The notes under the pieces are model-generated. The model saw only the letters and a program-made list of their open reading frames with translations, was not told the origin of the DNA and searched no databases. From Paragordius varius (lineage: Eukaryota; Animalia; Nematomorpha): a DNA stretch of 64,000 nucleotides. Position numbers and translations under genes: made by a program. Shown here one piece after another: positions 1 to 64,000 of the stretch; position 1 is the first letter of the stretch, and the number at the start of each line of letters is the position of its first letter. The stretch covers positions 8,184,001-8,248,000 of the forward strand of contig OZ176051.1 of assembly GCA_964247055.1 (NCBI GenBank). Reading direction: 5' to 3'.

Positions 1-1707
1 TTGATTGTTGAAACCTTAAAATAATATATAGTTGATTGGAAGTATTTCACGAAAATCGGTGCAAAAATGAAAAATACATGGTTGACCAAGAATGACTTAA
101 TATTATTGAATGATATAATAATTATGAATTATTATTAAAAAGACTCCAATATTCAAAATAAGATATTTTGATTTTTTTTTATTGAAGCAAAGCTCCGCCA
201 CCGCATGCACTCCGCGTATAGTGTGTTGTCCACCCCTCTGGTGAATTTACGTAGATATATATTCATATAAATTTTATAAAACAAATATGCGAAAAATACT
301 ATATTTGATTACCGAAAATATATTTTGCTATAATTCAAGTTATTAAAAAAAGTGCGACTACATTAATGACTAATATTTCAGTTTTTTGGAAAAAATCTTT
401 GAGATCACCGTCAATATTACATTTTAATTAGATGCTAAGTAGCAATTATTGTTGCGTTATATACACTATGCAGTTAATATATTTTTACTTAGCAAGTGGT
501 TTAATTAATAAATCAAATTAATAATTGATTTTCAATTGTGAGGTCATAAGATTCTCAATATAAATGAAAAAAACTCATTCATGGCATCAAACATGTTGAT
601 TTTAAAATTTTATTAATATAATAAAATGGGCAATAATAGATTACCGATGTGGCTAAATGCAAAAGATATGGAATTTAACCAAATTTTATTAATATTACAG
701 TAATAATACATTACTACAATTACTTGATTAAAGTAAAAAATTTTAATTATTAATTCCTCGGCGCACTTTTGAATCTTATTCCTTTTTAGGCCTTTATCTC
801 ATAAATAAATGGTACCAACCTTTTCTCGTTCTGGAAGAAATATGGCCCTTCTCCAAAGAACAATTTAAAAATGAGAAATTTATAATAATCAATGAGATCC
901 CTGTATCTGCAATTGTTGATATATTAATATTACATTATTACAATTAATTAATTTAAGTACATAGTTCTAATTTTAATTCCCTCCTTGTGTCACTTTTGGA
1001 TACTTAAGCCCCTTATTCATCTTATAGATATATGCGTCCAACCCTTTCGTTTTATGTATAAAAAGTACACAACAAATAGTTATACTGTTGGTTATATGAT
1101 TTTAAATTGTTAATAAGGTATATTATGTTGTGTGGGATTAAATATGGTTTCTCGTTTTCTTATGCAAATTATATATATTAACAATTCGATAAATTCCAAA
1201 CCATAGGTGGTTACTAGATCGTAAATTAATGAACACTTGATATTAAATTGATATCTTTTTTTGCAAAAATAAATAATTTGTCTTTTTTATGAATGTTATA
1301 GTGCTCCTCTAAATTAGGGTCATGCAATTTGTTTTGTTCTGATAATTTAATTTTTTGTATAAAAAATTGGTTTTGCTCATGATGCCGAGATAGGACCATT
1401 AAAATATAATATATAGCACAGAAATATTAAGTCATTTTATCGTCAATAGAGTATTGTGATGATTTTAAGGAAAATAAAGGTGTTTTAATTAGAATTAATT
1501 GTTTTGGCTTTAGGATAAATTTTTAGATAATTAACAACCATTTTACTTACTAATAACAAAATCGATAAATGGGAGAGTAAAATTGGAACACATTACTAAT
1601 TAATTCGAAAATATCAAGATATATTTCACTAACTTGCCCTTTATATATTTACGTGATTTTTATATCCAATTTGGAACCTAAAAATTTTTCCATTCAAACA
1701 AGCACAC

Positions 1708-3084
1708 ATGGAACCCATAAACTCTGCAAGTACGACTCTTTTGTACCGGCATCATAATGAAACAAATAACAGTATTTTACCTTTTTGCGATGACGTAAGC
1801 ACTTACACTCCACTGTCACATTTCCTTTTCAATTACCTTATACCGCTGATAATTGTTTTGGGAATTTTTGGAAATCTTTTTGGTCTTTTTATCAATGTAA
1901 GAATTTATGGTGGGGGAACATACAGTTCTGGGTGCATGCGCCGCACATTAAACGCCATATTTGGGCTAAAACAACTGCCTACAACCCTAAGAAACAATCA
2001 TCAAAATATGGGGCATGGCCAAACTTCTCGGCATTCGTTAACTAAACGAGCAGATTACGTTTTAGTTAAAGCAATGTATAGCGTAAACTTGATAAGCACA
2101 CTACTTATGTTAATATGGCCCGTTATAGATCACAATATGGCTGAAACGTTTCAACTTAAGTTTAATTGGAGGTGGAATGTCTACATTGTTCATTACCATG
2201 TGACTATCTTTAAAACTTTTTTAATCTACAGTTTTTTGATAACTTTCTTGTTTTCCCTCGATAATTTTTTGGCTGTTATGAAACCTTACATATACAAACG
2301 AATCAGTAATAATAAGATGGCCCGATATTCACTTCTCGCCTGCCTTTTTTATGCAATCATATGGAGTATTCCAATATCCCAATGGTATTCATTGAATAGC
2401 GTTAAATGTTGGTCAACAAACATAAATTCACACACAAATTCTAACATAGTACTTACAAAATATGAAAGAATTGAGCGTACTTACAACAAACGTCAAGCAA
2501 TTTTATGGACCTTTTATCAAATCGCAAGGGAGTTTGCTGCAAAATTTATCCCTTTTATCGCACTGTTTACCATGCAAATTTTAAACATGAAGCGTAGAGC
2601 CACAGTTGCAAGTAATACTTTAAAATATGTCTTTTCCACGAGCAATAGCGCAAATATAGCTGAAAGTCCCGCCAAAGTCGAATGCAAAAATTTTACCTTT
2701 AGCCCAAGAGTCAAATGTGAAAAGCCAAATGATAAATCTTCATATGTTACGCAGAACACAAAAAACAATTATTTAGAAAAGCGGCGATTAGAAATTCAAA
2801 AAAATCGGATTTTCAGGATACTATTTTTGGTACAATTTGTTTTGTTCATGTTACCAAGCGGTTTATTTCACCTTATATTAGCATTGACAGATAAAAAATA
2901 TGTGTCCCAAAAATTTATTCAAAATGGATGGACCATTTCCTATATGCTGGAGTGTGGATATGTGTGCATTACATTCTACCTCAATATCATATTCAATAAG
3001 GGTTATCGAATGTATGTTATTGGAGTATTGAAACCGATATGGAATAATTTAGCATGCAGATTTAAGGGGCAAGGAAACGTTTAA
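1708..3084 (+). CDS. Intronless class A (rhodopsin-like) 7TM GPCR, peptide-receptor/chemoreceptor-like, 458 aa
   Basis: ATG-to-TAA ORF with seven hydrophobic segments. TM1 has PLIIVLGIFGN, TM3 ends SLDNFLAVMKP (DRY region), TM4 has WSIP, an ECL2 Cys is present, TM5 has KFIPF, TM6 has LFMLP, and TM7 is followed by a helix-8-like FNKGYR. Confidence 0.88.
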   Translation: MEPINSASTTLLYRHHNETNNSILPFCDDVSTYTPLSHFLFNYLIPLIIVLGIFGNLFGLFINVRIYGGGTYSSGCMRRTLNAIFGLKQLPTTLRNNHQNMGHGQTSRHSLTKRADYVLVKAMYSVNLISTLLMLIWPVIDHNMAETFQLKFNWRWNVYIVHYHVTIFKTFLIYSFLITFLFSLDNFLAVMKPYIYKRISNNKMARYSLLACLFYAIIWSIPISQWYSLNSVKCWSTNINSHTNSNIVLTKYERIERTYNKRQAILWTFYQIAREFAAKFIPFIALFTMQILNMKRRATVASNTLKYVFSTSNSANIAESPAKVECKNFTFSPRVKCEKPNDKSSYVTQNTKNNYLEKRRLEIQKNRIFRILFLVQFVLFMLPSGLFHLILALTDKKYVSQKFIQNGWTISYMLECGYVCITFYLNIIFNKGYRMYVIGVLKPIWNNLACRFKGQGNV

Positions 3085-3488
3085 ATGTGTCCCAAGCTAT
3101 ATATATCCACACTTTGAATTTATGATTTAACAAAGGTGCCACAAAAGAATTTTTGGTTTATATCATAATTTTGTCTTCAGACATCAAAAGAATGTATTGA
3201 TATATAATTTATCATGCTCATCATAAGTAAATTATATATAAGGAACACATAATGTAAACCAGGAAGGTAACTGATAAAAATTTTTTTATTTGGCAATTAA
3301 ATAAATATATGTAATATAAGTACACGTTGGTGTATTTGCATTATATATATATATATATACATATATATATTAGTTAAAAGGCGCTTGAGTTATGTGTAAA
3401 AAGGAAAAATAGGTAAATGATTCATTTCTACCCAAAAATATATAATCATAGGATACTACGTCACGAAGCTGCCTGTTACAGTATGAGT

Positions 3489-3657
3489 AAGTATATTGCT
3501 AGAAAGTTATTAATTATTGCCAAATAGCATATGCAGCAAGGAGAATTATTATTGGCTAATAATAGTAAAAAGTCAAATTAACTATAAGCCAATAATACCG
3601 TCTTTTTTTGTATATGCTATTTGGCAATGATTAATAACTTTCTAGCAATGTATATTT
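3489..3657. repeat. ~170 bp hairpin (MITE-like inverted repeat)
   Basis: Left arm gtatattgctagaaagttattaattattgccaaatagcata is the reverse complement (few mismatches) of the right arm tatgctatttggcaatgattaataactttctagcaatgtatat. Confidence 0.75.
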
Positions 3658-4596
3658 ATTTATAGTAACTAAAAATGATTCCCATAGCACTTTTCAAATG
3701 GTAATTCTATTGATCAGTTAAATCATTAAAACATTATGTAATATGATCGATAATAATAATCATTGATATATGATTAATAGAAAAGAAGATAAAATGTTTT
3801 TTGATATCTTACATACATTGGAAATATTATAGAGAGCAATTTAGGGCACAACATATTTAAGTTTTGGATAGTGAGAATAGCTTTCAGAATCTGTTTGGAG
3901 CGATTAATATAAGGTAAATAAAAAGAGGAAGTTTTTTTGTGTTTTTAGAATATACGCAATCATGCGGTATGTTAAATAATTTAGTTTTAATCTTTTTTAA
4001 AAGTTTAGACTTTAAAGAAATATTTGAAAAAGATTTTTTGTTAACTAACGAATAATTTGATCACTCATAAAAATTATTATTAAAAAAGCAATAAAGGAAA
4101 ACACCTTTATAATACGTTTCGGTATTACTTAACACTTCATTTTTGGGTGGTTGTATACCTCAGCGCGATTTTAATTTAAATATATTAAATAGATTTAATA
4201 TTGGGCAAAATTAAAAATAGCATTTTATCACGTTTTAAGCGCATTATACCAAACAATTTATAAAAATTGTTAAACTTGGATAAAAAATTTCATCCTAGTT
4301 GTATTGTTGCCAAAATAAAATTTTATATTCTATGTTAAAATGGTAAAAATAGTCATATATAAACATTTTATGGAAATTATTTGATTTTGCTCCAGATGAC
4401 ATTACACCAAATATTTTGATAGATATCGATTTTAAAATCAGCTTGTTTCAATTGGTTTGCACTGTACCTAATTTAAGATTATAACTACCAAACTATAATA
4501 ACTAAAATATTTTGGCAAAAACACCAAATATTAATTTCACAAAATTAGAGTTAAAAAATTATCATAACTTCTTTATATAAATTAAAAGGTAAGTTA

Positions 4597-5841
4597 TACC
4601 ATTTCCCAATCAAAAAAACATTTTCCCAGTCAATCGAATCGATTGTCCCTTTAATCTAAAACGTCCCAGTAAATTAAAAAATTTTCCCAGTCAATAAAAA
4701 CGGTTTTATTTTTGATGATAAATATCAAATATAAAAATAAATTTTCCATTATCAGCGTAATATTAGGATATAGTTTTTATAAAATTATAAAAACACAATT
4801 ATTGAATGACTTTTCCTATATAATCCAATACTCCAATCATTCATGACTCATTCTTTAAAAGCTATATTTTATGTTACAATATTTAATAGTTTTTTATTTT
4901 AATGATGGTTCGCATTAATAATAATCGGGACTAACCTTTAAATCCATAGTTGAAATAATAAAATTTAAAAAAATATACCATTTTCATCTCAAATTGGTCA
5001 TTACTTAAATTGGTTTTTAAACAGGTCAAGTTTGTCGATAATACTGTCGGAAAAAAACAACTAAACAAAAAATATTTTTTAGATAAAAGTGTTTTTTACT
5101 CAAAAATATATAAAAAGGGATTTTTGACTAAAACAAGGGTGTCCAACACAAATGTCTTTGCGTCCGCATTTAAAACAATGGGCATTCATATATTTGTTCG
5201 ATTTTAGACATAAGAGTGTAAAATTCAAATACTATTTAACAATTATTTCCAGTTCGCTGCCAATTCAATAGACTCATTCAAAAAAATTGCGTAGGGCAAA
5301 TTTTGCAAATTATGGATATCCGAATTTTTCGCCGGCCGCACAAAAAATCTCAGAGGGCCGCGTTTTGGCCACCCCGGGATCGAAAGATAAATATAATATA
5401 TAAATTGGGGTAAAATTGCAGTTTTTCGAAATCCAATTTGAACTGTTAAATAATCGATTTGCGATATTTTTATTTTTATTATTTCATCCGTAATTATAGA
5501 TTCTATGATAGCCCCGAATATTAATGCGAACCATCGATAAAATAATTTATATTTTCTTAAAAATATCTTAAATTCCATAACATACTAATCCAGTAATAAA
5601 ATATAGCTTTTAAAGAAAAAGTCATAAATGATTGGGTATTGGAATATATGGGAAAAAATATTTTATAATAGTTGTGTTTTTATAAAAAATAATATCCTAA
5701 TATTACCCTCATAATGATTAAAAGTTATTTTTATATATTTTGATATTTAGCATCAAAAATACAACCTTTTCATTGACAGAGAAAACGTTTCAATTGTCTG
5801 GGAAATCATTTCCATTGACTGGGAAGTTTTTTTGACTGAAA
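4597..5841. mobile_element. Non-autonomous TIR element (TACCATTT terminus, ttcccagtcaat sub-repeats); right end cut at the Helitron insertion
   Basis: ttcccagtcaat repeats at 4600-4695 are mirrored by attgactgggaa repeats at 5770-5835. Confidence 0.5.
5134..5377 (+). mobile_element. hAT-like MITE, family G copy 1
   Basis: Termini caagggtgtccaac...ttggccaccccgg resemble CAGGGGTGTCCAA-type hAT TIRs; homologous copies at 32705 and 60038. Confidence 0.65.
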
Positions 5842-7887
5842 TCTATATATTTATAAAAATGGAAAGTGGTGGCTTTGTGATCTGTTTCCGGAAAACCGGT
5901 GGACCCATTCGAATCCAAATATTGAAAAAATATAATCATTAATAAATGCCCCGACAATATTAGGCCCCCAGTTCGGGCTCACCCTGTGTAAAAAACGGGT
6001 TTTTTTGAAAACAGAAGTCCACAAAAATCGTGTCTTTGAGACAATTTTCCGGAAAACGTGTTGAACCATTCAATTTCAAATATGAATTTTGTTCACTTAT
6101 TTTCTTGCGCCGAACATAGTCGGCTAGCTTTTTTAATTTAGGCCCTCTTTTTACCCGCTTCCCCAGTAAAATGCCATTTTTTTCAAAAAAAACCAAGTCC
6201 ATAAAAATAGTTTTTTGAATCTATTTTTCGCCCAAGGTCTGAGACCGTAAAAATATAATAATGATTTTAGGTATCCCCTGTTAAAAGTCAAAAATTTTAG
6301 TCGTGCGTTTTTTATATTGGTTGCTGGGTAAGGAGATACCAGCTAAAAACTGCCCCGTCATATTGAAATAGCGTGCCTTTGGGGCTAAATTTTTCAGAAA
6401 ACCTATCAGAGCATATGAGTTCTATAGGTGCTTAAAATAATACCCGTAACAAGGCAAAAATTAGGTGGTACGGTTTTTTAAAATTAGCCGTTTATTAGGT
6501 TCTTCATGCTTTGAAAAATGCGCCACCATGAATGATTTTTTAGGTTTGATCGAATTTTTCCAAAAACAAATGAGAGCATATGGGATCAATCATTATTCCA
6601 GGTATTCTCCGTAAAAAGGCAAAAATTTTAATCAAGCGCTTTTTTGTATCAGCCTCTGGGTAGGGAGCTAACCGCCTAAAACTGCGTCCCATATCGAAAT
6701 TCCGTTGTTTAGGAGTTTATTTTTCAGATAACTTATCAGGCAAGTTTAATAAGGGCCTGAAATATAACTCGTAAAAAGGCAAAAATTTAAGTAGAGCGGG
6801 ATTTAATAAATTACCCCTTAATTAGGCCCTTGCCCTGAAAAATGCGCCACCATAGAATGACTTTTTGGTTTTGAGTTTTCGAAAATCCTACGAGAGCATA
6901 TGGAATCAATCATGATTCCAGGTATTACCCGAATTAAGGCAAAAATAATCGAGTGTTTTTTTGCTTCGCCCCTGGTTAGGGGGCTATCCGCGTAATGCGT
7001 CACCATCAAATTTCAGAAAACCTATGAGTCTAATAGGAACATATGAAAAATATGATAATTCCAGATATTCCTCCTATAAAGGCAAAAATTTTGATCAACG
7101 CTTTTTTTATACCTGCCCCTGAATAAATGTCCGTCAAAAGCTGCCCCATTATATGGAAATTGCGTTGTTTTGAAGCTAATTTACGGAAAGTTTATGAAGC
7201 CATATGAGCTCATCAATTGAAATATTACCCGTCATTAGGTAAAAAAGGTCAGGCGTTTTTATTAGCCGTTAATTTGGGGCCTTTGTGCCCTAAAAATAGG
7301 CCAACACATAACGATTATAGTGTTGAGATCGAATAAGCCATGAGACGATGGTATCAATGATGATTCGAAATATTTGACCAATAAAGGCAAAGAATTTAAC
7401 TCAGCGCTTTTTCCATATAGGATGGCTAGATGTCTACCTGTTTAAAACTGAGACGCCATACAAAAATGGCCTGGTTTTGGAGCTAATTTTCAAAAAATAA
7501 GAAGCCATACGAGTTCAGTTATACACATTTCTGAGGAATATGTATAATATCATTCTTTCATTTAAAAGGGACCACAAATGATTTACTATTTATATCCCTT
7601 GATCCCAGCTTTGTGAACACAATGTCATATAAAACTTTTAACCATGATTTTGTAAAACGAAAATCTAAAATAAATCCAATGATAATCGAATTTTAACCTT
7701 AATAAGGGACAGTTTGAATATGGTCAATTTTGAGTAAACAATATTTGAGCCTATGCAAAAACCCGTAAGATTAATTAAAGACATTCTTTTAATTATTTTT
7801 TCATCTCCATTACCTCTATTTATTGCAAATTAATAAGAATAATTATCAGTGAGACTACGTCACAGCGAAGCGTGACACGCCAGCTAG
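5842..7887 (+). mobile_element. Complete non-autonomous Helitron (~2.05 kb) with internal tandem array
   Basis: 5' A|TCTATATATTTATAAAAATG. The 3' end has a gtcac-a-gcGAAgc-gtgac hairpin followed by CTAG|T (CTAG 7884-7887). Inserted between A and T with no TSD; second copy at 63461. Confidence 0.85.
6270..7480 (+). repeat. Degenerate tandem array (~160-170 bp units in two alternating types) inside the Helitron
   Basis: aaggcaaaaatt anchor recurs at about 6282, 6452, 6617, 6776, 6937, 7079, 7238 and 7384; alternate units resemble each other more than neighbours. Confidence 0.75.
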
Positions 7888-8189
7888 TATTATATAAAAG
7901 ATGTAAATATAACAATACATTTTCTGCATATTCAACTAAAACTTAAGAATTCAATTCAATTTTTTTTTACAAAAGAACCATATTTTGAAAATTTTCTAAA
8001 TTATATGTTTATTGAATAAATTAATGGTAGCGGCATATTTAAAATTTTTTTATTATAAAAAAGGCAAGATATATCTGGGAATTATTTTCTATCATACTGT
8101 GCGATCAAAGAAAAACGAAATCGTCTCTGATAAATGATGGTTAAAATTTTATTCTCCGACCTTAGTTTTTTTAAAGTAACATCAATTAA

Positions 8190-8528
8190 AACTCTTTTGG
8201 AAAATCATAATAATTTTGAAGATAGCATCTATCGTAAATATCCCTTTTAAAATCGTTCCCATATCAAAACAAAAAAATTATCATTGAGATAAAAAATACG
8301 ATTTTCCCCACTCTTTTATACAATAATTTTAAGTGAAGGGTTAGTTGTTAGTTTATTTTCATTTTTTGCCAAAGATTTCCGACGCCCTTCCCCAACACTC
8401 CTTTTACTTTTTTGATGAATATGATATGGTTAATACCATAGAGCTCTTGTTTTTCCATTCTACTAAATATTTTTACCCATTAAACGAAAAAAAGTATTTT
8501 TTTGATAAATTAAAGGATACATGACTGT
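8190..8528. mobile_element. Family C MITE fragment (TA|CAGTCATG terminus)
   Basis: Ends ggatacatgactg|ta; homologous to 31600-32180 and 54612-54843. Confidence 0.65.
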
Positions 8529-8624
8529 AAGACAAGTTTTATTCCAATATGATGCAATTTTCCTAATACCCCCAACTTCTCTACAATTACTAAATTATTT
8601 TGAGACCCTTTTTTTCGGATTAAA

Positions 8625-8780
8625 CTAATATTTTGAAATTTATTAAAAATTTAGCTGAAATGCATATTAAAAATATAAATTTTAATTTGTATTTTTTCGA
8701 TAGAGTATAAAAGTCCAAAATTAAATTTTTTTTATAAGATACGCATTTCAGCTTAATTTTTAATAAATTTCATAATATAT
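8625..8780. repeat. Imperfect hairpin element
   Basis: tgaaatttattaaaaatttagctgaaatgc mirrored by gcatttcagcttaatttttaataaatttca. Confidence 0.6.
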
Positions 8781-9223
8781 AATGCGTAATTCTCTCAATT
8801 TTGCTATGAAACTAATATTTATCGCCGCAAAATAAAGAATACTGCGGCCTTTTTGCCTTGCGCATAAGGAATTTTTGAATTCTAATAAATTTATAAAATA
8901 ATATATTAGCCCGATTTTATTTGGGTCATTATAGGCTTCTTTACAAAATTATGTAGCATTTAATAGTCGAAACAGAAATTTATATTAATCGAAGAGCAAC
9001 CATTCATAAAAATTAATATTGGAATTATTTAAATTAAGCAATAATTGAATTTATTTAAAGCATGAATTTTCGATTACCACAAATTTGTCAAATCCAAAAA
9101 TATAATTAAAATATTAGCTAAAAATATAAAATCGGATTTAAATAACGGTCCCCGAAAATCGTGTAAAAGAATTATTTTACAAATACTCTAGGTCTAGATG
9201 CACAAAAAATATGTTAAAATATA

Positions 9224-9528
9224 TACCATTTACAATTCAAATTCACCCTTGAATAATTCAAATTCACCCTTAAACAAATCATATTCACCTTTGAACAATT
9301 CGAATTCCCCCTCATATAAATTGTGTTTTTTTTTAAAAAAATAGCTATATTTTAATATATTTTTAAAAAATAAAATTATGTTTAAAATTAAAATAATACT
9401 GAAAAAATAAATAAACTATGCTATAAAGATATTCATATTAAGAGAATGAGTTATATTATTTCGAAAACATAATTGTTTTTTAGGGTAAATTTTAATTTTT
9501 AAAGGGTGAATTTGAACCGTAAATGGTA
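9224..9528. mobile_element. Family B MITE copy 1 (TACCATTTAC TIR, 21-bp subterminal repeats, TA flanks)
   Basis: taccatttacaattcaaattcaccc ... gggtgaatttgaaccgtaaatggta; other copies at 34930, 38410, 41332 and 56776. Confidence 0.8.
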
Positions 9529-9534
9529 TATATA

Positions 9535-10690
9535 TTCTAATACGAAAATGTATCAGGATTATCATGGTTCTTTTGGTTTTGGCTCTGAGAAAGTTATTTA
9601 CACTTTTGTGGTAAATGCTCCACATCAGAAAATGGCAAAGTTTGAGCATATTTATTGAAATAATTTTTTTTGATGAAAGATAAATGCTTCATTCCAAAAA
9701 TCAGTAAAATATATCATAAACTACCCATAAAAAGCAAAAAATTTTTTTTATGATATTTTAACTTTTAGATGTGGGCTCCCAAAGGCCCAAATTTTTTTGA
9801 TCTTATAAAATTGACTAGCTTTTTCAAAATGAAGGCAAAAAGCGAGAATTCAAAAAAATGGTTAAGCATATACTAAATTTTGACAACAAAAAAAATTTTT
9901 TAAAAATGCATACTTTACAAAAAATTAATTTTTAGCGAAATTTAATAGAAGCATACTTCATACTATTTTTATGCATGATGGTAACGGTATAAAAACGCCT
10001 TAAAATATTCTAAAACACTTTTTCTGATAATTCCATGTTGCTGAACATTTCTATCACTTAGAATTTTGATTAAAATATTCGTTCGTTCGCGTTCAAATTT
10101 ATGTCAAATCTAAATTGTTTGTTTTTTTTAATAAAAATTCACTTTTATAACCGACCCTTTAATAAAACTCTGAAGCGATATAAATATAAGCATCATTATA
10201 TAGAAAAGCTGTTTTTATAATGTCTAAAACGGTTTTTTTACCATTTTCATCATAGCTAAAAATAGTATGAATTACGCTTTTACAAAATTCTACTAAAAAT
10301 TAAATTTTTGTGAAATGAATGCATTTTTTGATATTATTTTTTTAATGGCAAAATTTAGTATATATTAAGAAATTTATCGCGCAATCCCAGCATTTTTGCG
10401 TTTAAGAAATTAACCCATTTTATAAGACCAAAAAAATTTTGGACTTTGGGAGCCCACATCTAAAATTTAAAATATTATAAAAATATTGTTTTCTTAGTTT
10501 ATAATATATTTTAGTGATATTTTTTGGAATGAAACATTTAGCTTTTACCAATTTATTACACAAAATGTGCTCAAATGTTGCCATTTTTTCATATGGAGCA
10601 CTTTCCACAAAAGTTAAAAAAAACTTTTTTATATCGCTCGTATGGGTCAAAACAAGAACCATGATAATCTTTATACGTTTTCCTACAGAA
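9535..10690. mobile_element. Family D foldback element (~1.15 kb, long inverted arms) copy 1
   Basis: Arms pair over about 500 bp (e.g. tagatgtgggctcccaaag vs ctttgggagcccacatcta); second copy 19607-20700. Confidence 0.75.
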
Positions 10691-10703
10691 TATATATATC
10701 ATT

Positions 10704-10966
10704 CAGAGACGTAGCTTGCATTTCTAGCGCCCGGTCAGTGCATGAATCCGTAAAGGACACCCCTCCACGCAAACCTTTGCATTTTAAAAAGATAATCAAA
10801 TTTAAACCGTAGTCATGAGTAATCATAAATGGGTAATTTATTTATGATTTATTTAAAATAAAAATTAAAACCTATATTATTAAAATAATATTGAAAATTT
10901 TTATAATCCACCCCTTCAACTATGGCCCCCGATGCATCAGCATCCTCCCCCCTAAATACGCCTCTG
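10704..10966. mobile_element. hAT-like MITE (CAGAGRCGTA termini)
   Basis: cagagacgtagc ... aaatacgcctctg terminal inverted repeats; no clear TSD. Confidence 0.5.
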
Positions 10967-11225
10967 AATTTATCAGGTTATTTTTTATATATCCCCCCTT
11001 CCTGATTTTTGACGTAGTTAACATGGGTGTCATTTTTGTAGAATCTTACACCACTAGCCTAAGAAAGTTAGCCATAAACTTAAAATTTCTCATAATTTAA
11101 TGGATTAAATTGACGAAAGCTCACATAGAGGTATAAATGGAATTACCTTATCATTTGTTTAGCTTGGAGTATTATTATTATTTTACATAAATATATTATT
11201 TAACAAATATTATATTTGGTATATA

Positions 11226-14200
11226 ACAAATTAATATATGTTAAAAACACAGGCTACAAGTAAAAGGTAAATTATATTTCGAATAAAATTTGATAGCAAA
11301 ATTTATGCATAAAACAAATTTATAAATCAAGTTCTTTTATGTATCAGTGAAAATTAAAGTAAAATATTTTATTAGAATTAAATTTAAGAACTGTGCTACA
11401 ATACTTATCCAAGAATACAATCTGTATATTTCAAGAGAATATTAATATGCAAATTATAGGAAATAAGGCCAACGGTAAGTCCTACGTCCAAAACAAAATG
11501 TTAATAGGTTTGTGTAAAAGTATAGGATAAGTGATAAAAGATAGATAAAAGTTAGAGAGTAAATGATAACAATAGATAATTATAATAATTGGTATAAATA
11601 ATAATTTTAATATAAGATTAATTAGGAATTTTTCGATTTTGAAATTGCGTCAGATGGGTCGAACGCGCGCGCGTGCTAACATCTATCAATTTGTTATAAT
11701 TAGTTCGACCCTTCAATTTTATCATTTTATTTGTTTGTTTAAAGCTGTCAAATGAATATTAATGTGAAAAAAAATAACCGGTTAGGCCTGGCCAGCCACG
11801 GTTTTGGTGTTGTGGCCAATAATACAAAGAGAATCAAAGTAAAACGGGATGCTTGTGTTTTGCTAGTTTAAATGTTGGTTCATTGAAAAGTAAGTTAAAT
11901 GATATTGTGAGAACAATGAAAGTTAAACATATAGATATTATGGCATTACAAGAGACTCGTTACCGCGGAAATGGAGCAAGGACTTTGGAAGATAATTATC
12001 GATTATATTACTCGGGTGAAAGAGACGGACGAAATGGAGTGGCAGTTATCATAAATCCCAAATCCAATCAGGTTAAAGAGGTTAGACGCTATAACAGCCG
12101 AATCATGAATTTGGATATTTTGGTAGGTAACGAGGTCATAACGGTATTTACTATATATGCCCAGCAAAGAGGTTTACCAAAACAAAAAAGGAGGAATTTT
12201 ACGAGACTCTAGATGAAAAATTAGTCGCTCTCCCTCTGCTCAGAAAGTTTTTATGGGGATTTAATGATCATCTTGGTTCAAGTAAGGAATCTTTTGAAAA
12301 TATGGCACGGGGGACATTCTTATGGAGAAAGAAACGAGGAAGGAATTAATTTGCTTAGATTTCAATCTCACAATTTGGCGATAGCCAACAAGTTTTTCGA
12401 AAAAAGAGAGAGTCATCCAGTACCTTACGAAAGCGGCATAAACAAATCTCAAATAGATTTTATCTAGTCCCAAGAGACTTACTGAAGCTTGTATTAGACT
12501 CTATGGTCAAACTTAGAGATTAGTTCGCAATATAATTTACTTATTTGTAAGTTTTTTGTGAAAAAAAGTCTAAACAAATTGTTCCTTGCTTAAAGAGATT
12601 AAAAATTATAAAGTGGGAGAAATTATCTGAAAAAAGCATGCTTTTATAAAAGAAATACGGTTATCCGAGGATAGTGGGTTAAATGGTGAGTGGGATATAG
12701 TAAGCCAGTTAATCAAAAAGGCAGGAACTCTAGTTTGTGGATTTAAAGGCGTAAAATCTCAAGTATACAGAGAGGCTTGGCCTTACAATAAAATAATAAT
12801 ATTGATGTCACGAGAAAAAGTGAGGCTTTTGACAAATGGAGACATGCAAGGAATGATTATGATAGAAATAAGTATAAAAGTTTAAATAAGGAAAAATTAT
12901 TCGGCCAGGTTAAGAAAGTAAAGATGAATTTATTTTATGATGAGTTAAATAGTAAGCAAGGTCCAACAAAGTGTATAAAGTTGGGCAGCAAAGGAATAAA
13001 CGCAGGATGGATTTGCCAGGTTATGCGAATGCAATAAAAGGAAAAAATGGAAACTTGCTGTGCGAAAATGTAGAAATATTAAAAAGATGGAAAGAGTACT
13101 TTGTGAGTTTAGATGAAGGGGTAGGCGAGATATTTTTGGCAAATACAATTGAAGCTACTGATAGAATAAAAGCAATTGCAGAAAAGGAGGTAGAATCCAA
13201 TTTGTTAGAAATGCCAAACAACAAGGCTGTAGGATCGGACGACATTAATATAAATTGTTGGAAAGTGCTTGGAAACGCTGGAGTAAATTGCTTGGAACGT
13301 GTTTTTAATAAAATTGTCGAATGGGGAAAGTTAACTGTGCCTTTATTTGGAAAAGGTGATATAAATGAATGTAGTAATTATAGAGGGATAAAACTAATTT
13401 CGCACACCATGAAATTGTTTGAAAAAATAATTGAAAAGTGAATCAGGAAAATGATATCTATAGAAGGGTATCAATTTGGTTTCATGCCAGGAAAGTCAAC
13501 TGTAGACCTATACATGCGGTTAGGAGGTTGATTCAAAAACACTTTAAAAAAAGAAAGAATTACACGGGGTTTTAATTGACATAGAGAAGGCGTTTGACAG
13601 GATTCCTAGAGAAACTATTTGTGGAGTCTCCGTCGTGAAAAGATGCCAGAAAGTTATTTTAAGTTGTTACAAATAATGTACGAATCCCACACCGCCAGGA
13701 TTAAAACCCTACAAGGTTTATCAGAGCCCTTTTCAATAAAGCATGGAATCTACCAAGGCTCATCACTTAGCCCCTTATTGTTTATAATTTGTATGGACGA
13801 GGTAGCCAAGGTTGTTAATGTAAGTTCAGGTTGGTACTTAATGTATGCAGATGACATAATCATCTTGTCTGATTCATTAATTGAGTTAGAACGGTAAACA
13901 GATGGGTTGTTACACTGGATCAATACGGTCTGAAAGTAAACAAAGCAAAAACTGAACTTACGTTTGGGGGTCCACAACATGAAATGGTAGTTGATGATAG
14001 TTGGGTTCTGAAGGCTAAAGAAAGTTGCAAATATTTGGGAGCTATGTTAAGTTCAGATGGTTCGTTGACCGATGATATTAATTTAAAAATAAAGAGCAGC
14101 TCCAAAAAATCCGAAGGACATTTTAACGTGAATGAAATGAAAATGCTTAGAATGATGTGTGGGGTAACAAGAAAGGAGAGCATTGAGAATAGATTTATTC

Positions 14201-14496
14201 GTGGGAGCACAGATATTAAACCAATAGTGGAAAGAATGTCAAAAAATAGGCTACGTAGGTTCGGGCACATTGAAAGGAGAGATTCTAATTATATTGCAAA
14301 AATAAAAGATAGTCAAATAGTTGAGGGAAAACGAGGACGTGGGCGGCCTAAAACGAGATGGATAGATACAGTAAAAAGAGAGCAGCAGAATACGAGCTTA
14401 ATGCAGAGAACGCCATAGATAGAGTTTTATGGCCAGACAGGTTGTATAACATGACCGCCCTCACGAGTGAAAACATGTAATGTAATAATAATAATA
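11226..14496 (+). mobile_element. Full-length decayed RTE-clade LINE (APE endonuclease + RT pseudogene)
   Basis: APE motifs ASLNVGSL, LQETR and NKSQIDFI. RT motifs NNKAVGSDDI, YRGIKL, QGSSLSPLLF, MYADD and KYLG, with C-terminal GRGRPK. (TAA)n tail; 14-bp TSD ATATTTGGTATATA at 11212-11225 and 14497-14510; several stops and frameshifts. Confidence 0.93.
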
Positions 14497-14775
14497 ATAT
14501 TTGGTATATACCTCTTCATATGAAACAATTCAAGTTAATAATTACATAAAAATATATATTCAATTTACATATGTTAAAATATTAAAAAAATGGTTAAAAA
14601 CCGAATCAAAATAAAATATTGTTAACCAAATGGTAAAAGGTATAGAACTAATTTGGAATTCATGATCTTTTAGCATAAATAACTTTTTTTCAAATATGCT
14701 GCATTCACGGAATTTATTTTTTAATTAAAAAAATTGGTCCATTTTAAGAAAAAAAAATTTACAGTTTAGAGTCTC

Positions 14776-14954
14776 TTTTTTCCTTTTTTTATTAAAGGGT
14801 AAGGACTTAAATTGTATCCGGACCTGTGAAGGCTTTAACACTCGCCTGCCCAGGGCTGACAGTGATGATGGAAAAATTGCGTAGTTTCGGGGTTCGAACT
14901 CTGGCACACAGTGCAAGAGTCCAGCGCCCAACCTACTATACCATCACGCCTTCC
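14776..14954 (-). mobile_element. tRNA-derived SINE
   Basis: Minus strand has an A-box-like TGGTATAGTAGG and a B-box GAGTTCGAACC, followed by a non-tRNA body and an A-rich tail. No full cloverleaf is evident. Confidence 0.55.
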
Positions 14955-15066
14955 TATGGGGGGGGGTAATTTCGACACTTTCAGCGCCCATATCTAAAAA
15001 TTAAAAATTTTAATATTGTTTTATAAAATGATTTTGAGAATTGTAATAAAAAAAAAACTTTATTAA

Positions 15067-15555
15067 CACTTCGATTCAAATTGGGGTATCTAAACATCAC
15101 TGAAAATATTTAAATTGATATTAAAACAACTACTGAAAAAAACAGTTATTTAAATTTATGCTTCGATCTTAATAACAATTATATAAATAAGGCAAAATAT
15201 CGAAATAAAATTTAGTTTTAGAAAAAAAGTTCCGTATCAAACTACTTGGACCCCATTTTTATTTACAAAATTTTTGCAAAATATCGTGTTTATTTGATTC
15301 TAACCTAAAATTTAGTTTACTCTTTTAAACATTTTACATTGATATAAACAGAAATGGTATGTTTTGCATTACTTTTGTATTTAGCTAATGCACACATTTT
15401 ATGTTGGCTAAATTTTGCCTTTAGGGATAGGTGCAAACTTTTCCTATGGTTTCTCTATATTTTATTTTTTGGTATATTTATTTTAAACAAGCTTGGGTTA
15501 TCTGACTAATTCAATTCGAATTGAAGGACTGAAATTAATGCGTTGTATCCAAGTG
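15067..15555 (+). mobile_element. Family A piggyBac-like MITE copy 1
   Basis: TTAA|CACTTCGAT ... ATCCAAGTG|TTAA. Confidence 0.85.
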
Positions 15556-17296
15556 TTAAAATTCTAGTATAAATATTTTATTGAAAAAATAAAGTTTGTC
15601 TTTTTCATAACCATGATAATTATTACCCCACAAAATGTATCCTCTTAAAAAATAGGAACTTTTTCAGCAAGTTACGCGATATAAGTTTGACGGAAGTGAT
15701 TAAAAAGATACCACGGTTTTACATTTACATACCGTGAAGGATTACATAGCAAATATTCTAGTTAACATAGATTAAAAAATATGTGATTGTTTTACATCAG
15801 CTTTTTCCAAAAAATAATTTGAATCAATTATAAATTTGGCAATTAAAACCAGTAAATATACTGGTTTTACTAACTTTAATTCGGATTCAAACAGAAAACC
15901 ACTATCTATTATAACCCTGAAAGATATGGTTTTAAAATTTTAGGTTAATAATTAACGATACTCACTATCTATTTTTAAACTATTTTAATCAATACCATAT
16001 AGTTTATATTAAATTTAAATTAAACCGGATTGGACTTGATTTTATGTTTCTAAAATTAGCTTTGACCGATATCTATATTTATATCACATATGTAAAACAA
16101 ATAAGAGCGCTTAAATGGTTATAAATTTATTATATATTTTGGGAATTATATAACCTTATATATTACACAGACTAGTTTTGATGAATATAACAGATTAATT
16201 AACTAATATTTAAAATTTCCCAATTAAATATTTATGAAGGATTGACGTAAATCATACATAAAGGCATTTTGGGGCTAATTAATAGCGAGAACGGTAATAT
16301 AAATTATTTATACAAAATGAACATTTGCGTCAGCATGATAAAAATTAAATGTTTTATATTACGGAATCCTTAAAAACAGGTACACCCTAAATTTCATGAG
16401 CAAGAAGATGTCAAAATTTTAACAGAAAAGTGGCCCAAAATTTTAGTTAACTAAAGATTTATTTATGCTTTTAGTACGAAAATGTCGGAGCTATTTGGAT
16501 TGAATAAATGGTAGTATATGTACATCTACGGAAGTGATTTGATAATTGTGATATTTAACATCAAAATCATTGTGTTTGTTTAGAGAGACGGGGTACAACC
16601 CCGACAAATTAATTTTTTATACATAGTACTTATAAAAGAAAAAATTTCAATTTATGTTTGTTTTATTGACATACTAAAAAAATAGTCCTTTGCATTAGTA
16701 ACTCGATTGATTTGGTTTTTTAACGAAATGTATCCTTTAATACAAGATATGTTTTTAGGGTGAAAACATATAAATAATTTATAAATATGTATATGCCCTA
16801 AAAGTAAACAACAAATATATATTAATTAATATACATATATGGCTTATTTAAAGCGGTGTATATTTCAAAGAGTACATACACAGGACATTATGTATAAATA
16901 ATTAAACACCTTCAGAAAGAGCATAATTTTTAATTTTTATATAATTATCATTTAATAACCATTTCTCAAAGTTATTTTATTTTCTATATTCCACCACACT
17001 TTTGAAATGACAAAAAATTTTGTTTGGACTTCTTTTAATTTTAATTGATTATTTAGCTCTCAATATATTTGGATATTATTACTGCTCCAAACAGGTGCCT
17101 ATATCAAGAATTTCGTATTAGGTACGTATATGTGATAATTGATAGTCATTAATTACGTCACATATCAAATAATTACGCTTAATAAAGTATCTTCTGTATA
17201 GAACAACCTTCATCCACATATATATAATATATATTTGATCAAATAATATCTTTTTATTTACCGTAATTCCCTTCGAAAAAACTGACATTACTAGTT

Positions 17297-18470
17297 ATGC
17301 TGCAAAATAAATTATCACAATTTTTAGCTTTATTTTTATTTTTTTGTCTATATCCGATCACCCAAAACATATACATTCCCTTGAATCAAAAACTCAGACA
17401 CTCCAATGATAATAACTTACATACTTTATCATCAAGTCGGTTTAGAGTCGTCTCAGATGGATACCATGGATTTTTATTTTCTGATTCGTTAGGGAAAAAT
17501 CAATCGACTGAGGTTGCCAAAATGCCTAAACGCATGGTAATTCATTTTTTTATTAAAAATTGAAATATAAATAGGACATTGTGGATAAAATTAGGACACA
17601 AAAGGGTTACGAAATATTTTTTATATTATGTTGATCTAAACTCTTATTAGAGGTATAATGCTATTTAATCACCATTGATAGGATAGTTAAAAATATATTA
17701 TAAACTACGATTTTTTTTTAAAAAAAGTATAGGCACACTTCCTTGTCTCTCTTCTTTTATTATGGCAATCTATGATGACAAAAATAAAAAACAATAATTT
17801 AATGTCTTGTCTAACCGTATTTTTTGGTTTTACAAATGGGTTTAATAAAAGGCGCCATTGTTTCTCAAACTTAAAATAGAATACATACAGAAATTTACAA
17901 AAATGTAAAATGCAAACTAATTGCTTTACATTAATAATTTTGGGAAAAGGTAATGAATTAGGCATTAGTATTTGGGGTTGAGGTCGATTATTAAATATGG
18001 ACAAATTACATAAACATTTACAAACCGTTTTAAGAGAATAGTTAAGTCAGTCATTAATTATATGACATTAACTTTATCACCAGCTTAAAATATATGTTAT
18101 AATTAAACATAGATTTTTTTCATAACACATATCGGTTTTCCCAATTGTTAATTACTTTTAAAAAGCATCTTGTAGACGTTTATCATCAAAGAAATAGCCT
18201 ACAACAAATTATAATTAAATAATATTTAGGTTTTCAATTGACATATATCAGAATCCTTACGATAACACTAAACTAGAAATAAGGCGAAAAACACAATAGT
18301 TTCGTAAAAGTAGCTAATGTAGATACCAAATTTAAAACAATAGCGCAAAAAAACTTTGTAAGCTTAAAATAATATGTTTATTTGATAATTATGTTATATT
18401 GTTTACAGATTCGGTCTATACCTTATCAGCCGGAGTTGATGTGGGCAGAAAAGGGAGCTCGAATTTATAA
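17297..18470 (+). CDS. Putative secreted prohormone/neuropeptide-precursor-like gene; tentative join(17297..17536,17575..17605,18409..18470), ~110 aa
   Basis: True ATG, N-terminal hydrophobic stretch FLALFLFFCLY and 80 open codons ending KR-M before a GT. A 38-nt GT-AG intron follows, and there is a good ttgtttacag acceptor at 18408. The phase-1 join gives KR-peptide-GRK; an alternative phase-0 join gives IRSIP...LHKTG* (stop 18552). Exon structure after exon 1 is uncertain. Confidence 0.45.
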
Positions 18471-18741
18471 TAAAACCATAAGATCAGAGAGATTTTTATC
18501 TCTTTTGAATCCAATTTCCATGATCCAGGATTTGTTACACAAAACGGGTTAGACAATGTGAATAATAAACCTAAATCAACTTCAAACAATGCAACAATAT
18601 CATGAAAACTTTGTATATTTATTATGAATACATACAACATATATTTATTAGAAAAATTTTGTAATTATATCAAATAAACCATTTTGTATACATATAATTT
18701 ATATATTTATGCACCGGTAAAAACTTGCTACACTGAATATT

Positions 18742-19054
18742 TTATCCGTGTAATTTAATGAGATTTTCTGCCAAAGCAATATATTCCTTTTTAGCTTGTT
18801 CAGAAGCCATACCTTTTTTGCCATTCCATGAGTCCCATTTTGCCTTTTCCTTCAATTCCAGCATACCTGGACGATCTACATGGCTTAAATATTTATTATA
18901 CTGGTATTACAGTCACCTACAGTGGCCTGTTTGTACAGCGCGTAAAGTTTTAATAATTCGTCATCATTGGGTTTTTTCTTTAAATTCTTTACATCTGCAG
19001 CAGCTTTTTGAAATATCTAAAATTTTATGACTGTTTTACGGCATCAAGGTCCAT
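18742..19054 (-). CDS. DBI: Acyl-CoA-binding protein (ACBP/DBI), 87 aa; complement(join(18742..18875,18902..19016,19040..19054))
   Basis: MDLDA|[61 protein letters not shown]...LHG*, with hallmark [12 protein letters not shown] and KAKWDxW; introns of 23 and 26 nt. Absent from the ORF track. Confidence 0.95.
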
Positions 19055-19606
19055 GTGCTTGGAATGCAATAATGCAATTTATGACTAACTTATATCTAAT
19101 TATTTTTAAATGTTTTGTCCTGATAAGGCTCATAGAAATGAATTTAATAATTAATTAAAAATTTTTTAATGCTAATAAAAATTACATAGTTATATTAATA
19201 ATATTTATAAGGTTTATACTTAATTTTATGATGACTTATATGGCAAAAATCCCATTTTATTGCAAACTAAAAATAGATAATAAAAAATCGGTGATATATT
19301 GTTTGTTTATTGACATAAGTTGTCCATACTATTTTAAACGCTAATATTATTATAGCTTGGGCTGTTTTGAACACTTCTATTGTTATTTTATTTCCCTTCC
19401 ATATAATATTGTTATGTATTAACTCGCATAAAAATAAAATAGATAATAAAAGTCAAATTAAATTTTTGTAATTGCTTATACTGTTCTCAAATTTCAAACA
19501 CACTAAATTATTATATAATATTTGGTAGTAGTATTTATTCCAAAATATTTCGTTAACACTGCGTCCAAAATCTGGGGTTATAAAAAAAGCCTGATAAAAT
19601 GTATAA

Positions 19607-20700
19607 TCTTAGGAAAATGCATTAGGATTCTTATGGAGCATGGTTTCAACCCGCACGGGTGTAAAAGTTATTTACACTTTTGTGGTAATTCAACCATATC
19701 AGAAAATAGAAAAATTTGCGCACATTTATTTAAATTAATGAATCCTAGAAGCTTCATTCCAAAAAATATCAAAAATATTATAAACTACATATAAATAATA
19801 AAATTTAATTTTCAAAAAGATATTTTTAGATGTGCGCTTCGAAAGCCCATTTTTTTGCTCTTCTAAAATGAACTAGTTCTCTCAAAACAAACGCAAAAAT
19901 GCCGGGATGGTGCGATGAAAAGCTTAATTATGTGCCATATTATAATATTACTAAAAATATATTTTGAAAAATGCATACTTTTTTCAAAAATGTAATTTTT
20001 AGCAAAATTTAGCTTGTGGACTTCAAACATCTTGTGGCATGATGAAAACGGTAAAAAACGCTCTTAGACAATATAATTAAACTTTTATTTTGATGCTTTG
20101 CCTCAAATATTGGTTAAAATAATCGATTGTCTTCAAAATTGTTAAACAAAATTGGATTTTTATTGCAAAAAGATGCCAAAATATTCAGGTAAGCAAACTT
20201 TTAAATTAACTGAAGCGATAGAAATTTTCGACATCGAATTTTATAAAAAATGTTTAGAAATTATAAGGTGGTTTTAAATCTTTCCCATCATGACTTAAAA
20301 TAGCATGAAGTAATCAAGAAAATTTTGCTAAAAATATAATAAAAAAAACGTATACGTTTTTTAAAAGAATATTAGTTGATATCAAGGTTTAACATATATT
20401 TAAAATTTTTTTCGCGAAAAACCTGCATTTTTCCGTTTATTTTAAGAGGAATAGCTAATCCTTGGAGAGCAAAAAAATTTTAACGGAGCCCTTATCTAAA
20501 AACTAAATTTTTTATATTGAGTTGTTTTTTATATGCAGCCTATTATATAATATCTTTGGAATGGAGCCTTTAGCCTTACCAAAAAACTATCAAAGTGCGG
20601 AATTTTTTGATATGGAGCACTCACCACAAAAGTGTAAATAACTTTCTTAAATTATAAGTGCCAAAACCAAAAAGATAATTCTGACACATTTCCTGTCAGA
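19607..20700. mobile_element. Family D foldback element copy 2
   Basis: Shares aaagttatttacacttttgtggt / accacaaaagtgtaaataacttt inverted arms with 9535-10690. Confidence 0.75.
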
Positions 20701-20777
20701 TCATCAGGTTATTTTTTGGATCCTCGATTTCGTACGCAGTGCTATCAATATACAGTGCGGCATGTTTAAAAATTAAA

Positions 20778-22936
20778 ATTTTTTTTAAACAACCCTAACG
20801 ACGTCTATACACATGGTGTTCCCCATGTCAAAGATACCGTAACCAAATTGACTTAACATTAGGTAGGGTTATATCTAAAAGTTCATTTCATAATGTCAAA
20901 TGCCTACGAGGATCGGATTGCCTCAGCGATTCCAACCTATTGATCAAACTCTGCTACAACTTCCCAAAATATCCAAACTCACCAGAACAAGATTAGATTA
21001 TGATACAATCGACGACAAGTTTAGCAACGCTTTATCGAATCGTTTTGAGTGTTTTGATCATAATTCCGAAAACTATTACAATATAAATTTCTTTTGGAAC
21101 GCTTAAACACAATTTGCAGAGATACAGCTGACGAATTTATACAGCCTCTCAAACATTAACAAAAAATAAAATTGTCAACAAAAAGTCCTAACAGAGAATA
21201 CAAAACAAACGCAAATGAGATGACAAACAACTAAACAGTGAATTTCAAAAGAGAGCAAGAAAGGACAAAGAATATTATTACGACCAACTGTGCGAAAAGT
21301 TAAGAACAGGCTTTAAAAATAACCCAAACCTTTTTGCCCATACAAACAATTTTATTCCTCTCATAAACTCTCTACAAGTGACCTATGAGAAACCACAACA
21401 ACTCTATCGTCACTGAAAAAGACCAAATCCGCAAACTCTGGCTTAACCATATTAAATTATACAAAGTAAATAAAACCCCCAGATTATCAACGAACCTACT
21501 CAAGAAAAAGACCCATTTATAAGGAATGAAGAAGTTGAACACGCTATAAAACACTCTAGTATCGGCAAATCAGAGGAGCCCAGAGACATCCCTACTGATA
21601 ATAATATTCCAATCGATATCACCAAATTATTTCAGAATATATTTGTGTAAATCAATTATAATTCCTATTTTTAAAAAAGGTAATCCGGAACTGTGCGACA
21701 ACTATCGCACCATAGCGCTTATTAACCAGGTGTTCAAAGATTTTCCATACAGGTTCGACTAAATACCATTCTTGACCCCGAGGTATCCACGATTCAGGCT
21801 GGTTATCGAAAAGGTAGAGGATGCAGAGATATGATAATGCAATATGAGGTGGATAGTATAGAAACATATTAAATACAACAAAGAACTGCACATGTACTTT
21901 GTCGATTTCTCCAGAGCATTTGATTCCATCTAAAATAAATTACGATCATCGCTAAAACAACTTGGAGTATCAACCCATTTAATCAACGTCATATTCTCAA
22001 TTTACTTAAATTCCACGGCTGTAGTATCTACACCTCACGATATAACTGATTCATGGAAGATGCAAATCGGCCTACGCCAAGGATGCATTCTATTCCCATA
22101 TCTTTTTAACGCATAACTTTATGCACTTTAAGATACATCCCAGTTATGGCATTAACGTAGGTGAAAACCTACTTCCATGACGCGGATGACACAGTCTTAT
22201 TCGCATACAGTGCAGACATATTACCGCAAGTTTTGCAAGTGTTTAGAACTGGGTGCAATAAATTCGGATAAACTATCAACGTCAAAAAAACAAAAGTTAT
22301 GCAAATCAACCCGGTTCAAACAACTATCCTCAATGGTAATCAGTTTGTAACGGTAAACAATTACACGTATTTGGGCAGCATTTTAAACACAACTCCACTC
22401 CAGAAATAAAACGAAGAATAGCCATCGCAAAAGCAGTCACATTCAAATATAACAAGATTTGGACGTCACATGACATCAAACTAAAATCAAAATTAGATCA
22501 ATCAAGGCAACAGTTTTCCCCACATTCCTATATGGGGGTGAGGGAAGCTGGACATTGATAAAATATGACGATTAATAAATTCTTTCGATTATGGGTTTGT
22601 AGGGACTTCTCCAAATAAAATGGATATACAAAACTCCTAACGCTACTATTAAAAAAAATTAATCCGGAGATGTCACTACTAGGCATCCCAATACGGTAAA
22701 ACTATCTTTCTTTGGCCACATTATGAGATCTAACTCACATGAAAAATGACTGATACTGGGAAAAGTGAGTGGTGCTCGTAAAAGAGGAAGAAGACGCGTT
22801 GGGTGGATAACATCCTCAGAGAAACCAGCCAATAACTATCCGACCTAAAGGCCAGATCCGATATTCGTAATGAATGGAGAAGTTATATTTTCAATGTTAC
22901 AGTTAGTCGGAATCGACCTTAGCAACAACAACAACA
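20778..22936 (+). mobile_element. 5'-truncated, heavily decayed RTE-clade LINE
   Basis: Relics of NQID, NYRTIALI, FVDFSRAFD, RQGCIL and GRRRVGW; (CAA)n tail; TSD atgtttaaaaa(t/a)taaa at 20762-20777 and 22937-22952. Confidence 0.85.
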
Positions 22937-23337
22937 ATGTTTAAAAAATAAATATTATAAAAGATAGATGCCGTTTTATTAGTTTGTTATGCTTATGATA
23001 AATAGATTTGTTATAGATATGGTTATTCAAATATTTAAAAAAAATATTATCAAAATATTCGCTCACTAGCAAAAAAATTTGGTCTAGTGGTTTCTAAGTA
23101 TCGCATAGGAAGATATGGCATATTTTTGGCCCTCAAGACAAAAATATGATTTTATTCGGCCCTAAATATTTGAAATAGTACCACTGCTCATATTTATTTA
23201 TAAAAAGATAAGAAGTTGTATATATTATAAGCAGAAATACGCCTAACCATAGAAAATAAATGTTATATTTAAGGTAATATATAAATAATCAATACAAAAA
23301 CTAATAATGGGTAAAAATAATGTAAAACCTCCAATAT

Positions 23338-23814
23338 TACTTCGATTCTCATGGGGTATCTAAATATCCCAGACTATATTAATTTGATACTCTAAAAACT
23401 ACTGAAGGAAACGGCCCCAATTAATTGCCTCAATCCTAATAAATAAAAATAAGCGAAAGTAAATAAAATTTAGTTTTGAAAAAATGTTCCTTTACCTTGA
23501 CGCCATTTTTATTATAGAATATATTCGGAAAATATCGTGTTTATTTGATTTTAAATAAAGCTAATATATTAGTTAAATCACATCTAACATTAAAAGAAAC
23601 AAAAAGTGGTATATTTTTTATTTTATTTAAATCGTTAGCGCACACATTCATGTTTGCTAAATTTTTACCTCAGGGTTTTACCTTAAATTATTATCAAGTA
23701 TTTTTAAATAATTTTTTTCTATATTTCGGTTTTATGGTGCTAACTTTTGCTATGGTTTTGATTCCCTCCATATTTTTAACAGGCCTTGGGTATTCAACGA
23801 CCCCAATTTGAATC
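23338..23814 (+). mobile_element. Family A MITE copy 2 (both ends eroded)
   Basis: Colinear with 44021-44591; directly upstream of copy 3. Confidence 0.7.
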
Positions 23815-23824
23815 ACTGTATTAA

Positions 23825-24345
23825 CACTTTGATTTAAATTGGGGTATATAAATACCCCAGACTAAATTTAAGTTAGAAATTTAAAAAAAACTACTGAAGG
23901 AAACGGTCCCAATGCTTCTATCCCAAAATATCCAAATAAAATTTTGTTTTAAAAAAAATTCTCATGTCAAACTACTTCGAAGAAATTTTTATTTTACATA
24001 ATTTTTTATAGCTTTAATTTTAAGGGTAAAATTAAAGCTAATATTTACATTACATATAACATTTATAGAAAAAAAGCGGTTTATTTTGTATTATTTTTCA
24101 ATTTTTCCACTGCACACATGCCACGTTGGCTGATTTTTACCTTTGGGTTTTAGTTTAAAATCAGTAATATCAAATTTCTTGAATAAATTTTTTTATATAT
24201 TTCGGTTTATTAATGTTATATAAGTGCAAATTGAAATGGTTTCGATTCCTTCCATATTTTAAAGAATTAAATTTTAAACAGGCCTGGGGTATCCAACTAC
24301 CCCAATTAAATCGAAGGACTGAAATGAATGTGTTGTATCCACGTG
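23825..24345 (+). mobile_element. Family A MITE copy 3
   Basis: TTAA|CACTTTGAT ... ATCCACGTG|TTAA. Confidence 0.85.
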
Positions 24346-24384
24346 TTAATGCGATGTATTTATCTGTTAACACTTGGATGCAAC

Positions 24385-25030
24385 TAGGGTTGTGCATTTG
24401 ACTGCTTTTTCAAAAAAGTCCGGTCAGACCCGGTCAGACCATGGTCATGACTACGGTCATGACCACTTTACCTAAATAAATACCATGCGATATTGGAGTG
24501 TGAAAATAATGTTCGAAAACACTTGGGTTACACTAATAATGTCATGTTTTTTCTTAAAAGTTAATGTAATACATTTTTTTATATTTATCAATTAAATTTA
24601 ATCAAGAATTTTTTTTAAATAAATTTGCAAGATTCTTGTGGCCTTCTGAATCTTCAAATATAGCTTTTAATACTGCTTATTTCAGATAAAATTTTAACTA
24701 GTTTGTTTTACGGTTCATATAAATAGAATAATCGCATATTTGCAAAATGCTTGATTGTTTTCAAAATAACTGGATATGCTAAATGTTAATGTTATAAGGA
24801 TGCATGTTAAATAATATATTGTCAAATAAGCATATTTAAATATTTAATTTTTATTTTGTAAAAAGTATAATAGTAAAAAGCAATAAAATCTTACTATCTC
24901 TCTTCCAAAAAAATAGCAGCATTTAAAAAACAGCTGTTTTTTAAATGACCATGGTCAAAAAATAAATAGTCACTGACCTGGTCATGACCCAGTCAATTGA
25001 CCGGGTCATGACTTGGTCAGCACAACCCTA
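24385..25030. mobile_element. hAT-superfamily MITE (646 bp)
   Basis: Perfect 11-bp TIR TAGGGTTGTGC/GCACAACCCTA; exact 8-bp TSD GATGCAAC (24377-24384, 25031-25038); subterminal ggtca/tgacc repeats. Confidence 0.93.
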
Positions 25031-25176
25031 GATGCAACACATTCATTTTAGTCCTTCGAATCAAATTGGGGTAGTTGGATACCCCAGGCCTGTTTAAAAT
25101 TAAATTCTTTAAAATATGGAAGGAATCGAAACCATTGCAATTCGCACTTATATAACATTAATAAACCGAAATATAT

Positions 25177-28100
25177 GGTGATTAAAAGCATGAAATCATG
25201 TGATTAAAAAGCGGCAAGACATTCAAATTCGATAATAATCATAAAAGGATTTAAAAATATGTTTCTTTTTTTGTAATTATTATTTTTTTTTGGTTTTGTA
25301 AAGTTTTTTTTTATTTGTATGCTAACTATGTAATTTAAAGAGTAATATAATTCATAAATCATCAATCATTGTTTACATATTATCATTTTTTTTCTAGTTT
25401 TTGGTGCCTTTGTATTTTATTTTTAATAGCGTAGCCATAATTTTTTTATTTATAATATTATGCTTACACTGTAAATATAAAGAGTTGTATTATTAAATAT
25501 TTCATATATTATCCAAAAATGACAAAATTTATAGAGATAAATGTTTATATATTATTATATTTTTTTTCTTGACTATCTAGCCATATATTTTTGAGTAAAT
25601 CGGTAGTTAAGAAGGAATGCAATGGTAAACAATGTTTTCTTTCATTTATGATTGCTATACAATGTGAAATATTAATATTATAAATTTATCAAAATTGAAA
25701 AAATTTATAAAGGTTATTTATAAGTAGAATTTATTTTATTATCCTAGATATTTAATTTCTTTTTGTAACGAGGGTTTAAGTGAGAGGGAAGGCAATGGCA
25801 AACCACCCTCGTTTTATTACTGCCAAAAAATAGTTACACTATATGCAATTGACGCACCCTTTCAAAGTTGGGTGTTGGAACGTACGTTCATTAACAGAAA
25901 CCAAACAGGTTATAATTAAACGAGAAATGGAAAGATTGAACTTAGAAATACTGGGTCTAACGGAAACTAAGCGAAAAGGTAGCGCGAAAGCACAAAACGA
26001 AATTTTACATTGTTAAGATCGGCAATAGATGAACAGAAATCAGAAGGCATTGCAGTATTAATAAAAAATAATTTAAATAAAAGTCTCGTTATTTATACAC
26101 CATATACATCCACATTATTAGTCTGAATGCTAAGCCACTTATTACATACATAGTAGTCTATGCTCCTTATCCCAAAGAAGACATGGAGAATTTTTATGCA
26201 AAGTTGCAAATAGTTTTGGATGAAACGAAGAAAGGAGATATAATTATCATAGGAGCTGATTGGAACAGCAAAGTTGGTAGAGGTAGAGTAGATCAAATAG
26301 TCGGGCCATTTGGATCGGGAGAACGAAACGAGGCTCGGGAGGCACTGATCAATTTTTGCCAGGAAAATGAGATGATGATAACCAACACATGGTTTCCACA
26401 ACACAATAGGAGGTTATACACATGGACCTCTCCATGTGAGAAATATAAGAACCAAATCGATTACATAATATGTCCACAAAAATGGAAAAGCTCTATACTC
26501 GATACCAAAACAAGCAAAAGCAGCGATTGCTCTAGCGATCATGAGCTTTTAGTAACCAAAATCAAACTTAAAATAATTAAAAAGGTTTAACAGACATACG
26601 GATATGACACTCGGAACATTCCAAATTTTAGAACAGAAACAAAAGATAGATTAGAAAGATTGGACAATGAATGTAGCTCAAAACATTTATAGGGATCGAT
26701 AAAAAATGTTATTAATGAAGTGGCAAAAGAAAAAGTGCAGAGATTAAAGAGGAAAGATAATAAAAGGATATCAGAAAATAGTTTAGAAATAGCAGAAAAG
26801 GGAAGAAAAGCTAAATCAAGAGGTGATAATAAAATCGTTATATTGGGCCGGGTGATAAAAAATTTTTTTTGACTTGACTTGCAAGTTTTTCAAGTCATGG
26901 CTTGCTTTCATGTGATAAAAAAAATTTAACATTACACGACTTAAGTCAAGCGAGAAAACTTGATAAGGAGGTGATAAAAAATCATATGATCAAGTAAAAC
27001 TTAAAGATTTTGCAAGTGTGGTGTAGGGCACACTTGACAGATTTAAAAATATGGATAAAATTATTTTGGAAACTATTTATATATGTAATTTAGGTTTTAC
27101 ATGTAATTCAAACCTTTGTTAATGCTATAAATTGTAAATTTGATAAATTTTGGCTAATTAATTTATTCATTGGGTGGATATAAACGAGGATAAATTTATA
27201 GAAAAACTTTGCTAATATTTAAGAACATGGCATATAAAAATATGCTAAATATATCAATTCCCTGACCGCAAAAAAATGGATCTTGAAAACTTTTAAAATT
27301 AATAATTAAATATTAATCATGTAAATCTTCGTTTATTAAAAAGGCTATTTTACTATTAACCAATGTATAGAATTTATTTCACCATACATTTATTTCGTAT
27401 GTAATGTTTATAATCAATTAAAAATAATTATGTTATAATGTATAAACATCTTCCCATTAAATTTGCAAATGGACTTCAAACAAAATGTAGTGTGATAAAG
27501 AAATATAAAGTGTTTTAAGGGCGAATGGTTTCATCAATCTAAAAATTATTACCAGGCTGAATATTAAAAATTCTATAATATTAAATAGGATACTTGCCAG
27601 TGAGTTTGAAAAACGTCAATAAATGCATATTGCATTAATTGTTTATCTTTTTGTGCCTTATTTCATAAATTTTGGCTGAAAATGATCAAAATAATTTCTG
27701 TAAAATTCGAATTGGGTAGCAAAAAAATGTTACATTCATAAGCAAAAGACTTGACTTAAGTGTTTTTTTTATCACCGATCTTCAAGTGTTCACTTGCTGG
27801 CTTAAGTAAACTTGCTCAACTTGCCACGCTTGGCTTACAAGTCAAGTGCGACTTTTTTATCACCCCACCCATTATATAACAAAGAATTTCAACGACAAAC
27901 AAGAAAGTATTATGAAAAATTTCTTAATTTACAATGTCTAGAAGTGGAATTAAATAACAAAAAAGGATTAATGCAACCAATGTTCCAGAAACTAAAGCAA
28001 ATGACTCACAAGCCATATATATCATCCCAAAAGATTAAAAAAGAGAATGGCACTATATTGTGCAAACAAACAGAAGTACGAGAAAGATGGAAGGAATACA

Positions 28101-29225
28101 CCCAAAAACTCTATCAGGCCCCTCAAGTAAAAGTGTTTTAAAAGAGGAAGAACATCCAGATATACTAAGAGAGGAGGTGGAATGCTTTAAAACAAATTCC
28201 TAACAATAAAGCGATGGGATTAGACAATATCCCAATAAAGTTTAAAAAGCTATTCCTGTAGAAACGTTACACATATGCCAAAAGGCGTGGGAAACATGTC
28301 AGTGGAACGACTGGATATCATCTGTATATCTCCCAATATAAAAAAGATGATGTACTCCAGCGCGAAAACTACCGAAACATAGCTCTTATTTGCCACGCTA
28401 GTAAAGTCTCGATAAAAATAATACAAAACAGGATGCACAGTATTATACAGTCAGCCAGAAAATTAAGGATTTATGAAGGGAAAAAGCACAAGATACCATA
28501 TATCAAACATGAGAAGGATAATAGAAACATCTAGAGAGTTTCCGAAAGAATGGTCTTATGCTTAACCCTAACAAAACCCTGGAGAAAAGCCTACAATTAT
28601 TATAGGGGGGGGGGGTGGAAATAGAAATAGTTAAACAGTAACGTTTTTGGGCGCAGTAAATTTAGAAGATTGGTTTTTAACTCCTGACATCAGAAAGAGA
28701 ATAGGATTGGGTAAAGAAGCGATGACCAATATAATAAAGATTTGGAAAAACAAAAGCGTAGTAGTTGAAACCAAAAAAAGATTACTCTACTGTTTCGTTC
28801 TCCCGACCACATATGGATGTGAGAGCTGGACTCTCAGAAAAAGAGACAAAGAAAGGCTCATGGCTTTCGAAAAGAGCTGCTGGCGCAGGATGCTACACCT
28901 GGAAGGATAAAATTAAGAATGGAAATCTAACTACAGAAAAAGAGCCTAAAACAAACATCCTGAAGATAATTCTAAAAAGAAATTTAACCTATTTTGGTCA
29001 TGTCATGCGGATCGAATTCTCCAGAGAAAGATACAAAGTTTGGGAAGGTAGAAGGACAAAGGAAACCATGCTGACCATCGATGAGGTGGTTGGATATGAT
29101 AAAAGAGGAGACTAAAATGACATTAAACGATCCCAATCTAGCGGTAAAAGATAGAAGAAAGTGGAAAGAAATGGTGTAAAATATATCCAAAAAGTCGTTT
29201 ACGACTTAGGAATAACCAACCAACC
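25177..29225 (+). mobile_element. RTE (BovB-like) LINE with internal RT deletion and a nested TIR element
   Basis: ggaaggcaatggcaaaccac motif; APE motifs GADWNSKVG, NTWF and KNQIDYI; RT N-half and C-terminal YGCESWTL; (CAAC)n tail; exact 14-bp TSD AAACCGAAATATAT (25163-25176, 29226-29239). The YADD region is missing near 28560-28620. Confidence 0.93.
26844..27871. mobile_element. Non-autonomous TIR DNA element (~1.03 kb) inserted in the RTE ORF
   Basis: TGGG..GGTGATAAAAAA..gacttgacttg mirrored at the right end; flanked by ttatat on both sides; the RTE protein resumes (NKEFQRQ) immediately after. Confidence 0.85.
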
Positions 29226-29454
29226 AAACCGAAATATATAAAGAATTTTATTCAAAAATACTTGATATTGCTTATTTTAAACTAAAACCGAAAGGTAAAA
29301 ATTTAGTCAACGTGACATGTGTGCAATGGTAAAATGGAAAAATAATACAAACTTAACCGCTTTTTCTAATTCTCTCAATGTTAGATCTAATTTATATAAA
29401 AAAATTACCTTAAAATTAACCTTAAAATTAAATGAAGACGATATTTTGCAAAAA

Positions 29455-30029
29455 ACTTCGATTCAAATTGGGGTATCTAAATACCTCAAGCTAAATTTAA
29501 TATTTTTAAAAAACTGTTGAAGGAAACGGTCCCAATTTAAGATTATGCTTCTATCCAAATAAAAATTATATAAATATGCCAAAATATCTAAATTAAATTC
29601 AGTTTTGATAAAAAAGATCCATGTCAAACTACTTCAACGCCATTATTATTTTAAAAAATTTTCGCAAAATATCGTCTTCATTTAATTTTAAGGGTAAAAT
29701 TAAAGTTAATTTTTTATTTAAATTACATCTAACATTGATAGAAATAGAAAACGCGTTTTATTTTATTTTATTTTTTAATTTAACCATTTTACCCATATGT
29801 CACGTTGACGAAATTTTTACCTTTCGGTTTTAGCTTAAAATAAGTACAAGTATTTTTGAATAAAATTTATTATGTATTTCGGTTTATTAATTTTATATAA
29901 ATGCAAAATTTTGCCATGGTTTCGATTCCTTACATACTTTTTTAAAGTATTTGATATAAAACAGGCCTGGGGTATCCAACTACCCCAATTTGAATCCAAG
30001 GACTAAAATGAGTGTGTTGTATCCAAGTG
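29455..30029 (+). mobile_element. Family A MITE copy 5
   Basis: cttcgattcaaattggggta start (terminal CA and TTAA lost) ... ATCCAAGTG|TTAA. Confidence 0.85.
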
Positions 30030-30095
30030 TTAAAAGCGTTAAAGTTGTAGAAACATATAATTTTTTGCATTCACATTTTAACGCGCGTTCCTGTC

Positions 30096-32395
30096 ATGTC
30101 TGATGCCGTAACTTTTTTTCAAATTATATTTTAGGATAACGCAACTAATGAAGAGCAGAAAAATGAATCTGAATTTTTAAAACTCAAAGTTATTGGTCAG
30201 GTTATATTTTAATTTTATTTTCAAGGATGGCAATGAGATTCATTTTCGTGTAAAAACCACCACACGCATGGAAAAATTAAAAAAATCATACAGTGAGCGC
30301 ATGGTTTATAAATCTTTATAATATAGGGTATTCCTGTTAGTTCATTACGGTTTCTTTTTGATGGGCGCAGAATTAACGATGACGATACCCCAAAATCGGT
30401 TTTTTATTTTATAACTTGTTAAAATTATTTTTTTATGTTTATTATAGAATTTTAGTGCTAATAGATGGTAATTGATTTCAGTGTTTACTAAAATTATTAA
30501 TATGTTCCATAAAATTTAGTTAATCGTTAAACTTTTTTTGCTCGCTATTTTATTAGAAATTATAATAATTTTCTCAAAAAATATAGATTATGATGGTGAT
30601 GGATTTAAATATTGTTAGATTAAATTATATTATGTACCACAATAGGTCAATCCATATTAACAGGAATAAAAATTTTATATTTTATTTGTGCTTTTTAAGT
30701 TCTATCATACAAAGGTGTTTGATGTTCTAAATTTTTGCATATTAAAATTATCCCAAGAGCTTAAGTCATAATATATATATATATATATAAATGTATTACA
30801 CTGTCCAAAAAATTTTTAACAAAATAATTTTTTTTTCATGGGATAGCTTATCACTTACAATCATTTGCTGTAAAATTTTTTATATGTTTACAACCTAGTT
30901 TTTGAAATATTTAGGGAAAATCGAAATCGGGCAAAAAGTGAAATTTAAAGAAAATTAAATATTATTCAAAAAATTAATATATAATTAGCCTAAAATCATA
31001 TAATTAAAAAAAAATTTTTTATGAAATATTAAAATAATTTTTTTTATTTATTAGCTAAATCAGTATTAAAATTTTAACATTCATATTCAGTAAAGAACAT
31101 ATTAAAATCAAACTAAAAAATATTGTTTTATTTTTTCATTTATTTGTCACTGCTTTATGACAGTATAAAAAATGTACTATACTATTTTGGAATTTTACAT
31201 GAGCTAGAACATATAAATTAATAATTAACAATTAGTGGAAAATCAACCAAAAATCCTTACATATCCTAGTAAAAATATTAATTTGTGTTAAAACAATTTT
31301 TTAAAAGGGATATAAGGATTTTTGGTTGAATTCCACTACTTTTAAATCCTATGTTTTATAAATTATATAGTTAATGATTCTGTAATATTCCAAAATAAAA
31401 CAGTTAAATTTTTTACACACTCATAAGCCAACTGACAGAAAAATGAAAAAAATAAAAAATATTTTTTGTTTTATTTTAATATATATTTTTTTACCAAATA
31501 AAATATGAATGTTAAGAATTTAATATTAGTTTAGCTGGTAAATAATAAAAAAAATATTTTAATACAGTTTCATAAATTTTTTTTTGTCTTTTAAGGTAAA
31601 GAAGTGTGGGGGAAGGGTGTCGAAAATCTTTTATAATAAGAATGTATTCCAGTATAATGCACTAACATCTAACTATTCATCTTAAAATTATGTTAAAAGA
31701 GTTTGGTAATAATTTTTTTGCTATTTTTTAAAAAAAACTTTTTACTATTTTATTTAAAAAGAATGATATTTTAACAAAATACAGTCATGTATTCTTTATA
31801 TCAAAAATTCATAATTTTTCGTTAAATGGGTATAAATATTTGGTAAAGAATAGAAAAAACAAGATCATTATGGTATTAACAATATCATATTCATCAAAAA
31901 AGTATAAGAGTTACCATAGAGCTCTTGTTTTTTCCATTCTTTACCAAATATTCATACCCATTTAACGAAAAAAATAAATTTTTGATAAAATAAAGGATAT
32001 ATGACTGTTGAACATATTTTACCATATAAGATTTTCGTCCCCCTTCCCCCACACCTCTTTACTTTTTTGATGAATATGATATTGTTAATACCAAACTCTT
32101 GTTTTTTCTATTCTTTAACAAACTTTCATACCCATTTAACGAAAAAAATAAATTTTTCCTAATATAAAAGAAACGACACTCTATGTAATTTATTTGCCCA
32201 TAAATGTAAGCCCCAAAATTTTAAACACCATTTTATTAAAAATATACTATTCTTCTCCAAATGAGAACATCCAGATCAATTATCATTAATTATTTTATTA
32301 AACTACATTTAAAAAGTTTTTAATAAAAAATATAGCTTGATATGGAAAATGACGATGTTATAGAAGTCTATTCTGAACAATCTGGTGGATATTAA
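30096..32395 (+). CDS. SUMO1: SUMO (SUMO1-type), 95 aa; join(30096..30107,30135..30200,30226..30303,30327..30398,32336..32395)
   Basis: MSDA|DNATNEEQKNESEFLKLKVIGQ|DGNEIHFRVKTTTRMEKLKKSYSERM|GIPVSSLRFLFDGRRINDDDTPKS|LDMENDDVIEVYSEQSGGY*; all introns GT-AG phase 0, of 27, 25, 23 and 1937 nt. Absent from the ORF track. Confidence 0.96.
31008..31585. repeat. ~570 bp imperfect palindrome in SUMO intron 4
   Basis: gtggaaaatcaaccaaaaatccttacatatcc mirrored by ggatataaggatttttggttgaattccac; the arms continue outward about 250 bp. Confidence 0.7.
31782..32007. mobile_element. Family C palindromic MITE in SUMO intron 4
   Basis: cagtcatgtattcttt ... aaaggatatatgactg; homologous to 54612-54843. Confidence 0.8.
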
Positions 32396-32704
32396 TTTTT
32401 TATATTGTATTCATTTATGTAAAATGTCTTAATTTTCTAATCTCATGCATACAGATATTGTACAAATAAATTTTACTTGCTCTTATACTGCCTTTTATAA
32501 GCTATATAAGTATCATTAAAAAGATCAATACAGTGTGCGATAAAGAGGTAAAGTTTTATAAATACTATTTTAATTTTAACACTAATCTCCACCTAATTAA
32601 ATATTTGTGAAAAAGTTATTTAATATTCATTTACCCTTATGCAATTTTTATTATTTTTTTAAATTAGGCTTTCTAATGGTTTAATGAAAAGCTTAGTATA
32701 GGCA

Positions 32705-32938
32705 CATGGGTAATCAACACGCGGCTCGGCTCTAAACATTATTGGCCCGCGAAATTAAATCCATAATTTGCAATATGTTAACAAAATCTAAAATGATATT
32801 TTTAAAAATTTTCTAAGTCTATCCAATTGCCAATATTTTACTTTTATGGTATTTTGTTAAAAATTTAATAAAATATTTGTCAATGTCCATATATTTTCTG
32901 AATGCGGCTCGCCAAACCATTTGTGTTGGAGACCTCTG
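32705..32938 (-). mobile_element. hAT-like MITE family G copy 2
   Basis: Reverse copy ending ttgtgttggagacctctg; flanks tataggca/taaaagca match 6 of 8 bases (eroded TSD). Confidence 0.6.
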
Positions 32939-33164
32939 TAAAAGCATTAATCATAAACTAAATTAATAGGCATCTAAAAATTTCGTCATTTAATCTTTAC
33001 GAAAAATGTTGAAATGAACATATTTAAAAAAATGCAATCTACGATTATAAAAAATATTGATTATCAGATTTATAATGTATCAAGGTGATCAAACGTTTTT
33101 GGCTTCGAGCTTATGAGTCATTAATAAACATTTAATAACGATAAACCATATTAACATATTTTAT

Positions 33165-33870
33165 TTTTTGGAGAAATTTAATAACGTTCAGTGTTTAATT
33201 TTAATTGTCATATTTCCATCCATCCATTTTCCAGGGTATCTGGGGTTTCCTTGCACCAACTTTCTGAACAATGTTCTATCAAAGACTTGTTCATTTTCAA
33301 TATTGAATTGTTATAGATCTTGGGTCAGCTGTTTGGACCATGTGAGTTTAGGGCGGCCTTTTCTGTTTGGGCCGGGTATGTTTAAATGTTGTATTTTTTG
33401 TACCCAGTTATCGGAATTCATACGTTGAATATGTCTGTAATATCGCAATCGATTGCGCTGAATGAATAGAGCTATGGGTTCATCTTCTTCTATGGTATTA
33501 TCAAAAATATTGTTGCAGATTTTGAGCATGTGATTTTCAGCTCTAGTAAGTCTATTTAGGTCTGTTGCTGTAAGGGCCCAGGTTTCTGTAGCGTATGTCA
33601 TAGCTGGTCTTATTCCCATTTTGTAAATCTTTATCTTATGATTCGATTTGATATTTTTATTAGTTAAAATATATTTTAATTGATTGAATTTGGCCCATCC
33701 TTGTCTGATGAGAAATGGCATCCCTTACAGAGCCATCAGATGCTATATACGCCCAGATATGGAAAAGATGTTACAACTTCTAGTTTGTCTCCATTAAAGT
33801 TTAAAGTACGTGAATTCGATATTGGCAGTGGTATCGATAAAGGACATGGTGTGCAGATAAAATAATTATT
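33165..33870 (-). mobile_element. RTE LINE 3' fragment
   Basis: ORF 33311-33721: IRPAMTYATETW, NRLRYYRHIQRM and RKGRPKLTW, typical of the RTE C-terminus. Confidence 0.85.
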
Positions 33871-34242
33871 ATTAATTAACTTTTGTCTTTTTAGACATTC
33901 TCTAGCCTAGTACAGCGAATAAGGTACCCTCACCTCTGAGTTAAAGGGGTTGGTTTATAAGGGCATATAATCCGTAAAACCTTGCCTCAATTACAAAACC
34001 ATGAAGAAACGACTTACAAATAATTGTCATATTTACATACTTTTTTTATTAATTTAATCTTATATAAACAATTCTTAAATTCCGTGGTACACTGTTACTA
34101 ACTAAAAATACACTAAAAATGATGTTGATAATTAAACTGAAATAATATTAAGTGATAGGAGAAACTCTTCACTAGTGATCTCAGACTATTTCGTGATTGT
34201 ACACGAATTTGCACTACACAACTATTTCAGATATCAATTTTA

Positions 34243-34273
<31 letters not shown>

Positions 34274-34487
34274 CCAACTTTGCACTCGGTATAAATGCGG
34301 TCGAATTAATTAAATTTACGAATTGTAGTATGTCTTAGATCCGTTTATTTGCGCTAAATTTCTCAAAATAATCTAAAAAATAAATGGTATCATGTTTTAT
34401 ATGTTAAATATTGCTTTTTTAATATAATAATTAACTATTGTGTTTGTAGATTTACTATTCAAAACTTTTTCCTATAATTTTTCCATT

Positions 34488-34524
<37 letters not shown>

Positions 34525-34559
34525 TTATCCTAAGTTTTTATTGCCCATTCAATCTAATA

Positions 34560-34860
34560 AAGTAAAGGACATTTGAACGATGCTAAACGCTGTCATGCTT
34601 TCAATAATATTTGCGACAATAAAGGATAGTGTTTTGCGCATTTTGGAAAAGCACAAGTCCACTGGCAGTTTCTTTTTCTTTTATGACTTCGAATTCGAAG
34701 TTTTCTTCCAAAGAATCAATACATATTCGTACATTATAGTTTAAGATGATTTTTCACGTAAACAATGCCCTTGTGTACAACTAAGGTTTTACAGATATCA
34801 TTAAAAACTGGTCTTTGCCTTTAGCGCATCTCACCAAAGTCACGGGTGGCAATAGGACTT
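34560..34860 (-). mobile_element. Probable RTE 5'/endonuclease relic
   Basis: GC-richer stretch whose minus-strand translation includes an NYNVR relic; weak evidence. Confidence 0.35.
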
Positions 34861-34929
34861 TTTTATTTATTTTTCATACGGATTTACCATTTAAAATTCA
34901 AACTCACTCTTAAACGATACGATTCATAT

Positions 34930-35145
34930 TCACCCTAAAAATATTTTATATGTTTTCGGCCTAATATAACTAACTCATCATTAATATGAAAAATTTTAAT
35001 ATTTATTAGTTTATTAATTTTTGAAAATTATATTAGTTTAAACAAATTTGATTTTTTAAAAATATAGCTAATCTTTAACTTTAAAAAGCACATAATTTAT
35101 TTTAGGGTGAAATTAAATTGTTCGAGGGTGATTAGGGTGAAAATT
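34930..35145. mobile_element. Family B MITE partial copy
   Basis: attcaccct and agggtgaaattaaattgttcgagggtg subterminal units. Confidence 0.55.
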
Positions 35146-36354
35146 TAAAAGCACCTGTTGTAAACTTATGATTAGCCGTTCAAACGTGTTTATGTGCAAT
35201 ATACAAGATTAGCAAATCGCGAAATGTGCTGGATTCGAATGTTTGTCTTATTATTCGCTGACAACTGAAAATTAAAATCAAATGGTATAATGATCTTCTT
35301 TACAGACTTCTGTTAGCGCGCTTTTACACCAACGCATTTTGGCACACTAAATTTGTTAATTAGGTAAATTTTTGGTGCTTTAAAAAGCGTTTACGACCCA
35401 CCAATCCCTACGTTAGATTTTGTCAAAATAAATTTTATTTATAAAGTTTAATATAAAATATCGGGTAAAAACACTTTCTTGTCACAATTAATTTGAAACA
35501 TAATAAAACGTTTTTTATAAACTGTCGTACGATTTAAAAATTAGATAGTATAAAAAAACCAATAATTATGTAAAGTATAGATAATTTTTATGATTGCAAC
35601 CATTTGTTATTTTAACCATTCAATATTATTTCTTAACTATAAAATTTGAAAAGTATTTATTATTATGATGTATAAAATAAAATTAGTTTGAAGCCATAAA
35701 AAATATATTTGGTGATGATATATAAATGAGTAGGACCGGAGACTTTAAATGTGCGCAATGAAGACAAAATTTACTAAAATGCAATAATAAATTAAAAAAA
35801 AATTACAGATAAGTGAGTTTCTTCTTTACAAAAGATATTATTAAAATATCACCACATATAAATGACAAAACTATCCGTAAAAAAATAAGTTGATAAAAAA
35901 ACAAAAATTTGCGTGCTAAGACTCAAAAAAGGTATATCATGAGTACAAAAATATATACAAATATTTACAAATTAAACAATTATAAAAATTAGTATAATAA
36001 ATTAGTGGTTTTAATTGCTTGATCATTAAGATTTTGAGTCGAAACCGTGATGCATGAGCCTGTATTGTGGGATAGGGATCAAAAATTATTTTTGAGAGAT
36101 AGTGGAAGATACCATGTGCAATTTGGTTTTGTGGTGACTTTGGATGGATAAAATAAATCAAAACTTATTAATTTTATACAATAAAGGATATTTGTGATTA
36201 TTTAAAATATTTTATTTTTTGTTTTCTGTATGAAAAAAAAACTGAGATATAGAAAGGAGAAGAAGGAATGATTAAAATGCTTTGCGAAGGATTGCAACAT
36301 TGTTTGTTTAGTAAAAAAAGAAAGATTTTAATTTGGTCAAATAAAACAATTTGT

Positions 36355-39300
36355 TCAATCAATTTTATCAAAAAATTCTTCTTGGTGACATTCAACACAA
36401 TCCCCAACTTCGAGTTCATTAGAACTTCCACAATCATCGGAATCGCTTCTTTCATCTTTTTTAATCTGTATCAAAATTCATAGAATGCAAAATTAATCAA
36501 AGATCAAACGTTTGTCGCAATGAATATATTTTTGGCAAAAACACGCTTTTACATGTATACCAAAAAACCATTAATTTAGCAATGAATCATTAAAAAAATG
36601 TGTTAACTGTGTTTTTATAAATTTACGTTTAACCCAGGGGAGTGCGCAACAAAATGGCATTGCAAAACGCTTTTTCAACATAAAAAATCTGGCAAGCCGT
36701 ATCTTCGAAAAACTGATTAAATTTCAAATATAAAAATCTAAAAAATATGAAAACCAATATTACACCAATTTCTAGTTCCGATGCCAAAAACAGCCGTAAA
36801 ACATTTTAAATTCAAATTATCAATATATATGTTTAAACGTAGGATGAGATGCTATATATTCAAATTAAAACGACTTAAAAAGTTAAATTAGTCCTATTGA
36901 ACAAACAATAGTGTTATAATTTTATATATAAATTTTCTGAGCATAATTAAAAATGTTCAAAAATAGCATTTGAAGGGAAAATTATTAGTATTTATTTTAA
37001 CTGAGGTTTATACAAATATAATTTTTGTCAAATATAAAATATTGATATCTATAAACATTCAAATTTTCGGCGACCCGCCCAAAAAGTCATTAAAAACCGC
37101 GTGCACCCCAATCTATTATTCAAACGCTTCTAAAATTTAATTTATTAGTGTAAAAACTGAATTTATATGGACAAAACGTAAATAAAGAAAGACAAATATT
37201 TTTTTCTAAAAGACAACCATACTTTTTCAAACCTTAATTTTTCCCATATAAGTTCATTACAATTTTTATCTTGAGAATTGATGTGTCACCAATTACATAC
37301 CAATTTTATAAATTGCAATTTGAAACAATGAGTTAGTTATATTTTAAAAAATGGAGTTTGAAAAAGTATGGTTGTCTGTTTTAAGATAAAAATATTTGTC
37401 TTTATTTTGCAAATAATTCCAATTTTCATTGTGTATATAATATGTATCAATAATAATAATTAATTAAACTATAATACTTACTTCACCATATTTAATGGAT
37501 TTGTAAGCCATTTTACAGATAATGTAAAACCAAAAAGCGTTTAATCCCAACAGTAATAACAATAACCCATTGAACACGTAATAAGCGGCAAAAAACGTTT
37601 CCAATATTTTATGTGCTTCAAATAGAGCCGGATATATGACTCTGTATGAATATGAGAAGAAATCATCATTAAAGTAAAAAACCATGAATTATGTATAAAA
37701 ATCAAAAATATAAAATCTATGGAAACCTATTTATTAATTAAGGTCAAAGCCCAAATAATTTTGGCGGTTCTAGCATAAATAGAAGTGATTCAATAAAATT
37801 GTGTTGTAAAAAAGCTTTTTTAAGAAAGAAGAAAATATTTAAATCGCATATAAAACATTCATTTATCTGTAATATTGGCTACCTTCTATGCTCTAAGATT
37901 ATATGTTAAAAATATTTCAGAATAACAAAAATAGAAGATAATTCCAGTAAATTTAAGAAAATCAAGAAATGAAATGTTTAAAATTAAGTTATATAAACGT
38001 CTATTTTATAATCTTTTAATGATTTAAATGATTTCAGAATATGTCATAAATATACATAGTTGTATACCTGTAAGGAAATATAATTAATCTGGTAATGAAC
38101 CAAATGCTGGCAAAAATGCAGAAAAGTATGTTACAATATTCCTTTTTCTTGCAATAATTGGCCATTTTCGTTAACTAATAACCACACATAAATATATGTT
38201 CAATAATAAAAATTTTTAAATTAAGTATGCATTTTAATGGTTGCTTATTTCACACTATAGTTGGTCGATTTGCGACACAGTAGTGTATAGAAAAAACGTT
38301 AAAATATTGAATAAGTAAATTTTTCCTTTCTTATGCCATACACTATTGTTTTGCGAATTGACCAACTATAGTGTGAAATAAGCAACCATTAAAATACCTA
38401 CTGTATATATACCATTTACAGTTCAAGTTCACCCTTGAACAATCAAATTCACCTTCAAACAATTCAAATTCACCCTAAAATAAATTATTTTTTAAGATTA
38501 AAAATTACTTATATTTTTTTATATTTTTAAAAAAAGAAACTTTGTATGTAATCAAAACAATACTGAAAAAATAATAAACTTTGCCATAAAAATATATTTA
38601 ATTATAATGATGAATTATATTAGACCGAAATTTCACAATTTATTTTTAGGGTGAATTTGAATTGTTCGAGGGTGAATTTGAATTGTTCAAGGGTGAAATT
38701 GAATTGTTCAAGGGTGAATTTGAATTGTTTAAAGGTGAATTTGAATTGTAAATGGTATAACATAGATAATGAGTACACATACAAAATTATAATTCCATGC
38801 AAGATTGCTATATATTTGGGTTATTAAAAATAATATATAATAAAATTTTAATAAAATAAAAACGGACACTTGACAAACAAAAAATAATAAATATTATAAA
38901 AAAGGGTAAATATATTAAAAATTATTGTTTTTCCATTAAATAATTATGGTTGAATTGGTATCTTTATTTAACAATTTTTCTGACAAAAGAATCCTTTATA
39001 AAAATACAAATAAATGGTATAAGGATATATTTTTATAAAAAAAATTTATAATCAAAAATAATTTTTTTACCTCTAACCAATAATCAACGGCATCATGAAT
39101 AACCAATACTAGTGAACCAATCCTAACCATATTAGTTACCCAAGAGAATGTCATCAACAGAAGGGTACAGATATGATGTGCAAACATTTGCCAAAAATCC
39201 TGGATATGTTTTTTTATAGAGTAATCAAGATATTATCCTTTATAAAGTGAAATGATGGCAAAAAAGTAATTTTTTAAGCCTAAAAATAATTAAAATGATA

Positions 39301-42300
39301 ATTGGGCAAAAAGCGCGTATAAAATCGATTATTATACTATAAAAAGCGGCTAATTTGTTGCAAAATTAAAGTTTTTATTTATTGGAAATAAGAAAAAAAC
39401 TATATAATGAATATTTTATGGTATAATAACATTTTTGGTACAAAAACCAATTGTTTATGAAATTTTAAAGAGAAACAGTATATTTATCAAATTTTATTAA
39501 TTATCACTAATATAGTAATATTACTCGATAAAATTATTTTGCTACCCAAAACGATATACCAAATATAATCATAATTACTAATTTAACAAAGAAAAGACGT
39601 CGCCGAAATTACGCAGACAATTAAGATACAAACCCCATTTTGTTCAATCAACACTAAGTTTCTAACTTTTATCATTTGGTAATAATGTCGAATTTTGTGC
39701 CTGGAAAATAAACATTTTTGCGCATTAACAGATGAAAAAGGAAAGTCATGGTTTGCAGGCAAAATCATATGAGCAGCAACATGCTCTAATAATTACCACA
39801 TGTGAATGTCGGCGCTCTGCTAAACCACATAGCTGCGAGACACTAAAGTGCAAACATTTGATGATGACCTAACTCAAAGTTACAATTGTCAGAAGCTTTA
39901 CATGTATTACAAAAAATAATTAAAAAGACGTTTACGAGCAATATAAGAGACCAATAAGCCCGGTAAATGGGTTCCACACAATCCGAATAACGTCAAATAG
40001 AAAAACGCAAAATGAGTTAAATCCTGCTATAACGCACCAAAAGAATTCATTTTTCCATCAAATCGACAGATGATAACAAATGGATTTAATTTGTAAATCC
40101 AAAGTGGAAAAATCGTGTTTTCTCTCTCGCCAAAGTAGTCGATCGAATCCAAAAAATAGTTTCAAAAAGATTATGCGCTGTGTCTGGTGGAATCAGTATA
40201 TTGTTCATCAAGAGCTTATGACACTCGGGGAAGTAAACAAATGATTAATTTAACCATGTATGCATTAAAAATACCCGGTTAAAATTGGCCGAATACATGG
40301 CAGTGATTTTGCTACGTGACAATTCCCCGTCTTACACTGCAAAACTAATGAAATATACATAGAAAACGCTTTGATAACAAATTTCGCACCCGATAAACAC
40401 TCGTGACCTGGCGCCATCTAATGAATTATAAGAATTCGCATCAGAGCAGCTATTCAGTATTTTTAAAGATGTTGGAAAATGGTTTGACGAATGGTTTTCC
40501 GCAAAAGACAATCAATTTTTCTGGCATGGCATTTATATATTACCTGGGAGATGATGTATAGAAGTCGATGCACAATATCGACTTACTTTCACAGTTACTT
40601 TTTAAGCAAAAAACGTAAAACTTATGACCACCACTGGTAATTTAAATAAAATAAGGTGCGAAATAATATTTTTCTAAAAATTTGTCTTATTTTATAATTT
40701 CAATATTTAACGCAAGCCGAAGAAAAGTAAAATCTTAACTTATAAACCATGTATTCCAATGATAATGGTAAACTATAAGTTTAAAGTCTAATTATTAATT
40801 TTAATATAATGTTTAACCGAAAATCCAAAATGTCGGCTGTTTTTTACAAATGAAAAAAATAATATTATACACTTAGATCAATAAAAGAGATTTGACTGTA
40901 GTTAAAAGATTAATTATTAAATTAACAAATTTTAATTTGAATAAAATATATTACTTTACGTTTTGTATCAAAAAACTGAGATATGGTAAGAGACCAATAG
41001 AATCCCATTTGAATCATGTAGTAATAGTATAAGTCTTTAGAAACATGCTAAATACAGTAATTTAAAATAAATATGACATAAATTATTAAAATGGGTAATT
41101 ATATCTTAAAACTTATTTTTTTATTTTACAACTTTAAGTTAAAGGTCAGAAATATTGTCTTTGTTTTAAAGTAATGTTTTACGTGTAAATATTAAAACAA
41201 AACAGATTCAAAATAAAACGTATTCATGCATAAAAAAAGAAAAATGTTACATTCAACAAATTTATACATAAAAATATTTTTGAGTGCCAAATAATCCTTT
41301 AAACGATTTAGCACTCGGAATCTGATATATATACCATTTACAGTTCAAATTTACCCCCGACAATTCAAATTCACCCTAATATAAATAATGTGTTTTTTAA
41401 GATTAGAAATTAGCTTTAAAATTAATATGATACTGAAAAAATAATCTATGCCATAAAATTATATTTCTTATTAATAATGATATTTAACCGAAAACACATA
41501 ATTTATTTTTAGGGTGAATTTGAATGGTTTGAGGGTGAATTATTGTAAATGGTATATTAAATTTAGAAAGATGGATTTAATGAGTTACAGTGATGAGTCG
41601 AATATGAATTTTTTCAAGCAATTTGAGTAAAATGTGTTAAAAGATTCTAGCGCCGAGAATCTAATTTTTTTAATGTTTGGAAAATTCCTAATTTTAATAA
41701 ATACAGACATTTGTGATGTGATAATGCAAATAACCCATACCTTAATCATAAAACAAATGAAGGCCATAATATCTATATTTAAACGCTTTTAATGTTTTTG
41801 TTTTTTACCAATGTGCTTGGATTTTTAGAGTATCCTGCCAACTAATTAATACCGTCCACTTATCTGAATCAATTTATGGTAAATAACCGTTAAAACATTT
41901 ATCGAGATTGATATAGTTTTTATAATATATATAAAATTATCATATAATAAAAAATGTATGACCACTAAAATTACACAGGGCCCATAATTATTTTAATGTT
42001 TATCGATTTTTTCGAAGAATTATCATTTTATTTATAGCTTCAGACACACATTTTACTTAAGATCTAAAAAAAGTCTTTCTTTAAGTTTAGAAATTATATA
42101 TTCCTACATCATTTTAAACTAAACAAATGTCTATATGCAAATACCAAAATTGCACATTTTCAACATATTTAGATTTACATATTAAGTATTTTTTTATCGA
42201 TTTTTGGGTAATGTGATCGTTTTGACTATTTTTTTAGCCCATAATTAAACCTTAATATTAAAATGTAATAAAAAAACCTGATATGGAAAGTTGAGCCAAC

Positions 42301-43028
42301 AAAACTTTGTATCCAAAAACCAGGGTTTCTAAAAAATAATATATTTAACAATTAGTATATAAAAGGAATAATAATAATTATTAAATTTTACCTTCCATAA
42401 AATACTGATCCCATACGTAAATGCGGTAAGGTAATATGCAAAACGCCAGCTAAACAAACAAAACATATAATGTTTTGAGATTATTTATTTATGGTTTTTA
42501 GAATAAAAATAATATTTTTAAAAATATAAACCAACTCTCGGAAAATTTGGCCAATTTGGCATTATATGCCTTGGACTTTATTTCATCATAAGAAACTTTT
42601 TGTTTAAGTTCATGTATAAGAGTTGTATTGCTATATCCATTACGCAAGACACAAGTGCCATTAATTGGTTCTAAACAATTATTACATTTTGAAAATTACT
42701 TATATATCCATTTCTCAAAGTGTTTTTGTTCGATATAAAATCAATCCTTTTATATTTATGAATTGATTTGTCCAGCCCAAAAAATTTTGCCAAATATATT
42801 GCAATAGTTCTAAATTTAAACTAAAATTTACTTTTCATAAAAGTATCGGATAATAAGGATAATTTGAGCAAATATAAGAGGCGTCCAAAGGTCAGAAAAC
42901 TGTGGATAGTAATTTAACTGACTAGGTTTATTTTGGAGATCTGACCATTTAATGGGATAAGGTAGCCAAAATATAGGGTTCCAAAACCAGTCAACAAAAA
43001 ATTTGTAATTAGAAGCGAGTAAATTCAT
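36355..43028 (-). CDS. CERS: Ceramide synthase (TLC/Lag1 family, CerS5/6-like N-terminus), 384 aa; complement(join(36355..36465,37482..37641,38068..38174,39071..39199,40955..41047,42278..42328,42392..42449,42532..42670,42700..42809,42832..43028))
   Basis: WFWNPIFWLP, KFSESCWRFAYY, RKDFWQMFAHH (Lag1p HH), VIHDAVD, TRLIIFPY and KDERSD. Ten exons join in frame; introns are 22, 29, 82, 63, 1230, 1755, 896, 426 and 1016 nt. Confidence 0.95.
37180..37408. repeat. Hairpin MITE in CerS intron 9
   Basis: agacaaccatactttttcaaac mirrored by gtttgaaaaagtatggttgtct. Confidence 0.7.
38231..38395. repeat. 165-bp hairpin MITE with perfect 36-bp TIR in CerS intron 7
   Basis: 38231-38266 is the exact reverse complement of 38360-38395. 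Confidence 0.85.
38410..38757. mobile_element. Family B MITE copy 2
   Basis: TACCATTTAC TIRs; about five 21-bp agggtgaatttgaattgttca units at the right end (source of the spurious EQFKFTL-repeat ORF). Confidence 0.85.
39600..40638 (+). mobile_element. Decayed mariner (DD34D, Mos1-like) transposon in CerS intron 6, antisense to the gene
   Basis: Relics MSNFVP, GKWVPH, KKIMRCVWWN, LLRDNSP, DLAPSN and KWFDEWF; many stops and frameshifts. Confidence 0.85.
41332..41554. mobile_element. Family B MITE copy 3
   Basis: ta|TACCATTTAC ... GTAAATGGTA|ta. Confidence 0.85.
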
Positions 43029-44020
43029 ATGTTGCTTAACTTAAAAAGGCATTTTACTATTTTGGTTAACTGGATAAAATTAATTACTTGAGATAAAATT
43101 CGAAAATATTTTTACAAGAAATGACTTATATTTAATATAGTAACAGCTTAAAATTTTACAACTAAAGACAATATGTTAGAGATGCTTTTCACCAATATTT
43201 AAAAAAACCACCATGCACAGGATTTTTAAAAAAGATAATAATAAAAATAATATATATTGATGGATATCAAAATTATAACACTTTTTATGTGTTATAGATC
43301 TTCTTTAATTTATTGTTAAGTGACCATCAACCGAAACAGAAACTTATCGTTTTAATAAAATCTAAAAACCAAATGCTGATGAAACTATTAATACAACATA
43401 AACAGCCTATAAACAGCGAAATTTATCAAATTTTTGAAGGTTCCTCTACTCTGATAGGGGATCGTGTTCTTAGAAAAAGACTACAGCGAATAATATTCTG
43501 AATTAAAATATTAATTAGGAAAAATTAATAAATGGAAAAATTAATGGAAATTTTATGAATATTGGTATATAACCTTAAAAGCATATTAGAATTATTAGTT
43601 AAAAACACTTTATTCATGATGATACTGAGCCATTTGACAACCTCGATTTATTTCTGACTTGGAAATCTTTTGAGAAATTGAAGATTTTATATTTTATATC
43701 CTTTTATACTGTTTAATCATGCTATTATTAGCCTCAAACAAATGCTATTATTAATTTTGATGTCAGATTTTACTTTAAAATAAGTTATTACAATTGTTAA
43801 GTACAAAAACAATTAAAAGCTCATATATATATATATCTTAAAATAATTTTTTGTTTGCATTGGCTTGTAGTGACAAGAAAATATTCAGGATTTTTATTCT
43901 GTTGATTTGGAGGCTTCCGATGTGTTTAAAATTATTACCTTTTTGGTTAATGTTCTAGAGCCGATCCGATATATTTATGAAGTTAATATCAGTTTTTAAA
44001 ATTTTAGCATTTTGATTTAA

Positions 44021-44591
44021 CACTTCGATTCAATTTGGGGAATTTAAATACCCCAGACCAAATTAGATAATTTTAAAAAAACTACTGGAAACGGTCCTAA
44101 TTTAAAATTATGCTTCTATCCCAAAAAAAATTATATAAATAGGCTAAAATATTTTAATAAAATTTCGTTTTGAAAAAAAAGTTCCAGGACAAACACTTGG
44201 ACGCCATTTTTATTTTGAAAACTTTTTCAAAATATCGTGTTCATTTATTTTTCAAAGTATAGTTAAAGCTAATTTTATTTTTAAATAATATCTAACACTG
44301 ATATAAATAAAAAAAGTGATTTATTTTGTATTATTTTTCAATTTAGCCATTTCACATATGTTACGTTGACTAAATTTTCACCTTGGGTTTTGGCTTAAAA
44401 TAAGTAATATCAAGTATTTTTGAAAAAATTTTTTTCTATATTCCGGTTTATTAATGTTATATAAGTGCAAAATTTTGCTATGGTTTCGATTCCTTCCATA
44501 TTTTTTAAAGAATTTAATTTTAAACAGGCCTGGGGTATCCAACTACCCCAATTTGAATCGAAGGACAAAATGAATGTGTTGTATTCAAGTG
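44021..44591 (+). mobile_element. Family A piggyBac-like MITE copy 6 (571 bp, best preserved)
   Basis: TTAA|CACTTCGATTCAA ... TATTCAAGTG|TTAA. Confidence 0.88.
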
Positions 44592-45954
44592 TTAATAAAA
44601 TGGTTTCTTAAAATAAAATTATATATATCTAAATTTTTCTCCCAAATTTTTCCTTGGTTTTCGAAATCGTTAATCCAGCATACAAATAAATATATATGGT
44701 TTAAACATAAATAAATAACTTTAAAAGTTTTTAACCTGTTTGTTTTAATCGGGTTTTGTAAATATTCGAATTTCGGTCTCTAAATATTAAAAGTTGTATA
44801 AAATTTTATTTTATATAAAACCAAATAACAATTTTGTTTTATAAATTTTTAACTAGTTTACAGTTACTTTGGATTACCACCACAAAATGTATTAATCTAC
44901 AAAAAACGCAGGTTAAAGAGTATAGTTGTTAACACTTTTAATTGTTTTTTAAAACCTTAGCGCACATATTCTAAACAAAGGTTTTTTGGAGAAATAAATA
45001 AGCACTTTAAGGTATCATATATTATATTATAAACTACATTTCAAAAGCCGAAACTAATTTTAAAACTCTCTAATATGGGTGCTTTAAATATAGGTATAGT
45101 TGTTGAGATTGCGCGATACGTTCAATATATGCTAGATTATGACTTTTAAAATATTAAAAATTGCATGCTTTGTTTTGAAGTCAAAAATTGCTTTTGAATA
45201 TTATAGGAAACGAAACAAAAACACTTTAAGATCTGATAGATTTAGATATCAAACATTTTTCTAAATCTCAAGATTCGATCTAAAAATTCGCTTGGGCTAT
45301 ATATTTGAAAAATCAATATATCATGAAAATTAAAATTTTACCAAAATAATGAGGTGATATAAGTGTCAGCAGCCTAAAATTGTGCAAAAAGATATTTTGA
45401 AGTCTGTGTTTGTATACTGTTTACACCATGCTTCAAACAAAATTTTACGAAATTTTGAAAAATGTAATGGGTCGCTTGTTTTATATCTTTCAAAATATAT
45501 TTCCATTAAAATAATTAAAAATTATGTAAACAAATATTATAATTTCTCCGCATGAATTATAATTTTATAACTATCAATCTTAAAAATATCTATGGTATAA
45601 AATTTCATATATTTTAATGTCTCTTTGGCGCCTTATCAAAAAATATCTTTAATAGAATATATCATATCTCAATTCCACCAAATATTTTACAATTTGTGTT
45701 TATCACTAAAAAATAGCAAACAAGAATATGTTTTATTTACTATAATGATTTTTTATTAAAAAAAATCAGCTTGCTACATTTAATTATTATTGTTTTCCAA
45801 ATTATAACTATATCATAGGGCTTTTTCATTGACATACAGTAAGCACATTGATGCAGGCCCATTCATGTTGTATAATTAATACATTGTATAGGTGTAAAAA
45901 TCCATTCTATCATAAAAACATAAATTTGTGTATTTGATGGACAAAATTTGTTTT

Positions 45955-47060
45955 TATTTTGTGCAAAAAAGGTTAATTTTTTTAAAATATTTTTTTTGTG
46001 AGATTGCTCATTACCAGCGAATTTGCCGCAACATTTTTTTTTGTTTACGACCTAAATTTTGAAATATTGAGAGAATGTCAAAATTAGGCCAAAAGTAGAA
46101 AATTAAGGATAATTGAAAAAAATAAAGACAAAATTTGATATATTATGGTTTATTACCATTGGAGATATTTTCAATAGGCCTAATATCATATAGTTAGGTT
46201 TTTATAAAAACTCAAATCAAATAATAGTTTTTTTCTTTTTGTTTATGAAACTTTAAATAATTTTTTATTTTATACTTGCTAAATACCATTAATATCTTAA
46301 CATCCAAATTTTATTCAGTAAAAAATATAGATGAAAATAATATTGTTATTTATTTATATTTTTGTCATCTGGTTTATGAGTGCATAATAAATTTACTGTT
46401 TTATTTTGGAATCTTACATAAGCGGGAATTATAAAGTATATAAATTTATGCAAAAATGTAATGGAACAACCAACAATCCGTACGAATCCCTATAACAGGT
46501 TTGTTTTAACACAAATTAATATTTTTACTGGGATTTGGGATCGGTTGATATTCCACTCTTTGTAGATCATATTTTGTAATAATTTATTTACTTTAAAATC
46601 TTCGCTCATGTAAGACTCCAAAAGATCACAAAAAATGAATAATAAAAAATTATTTTTTTACTTATTTTGATATATAAGTTTACTTAAAAAAATATGGATG
46701 TTATTGTGAGTTTAGCTAGTAAAGAAATATTGTTTCCTCAACAAAATTTTGTCTTTTAAGTATGTTAAGAAAGACGCCATTTTTTATTTGAGTTTTTATA
46801 AAAACCCTAACTATATGATTTTAGGCTGTTCGTAAATATCTGCTAAAATGATAAAACTCCATAGTATATTAAGTATTATCATTATTTTTTAAATATCCCC
46901 ATTTATCCTTAATTTTTACTTTTTGCCCAATTTTGATTTTCTCTCAATATCTTAAAAACTAGGTCGTAAACAAATAAAAAATTTTACGGCAAATGAATTC
47001 GCTGGTCAAGCTATCTCAGGAATTAAAAATATTTTGTTAAAATTTTTTTTGCACACAGTG
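45955..47060. mobile_element. Foldback element (~1.1 kb, CAGTG|TA right end)
   Basis: ccagcgaatttgccg/cggcaaatgaattcgctgg and atagttaggtttttataaaaactcaaat/atttgagtttttataaaaaccctaactat are inverted pairs. Confidence 0.7.
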
Positions 47061-48141
47061 TAACACACGCTCTATATTATAAATTGGCCAACAATAATAT
47101 GAATAGGCCAATGCTAGTATAAATATGAACAATGTTTATTATTCAAAAAAACAACCTCTATAACAATAGTTTTTCAGAGCTATGAAAAGAGATAAAAACA
47201 TCAGATTTTACACATAAGTTGTAAGCTAATAAAGTTTTAAAGGAACCAAACTAGGGTAGGATTTCGATCTAACCTATTCTTTTGCGGTTATTGAAAAATT
47301 GGTCAATTAAAACGACGTCACTTTTTTAGAATTATTATTAAAATTTATAAAAACCGGTCATTTAAGAAAGGGTATAGTACGAGCATTTTCAGATATTCAT
47401 ACCCGGTCAGATTATACCCCAGGCACTAAAAATTATCATTAGGCATAAAATTTTTAATGTGTGTGTGTGGAGCGCAAACAGATACTCAAACCTTGAATCT
47501 ATCGAAACGAACAACGCTATTTTAGCAAAGAAAGTGGGAATCTTTGGATCGTATGTAATTGTTATATATATATTCACAATGTTTATTTAAAAAGACGTAC
47601 ATTGACAATGAATTTTAGCGCGTATTCTTTTGATGAAATATAACGAGATAGTAATTAATCCCAAAACGGGAAAAGTTCATATTTTTTACATTTGACAATA
47701 AAATATCAAATTTATTCCTAATATTAAACTTTAACAGATTTCTATTTATTCGAACTCCATAATAAATTTATATTATATTACGCCTAATCGGAAATTATAT
47801 ATAAATATATATATATATATATATTGATTATTAAATGTTTACTAATTAAATCAGTTAAATTTGTTACCCAGTTACTCTATATAAATATTTTTAAATTATT
47901 TATTGTAATGTATATTAAATTTGTTATTAATTTACATTGTCAGAAAATTGGTAATGCGCACATAATATTTTTATATATATATTTTGGTTAATATAATCTC
48001 AAATTAAAGTGTTACAATATATGAATGACGAAAGTGCAGAAATAAGAAATTATGGATATATAGATGAGTATTATGACTAGTACGAACAAATTTACAATTA
48101 CAGCTATATATATTAAAAAAAGTCATTAAAGGAGAGAAAAT

Positions 48142-51100
48142 TTATATCGACCTCCTGGAAAAATTTAATAATTGATTTTCTGTTCTCATAATAGTGTATT
48201 GACAATGACATTTTTTACATTTCATATTGCCGAAATTGTTAGCAGATAAGTCAAAGTTCCAATCATAAGTTTTACAATGTGAATTTTCTTTGGCCCAAAA
48301 TTGTAATTTTAATTTATTTTTAAGAATAGTCGAAGCTTTTAACAAAGAGGTAGAGTTGTTATATATATTGGAAACAACTTTTTGTATCATATTCGGATAT
48401 GTCTTAACAGTTGTTTGACATGCATTGAACAGTGGAGATATCCATTCATGTTTCAACGTTTTAAGCAAAACTGATGGCTTCAATTTGGTTTCTTCCCCAG
48501 TTTGTGCAGATAAAATATCATCAGTTTGGCAAATAACATAATTATCATTTTTGAAAGTATGGGGAAATAAATTAATAGGGTTAGCATTATAATTATTATT
48601 ATTATTATTGGTATTTTCTTCGCCATAAATAAATTTGGGCGATGTTTTTAAATCATCGCCCAACGAATCATTATAAGGTTTAACGAAATTAAACTTATTT
48701 TTATTTGCAATGCCAATATTCTCGTCATTGTAATTAACATCATCTAAATTTGTTTCTTTTAACACTATATTTGATTCTGGACCATCCTTATCATTACATG
48801 ATGGAGAATGTTGGTCTCGGTTATTATCTGCTGTAACAAGGGGGGCTATCAGCCTATTTTTTAATTTACCCCACGGACTTCTAAAATTGGTACCAGTTCT
48901 TTTATCGTTTGGACTGTCGGGTGGTAAAAATTGTCCGTTACATATTGTACCCACTTCATTACTAATCCCGCCTATCGGACCCTTATACGTAGGTGAAGTG
49001 ATAAAGGGTGATGTATAAGGCGCATCTTCAAACGGTAACATACAATCTTCAACTTGAACGGCGTTATCCTGCTGTTTGCCCTGCTGGGCCTCCCAAGTTT
49101 TGTAGGGTGCATTTGAAACAGGAGAACTCGGGGCACATAGCCCCCCGGTACTGGATGACAAGGAGACGCGTTTGAGATTGTTGGATTCCGTCATAACTGG
49201 TGCTCCAATTTCCTCTAAATCTTTTAAGCTTAACGTGCTTGCCCCTACACCACCCGTTGCTGTGGGACGCGATGAGATGGGTGAGTTCATAATGCGTCGA
49301 CGACGGCGCAAAGATTCATTTGTAACTGATTTCCCCCACTTACCCTGGCTATGCATGTTAAATTTAAATGTTAAATTTATATATAGAATTCTTATAAAAG
49401 TTTTACTTGCTTAATATATATTCAGATTATAAAATATTTATGATCTAAGGTTATGATATATAACTGAAATGTTCAAACCTAATTTTTGAAAGACAATTTT
49501 ATATACCCCGATTCGTTTGATTCATATTCCAAATTTACAGACGGATCATCAAGATTTGTATTTGGTTGTGGTCCAGTATTTTCATCAAGACTATTTCGAG
49601 ATATGTTCTTTTCCCGATCATAATCAAAATTTGGATTTGGGCCTCTTGATTCATCATCTTGATTATCTTCCTCTTCTTGTTCTTCTGGAGTTTCCGTTAG
49701 CGTTTTTCCCTTTAACTTAGATATGGACATTAAGCTCTCACTTCTAGGTGTTTCGTTTTGTGTCTCCAGGCCTTCAGTATTCTCGCTTTGTTGTTGCTGA
49801 TTTGAAATAGCTTTTGCTGCGGCATTTATGTCACTGATGGCCCTCGAAAAGTAATTAAGACGTGAATCCAAAGAATACTGTCTGTTTTTAAATCTTTTTT
49901 GCCTCGCACTCATTAATGAGTTTGACGAGGGTGTAGTTCCAGATCTATCACTAGGCATTTGTCCGGCTACCGTTCCAACTGACTTTTCTTTTTCAAATAG
50001 ATTGGCTATGGCCTGTTTAAAGAGTGCGCTACTCCCGGACTTGAAAGGGACGTCCGATTTTTCATAGTCAGATTCGTTTCCGCCTACAGGGACATCCTTT
50101 TGTTCGTTTATCGTGTTTGATATCTCTATAGAAGGTACATTTGCTTTTGATGGGCCCTAGAAAGTGTCAAATTAAATATGAACAAGATATCTATGTTGCA
50201 ATCCTTTAAAAATAAATGTTTAAAAGGTGATTAATAAACATAAGAAATGTCAAAAAATTTAATATTCATATAACTTGTCGAAGTGGGGAATCTTCAGTTT
50301 GTAAACGTCGTAAATGCTGAGCTATATCATTAACTACTTGCGGGTTCTCAAAAATGGCCGCATAACTACCATTAATAAATTGTGGCGAGTGTGGTGTATT
50401 ACTCAATAATAGGCTTACACCAAATCCGCTACCTCGCCTATCCTCTTTGTTCTTTTTGTATTCGCTTTCTGTCATCTTTTCCACTATTTTGTTACGTTCA
50501 GCCCCCAATACATCATCGTAAGGTAGCAGTTCAGTGGCTCGCCTTCTGGCCGAAGCTCTTGGGTCAAAAATAACGCTCATTTGTTTATGTGGAATCTTTT
50601 TAAAACGCCGTCCTGTCTTAGGCATTACACTAGCTAAGGATTTGGATGGGACCTTTTTACCATATGGCAGAGATAGTGAGGTCTCCCTCTCTTCCGAAAC
50701 ATCTTTGAATTGAACTGATTTTCTTTGGTCTGTTGGCAGGGTGCTTGATGGTATATTTTTATCCGTAGCTAGCTTACCTGTTTCAATCGTATCACGGGAG
50801 GCAGTCTCGTCTTGGGATACGGAACTACTATCTTTCGTAGATATATTGGTTTGATCTTCGCCCAAGCCCGATTCCTCATCACTAATTTCTACTTCGATTT
50901 CTTCTTCTACTTCTTCCAACCATAATCCACCCAATTTGATTACAACCTCACGGGCTGCTGCACTTATAATTACCCAATCTCTCCTAATATCGTTTTCTGT
51001 GGTGTATTGTGATGTCACCGTGAATCTTATAATGTAAACACCTTTTAAAGATGCTGGTACCATGTGCAACTTACCAGACGAATTTAGCGATTTCAAAAGC

Positions 51101-54100
51101 GTTTCTGTCAATTCATTTTCGCCCTAAAATTAATGTGAATATATTACATAAACGACTTTAAATATACATAGAGCGTTTAAAATTAAAATATTTATGTTTG
51201 AAAATTATTGATTAGACTGTGAAAAAATTTACAATAAATTTTTACCAATTAAATGAATAAACATATATATATTCATATATTATTTGGCATAATTGATAAT
51301 TATATTATGTTAAAACTAGAAAATCTTTTTGATGTAAATCGCCATGAGAACATCATACACTGTAATATAAAACATTACTTTAAGTCTGAAAACGACCATG
51401 CCCATATGACGTTTTGCCGGTATTTCGAAATTTGGGTTAGAAAGCACAAGCGATTCAAACAATTTCGCCAATTCCACACCCTTTTAGATTTTTATTTATA
51501 TAAATTTAAAATTTATGCATGCATTAAGTGTTGTTTTTCTTATCATGCAAGATATTTATACCTTATAATAACTAAAATATATAACTAACCCTTCTAATGT
51601 GAGCTTGCAGGCCTGCTACACCAAAGGATCGGAGAACACACCAGAGTTTAAGTGCTCTAAAACGTTTGCTAAGTCCTATTTGCCAATGCTTAAATATACA
51701 AGATAATGAGTATATTTTAAGCATATATTTTAATAATAAAATAAATTTCCACAGAATATAGAAATTTTAGCGTGCATTTCTGTGGTGTATGGATGAATTA
51801 ATTGATAATCTCTTTCCCTTGCGCATGTAAGGGTAAAATACAAAATATAGTGATTGGAATCACAAAACAAAATTTAATGGCATATATCTTGAGAACCGAT
51901 AGGTATTCAAAATGTATCAAATAAAAAAGCTTTAATCTGATTGTAGTCAGTTTTAGGATTAAAAATAATTTTAAATATTTTGAATATCTAGAAAAGGATG
52001 CATAGTTTTATAATATGTAATTGATTCATTAATTCAAAATCGTAGAGTTGGGAAAGAAAATATATTAAACTACTCTGTTTATTAGAAATATAAAAGCAAT
52101 CAGTCATCGGTGAAAACTGAAAATATATTTTTTTACAAAGTTAGGTTTTGGTTAAGAATGATTTCCTTAACTGACTTATAAATCAATAGTTTATTTGCAT
52201 TAAGAATTATCAATTTTTTGGTTGGCAAATATTTTGTTTAGTTATTAATTGATTTAGATATAACCATAAAATATTGTCACGAGCACTCTTATTATTTATT
52301 TTTTGGTCATAAAATCCCGTCAGTTGAGGAAAATTAAATACTTCTAGTTTTATTATTAAAAAATAAATATAATAAAATTACCATATAATCAATCGCTTCA
52401 CCTGCAAAATATAAATATAATATGAATGTGAATAAATTATAATAAAATTTAAAAATATTATTCAATATATAATCAAAATGCTCACCCGAATTTTCATGTT
52501 GCAAATATAGGGGATCAACATTAAATGTTCTGTGCAAAAGAGTACTATCTTTGATCCTGTAATTGTAAAACACAAAATAAAGCGACCCAAGTAATACATT
52601 TAAGTTTAGTTTAAAAGCAGAATTGAAAGGATTTGGAATTCAAAAAAAGCCAGAGTTATCGAAAATCAACTGAAAATGATGTTTCAAAAAAAAGACATCT
52701 ATATTTACATTAATAATTAGCAATTATTAAATGTTACGGGTCTTATTCAAAAATATGAAATGCGCCTCGAAATTTTAGCCTGAGATCTCTAATTTTGTTA
52801 TATGATATTTTGTAGCTTTATAATCAAAGACAGCTGGCTAAATTTAGACGGCAAAAAGCTCTATTCAATGTAGTGAACATACTATTGGGAAAAATAAAGT
52901 AATTTACACTCTAATTTATGATTTAGTAAACACACTTATTTTTAGAACGATATTACAAAAAATATAAATAGGATTTGACAATCTCAAGGAAACGAGAAAG
53001 CCTATCAACAAATTTTTTTGTTTATTAAATGCGCCTTTATTAATTTACATAATTAACACCTTATTCTTGGTAAACAGGGTTTAAACAAGTAAATAGTATT
53101 TCCCTCTCGAAAAAGTGCAGGCCCAATAAATTAGTGATTTCCATTTTTTGTCTGCATATGAATCATACTTTTATTCCTCATAAAATATAATAATATTAGT
53201 CCGATTAAGGTTAAGATATAAAATCATAAAAATTATCTGATTTCTTTTATTGATTCAAGAAGCATATGAGCACTATAAAATTGACAAAGAAAAAAGCACA
53301 TAAAAGGTTGTTAAGGTCCATCAACATTCTGAGAATTCCGCTGTGCTTACTTAATTTATTGACTAGTTGTTTTCTCAGTTTATTGTTATATAATATATTA
53401 TACACCTGATTCACAATTCTCGTTATAACCAAGATACAGCGTCGCAGACCGGACTCAACTAACCCATTTTTTTATTTTACTCAAAATTTTTGGAACAAAT
53501 GGTTAATGTTAATATATACCACATGGCAGTGCAATCGAAATGTACCATTAACCATTTAGATGGATTGAAAGCAAATGATTGGGCATATTCAACGCCCTTC
53601 ATCCAAACCCTAAATTCTGGGCATATAAAAGCGGAACCCGCGTAAGCTGCATCTATATGCAGATATACTTCTTCATCCTTGCCTAAAAATGAACAAAAAT
53701 GAACATTTAATTTAATTTTATTTGAGAAACGTCTATATTAACATTACGGTCAGGATTATTGATTGAAAGGGAATTCGAAATTAAGGCTTATTAAAATCAT
53801 ATTTAATAATTAAAATATCAACTTATATCCCTAATAGTATTCTGTGTGTACAATCGTACCAAAATTTTTATTTTTTCATATAAAAAAATCGCTAAAAATT
53901 ATATATCCCTAATACTATTCTGTGTGTACAATCATACCAATCAACTTTCAATATAAAAAAACTAATATTAGCTCTTTTTTAATAAATTTATAACCAAAAA
54001 TAATATAAAATAATTATTTATTCATTTACATATTGGTCCTAATTCCGTCAAAACATCGAAGGCACAGGCACCGGTAGTTCCCAATGTAGCACATAACTAT

Positions 54101-57100
54101 ATAAAATATATATAATAATACACCAATTTAAAAAACTCGATTGTCGGTAATATTTAAGAAGTCTTCTTTTTACCTTATAAAAATTATAATTTTTTGTATC
54201 ATTTTTAATGAAAAATGTCATTATATTGATTCATTTTAAACGATTCCTCAGAAAACAAAATCCGTGATATGCCATAAAGGTAAAATTTAACAATTTTATA
54301 AACTCTTCTAACAATAAAAATTGTAATTAAGTTATTATTATGTATATAGTATATGAGACGTTCAAACAATGACGACTGGTTATAAATATCGAATATTTGC
54401 AGGATCTTATTTGAAACAATGATTTTTGGATTAACAGATTATTTTACATAAAAAGGGATAAATCCCTGGGTACGATCATCATCTATTGCCTCCTTGAGTG
54501 TTTTACCACGAAGGGATAGCTCATTATCAGTCGCTAAGTATCGCATGCGCACCAAACCAATCAAACCTGCCTTCTCAACAGACGAATGAGCCTATAAAAA
54601 TAAACCATTTACAGTCATGTATCCTTTATTTTATTAAAAATTCATTTTATTTTTTTTGTTAAATGGGTATAAATATTTGGTAAAGAATGAAAAAACAAGA
54701 GCTCTATGGTAATTCATATATTTTTTTGATAAATATGATATTTTATATACAATAGAGCTCTTGTTTTTCCATTCTTTACCAAATATTTATACCCATTTAA
54801 CGAAAGAAAATAAATTTTTTATAAAATAAAGGATACATGACTATAACAAAACATAATGATGGATTGCTAAATTTTTATTAGCGTGTGTTGTGCTGTGCAA
54901 TCTTATTTAAATAATATACTTGGTCAGAACAATAAGCTATCAAACGGCCATTGATTTCTGAATCATCTTTCTCTGGATAAAGTTCCTGAACCTTTCGGAT
55001 TGCCTCAGTCCTGGCAGCCAAAACGGATATAAAGGTTGCCTCGCTGGCTGTTGTCTGATATATTAAATTTTTTTTATAAGTTTTATGGTTTTTACCATTC
55101 TATAATATACCAGTTTGGTATTATAAGATATTTGCCCTCTTAGTGATTTGCAAAAATATATTTATATATAATACAAATACATTAATTATTTATTTTATGG
55201 AAGAAAAATTGAACTATAAAATTTATACTTGGATGACACCACCCCCCGCTGTTTGTGTGTTGGAGTGCAAAAAGTCATTGGGCATACCTATCATCTTGCC
55301 TAGCCAATCCATAACTATAGTTTCTAACTCTGTACATGCGGGACTTGAGGCCTATTTTAAGCATATTCGCGGAAATAAATTTTTTGTTAGAATATAAAGC
55401 CTTTTTGTTAATTTTATAAGGCGTTTTAGGCAGATTGAAACCGGGAACGTTTTATTCGTTTAAGCCAATTTTTCCCTAGTTTTGGCTTCAGCTTTTGATT
55501 TTATTATTTAAATCGTTTCTTTTGGGGTAGTTTTGTTTTTAATTTAATGTAATATGAACACATTAAAAATTTTTAAGCCTATAACCTATATATTGTATCC
55601 TGATTGTTTTTCAATCGAAGATACATTTAAATTTTTAAAAAAAGCATCCAGTTTGACACGGTCCCAATCCTAATACTAGTTTTTAAAAATGGTTACAGAA
55701 GGGAAACCCGTAGTTTTAAGATACTATTTCCTTATGCACTATAAATGAAAGTTATTGACAAAAAAATTATATGTTTTATCGATAAAATACCCAAGTGAAT
55801 CCCAAACAATTTATGGCATCAGCAATCATATCTCCCAACAATGAAGGATACGAATTTAAAGCCGGAAAATAGGCATGCATATATGGACTTTGCCAATGCG
55901 TGACCTAGGTTAATTTTAAAATAATTATGAATATGATTAATCTTGAAAACTACATATTTCAGACTTTTCGAATTCGTCTAGCACACTAATAATTATTTTT
56001 TTAGATTAGATTCTATCATATATATTTTCATACGCTTTAATCCATTTATTTCCTGGTTTTATTACAATTTACACTAATTTTCTTATAATTATTTTTATTC
56101 ATACGTATATCGGCCATATTTGTTGTTTTCATAATTGAATAATTTGGACATAATGTTTTTATTTATTATAGTAAAATATATACCTCCACTAAAATAAAAG
56201 TTTATACGGATAATTTTTGTTCAAGGATTAATATACAACCTTAAACCATGGAAAAGGTTTTATGTACAAAAATAAATCCGCGGTTTATTTAAATTAAAAA
56301 TTCATATCATGATTTAACAAAATAGGTCATAAACGTTTTAATTGGGTCTTCATAATAAGTTATTTGTATGATTATTGTTTAGACCAGTGGTTCTCAACCT
56401 TTTTATGTTCACGCCCTAACAAGTCTAAAATAAAAAATCTTGCACCCCTCTCAAAAATATCCAAGATAAAAATGTAAATTTATTATAATATAATAAAAAT
56501 CCCAATCAAAGAGATCCTTGTATTTGCAATTGAAATACTTCATATAGGTGACAAATCCTGATATTTAGCACCTGAAATCCTTCAATTTGTTTGTGGTTTT
56601 ATTTTTAATGAAAGATTCCAAATTTTTCGCACGCCCCTTAGATTTTTCTAAGCCCCACTGTTAGGAACCACTGGAACCATGTAAAATGTCAAAAAATAAA
56701 ACCACTCTTTTGGTTATTTCCAAATTATTTAACCTCATTTAAGTCCAAACACAAAGGTACACAAATAATGTAATCTACCATTTACAATTCAATTTCACCC
56801 TCAAAATTATATGTATTTCAAGATTAAAAATTTCCCATATTAATATATTTTTAAAAAATAAAATTTTGTTTTAAGTATAAATAATACTGAAAAAATAATA
56901 AACGATGACATTAACACTTGGATACAACACATTCATTTTATTCCTTCGATTCAAATTGGAGTTGGATACCCCAGGCCTATATAAAATTAAATACATTATA
57001 AAATATGGAAGGTATCGAAATTATGGAAAAATTTTGCACTTATATAACATTGATAAGCTGGAATATATATAAAATTTATTCAGAAATACTCGATGTTACT

Positions 57101-58013
57101 TACTTTGGTAAACCCAGAGGAAATTTAGTCCTAACATTTATGCATTAACCAAATTGAAAAATAATGCAAGATAAACCACTTTTTCTATTTCTATCAATTT
57201 TAAATGTGATTTAAATAATATATTGGTTTTAATTTTACATTTAAATTAAAATAAACACGATATTATGCAAGAGTTTTGTAAAATAAAAATGGAGTGTTTG
57301 ATATGGAATTTTTTTCAAAACATTAGGATATAAACATAAATTTAAATTCTTACCGTTTCCATCAGTAGTTTTTTAAAAATTTTAACTCAATTTGGTCTGG
57401 GGTTTAGATACCCAAATTGAATCGAAGTGTCAAGATATATTTCATATTAATAATGAATTATATTAGTTCGAAAACACATAATTTATTTTTAGTGTGAATT
57501 TGAATCGTCGAGGGTGAATTGAATTCAAGGGTGAATTTGCATTTTTGGTTATTAAATGCACACGAAAGTTTTATTTAGAGGTATTTTCATTACATTTATG
57601 GTTTTTAACCTAAAGTCTACTAAAGATTACCGGTAAAATATCAATCCAAAACAAAATTTATATTTTGTTTACACAAGTATTTTTTTAGGTAAATCTGTTA
57701 GAATGAAATTATACCCCAGGGAGTATGACATTTTTAATGTCATCCATGATTTGATCCCAACTTTCTGGTTGTGTGGGTGCAGTATCTGGCAAAAGTTTAC
57801 GCATATACCCCGGACTTACATTGGGAAATACACGTTGATGTCGAATATCCCTTAGGTAATCCCCAATAAAATCAATCACTTCTTTCCCTGTTTTTGAGTT
57901 TGAAAAGGTAAAAATATTAAGATTTTCATTGAAAATCTTATTAGGATTTAAAGTCAATTCATATGATATTATACATAATACATACCTTTTTCACGGTATT
58001 CGTTATTATCCAT
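48142..58013 (-). CDS. HDC: Histidine decarboxylase with very long C-terminal extension, 1314 aa (long isoform); complement(join(48142..49348,49507..50156,50275..51123,51379..51480,51590..51688,52382..52401,52486..52556,53520..53682,54030..54096,54448..54591,54920..55054,55229..55351,55791..55904,57715..57887,57986..58013))
   Basis: HDC-type motifs [54 protein letters not shown] (PLP lysine), [17 protein letters not shown] and QIGLSKRFR. All 15 exons join in frame; the last splice junction is less certain. Confidence 0.92.
54612..54843. mobile_element. Family C palindromic MITE in HDC intron 5
   Basis: TA|CAGTCATGTATCCTTT ... AAAGGATACATGACTA|TA; about 100-bp inverted arms; Tc1/mariner-type TA flanks. 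Confidence 0.85.
56385..56673. mobile_element. hAT (Charlie-like) MITE in HDC intron 2
   Basis: CAGTGGTTCTCAACCTTTTT ... TGTTAGGAACCACTG; the left flank gtttagac resembles the TCTAGA-type target preference. Confidence 0.7.
56776..57551. mobile_element. Family B MITE copy 4, interrupted by family A copy 7
   Basis: TACCATTTAC left TIR; the body resumes after 57433; 21-bp units at 57490-57540. Confidence 0.75.
56915..57429 (-). mobile_element. Family A MITE copy 7 (reverse)
   Basis: TTAA|CACTTGGATAC ... ATCGAAGTG|TCAA. Confidence 0.85.
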
Positions 58014-58949
58014 TCCAAATAAGAAAAGTGGAATATTGATGTGCACGGGGATAAGATTAAAAGGTATTATGGTGTAATAATTATATAAAAAAGTGATTAT
58101 CAGTTAACAATTTTTGCGACAAAATTGAAACGAATGTAATTATAAAAAATGTATTCAAGTATTCAAAATGGATAAATATTAAAACCAATCATATTTATTA
58201 TAATACGATATTTACAGTAAAAAATTGATAATTATATATGGGTGTAAACCGAAAAAGTATTGATTTATGGGCTTGGAAAGGCTTAAAAATGTTTTTCACA
58301 TATAATTGAAAAAAGGAAGATATTTTTTAGAGATGAGTCTTAGTTTATTAAGAAAAAGCGTCTATATTATTAGATATATATATCCTTTTTGTTGTCTCTA
58401 TAAATTTTTGATTGTCTACTAAAATGGTTTTGAAAAAAAACGGAAGTCAACCAAAAAAAATTTTTTTTGTAAAATTAAATTTTTTTATATCACTCAGCAA
58501 ATACATATGTGTGATACACTTGTCATAATTGTCACAGAGATTGCATTTAAACATCATTGTTTTATATTAATCTCGAAGAAATTTTGTATGAAATTAAATA
58601 TGAAAGGAGATATATTAGAGAATTATGATGAGAAGTGATAATCTTTTAATTAATTCAAAGGGTTGAAAAAAAACGAAATTTAATATAATGCATTTTGGAA
58701 TATTCCAATACCGATATAGATATATCTAAACATATTTAGTTAAATCAATAATATTTGACAGTGCATAATTTGGGTATTTTTAAGGATTTTAATTGTACGC
58801 CAACCGGAAATTTTAGTGTTGAAAGCAGGATTGAAAGGATAGATTAATTTAAGACGATATATGATTTGCTAAAAATTGGAATATACAAACAATTTTTAAA
58901 AACGATTCCACTTTTTTTGAATGATGCCAAGATTATAATCCATCTAAAA

Positions 58950-58956
<7 letters not shown>

Positions 58957-59022
<66 letters not shown>
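58957..59022. repeat. (TA)n microsatellite, ~33 units
   Basis: Direct reading; shorter (TA)n runs also at about 34247-34273 and 34494-34520. Confidence 0.95.
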
Positions 59023-59025
<3 letters not shown>

Positions 59026-60037
59026 GTAATTGCGTTAGAATTTATATAGGGGGTTTTTATTGTCATACCTCCCTATAAAAAATAGATTATGTTTAATTAA
59101 CTATATTGATATCAAACAGAAAAAAAAGATCTTTTAATTTATGGCTATATATATATTTATTAAAGTTTAAAAATTGGATTTTATACCAGATATTATTTGA
59201 AGAAATACTATGGTTATTAGTTGTGATAACTATAAATTATGTTGTTAATCATATATATTACGACATTTTTTAGGAAAAAAGCAAAAATTAAAGTTTTTCA
59301 GATTAATAGTTCCTTTTTGAAAAAAAAACGTGGTGAGAGAAACCATGATTATTACACTATTAATCCCTAGTTGATAAATTTAATCATCATAAAAATCTAA
59401 TTAAAGTAAAGTAAGTACGTTATTTTCTGTAATAAAAAATTGCCAAAAAGGATAATAATAGCATTTTAAATTTATTTACCTCTGTCAAAGAATTTGTTTC
59501 TTCAGATCATACAAATTACCTACCGTTGAGATTCAATTCAATAAGATAAAATAATTACTCTTAACAATTTTTGATAAAATATTATGAACGCCATCATATC
59601 GGATATATTTGACAAAATTAAGAAATATTATTGTTTGTGAAACATATTTCAAATTATCAGGGGTCATAAACTCACTTTTTTATTATAATTTTTATATATA
59701 ATATTTTTTAGGGAAAAAAATTATATAATAATATATAAATTAATAAGTGGTCTAGCATGCAAAGCATGTTTTTATGCCTAAAAATATAACAAAATGCCAT
59801 AAATTTCAATTAAGGGTAATCAGCGTTTTTGTCTTCGACTTTTTCCTTGATTTTGGGATTAGATATCGATTCTGACTGCCATATACTTAATTGACCATTA
59901 ATTATTATTATATATTTTATAAAAAAAATCCTAAATATACGGTGTCTTGTCTCCATAATTTTAACGCATTTTTTATATTTATGCGTCTCATTAAATTCAA
60001 ATTCATATAGGGATTCAATTATGTTTTGTCTGTATAA

Positions 60038-60350
60038 AAGGGCGTCCAACACAATGGATTTCGCGGGCCGATTTGAAATATATGTTGTAGTTAAGATCGG
60101 TTTGCTATTTCGTAAATGTAGGTACGCCAGCTTGTACGGTTAAGTGTGGTATATAATTATTTATTCTTAAATATTTTTTGGTCACGCATAAAACTGTGAA
60201 ATGCACACGAGAATAAAAATTTTCTAGTTTGTTGCCATTTAGAAGATTTAGCCATAATATTTGTGTCTAACAAATATCAATTTTATTAAAATTTTGTGAG
60301 TTTGCAAATTATGGATTATCAAATTTCGTGGCTCGCATTGGACACCCCTG
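60038..60350 (+). mobile_element. hAT-like MITE family G copy 3
   Basis: agggcgtccaacacaatg ... ttggacacccctg. Confidence 0.65.
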
Positions 60351-63300
60351 TTCACAATAATAATAATTGGGAGGAGCGATGGCAATTTTGACCGATTATA
60401 TATTTCGCTAATGTTTTATCACCTGAAACGAAAAAGTTTTTCAGTGGCGTTCAAATAAGCTATTTGCTTAAAACAAGCCCAAAATAGATGGTGAGTGATA
60501 ATTTATGCATGATACCTCATTATAACATTAGAATAATTATTTTGCCCATGGAAAAAATTTAGGGTCAAACATTTTATTCAAGTTTTTATACTGGATAAGG
60601 CAAACTCACCAGCTTTCAGCCAAAAATTAAGACGTTAGATTTGAGCAATTAAAAAACTGATTATAATGTTAATCTGCTTTCAATGAATTATTAAAAAATT
60701 TTTATAACCGAAGAAATAAAATGGCCTATATTTATGATTTAAATAATAATAAAATTGTGTTCCGATAATTTTTGGGACTGTGTCCAAAACACAAAAAGTT
60801 TTTTTTGATAGTTTTAAAATAATAAATTGTTTTTTACACACTAGTTACACTTTATTTTTAATAACATGCCATAACCCGTTCAGTGTCCTAGATGCAAAAT
60901 TTCCATTTATGTTCATAAAAAAATTATATTGATTGCTATCAACTTGAACCCTAAAATTTTTTCCGTTTTCTGAAAGCTGGTGAGTTTCTCGGTCCTAAAA
61001 TATTGAAACTAGAATTCCAATTTGGTTCTAATGGGCATATTAGTTTTTAAAATTACCCTTTTCCTTTATAAATAAATTTTGGCGATTTCATTAAGATGTA
61101 CTTTATGCATTTACACCATTGCCACTGAAGATTTCTCTTGCCTCAAAATTTTCAAAAAAACTTCTTGCCACTACTTAAGTCTATGTAAAGTTTTAGCAAA
61201 CATATAATAAATTTTGAAAAATTTCATTTTTCATATTTAACAAAAACCAATAGCTCTTTACAAAACAAATTAATTAATTTTAATAATGTAACCCGAATAA
61301 AGTGTTATAAATCAGAATATTTTGATCATAGTAGACTTTCGAAATGCCTTATAAGTAATAACCGATCTCAATATTTTAAATAATTAATGCCAACAGTTCA
61401 TATATTATATATTTTGGAAAACCGAAAAAGTAAAATATAATAATTTTGGCCAAATTTAATAAAAAGATTATTTATTAATATAATTTTTCTTTCAAAAAGA
61501 ATATTTTAATACCATTATCTATTTTTTGAGTAATATACCACAAGGTATAAGGAAAAAATTAGTATTCTATTAACTAGTTGTACAACCTTCGTAATTTGCT
61601 GATATCAATTAATATTTTCATATCATAACCTTTATTAGTTGGATTGGACTTATTATAAATGCAAATGTCCAAGTAGGCTAAACAAAAAATTTTAAGGTCA
61701 AATTTAGATGTTATCAGTTCCTATTCTTTCAAAATATTTGATGAATATTTAACAATAAAATTTTATAAGGTACATAGCCAGCCGTTAAAAAGAAAATATA
61801 ACATGGTTTCTTAGTCATATATGGAAAAAATTTGTTATCAAATGTAACAAAACATTTTTATCGTTATCATAATTAAACAATTTTCAATCACAAGTCATAA
61901 ATTATTACATACATAGACTTGATAGGGTGTTGATATAGAAATAGAATTTATACGCCTGAATCTGTTAAACGTATAGCAAAATTAAATTAAATTAATTTTA
62001 TAAAATTGGATAAAGATTATAAATAATAACCTATGTGCATTTAAAGAAAACACAACAATGTTTTTTATTGTTATAAAATTATTGGTATATTTGGTTCTAA
62101 TATATAATAAAAAAATCTAAACACCAAAACTATTATGGTCAAAATGATATCAGTTGTATGATTTAAATTTATTTAAGGTTTTTCCTCCAATTTTTCGCAC
62201 TGAATGTCCAATAAACTCATCTAAAAATGTTCGATAATCCATTAAAGTCATACAATGTCCATAAGTTATTCGCAGTATAGGTCGGCATTTCATTACTTTT
62301 GGGTGCCAAATTTTTTAAATAGCAAATGACCAAAATGTTATCAGCATTAATGATTATAATACGGGATATGAAATAACTTCAAAATATCTACAAATTAATT
62401 ACTAAACAGTATTATGAAACAATTTTAGGTCCCTATGATAATCAATCATATCTTGATGTTATAAACAGGATGATTGCGTTAACTTATATATTTTCCAAGC
62501 ATGATTTATTCTAAGACGCTGAAATAATAGATAAATATTGCTACGCATGAATAAAAATTCTCTCCTATATCAAAATTTTTAAATTTTAAATTCCGTAAGT
62601 TTTGGGTAAAAGATATTCAAAACGAAAATAATAAATAATTAACTTTTTATAAATGTTGGAGAAGGTATTTTTATGAAATATAATTTGGGGTTGTTTATAA
62701 ACAACTCATCCTAAATATTCACCTTTATATTTCAAAGTTAAATGGAATCTTATATATATTTATTAGATAATCAATGAAAATACCTTGGTTGAATATTGAA
62801 TATAAAAAAATTTTTTTGCAAAAATGGTGGATAAAAAATATATAGTAATTTTACCTATGGTTAACACCCCGTGCGTAATTGTTTATCGCGTAAAATAATC
62901 GAAACTACTACGCTATTTTAAATATTAACTAGCATATAATAATAAAATTAACACTTTATAACCTTTTGGGGTAGTTTTATATCCCAGAGCGGTTGGAAAT
63001 TTAAATACTTTATTAGGTATTTTAGGTAGTAAAATATGCTTTTTAGCCATTTGGAATCATTAAATAGAATTTAAAAATGTAAAATCGTAAAAAATCATCA
63101 TCTAAAACTTTATCGCAGCCATTTTTATCTTATTTTTCTAAATCGTTAATGCAACAGGCAAATAGATGTATATTATGGTTAGAAAATGTGAATAATTAAC
63201 CTTTAAAAGCTTTCAGGCTACATTTTACCAGCAAAAAACAGCTGTTCATTTCAGCCGTGTTTTGGAGTACTCCCAATTTTAGATTCTAAAAGTAAATAAT

Positions 63301-63460
63301 GTAAGCTTTTTTTCTAATTTACAAGAAGAGGGTTTGAAACATAAATTTCCCCCAAAAAACTTTAAAACGTTAGTTTGTTACTATAAGCAATATCCAAATC
63401 TACCTCAAAATGTAATCGCATACAAAAAAATGAAAAGGTTATAAAGTGTTTAAGTTTTGT

Positions 63461-64000
63461 TAATATATATATATATTTATAAAAATATAAAGTGGTAACT
63501 TTGTGATCTGTTTCCGGAAAACCGTTAGACCTATTCAAATCCATCATTAATAAATGCCCCAACAATAGCTTCGCCCCTTTTTTGAATTAAGCCCCCAGTT
63601 CGGGCCCACCCCGTACAAAAAACGAGTTTATTAAAAAGAAGTCCACAATCGCGTCTTTGAGACATTTACTTATTTTCGATTGCGCCGAACATAGTCGGCT
63701 CGCTTTTTTAATTTAGGCCCTCTGTTTATCCGCTCCCCCCGTAAAATGCCACTTTTTTCAAAAAAAATAAGTCCACAAAAATAATTTTTTAAATCTATTT
63801 TTCGCCCATAGTATGAGACCGTAAAATTCAAAAGAATTCCAGGTATTTTCTGTTATAAGGCAAAATTTTTAGTCAAGCGTTTCTTTGATGATAGCCGCTG
63901 GGTAAGGAGATACCCGCTAAAAACTGACCTGTCATATCGAAATATAGTGCTTTTGGGGCTAAGTTTCAGAAAATCTATCAGGTCATTGAGTTCAATAACT
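63461..64000 (+). mobile_element. Second copy (5' part) of the Helitron at 5842, running off the window
   Basis: Colinear homology (ctttgtgatctgtttccggaaaacc, gcgccgaacatagtcggct, gggtaaggagatacc) and the start of the same tandem array. Confidence 0.85.

What the first reader, a model, noticed from the sequence alone, without database searches (positions are those of the whole stretch)
30108..30326. Ultra-short spliceosomal introns (22-29 nt) coexisting with kb-long introns in an animal genome
SUMO needs three consecutive GT-AG introns of 27, 25 and 23 nt removed to give a perfect SUMO fold; retention causes stops or frameshifts. Its fourth intron is 1937 nt. ACBP (23, 26) and CerS (22, 29) show the same class, 7 of 29 verified introns. 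Typical minimal introns are roughly 45-50 nt in C. elegans and 60-70 nt in flies and vertebrates. Introns of 20-30 nt are known mainly from ciliates, nucleomorphs, microsporidia and, among animals, reduced parasites such as dicyemids with compact genomes. Here they occur in a TE-rich, intron-rich genome. There is no room for a separate branch point and pyrimidine tract, implying an altered spliceosome that handles both intron and exon definition (inference). The SUMO intron sites match SUMO1 positions as I recall them, indicating shrinkage rather than gain.
Basis: partly seen in the sequence, partly recalled or inferred. Interest (0 to 1): 0.88.

Follow-up and report, generated by a model that had tools for sequence, protein, structure and literature searches.

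The report
Tiny 23-27-base introns in SUMO
A horsehair-worm-type genome splits its SUMO gene (and two neighbouring genes) with introns of only 22-29 bases. They sit exactly where spiders, mayflies and scorpions have ordinary introns, so this would be a third animal group with introns under 30 bases, although I could not show the cutting in RNA.

Summary
SUMO (30096-32395, +) gives an intact 95-aa SUMO only if GT-AG segments of 27, 25, 23 and 1937 nt are removed. Keeping any one of them gives a stop or a frameshift.

New here: the 25- and 23-nt introns lie at exactly the codon and phase where a spider has introns of 15,040 and 2,812 nt and a mayfly has 54 and 56 nt. The two ACBP micro-introns (23, 26 nt) match scorpion introns of 624 and 126 nt. 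These are shrunken ancestral introns, not insertions or errors.

- **Census:** all 27 introns I mapped in the window are GT-AG. Seven measure 22-29 nt and twenty measure 63-1937 nt.
- **Placement:** the short ones are adjacent and are the first introns of their genes.
- **Lineage:** Nematomorpha. The ten best matches of a neighbouring receptor gene are all from Gordionus.
- **RNA:** not shown. The three guessed-RNA runs held nothing at this locus.

Introns under 30 nt are published for myxobolid myxozoans and a dicyemid only. The two-class, 5'-clustered layout is published for flatworms, with a mode of 37 nt. The "altered spliceosome" inference is untested.

The scan has already noted this intron class in many other windows of the same genome.

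The parts
30096..30107 (+). SUMO exon 1 (ATG, encodes MSDA)
   Evidence: The N-terminus MSDA matches the mite and other SUMO N-termini.
30108..30134 (+). SUMO intron 1: 27 nt, GT..AG, phase 0, 85% A+T, contains an in-frame TAG
   Evidence: The equivalent phase-0 intron lies after residue 3-6 in Daphnia, mayfly and spider.
30135..30200 (+). SUMO exon 2 (66 nt)
30201..30225 (+). SUMO intron 2: 25 nt, GT..AG, phase 0, 88% A+T
   Evidence: Same codon boundary (GQ|D) as the spider intron of 15,040 nt and the mayfly intron of 54 nt.
30226..30303 (+). SUMO exon 3 (78 nt, the same length as in spider and mayfly)
30304..30326 (+). SUMO intron 3: 23 nt, GT..AG, phase 0, 87% A+T
   Evidence: Same boundary (ER[MLV]|G) as spider 2,812 nt, mayfly 56 nt and Daphnia 64 nt. 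DNA run X1 differs at 30319 (T>A) and keeps the intron's length and ends.
30327..30398 (+). SUMO exon 4 (72 nt, the same length as in spider, mayfly and Daphnia)
30399..32335 (+). SUMO intron 4: 1937 nt, GT..AG, phase 0. At least about 60% of it is palindromic MITE-like repeats.
   Evidence: The repeat parts have 100-1000 times the depth of unique DNA in run X1. Same site as spider 5,910 nt, mayfly 66 nt and Daphnia 71 nt.
32336..32395 (+). SUMO exon 5, ending ...SGGY plus TAA
19017..19039 (-). ACBP intron 1: 23 nt, phase 0, after residue 5
   Evidence: Same site and phase as the 624-nt intron of scorpion ACBP.
18876..18901 (-). ACBP intron 2: 26 nt, phase 1, after residue 43
   Evidence: Same site and phase as the 126-nt intron of scorpion ACBP.
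42810..42831 (-). Ceramide synthase intron 1: 22 nt
   Evidence: It is the only frame-preserving GT-AG junction. The full model gives 384 aa without stops. Two exons hit the TLC domain, one above Pfam's cutoff and one just below it.
42671..42699 (-). Ceramide synthase intron 2: 29 nt
   Evidence: Both flanking reading frames are closed by stops inside the segment (my reading of the sequence).

Best explanation
The three segments are genuine U2-type (GT-AG) spliceosomal introns of a hairworm (Nematomorpha) SUMO gene that have shrunk to 23-27 nt. They descend from ancestral ecdysozoan introns at the same sites. They belong to a discrete 22-29-nt class that sits as adjacent first introns of some genes. 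Other introns in the same genes stay at 63 nt or more, or have been inflated to kilobases by repeat insertions. The most likely mechanism is recognition across the intron (intron definition) by the ordinary spliceosome. The signals would be a minimal GTW 5' site, a WAG 3' site and a very A/U-rich interior (77-88% A+T against 58-68% in the exons), with a branch adenosine only a few bases from the 3' AG. Retention would be caught by nonsense-mediated decay, because every one of them introduces a stop or a frameshift. Shown: the anatomy, the conserved positions and the presence in DNA. Inferred: the actual cutting, the branch point and the mode of recognition.
For: The gene model and the effects of retention are, and the Pfam SUMO match. 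Introns 2, 3 and 4 lie at the identical codon and phase as in spider (exons 18/60/78/72/57) and mayfly (15/69/78/72/63). Introns 3 and 4 also match Daphnia. Intron 1 lies in the same position class, phase 0 after residue 3-6. The ACBP micro-introns match scorpion exons 15/115 exactly in site and phase. All 27 mapped introns are GT-AG, with a gap in length between 29 and 63 nt and similar splice-site letters in both classes. Among 76 exonic GT..AG segments of 22-29 nt in 3,795 coding bases, none combines A+T of at least 77% with GTWW..WAG, whereas all seven micro-introns do. DNA contigs of run X1 keep the micro-introns and show no intron-less DNA copy. The two exonic differences are synonymous third positions, against 11 listed differences in about 330 nt of unique intron 4 (Fisher p 0.025). 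Six of the seven lengths are not multiples of three, and the one that is carries an in-frame stop.
Against: There is no RNA evidence at this locus. Three runs guessed to be RNA under the same species label laid nothing on it at 85% likeness or more. No protein identical to the spliced SUMO or ACBP exists in the 5.8-billion-cluster collection. The CerS micro-intron sites could not be compared with an ortholog. The sample is 7 introns in one window, so the sequence rules and the polymorphism contrast are weak statistics, and the variant table was truncated.
Confidence: 0.87

Rival explanations
1. The SUMO copy is a decaying pseudogene or an assembly artefact, and the short segments are small insertions that merely happen to look like introns.
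For: No transcript was found.
Against: The segments sit at ortholog intron sites with the correct phase and GT-AG ends, about 1e-11 by chance for four of them. The exons carry no stops or frameshifts. Exonic variants are synonymous only. Contigs of DNA run X1 reproduce the sequence, differing from the window at one base of intron 3, so they are probably not the assembled individual. The same pattern occurs in ACBP and CerS.
Confidence: 0.03
2. The segments are removed, but not by the spliceosome. For example, they could be excised at the DNA level in somatic cells (programmed elimination, as with ciliate IESs) or by another RNA-processing route.
For: The lengths resemble ciliate eliminated sequences or tiny introns. 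Nothing here shows a lariat.
Against: GT-AG ends with GTW/WAG context are shared with the 20 longer introns of the same genes. The positions are homologous to ordinary spliceosomal introns in arthropods. DNA run X1 shows no joined form.
Confidence: 0.03
3. They are real introns, but they are spliced inefficiently or in a regulated way, so a large share of transcripts retain them and are degraded. This would be a dosage brake, as reported for the very short microsporidian introns.
For: Every micro-intron gives a premature stop if retained. The literature reports about 25% median splicing efficiency for microsporidian short introns (cited in PMC13644364).
Against: SUMO, ACBP and CerS are housekeeping genes needing robust expression. 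There are no data either way.
Confidence: 0.07

Closest known systems
Ultra-short (<30 nt) introns of myxobolid myxozoans and of Dicyema japonicum (Hadjez et al., Mol Biol Evol 2026, PMC13644364; Lu et al. 2019, PMC6736024)
   Same: Animal GT-AG introns of 20-30 nt at conserved ancestral positions between conserved exons. The splice-site motifs are reduced (GTa...AG) and there is little or no pyrimidine tract. The lineage is parasitic.
   Different: There, short introns are the norm (median 22-27 nt; Dicyema mean 38 nt) in reduced genomes of tiny, simplified parasites. Here they are a minority class (7 of 27) beside 63-1937-nt introns. The host is a macroscopic ecdysozoan whose genome type is reported as 200-300 Mb with about 64% repeats. 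No RNA proof was obtained here, whereas Iso-Seq supports the myxozoan case.
Flatworm micro-introns (Opisthorchis felineus and other trematodes, cestodes, Macrostomum; PMC6530080)
   Same: There is a discrete short-intron mode next to a kb-scale mode in large repeat-rich genomes. Micro-introns cluster next to each other and toward the 5' end of genes and lack a pyrimidine tract. They are missed by default annotation thresholds.
   Different: The flatworm modes are about 37 and 90 nt, not 22-29 nt, and the phylum is different (Spiralia against Ecdysozoa).
Tiny introns of ciliates (Paramecium about 25 nt, Stentor 15-16 nt), nucleomorphs and microsporidia
   Same: The length range is the same. In Paramecium the lengths are biased so that retention causes premature stops. 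A full set of snRNAs is still present (PMC9505925).
   Different: These are unicellular lineages in which essentially all introns are tiny. There are no kb-long introns in the same gene.

Membership tests
U2-type spliceosomal intron | GT at the 5' end and AG at the 3' end | tested here: met
   All 7 micro-introns and all 20 longer introns are GT..AG. None has the U12-type 5' motif (my reading of the 5' sites listed).
U2-type spliceosomal intron | Absent from mature RNA | tested here: inconclusive
   Read laying on 29950-32450: the three guessed-RNA runs laid 0 contigs, and the tool notes this is no proof of absence. No spliced-product protein is in the collection.
U2-type spliceosomal intron | Site and phase homologous to introns of orthologous genes | tested here: met
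   SUMO introns 2-4 are exact against spider and mayfly. Intron 1 is within 1-2 codons in a tail of variable length. ACBP introns 1-2 are exact against scorpion. CerS was not tested.
U2-type spliceosomal intron | Branch-point adenosine and lariat formation | not testable with these tools
   Adenosines lie 5-13 nt upstream of each AG, but that is expected in DNA of 77-88% A+T. No lariat data are available.
Animal ultra-short intron lineages (myxobolid/dicyemid type) | Introns shorter than 30 nt present | tested here: met
   22, 23, 23, 25, 26, 27 and 29 nt.
Animal ultra-short intron lineages (myxobolid/dicyemid type) | Short introns dominate the genome (median under 30 nt) | tested here: not met
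   7 of 27 in this window. The median of the 27 is 255 nt. This is one window only.
Flatworm-type micro-intron architecture | A discrete short mode, separate from the long introns | tested here: met
   There is a gap between 29 and 63 nt among the 27 introns. The sample is small.
Flatworm-type micro-intron architecture | Micro-introns adjacent to each other and biased to the 5' end of genes | tested here: met
   They are the first 3 of 4 introns in SUMO, the first 2 of 9 in CerS and both in ACBP. Random placement would give 1/4 x 1/36 = 0.007 (my combinatorics). HDC, with 12 or more introns, has none.
SUMO (Rad60-SLD / ubiquitin-like modifier) | Full-length ubiquitin-like domain ending in a di-glycine before a short tail | tested here: met
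   PF11976 matches positions 1-71 of 72, E 4.5e-23. The product ends ...QSGGY, like the mite ortholog.

The most novel reading that the evidence does not exclude
Hairworms evolved a discrete, 5'-clustered class of 22-29-nt introns independently of dicyemids and myxozoans, spliced by intron definition beside repeat-inflated long introns. Because standard gene finders and completeness tests do not model such introns, part of the reported large-scale 'loss' of universal metazoan genes in Nematomorpha (BUSCO about 70%) would be an annotation artefact.
Probability: 0.25. Interest if true: 0.8.

Novelty: new member of a known kind. Interest (0 to 1): 0.62.

Why it matters
A 2026 survey of 51 animal genomes found introns under 30 nt only in myxobolid myxozoans and one dicyemid, and tied them to extreme parasitic reduction (PMC13644364). 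A hairworm would be a third, independent case and the first in Ecdysozoa. Here the tiny introns share a gene with kb-long ones, in a repeat-rich genome. That separates intron shrinkage from whole-genome compaction. It also offers one spliceosome handling 23-nt and 1.9-kb introns in a single transcript.

There is a practical side. Introns of 22-29 nt lie below common annotation thresholds, so hairworm gene sets and gene-loss claims may need rechecking. I found no paper on hairworm intron lengths.

Tried and rejected
- **RNA evidence.** The single read-laying run used three runs guessed to be RNA plus one DNA run.
- **Transcript-derived proteins.** Neither spliced SUMO nor spliced ACBP has an identical or near-identical entry (best 82% and 68%).
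- **Related hairworm locus.**
  - No Gordionus SUMO or ACBP is among the 120 hits listed for each search.
  - CerS exon 1 used as a query found nothing.
  - The locus of the best Gordionus receptor hit shows no synteny with the window and no DNA similarity to it.
  - A multi-exon Gordionus receptor gene has introns of 850, 1832 and 267 nt, which is uninformative.
- **Own-genome look-up.** An exact look-up of the receptor ORF was not on record.
- **Rfam.** A scan of the window found no snRNA or other RNA family.
- **CerS ortholog comparison.** I left this out because it would have required typing a 384-residue sequence.
- **Mite and ostracod SUMO genes.** Both are intronless, so they say nothing about intron positions.
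- **Rejected readings.**
  - Ciliate or nucleomorph origin: TAA is used as a stop, and the window carries animal genes for histidine decarboxylase and a rhodopsin-type receptor.
  - Myxozoan origin: SUMO is 70-82% identical to arthropod SUMOs, and the receptor family is shared only with Gordionus.
  - U12-type introns: the 5' motif is wrong.

Full report
**The observation.** On the + strand an ATG at 30096 opens a five-exon gene with exons 30096-30107, 30135-30200, 30226-30303, 30327-30398 and 32336-32395. The intervening segments measure 27, 25, 23 and 1937 nt. Each starts with GT and ends with AG, and each is in phase 0. The spliced product is 95 aa. It matches Pfam Rad60-SLD over positions 1-71 of 72 (E 4.5e-23) and the ubiquitin family (E 1.3e-17). 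It ends in ...SGGY and aligns without gaps to arthropod SUMOs at 70-82% identity. Retaining intron 1 gives an in-frame TAG. Retaining intron 2 or 3 shifts the frame into stops, and retaining intron 4 runs into stops.

**The two supporting genes.**
- ACBP lies on the minus strand, with exons 19054-19040, 19016-18902 and 18875-18742. Its introns are 23 and 26 nt, and the 87-aa product hits Pfam ACBP at 4.1e-32.
- A ceramide synthase runs from 43028 to 36355 on the minus strand. It has nine introns of 22, 29, 82, 63, 1230, 1755, 896, 426 and 1016 nt. The model gives 384 aa without stops, and two exons hit the TLC domain, one above Pfam's cutoff and one just below it. The two short ones are the only frame-preserving GT-AG junctions between their flanking coding pieces.
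- A histidine-decarboxylase-type gene (58013-50275, minus strand, Pyridoxal_deC) has twelve mapped introns of 84-1810 nt and none shorter.
- About two more junctions in the HDC's low-complexity tail remain unsettled: one has two alternative solutions and the next was not found.

**New evidence: intron positions.** I fetched annotated SUMO genes and mapped their exons by exact protein-to-DNA threading.
- Spider, Uloborus diversus: exons 18/60/78/72/57, introns 8046/15040/2812/5910, all phase 0.
- Mayfly, Cloeon dipterum: exons 15/69/78/72/63, introns 113/54/56/66, all phase 0.
- Daphnia magna: introns 222/64/71.
- This gene: exons 12/66/78/72/60.

Introns 2, 3 and 4 fall at exactly the same codon boundaries as in spider and mayfly (GQ|D, ER-x|G and PK-x|L). 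Introns 3 and 4 also match Daphnia. Intron 1 is a phase-0 intron after residue 4. The corresponding intron follows residue 3, 5 or 6 in the other three, within a tail of variable length. As in the mayfly, it sits directly before a DN dipeptide.

For ACBP, the scorpion Centruroides vittatus has exons 15/115/63/71 with introns of 624/126/140 nt. The 23- and 26-nt introns here follow residue 5 (phase 0) and residue 43 (phase 1), exactly as the first two scorpion introns do. The third scorpion intron is absent here.

GT and AG each occur at about 0.042 per position in the window. Correct ends at four ortholog-defined sites by chance are therefore of the order of 1e-11 (my arithmetic). This supports shrinkage of ancestral introns. 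It argues strongly against insertions, sequencing errors or newly gained introns. The mite and ostracod SUMO genes are intronless and uninformative.

**A discrete class.** The sorted lengths are 22, 23, 23, 25, 26, 27 and 29, then 63, 82, 84, 98, 109, 174 and so on up to 1937.
- Both classes use GT(A/T)...(T/C/A)AG.
- The micro-introns are 77-88% A+T, against 58-68% in the coding sequences.
- They are the first three of four introns in SUMO, the first two of nine in CerS, and both in ACBP. Under random placement that is 1/4 x 1/36, about 0.007 (my combinatorics).
- Six of the seven lengths are not multiples of three, and the 27-nt one carries an in-frame stop.
- The 3,795 coding bases contain 76 GT..AG segments of 22-29 nt. 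Only one reaches 77% A+T, and none also has GTWW..WAG, whereas all seven real ones do. Simple composition plus minimal splice sites could therefore define them in principle.

This is seven introns in one window, so these rules are suggestive only.

**The long intron.** At least about 60% of SUMO intron 4 consists of palindromic, MITE-like repeats. Copies lie elsewhere in the window at 46021-47067, 54610-54842 and 8372-8529. In DNA run X1 these stretches have 100-1000 times the depth of the unique parts. The kb length is thus largely due to repeat insertion.

**Reads.**
- The run search found DNA holders only.
- I laid 29950-32450 on three runs guessed to be RNA under the same species label, plus DNA run X1.
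- The RNA guesses laid nothing, which the tool says is no proof of absence.
- X1 contigs cover 30009-30388 with the micro-introns in place and no intron-less joined form.
- X1 differs from the window at 30319 (inside intron 3, with ends and length kept), at 30389 and at 32347. The last two are third codon positions and synonymous.
- Eleven differences are listed in about 330 nt of unique intron 4 (Fisher p 0.025). The variant table was truncated, so this is weak support that the gene is under purifying selection.

Cutting in RNA remains unshown at this locus.

**Lineage.** The single-exon receptor ORF at 1708-3081 has only 23 matches among 1.84 billion representatives. The ten best are all proteins of Gordionus sp. 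m RMFG-2023, a horsehair worm, at 25-32% identity. SUMO and ACBP are closest to arthropod proteins. The window shares no DNA similarity, not even in repeats, with 21 kb of Gordionus chromosome. It is therefore a nematomorph or close kin, but not that species. Published hairworm genomes are 200-300 Mb. Gordionus is reported at about 27% G+C with about 64% repeats, and the window's own G+C is 22-35%.

**Literature.**
- Hadjez et al. 2026 state that introns under 30 nt are generally considered absent from animals. Among 51 genomes they found them only in myxobolid myxozoans (median 22-27 nt) and Dicyema japonicum. The splice motifs there are reduced to GTa...AG, while the U2 branch-point-interacting region and U2AF1/2 are retained. 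The authors predict that more lineages will be found.
- Flatworms have micro-introns with modes at 37 and 90 nt beside a mode near 3 kb. These are clustered, biased to the 5' end, lack a pyrimidine tract and are often missed by annotation.
- The Gordionus genome paper does not contain the word intron. No held paper discusses hairworm intron length. Cunha et al. 2023 is not held.

**Verdict.** The segments are almost certainly real, shrunken ancestral introns (confidence 0.87). The case is a new lineage for a known phenomenon. It combines the sub-30-nt size known from myxobolids and dicyemids with the two-class, 5'-clustered layout known from flatworms. Earlier notes of this scan report the same class in many other windows of this genome, and one says RNA showed such cutting in another gene. 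I did not test that claim.

**A hypothesis to test.** Gordionus SUMO and ACBP are both absent from the 120 hits listed for each search. From my own knowledge, some gene finders use minimum intron lengths near 40 nt. Together these raise the untested possibility that hairworm annotations and gene-loss estimates suffer from this intron class.

Noticed in passing
window 30792-31585 and 31780-32170, with copies at 46021-47067, 54610-54842 and 8372-8529: Two families of palindromic, MITE-like repeats fill most of SUMO intron 4 and recur in or near the CerS and HDC genes. In DNA run X1 their depth is 100-1000 times that of unique sequence.
   Followed up: partly
window 1708-3084 (+): A single-exon 458-aa rhodopsin-type receptor has only 23 relatives among 1.84 billion representative proteins. 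The ten best are all from Gordionus. This looks like a hairworm-specific receptor expansion.
   Followed up: partly
proteins P0001-P0005, P0009: The best-scoring SUMO hits from marine and ENA transcript sets are head-to-tail tandem SUMO repeats (poly-SUMO precursors, laid out like polyubiquitin). Their organism is unknown.
   Followed up: no
(protein searches): No Gordionus SUMO or ACBP appears among the 120 hits listed for each search, although Gordionus proteins are in the collection. These genes may be missing or mis-modelled in that annotation.
   Followed up: no
window 48142-50013 (-): The histidine-decarboxylase-type gene seems to continue into a long, low-complexity, Ser/Asn/Glu-rich C-terminal tail (ORFs of 159 and 404 aa). 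One junction has two alternative solutions and the next was not found.
   Followed up: partly
window 11853-14418 (+) and 26183-29115 (+): There are fragmented ORFs of non-LTR retrotransposon type (endonuclease and reverse-transcriptase-like), judged from their translations only.
   Followed up: no
window 30105-30109 and 19042-19038 (-): The first introns of SUMO and ACBP both follow the same codons, GAT GCC (Asp-Ala), only 4-5 residues after the start codon. This is probably coincidence.
   Followed up: no
window 42532-42809 (-): The region of the ceramide synthase between its first membrane segment and the TLC domain (about residues 66-150) looks unlike the homeobox-type insert of many animal CerS. 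This was not tested.
   Followed up: no
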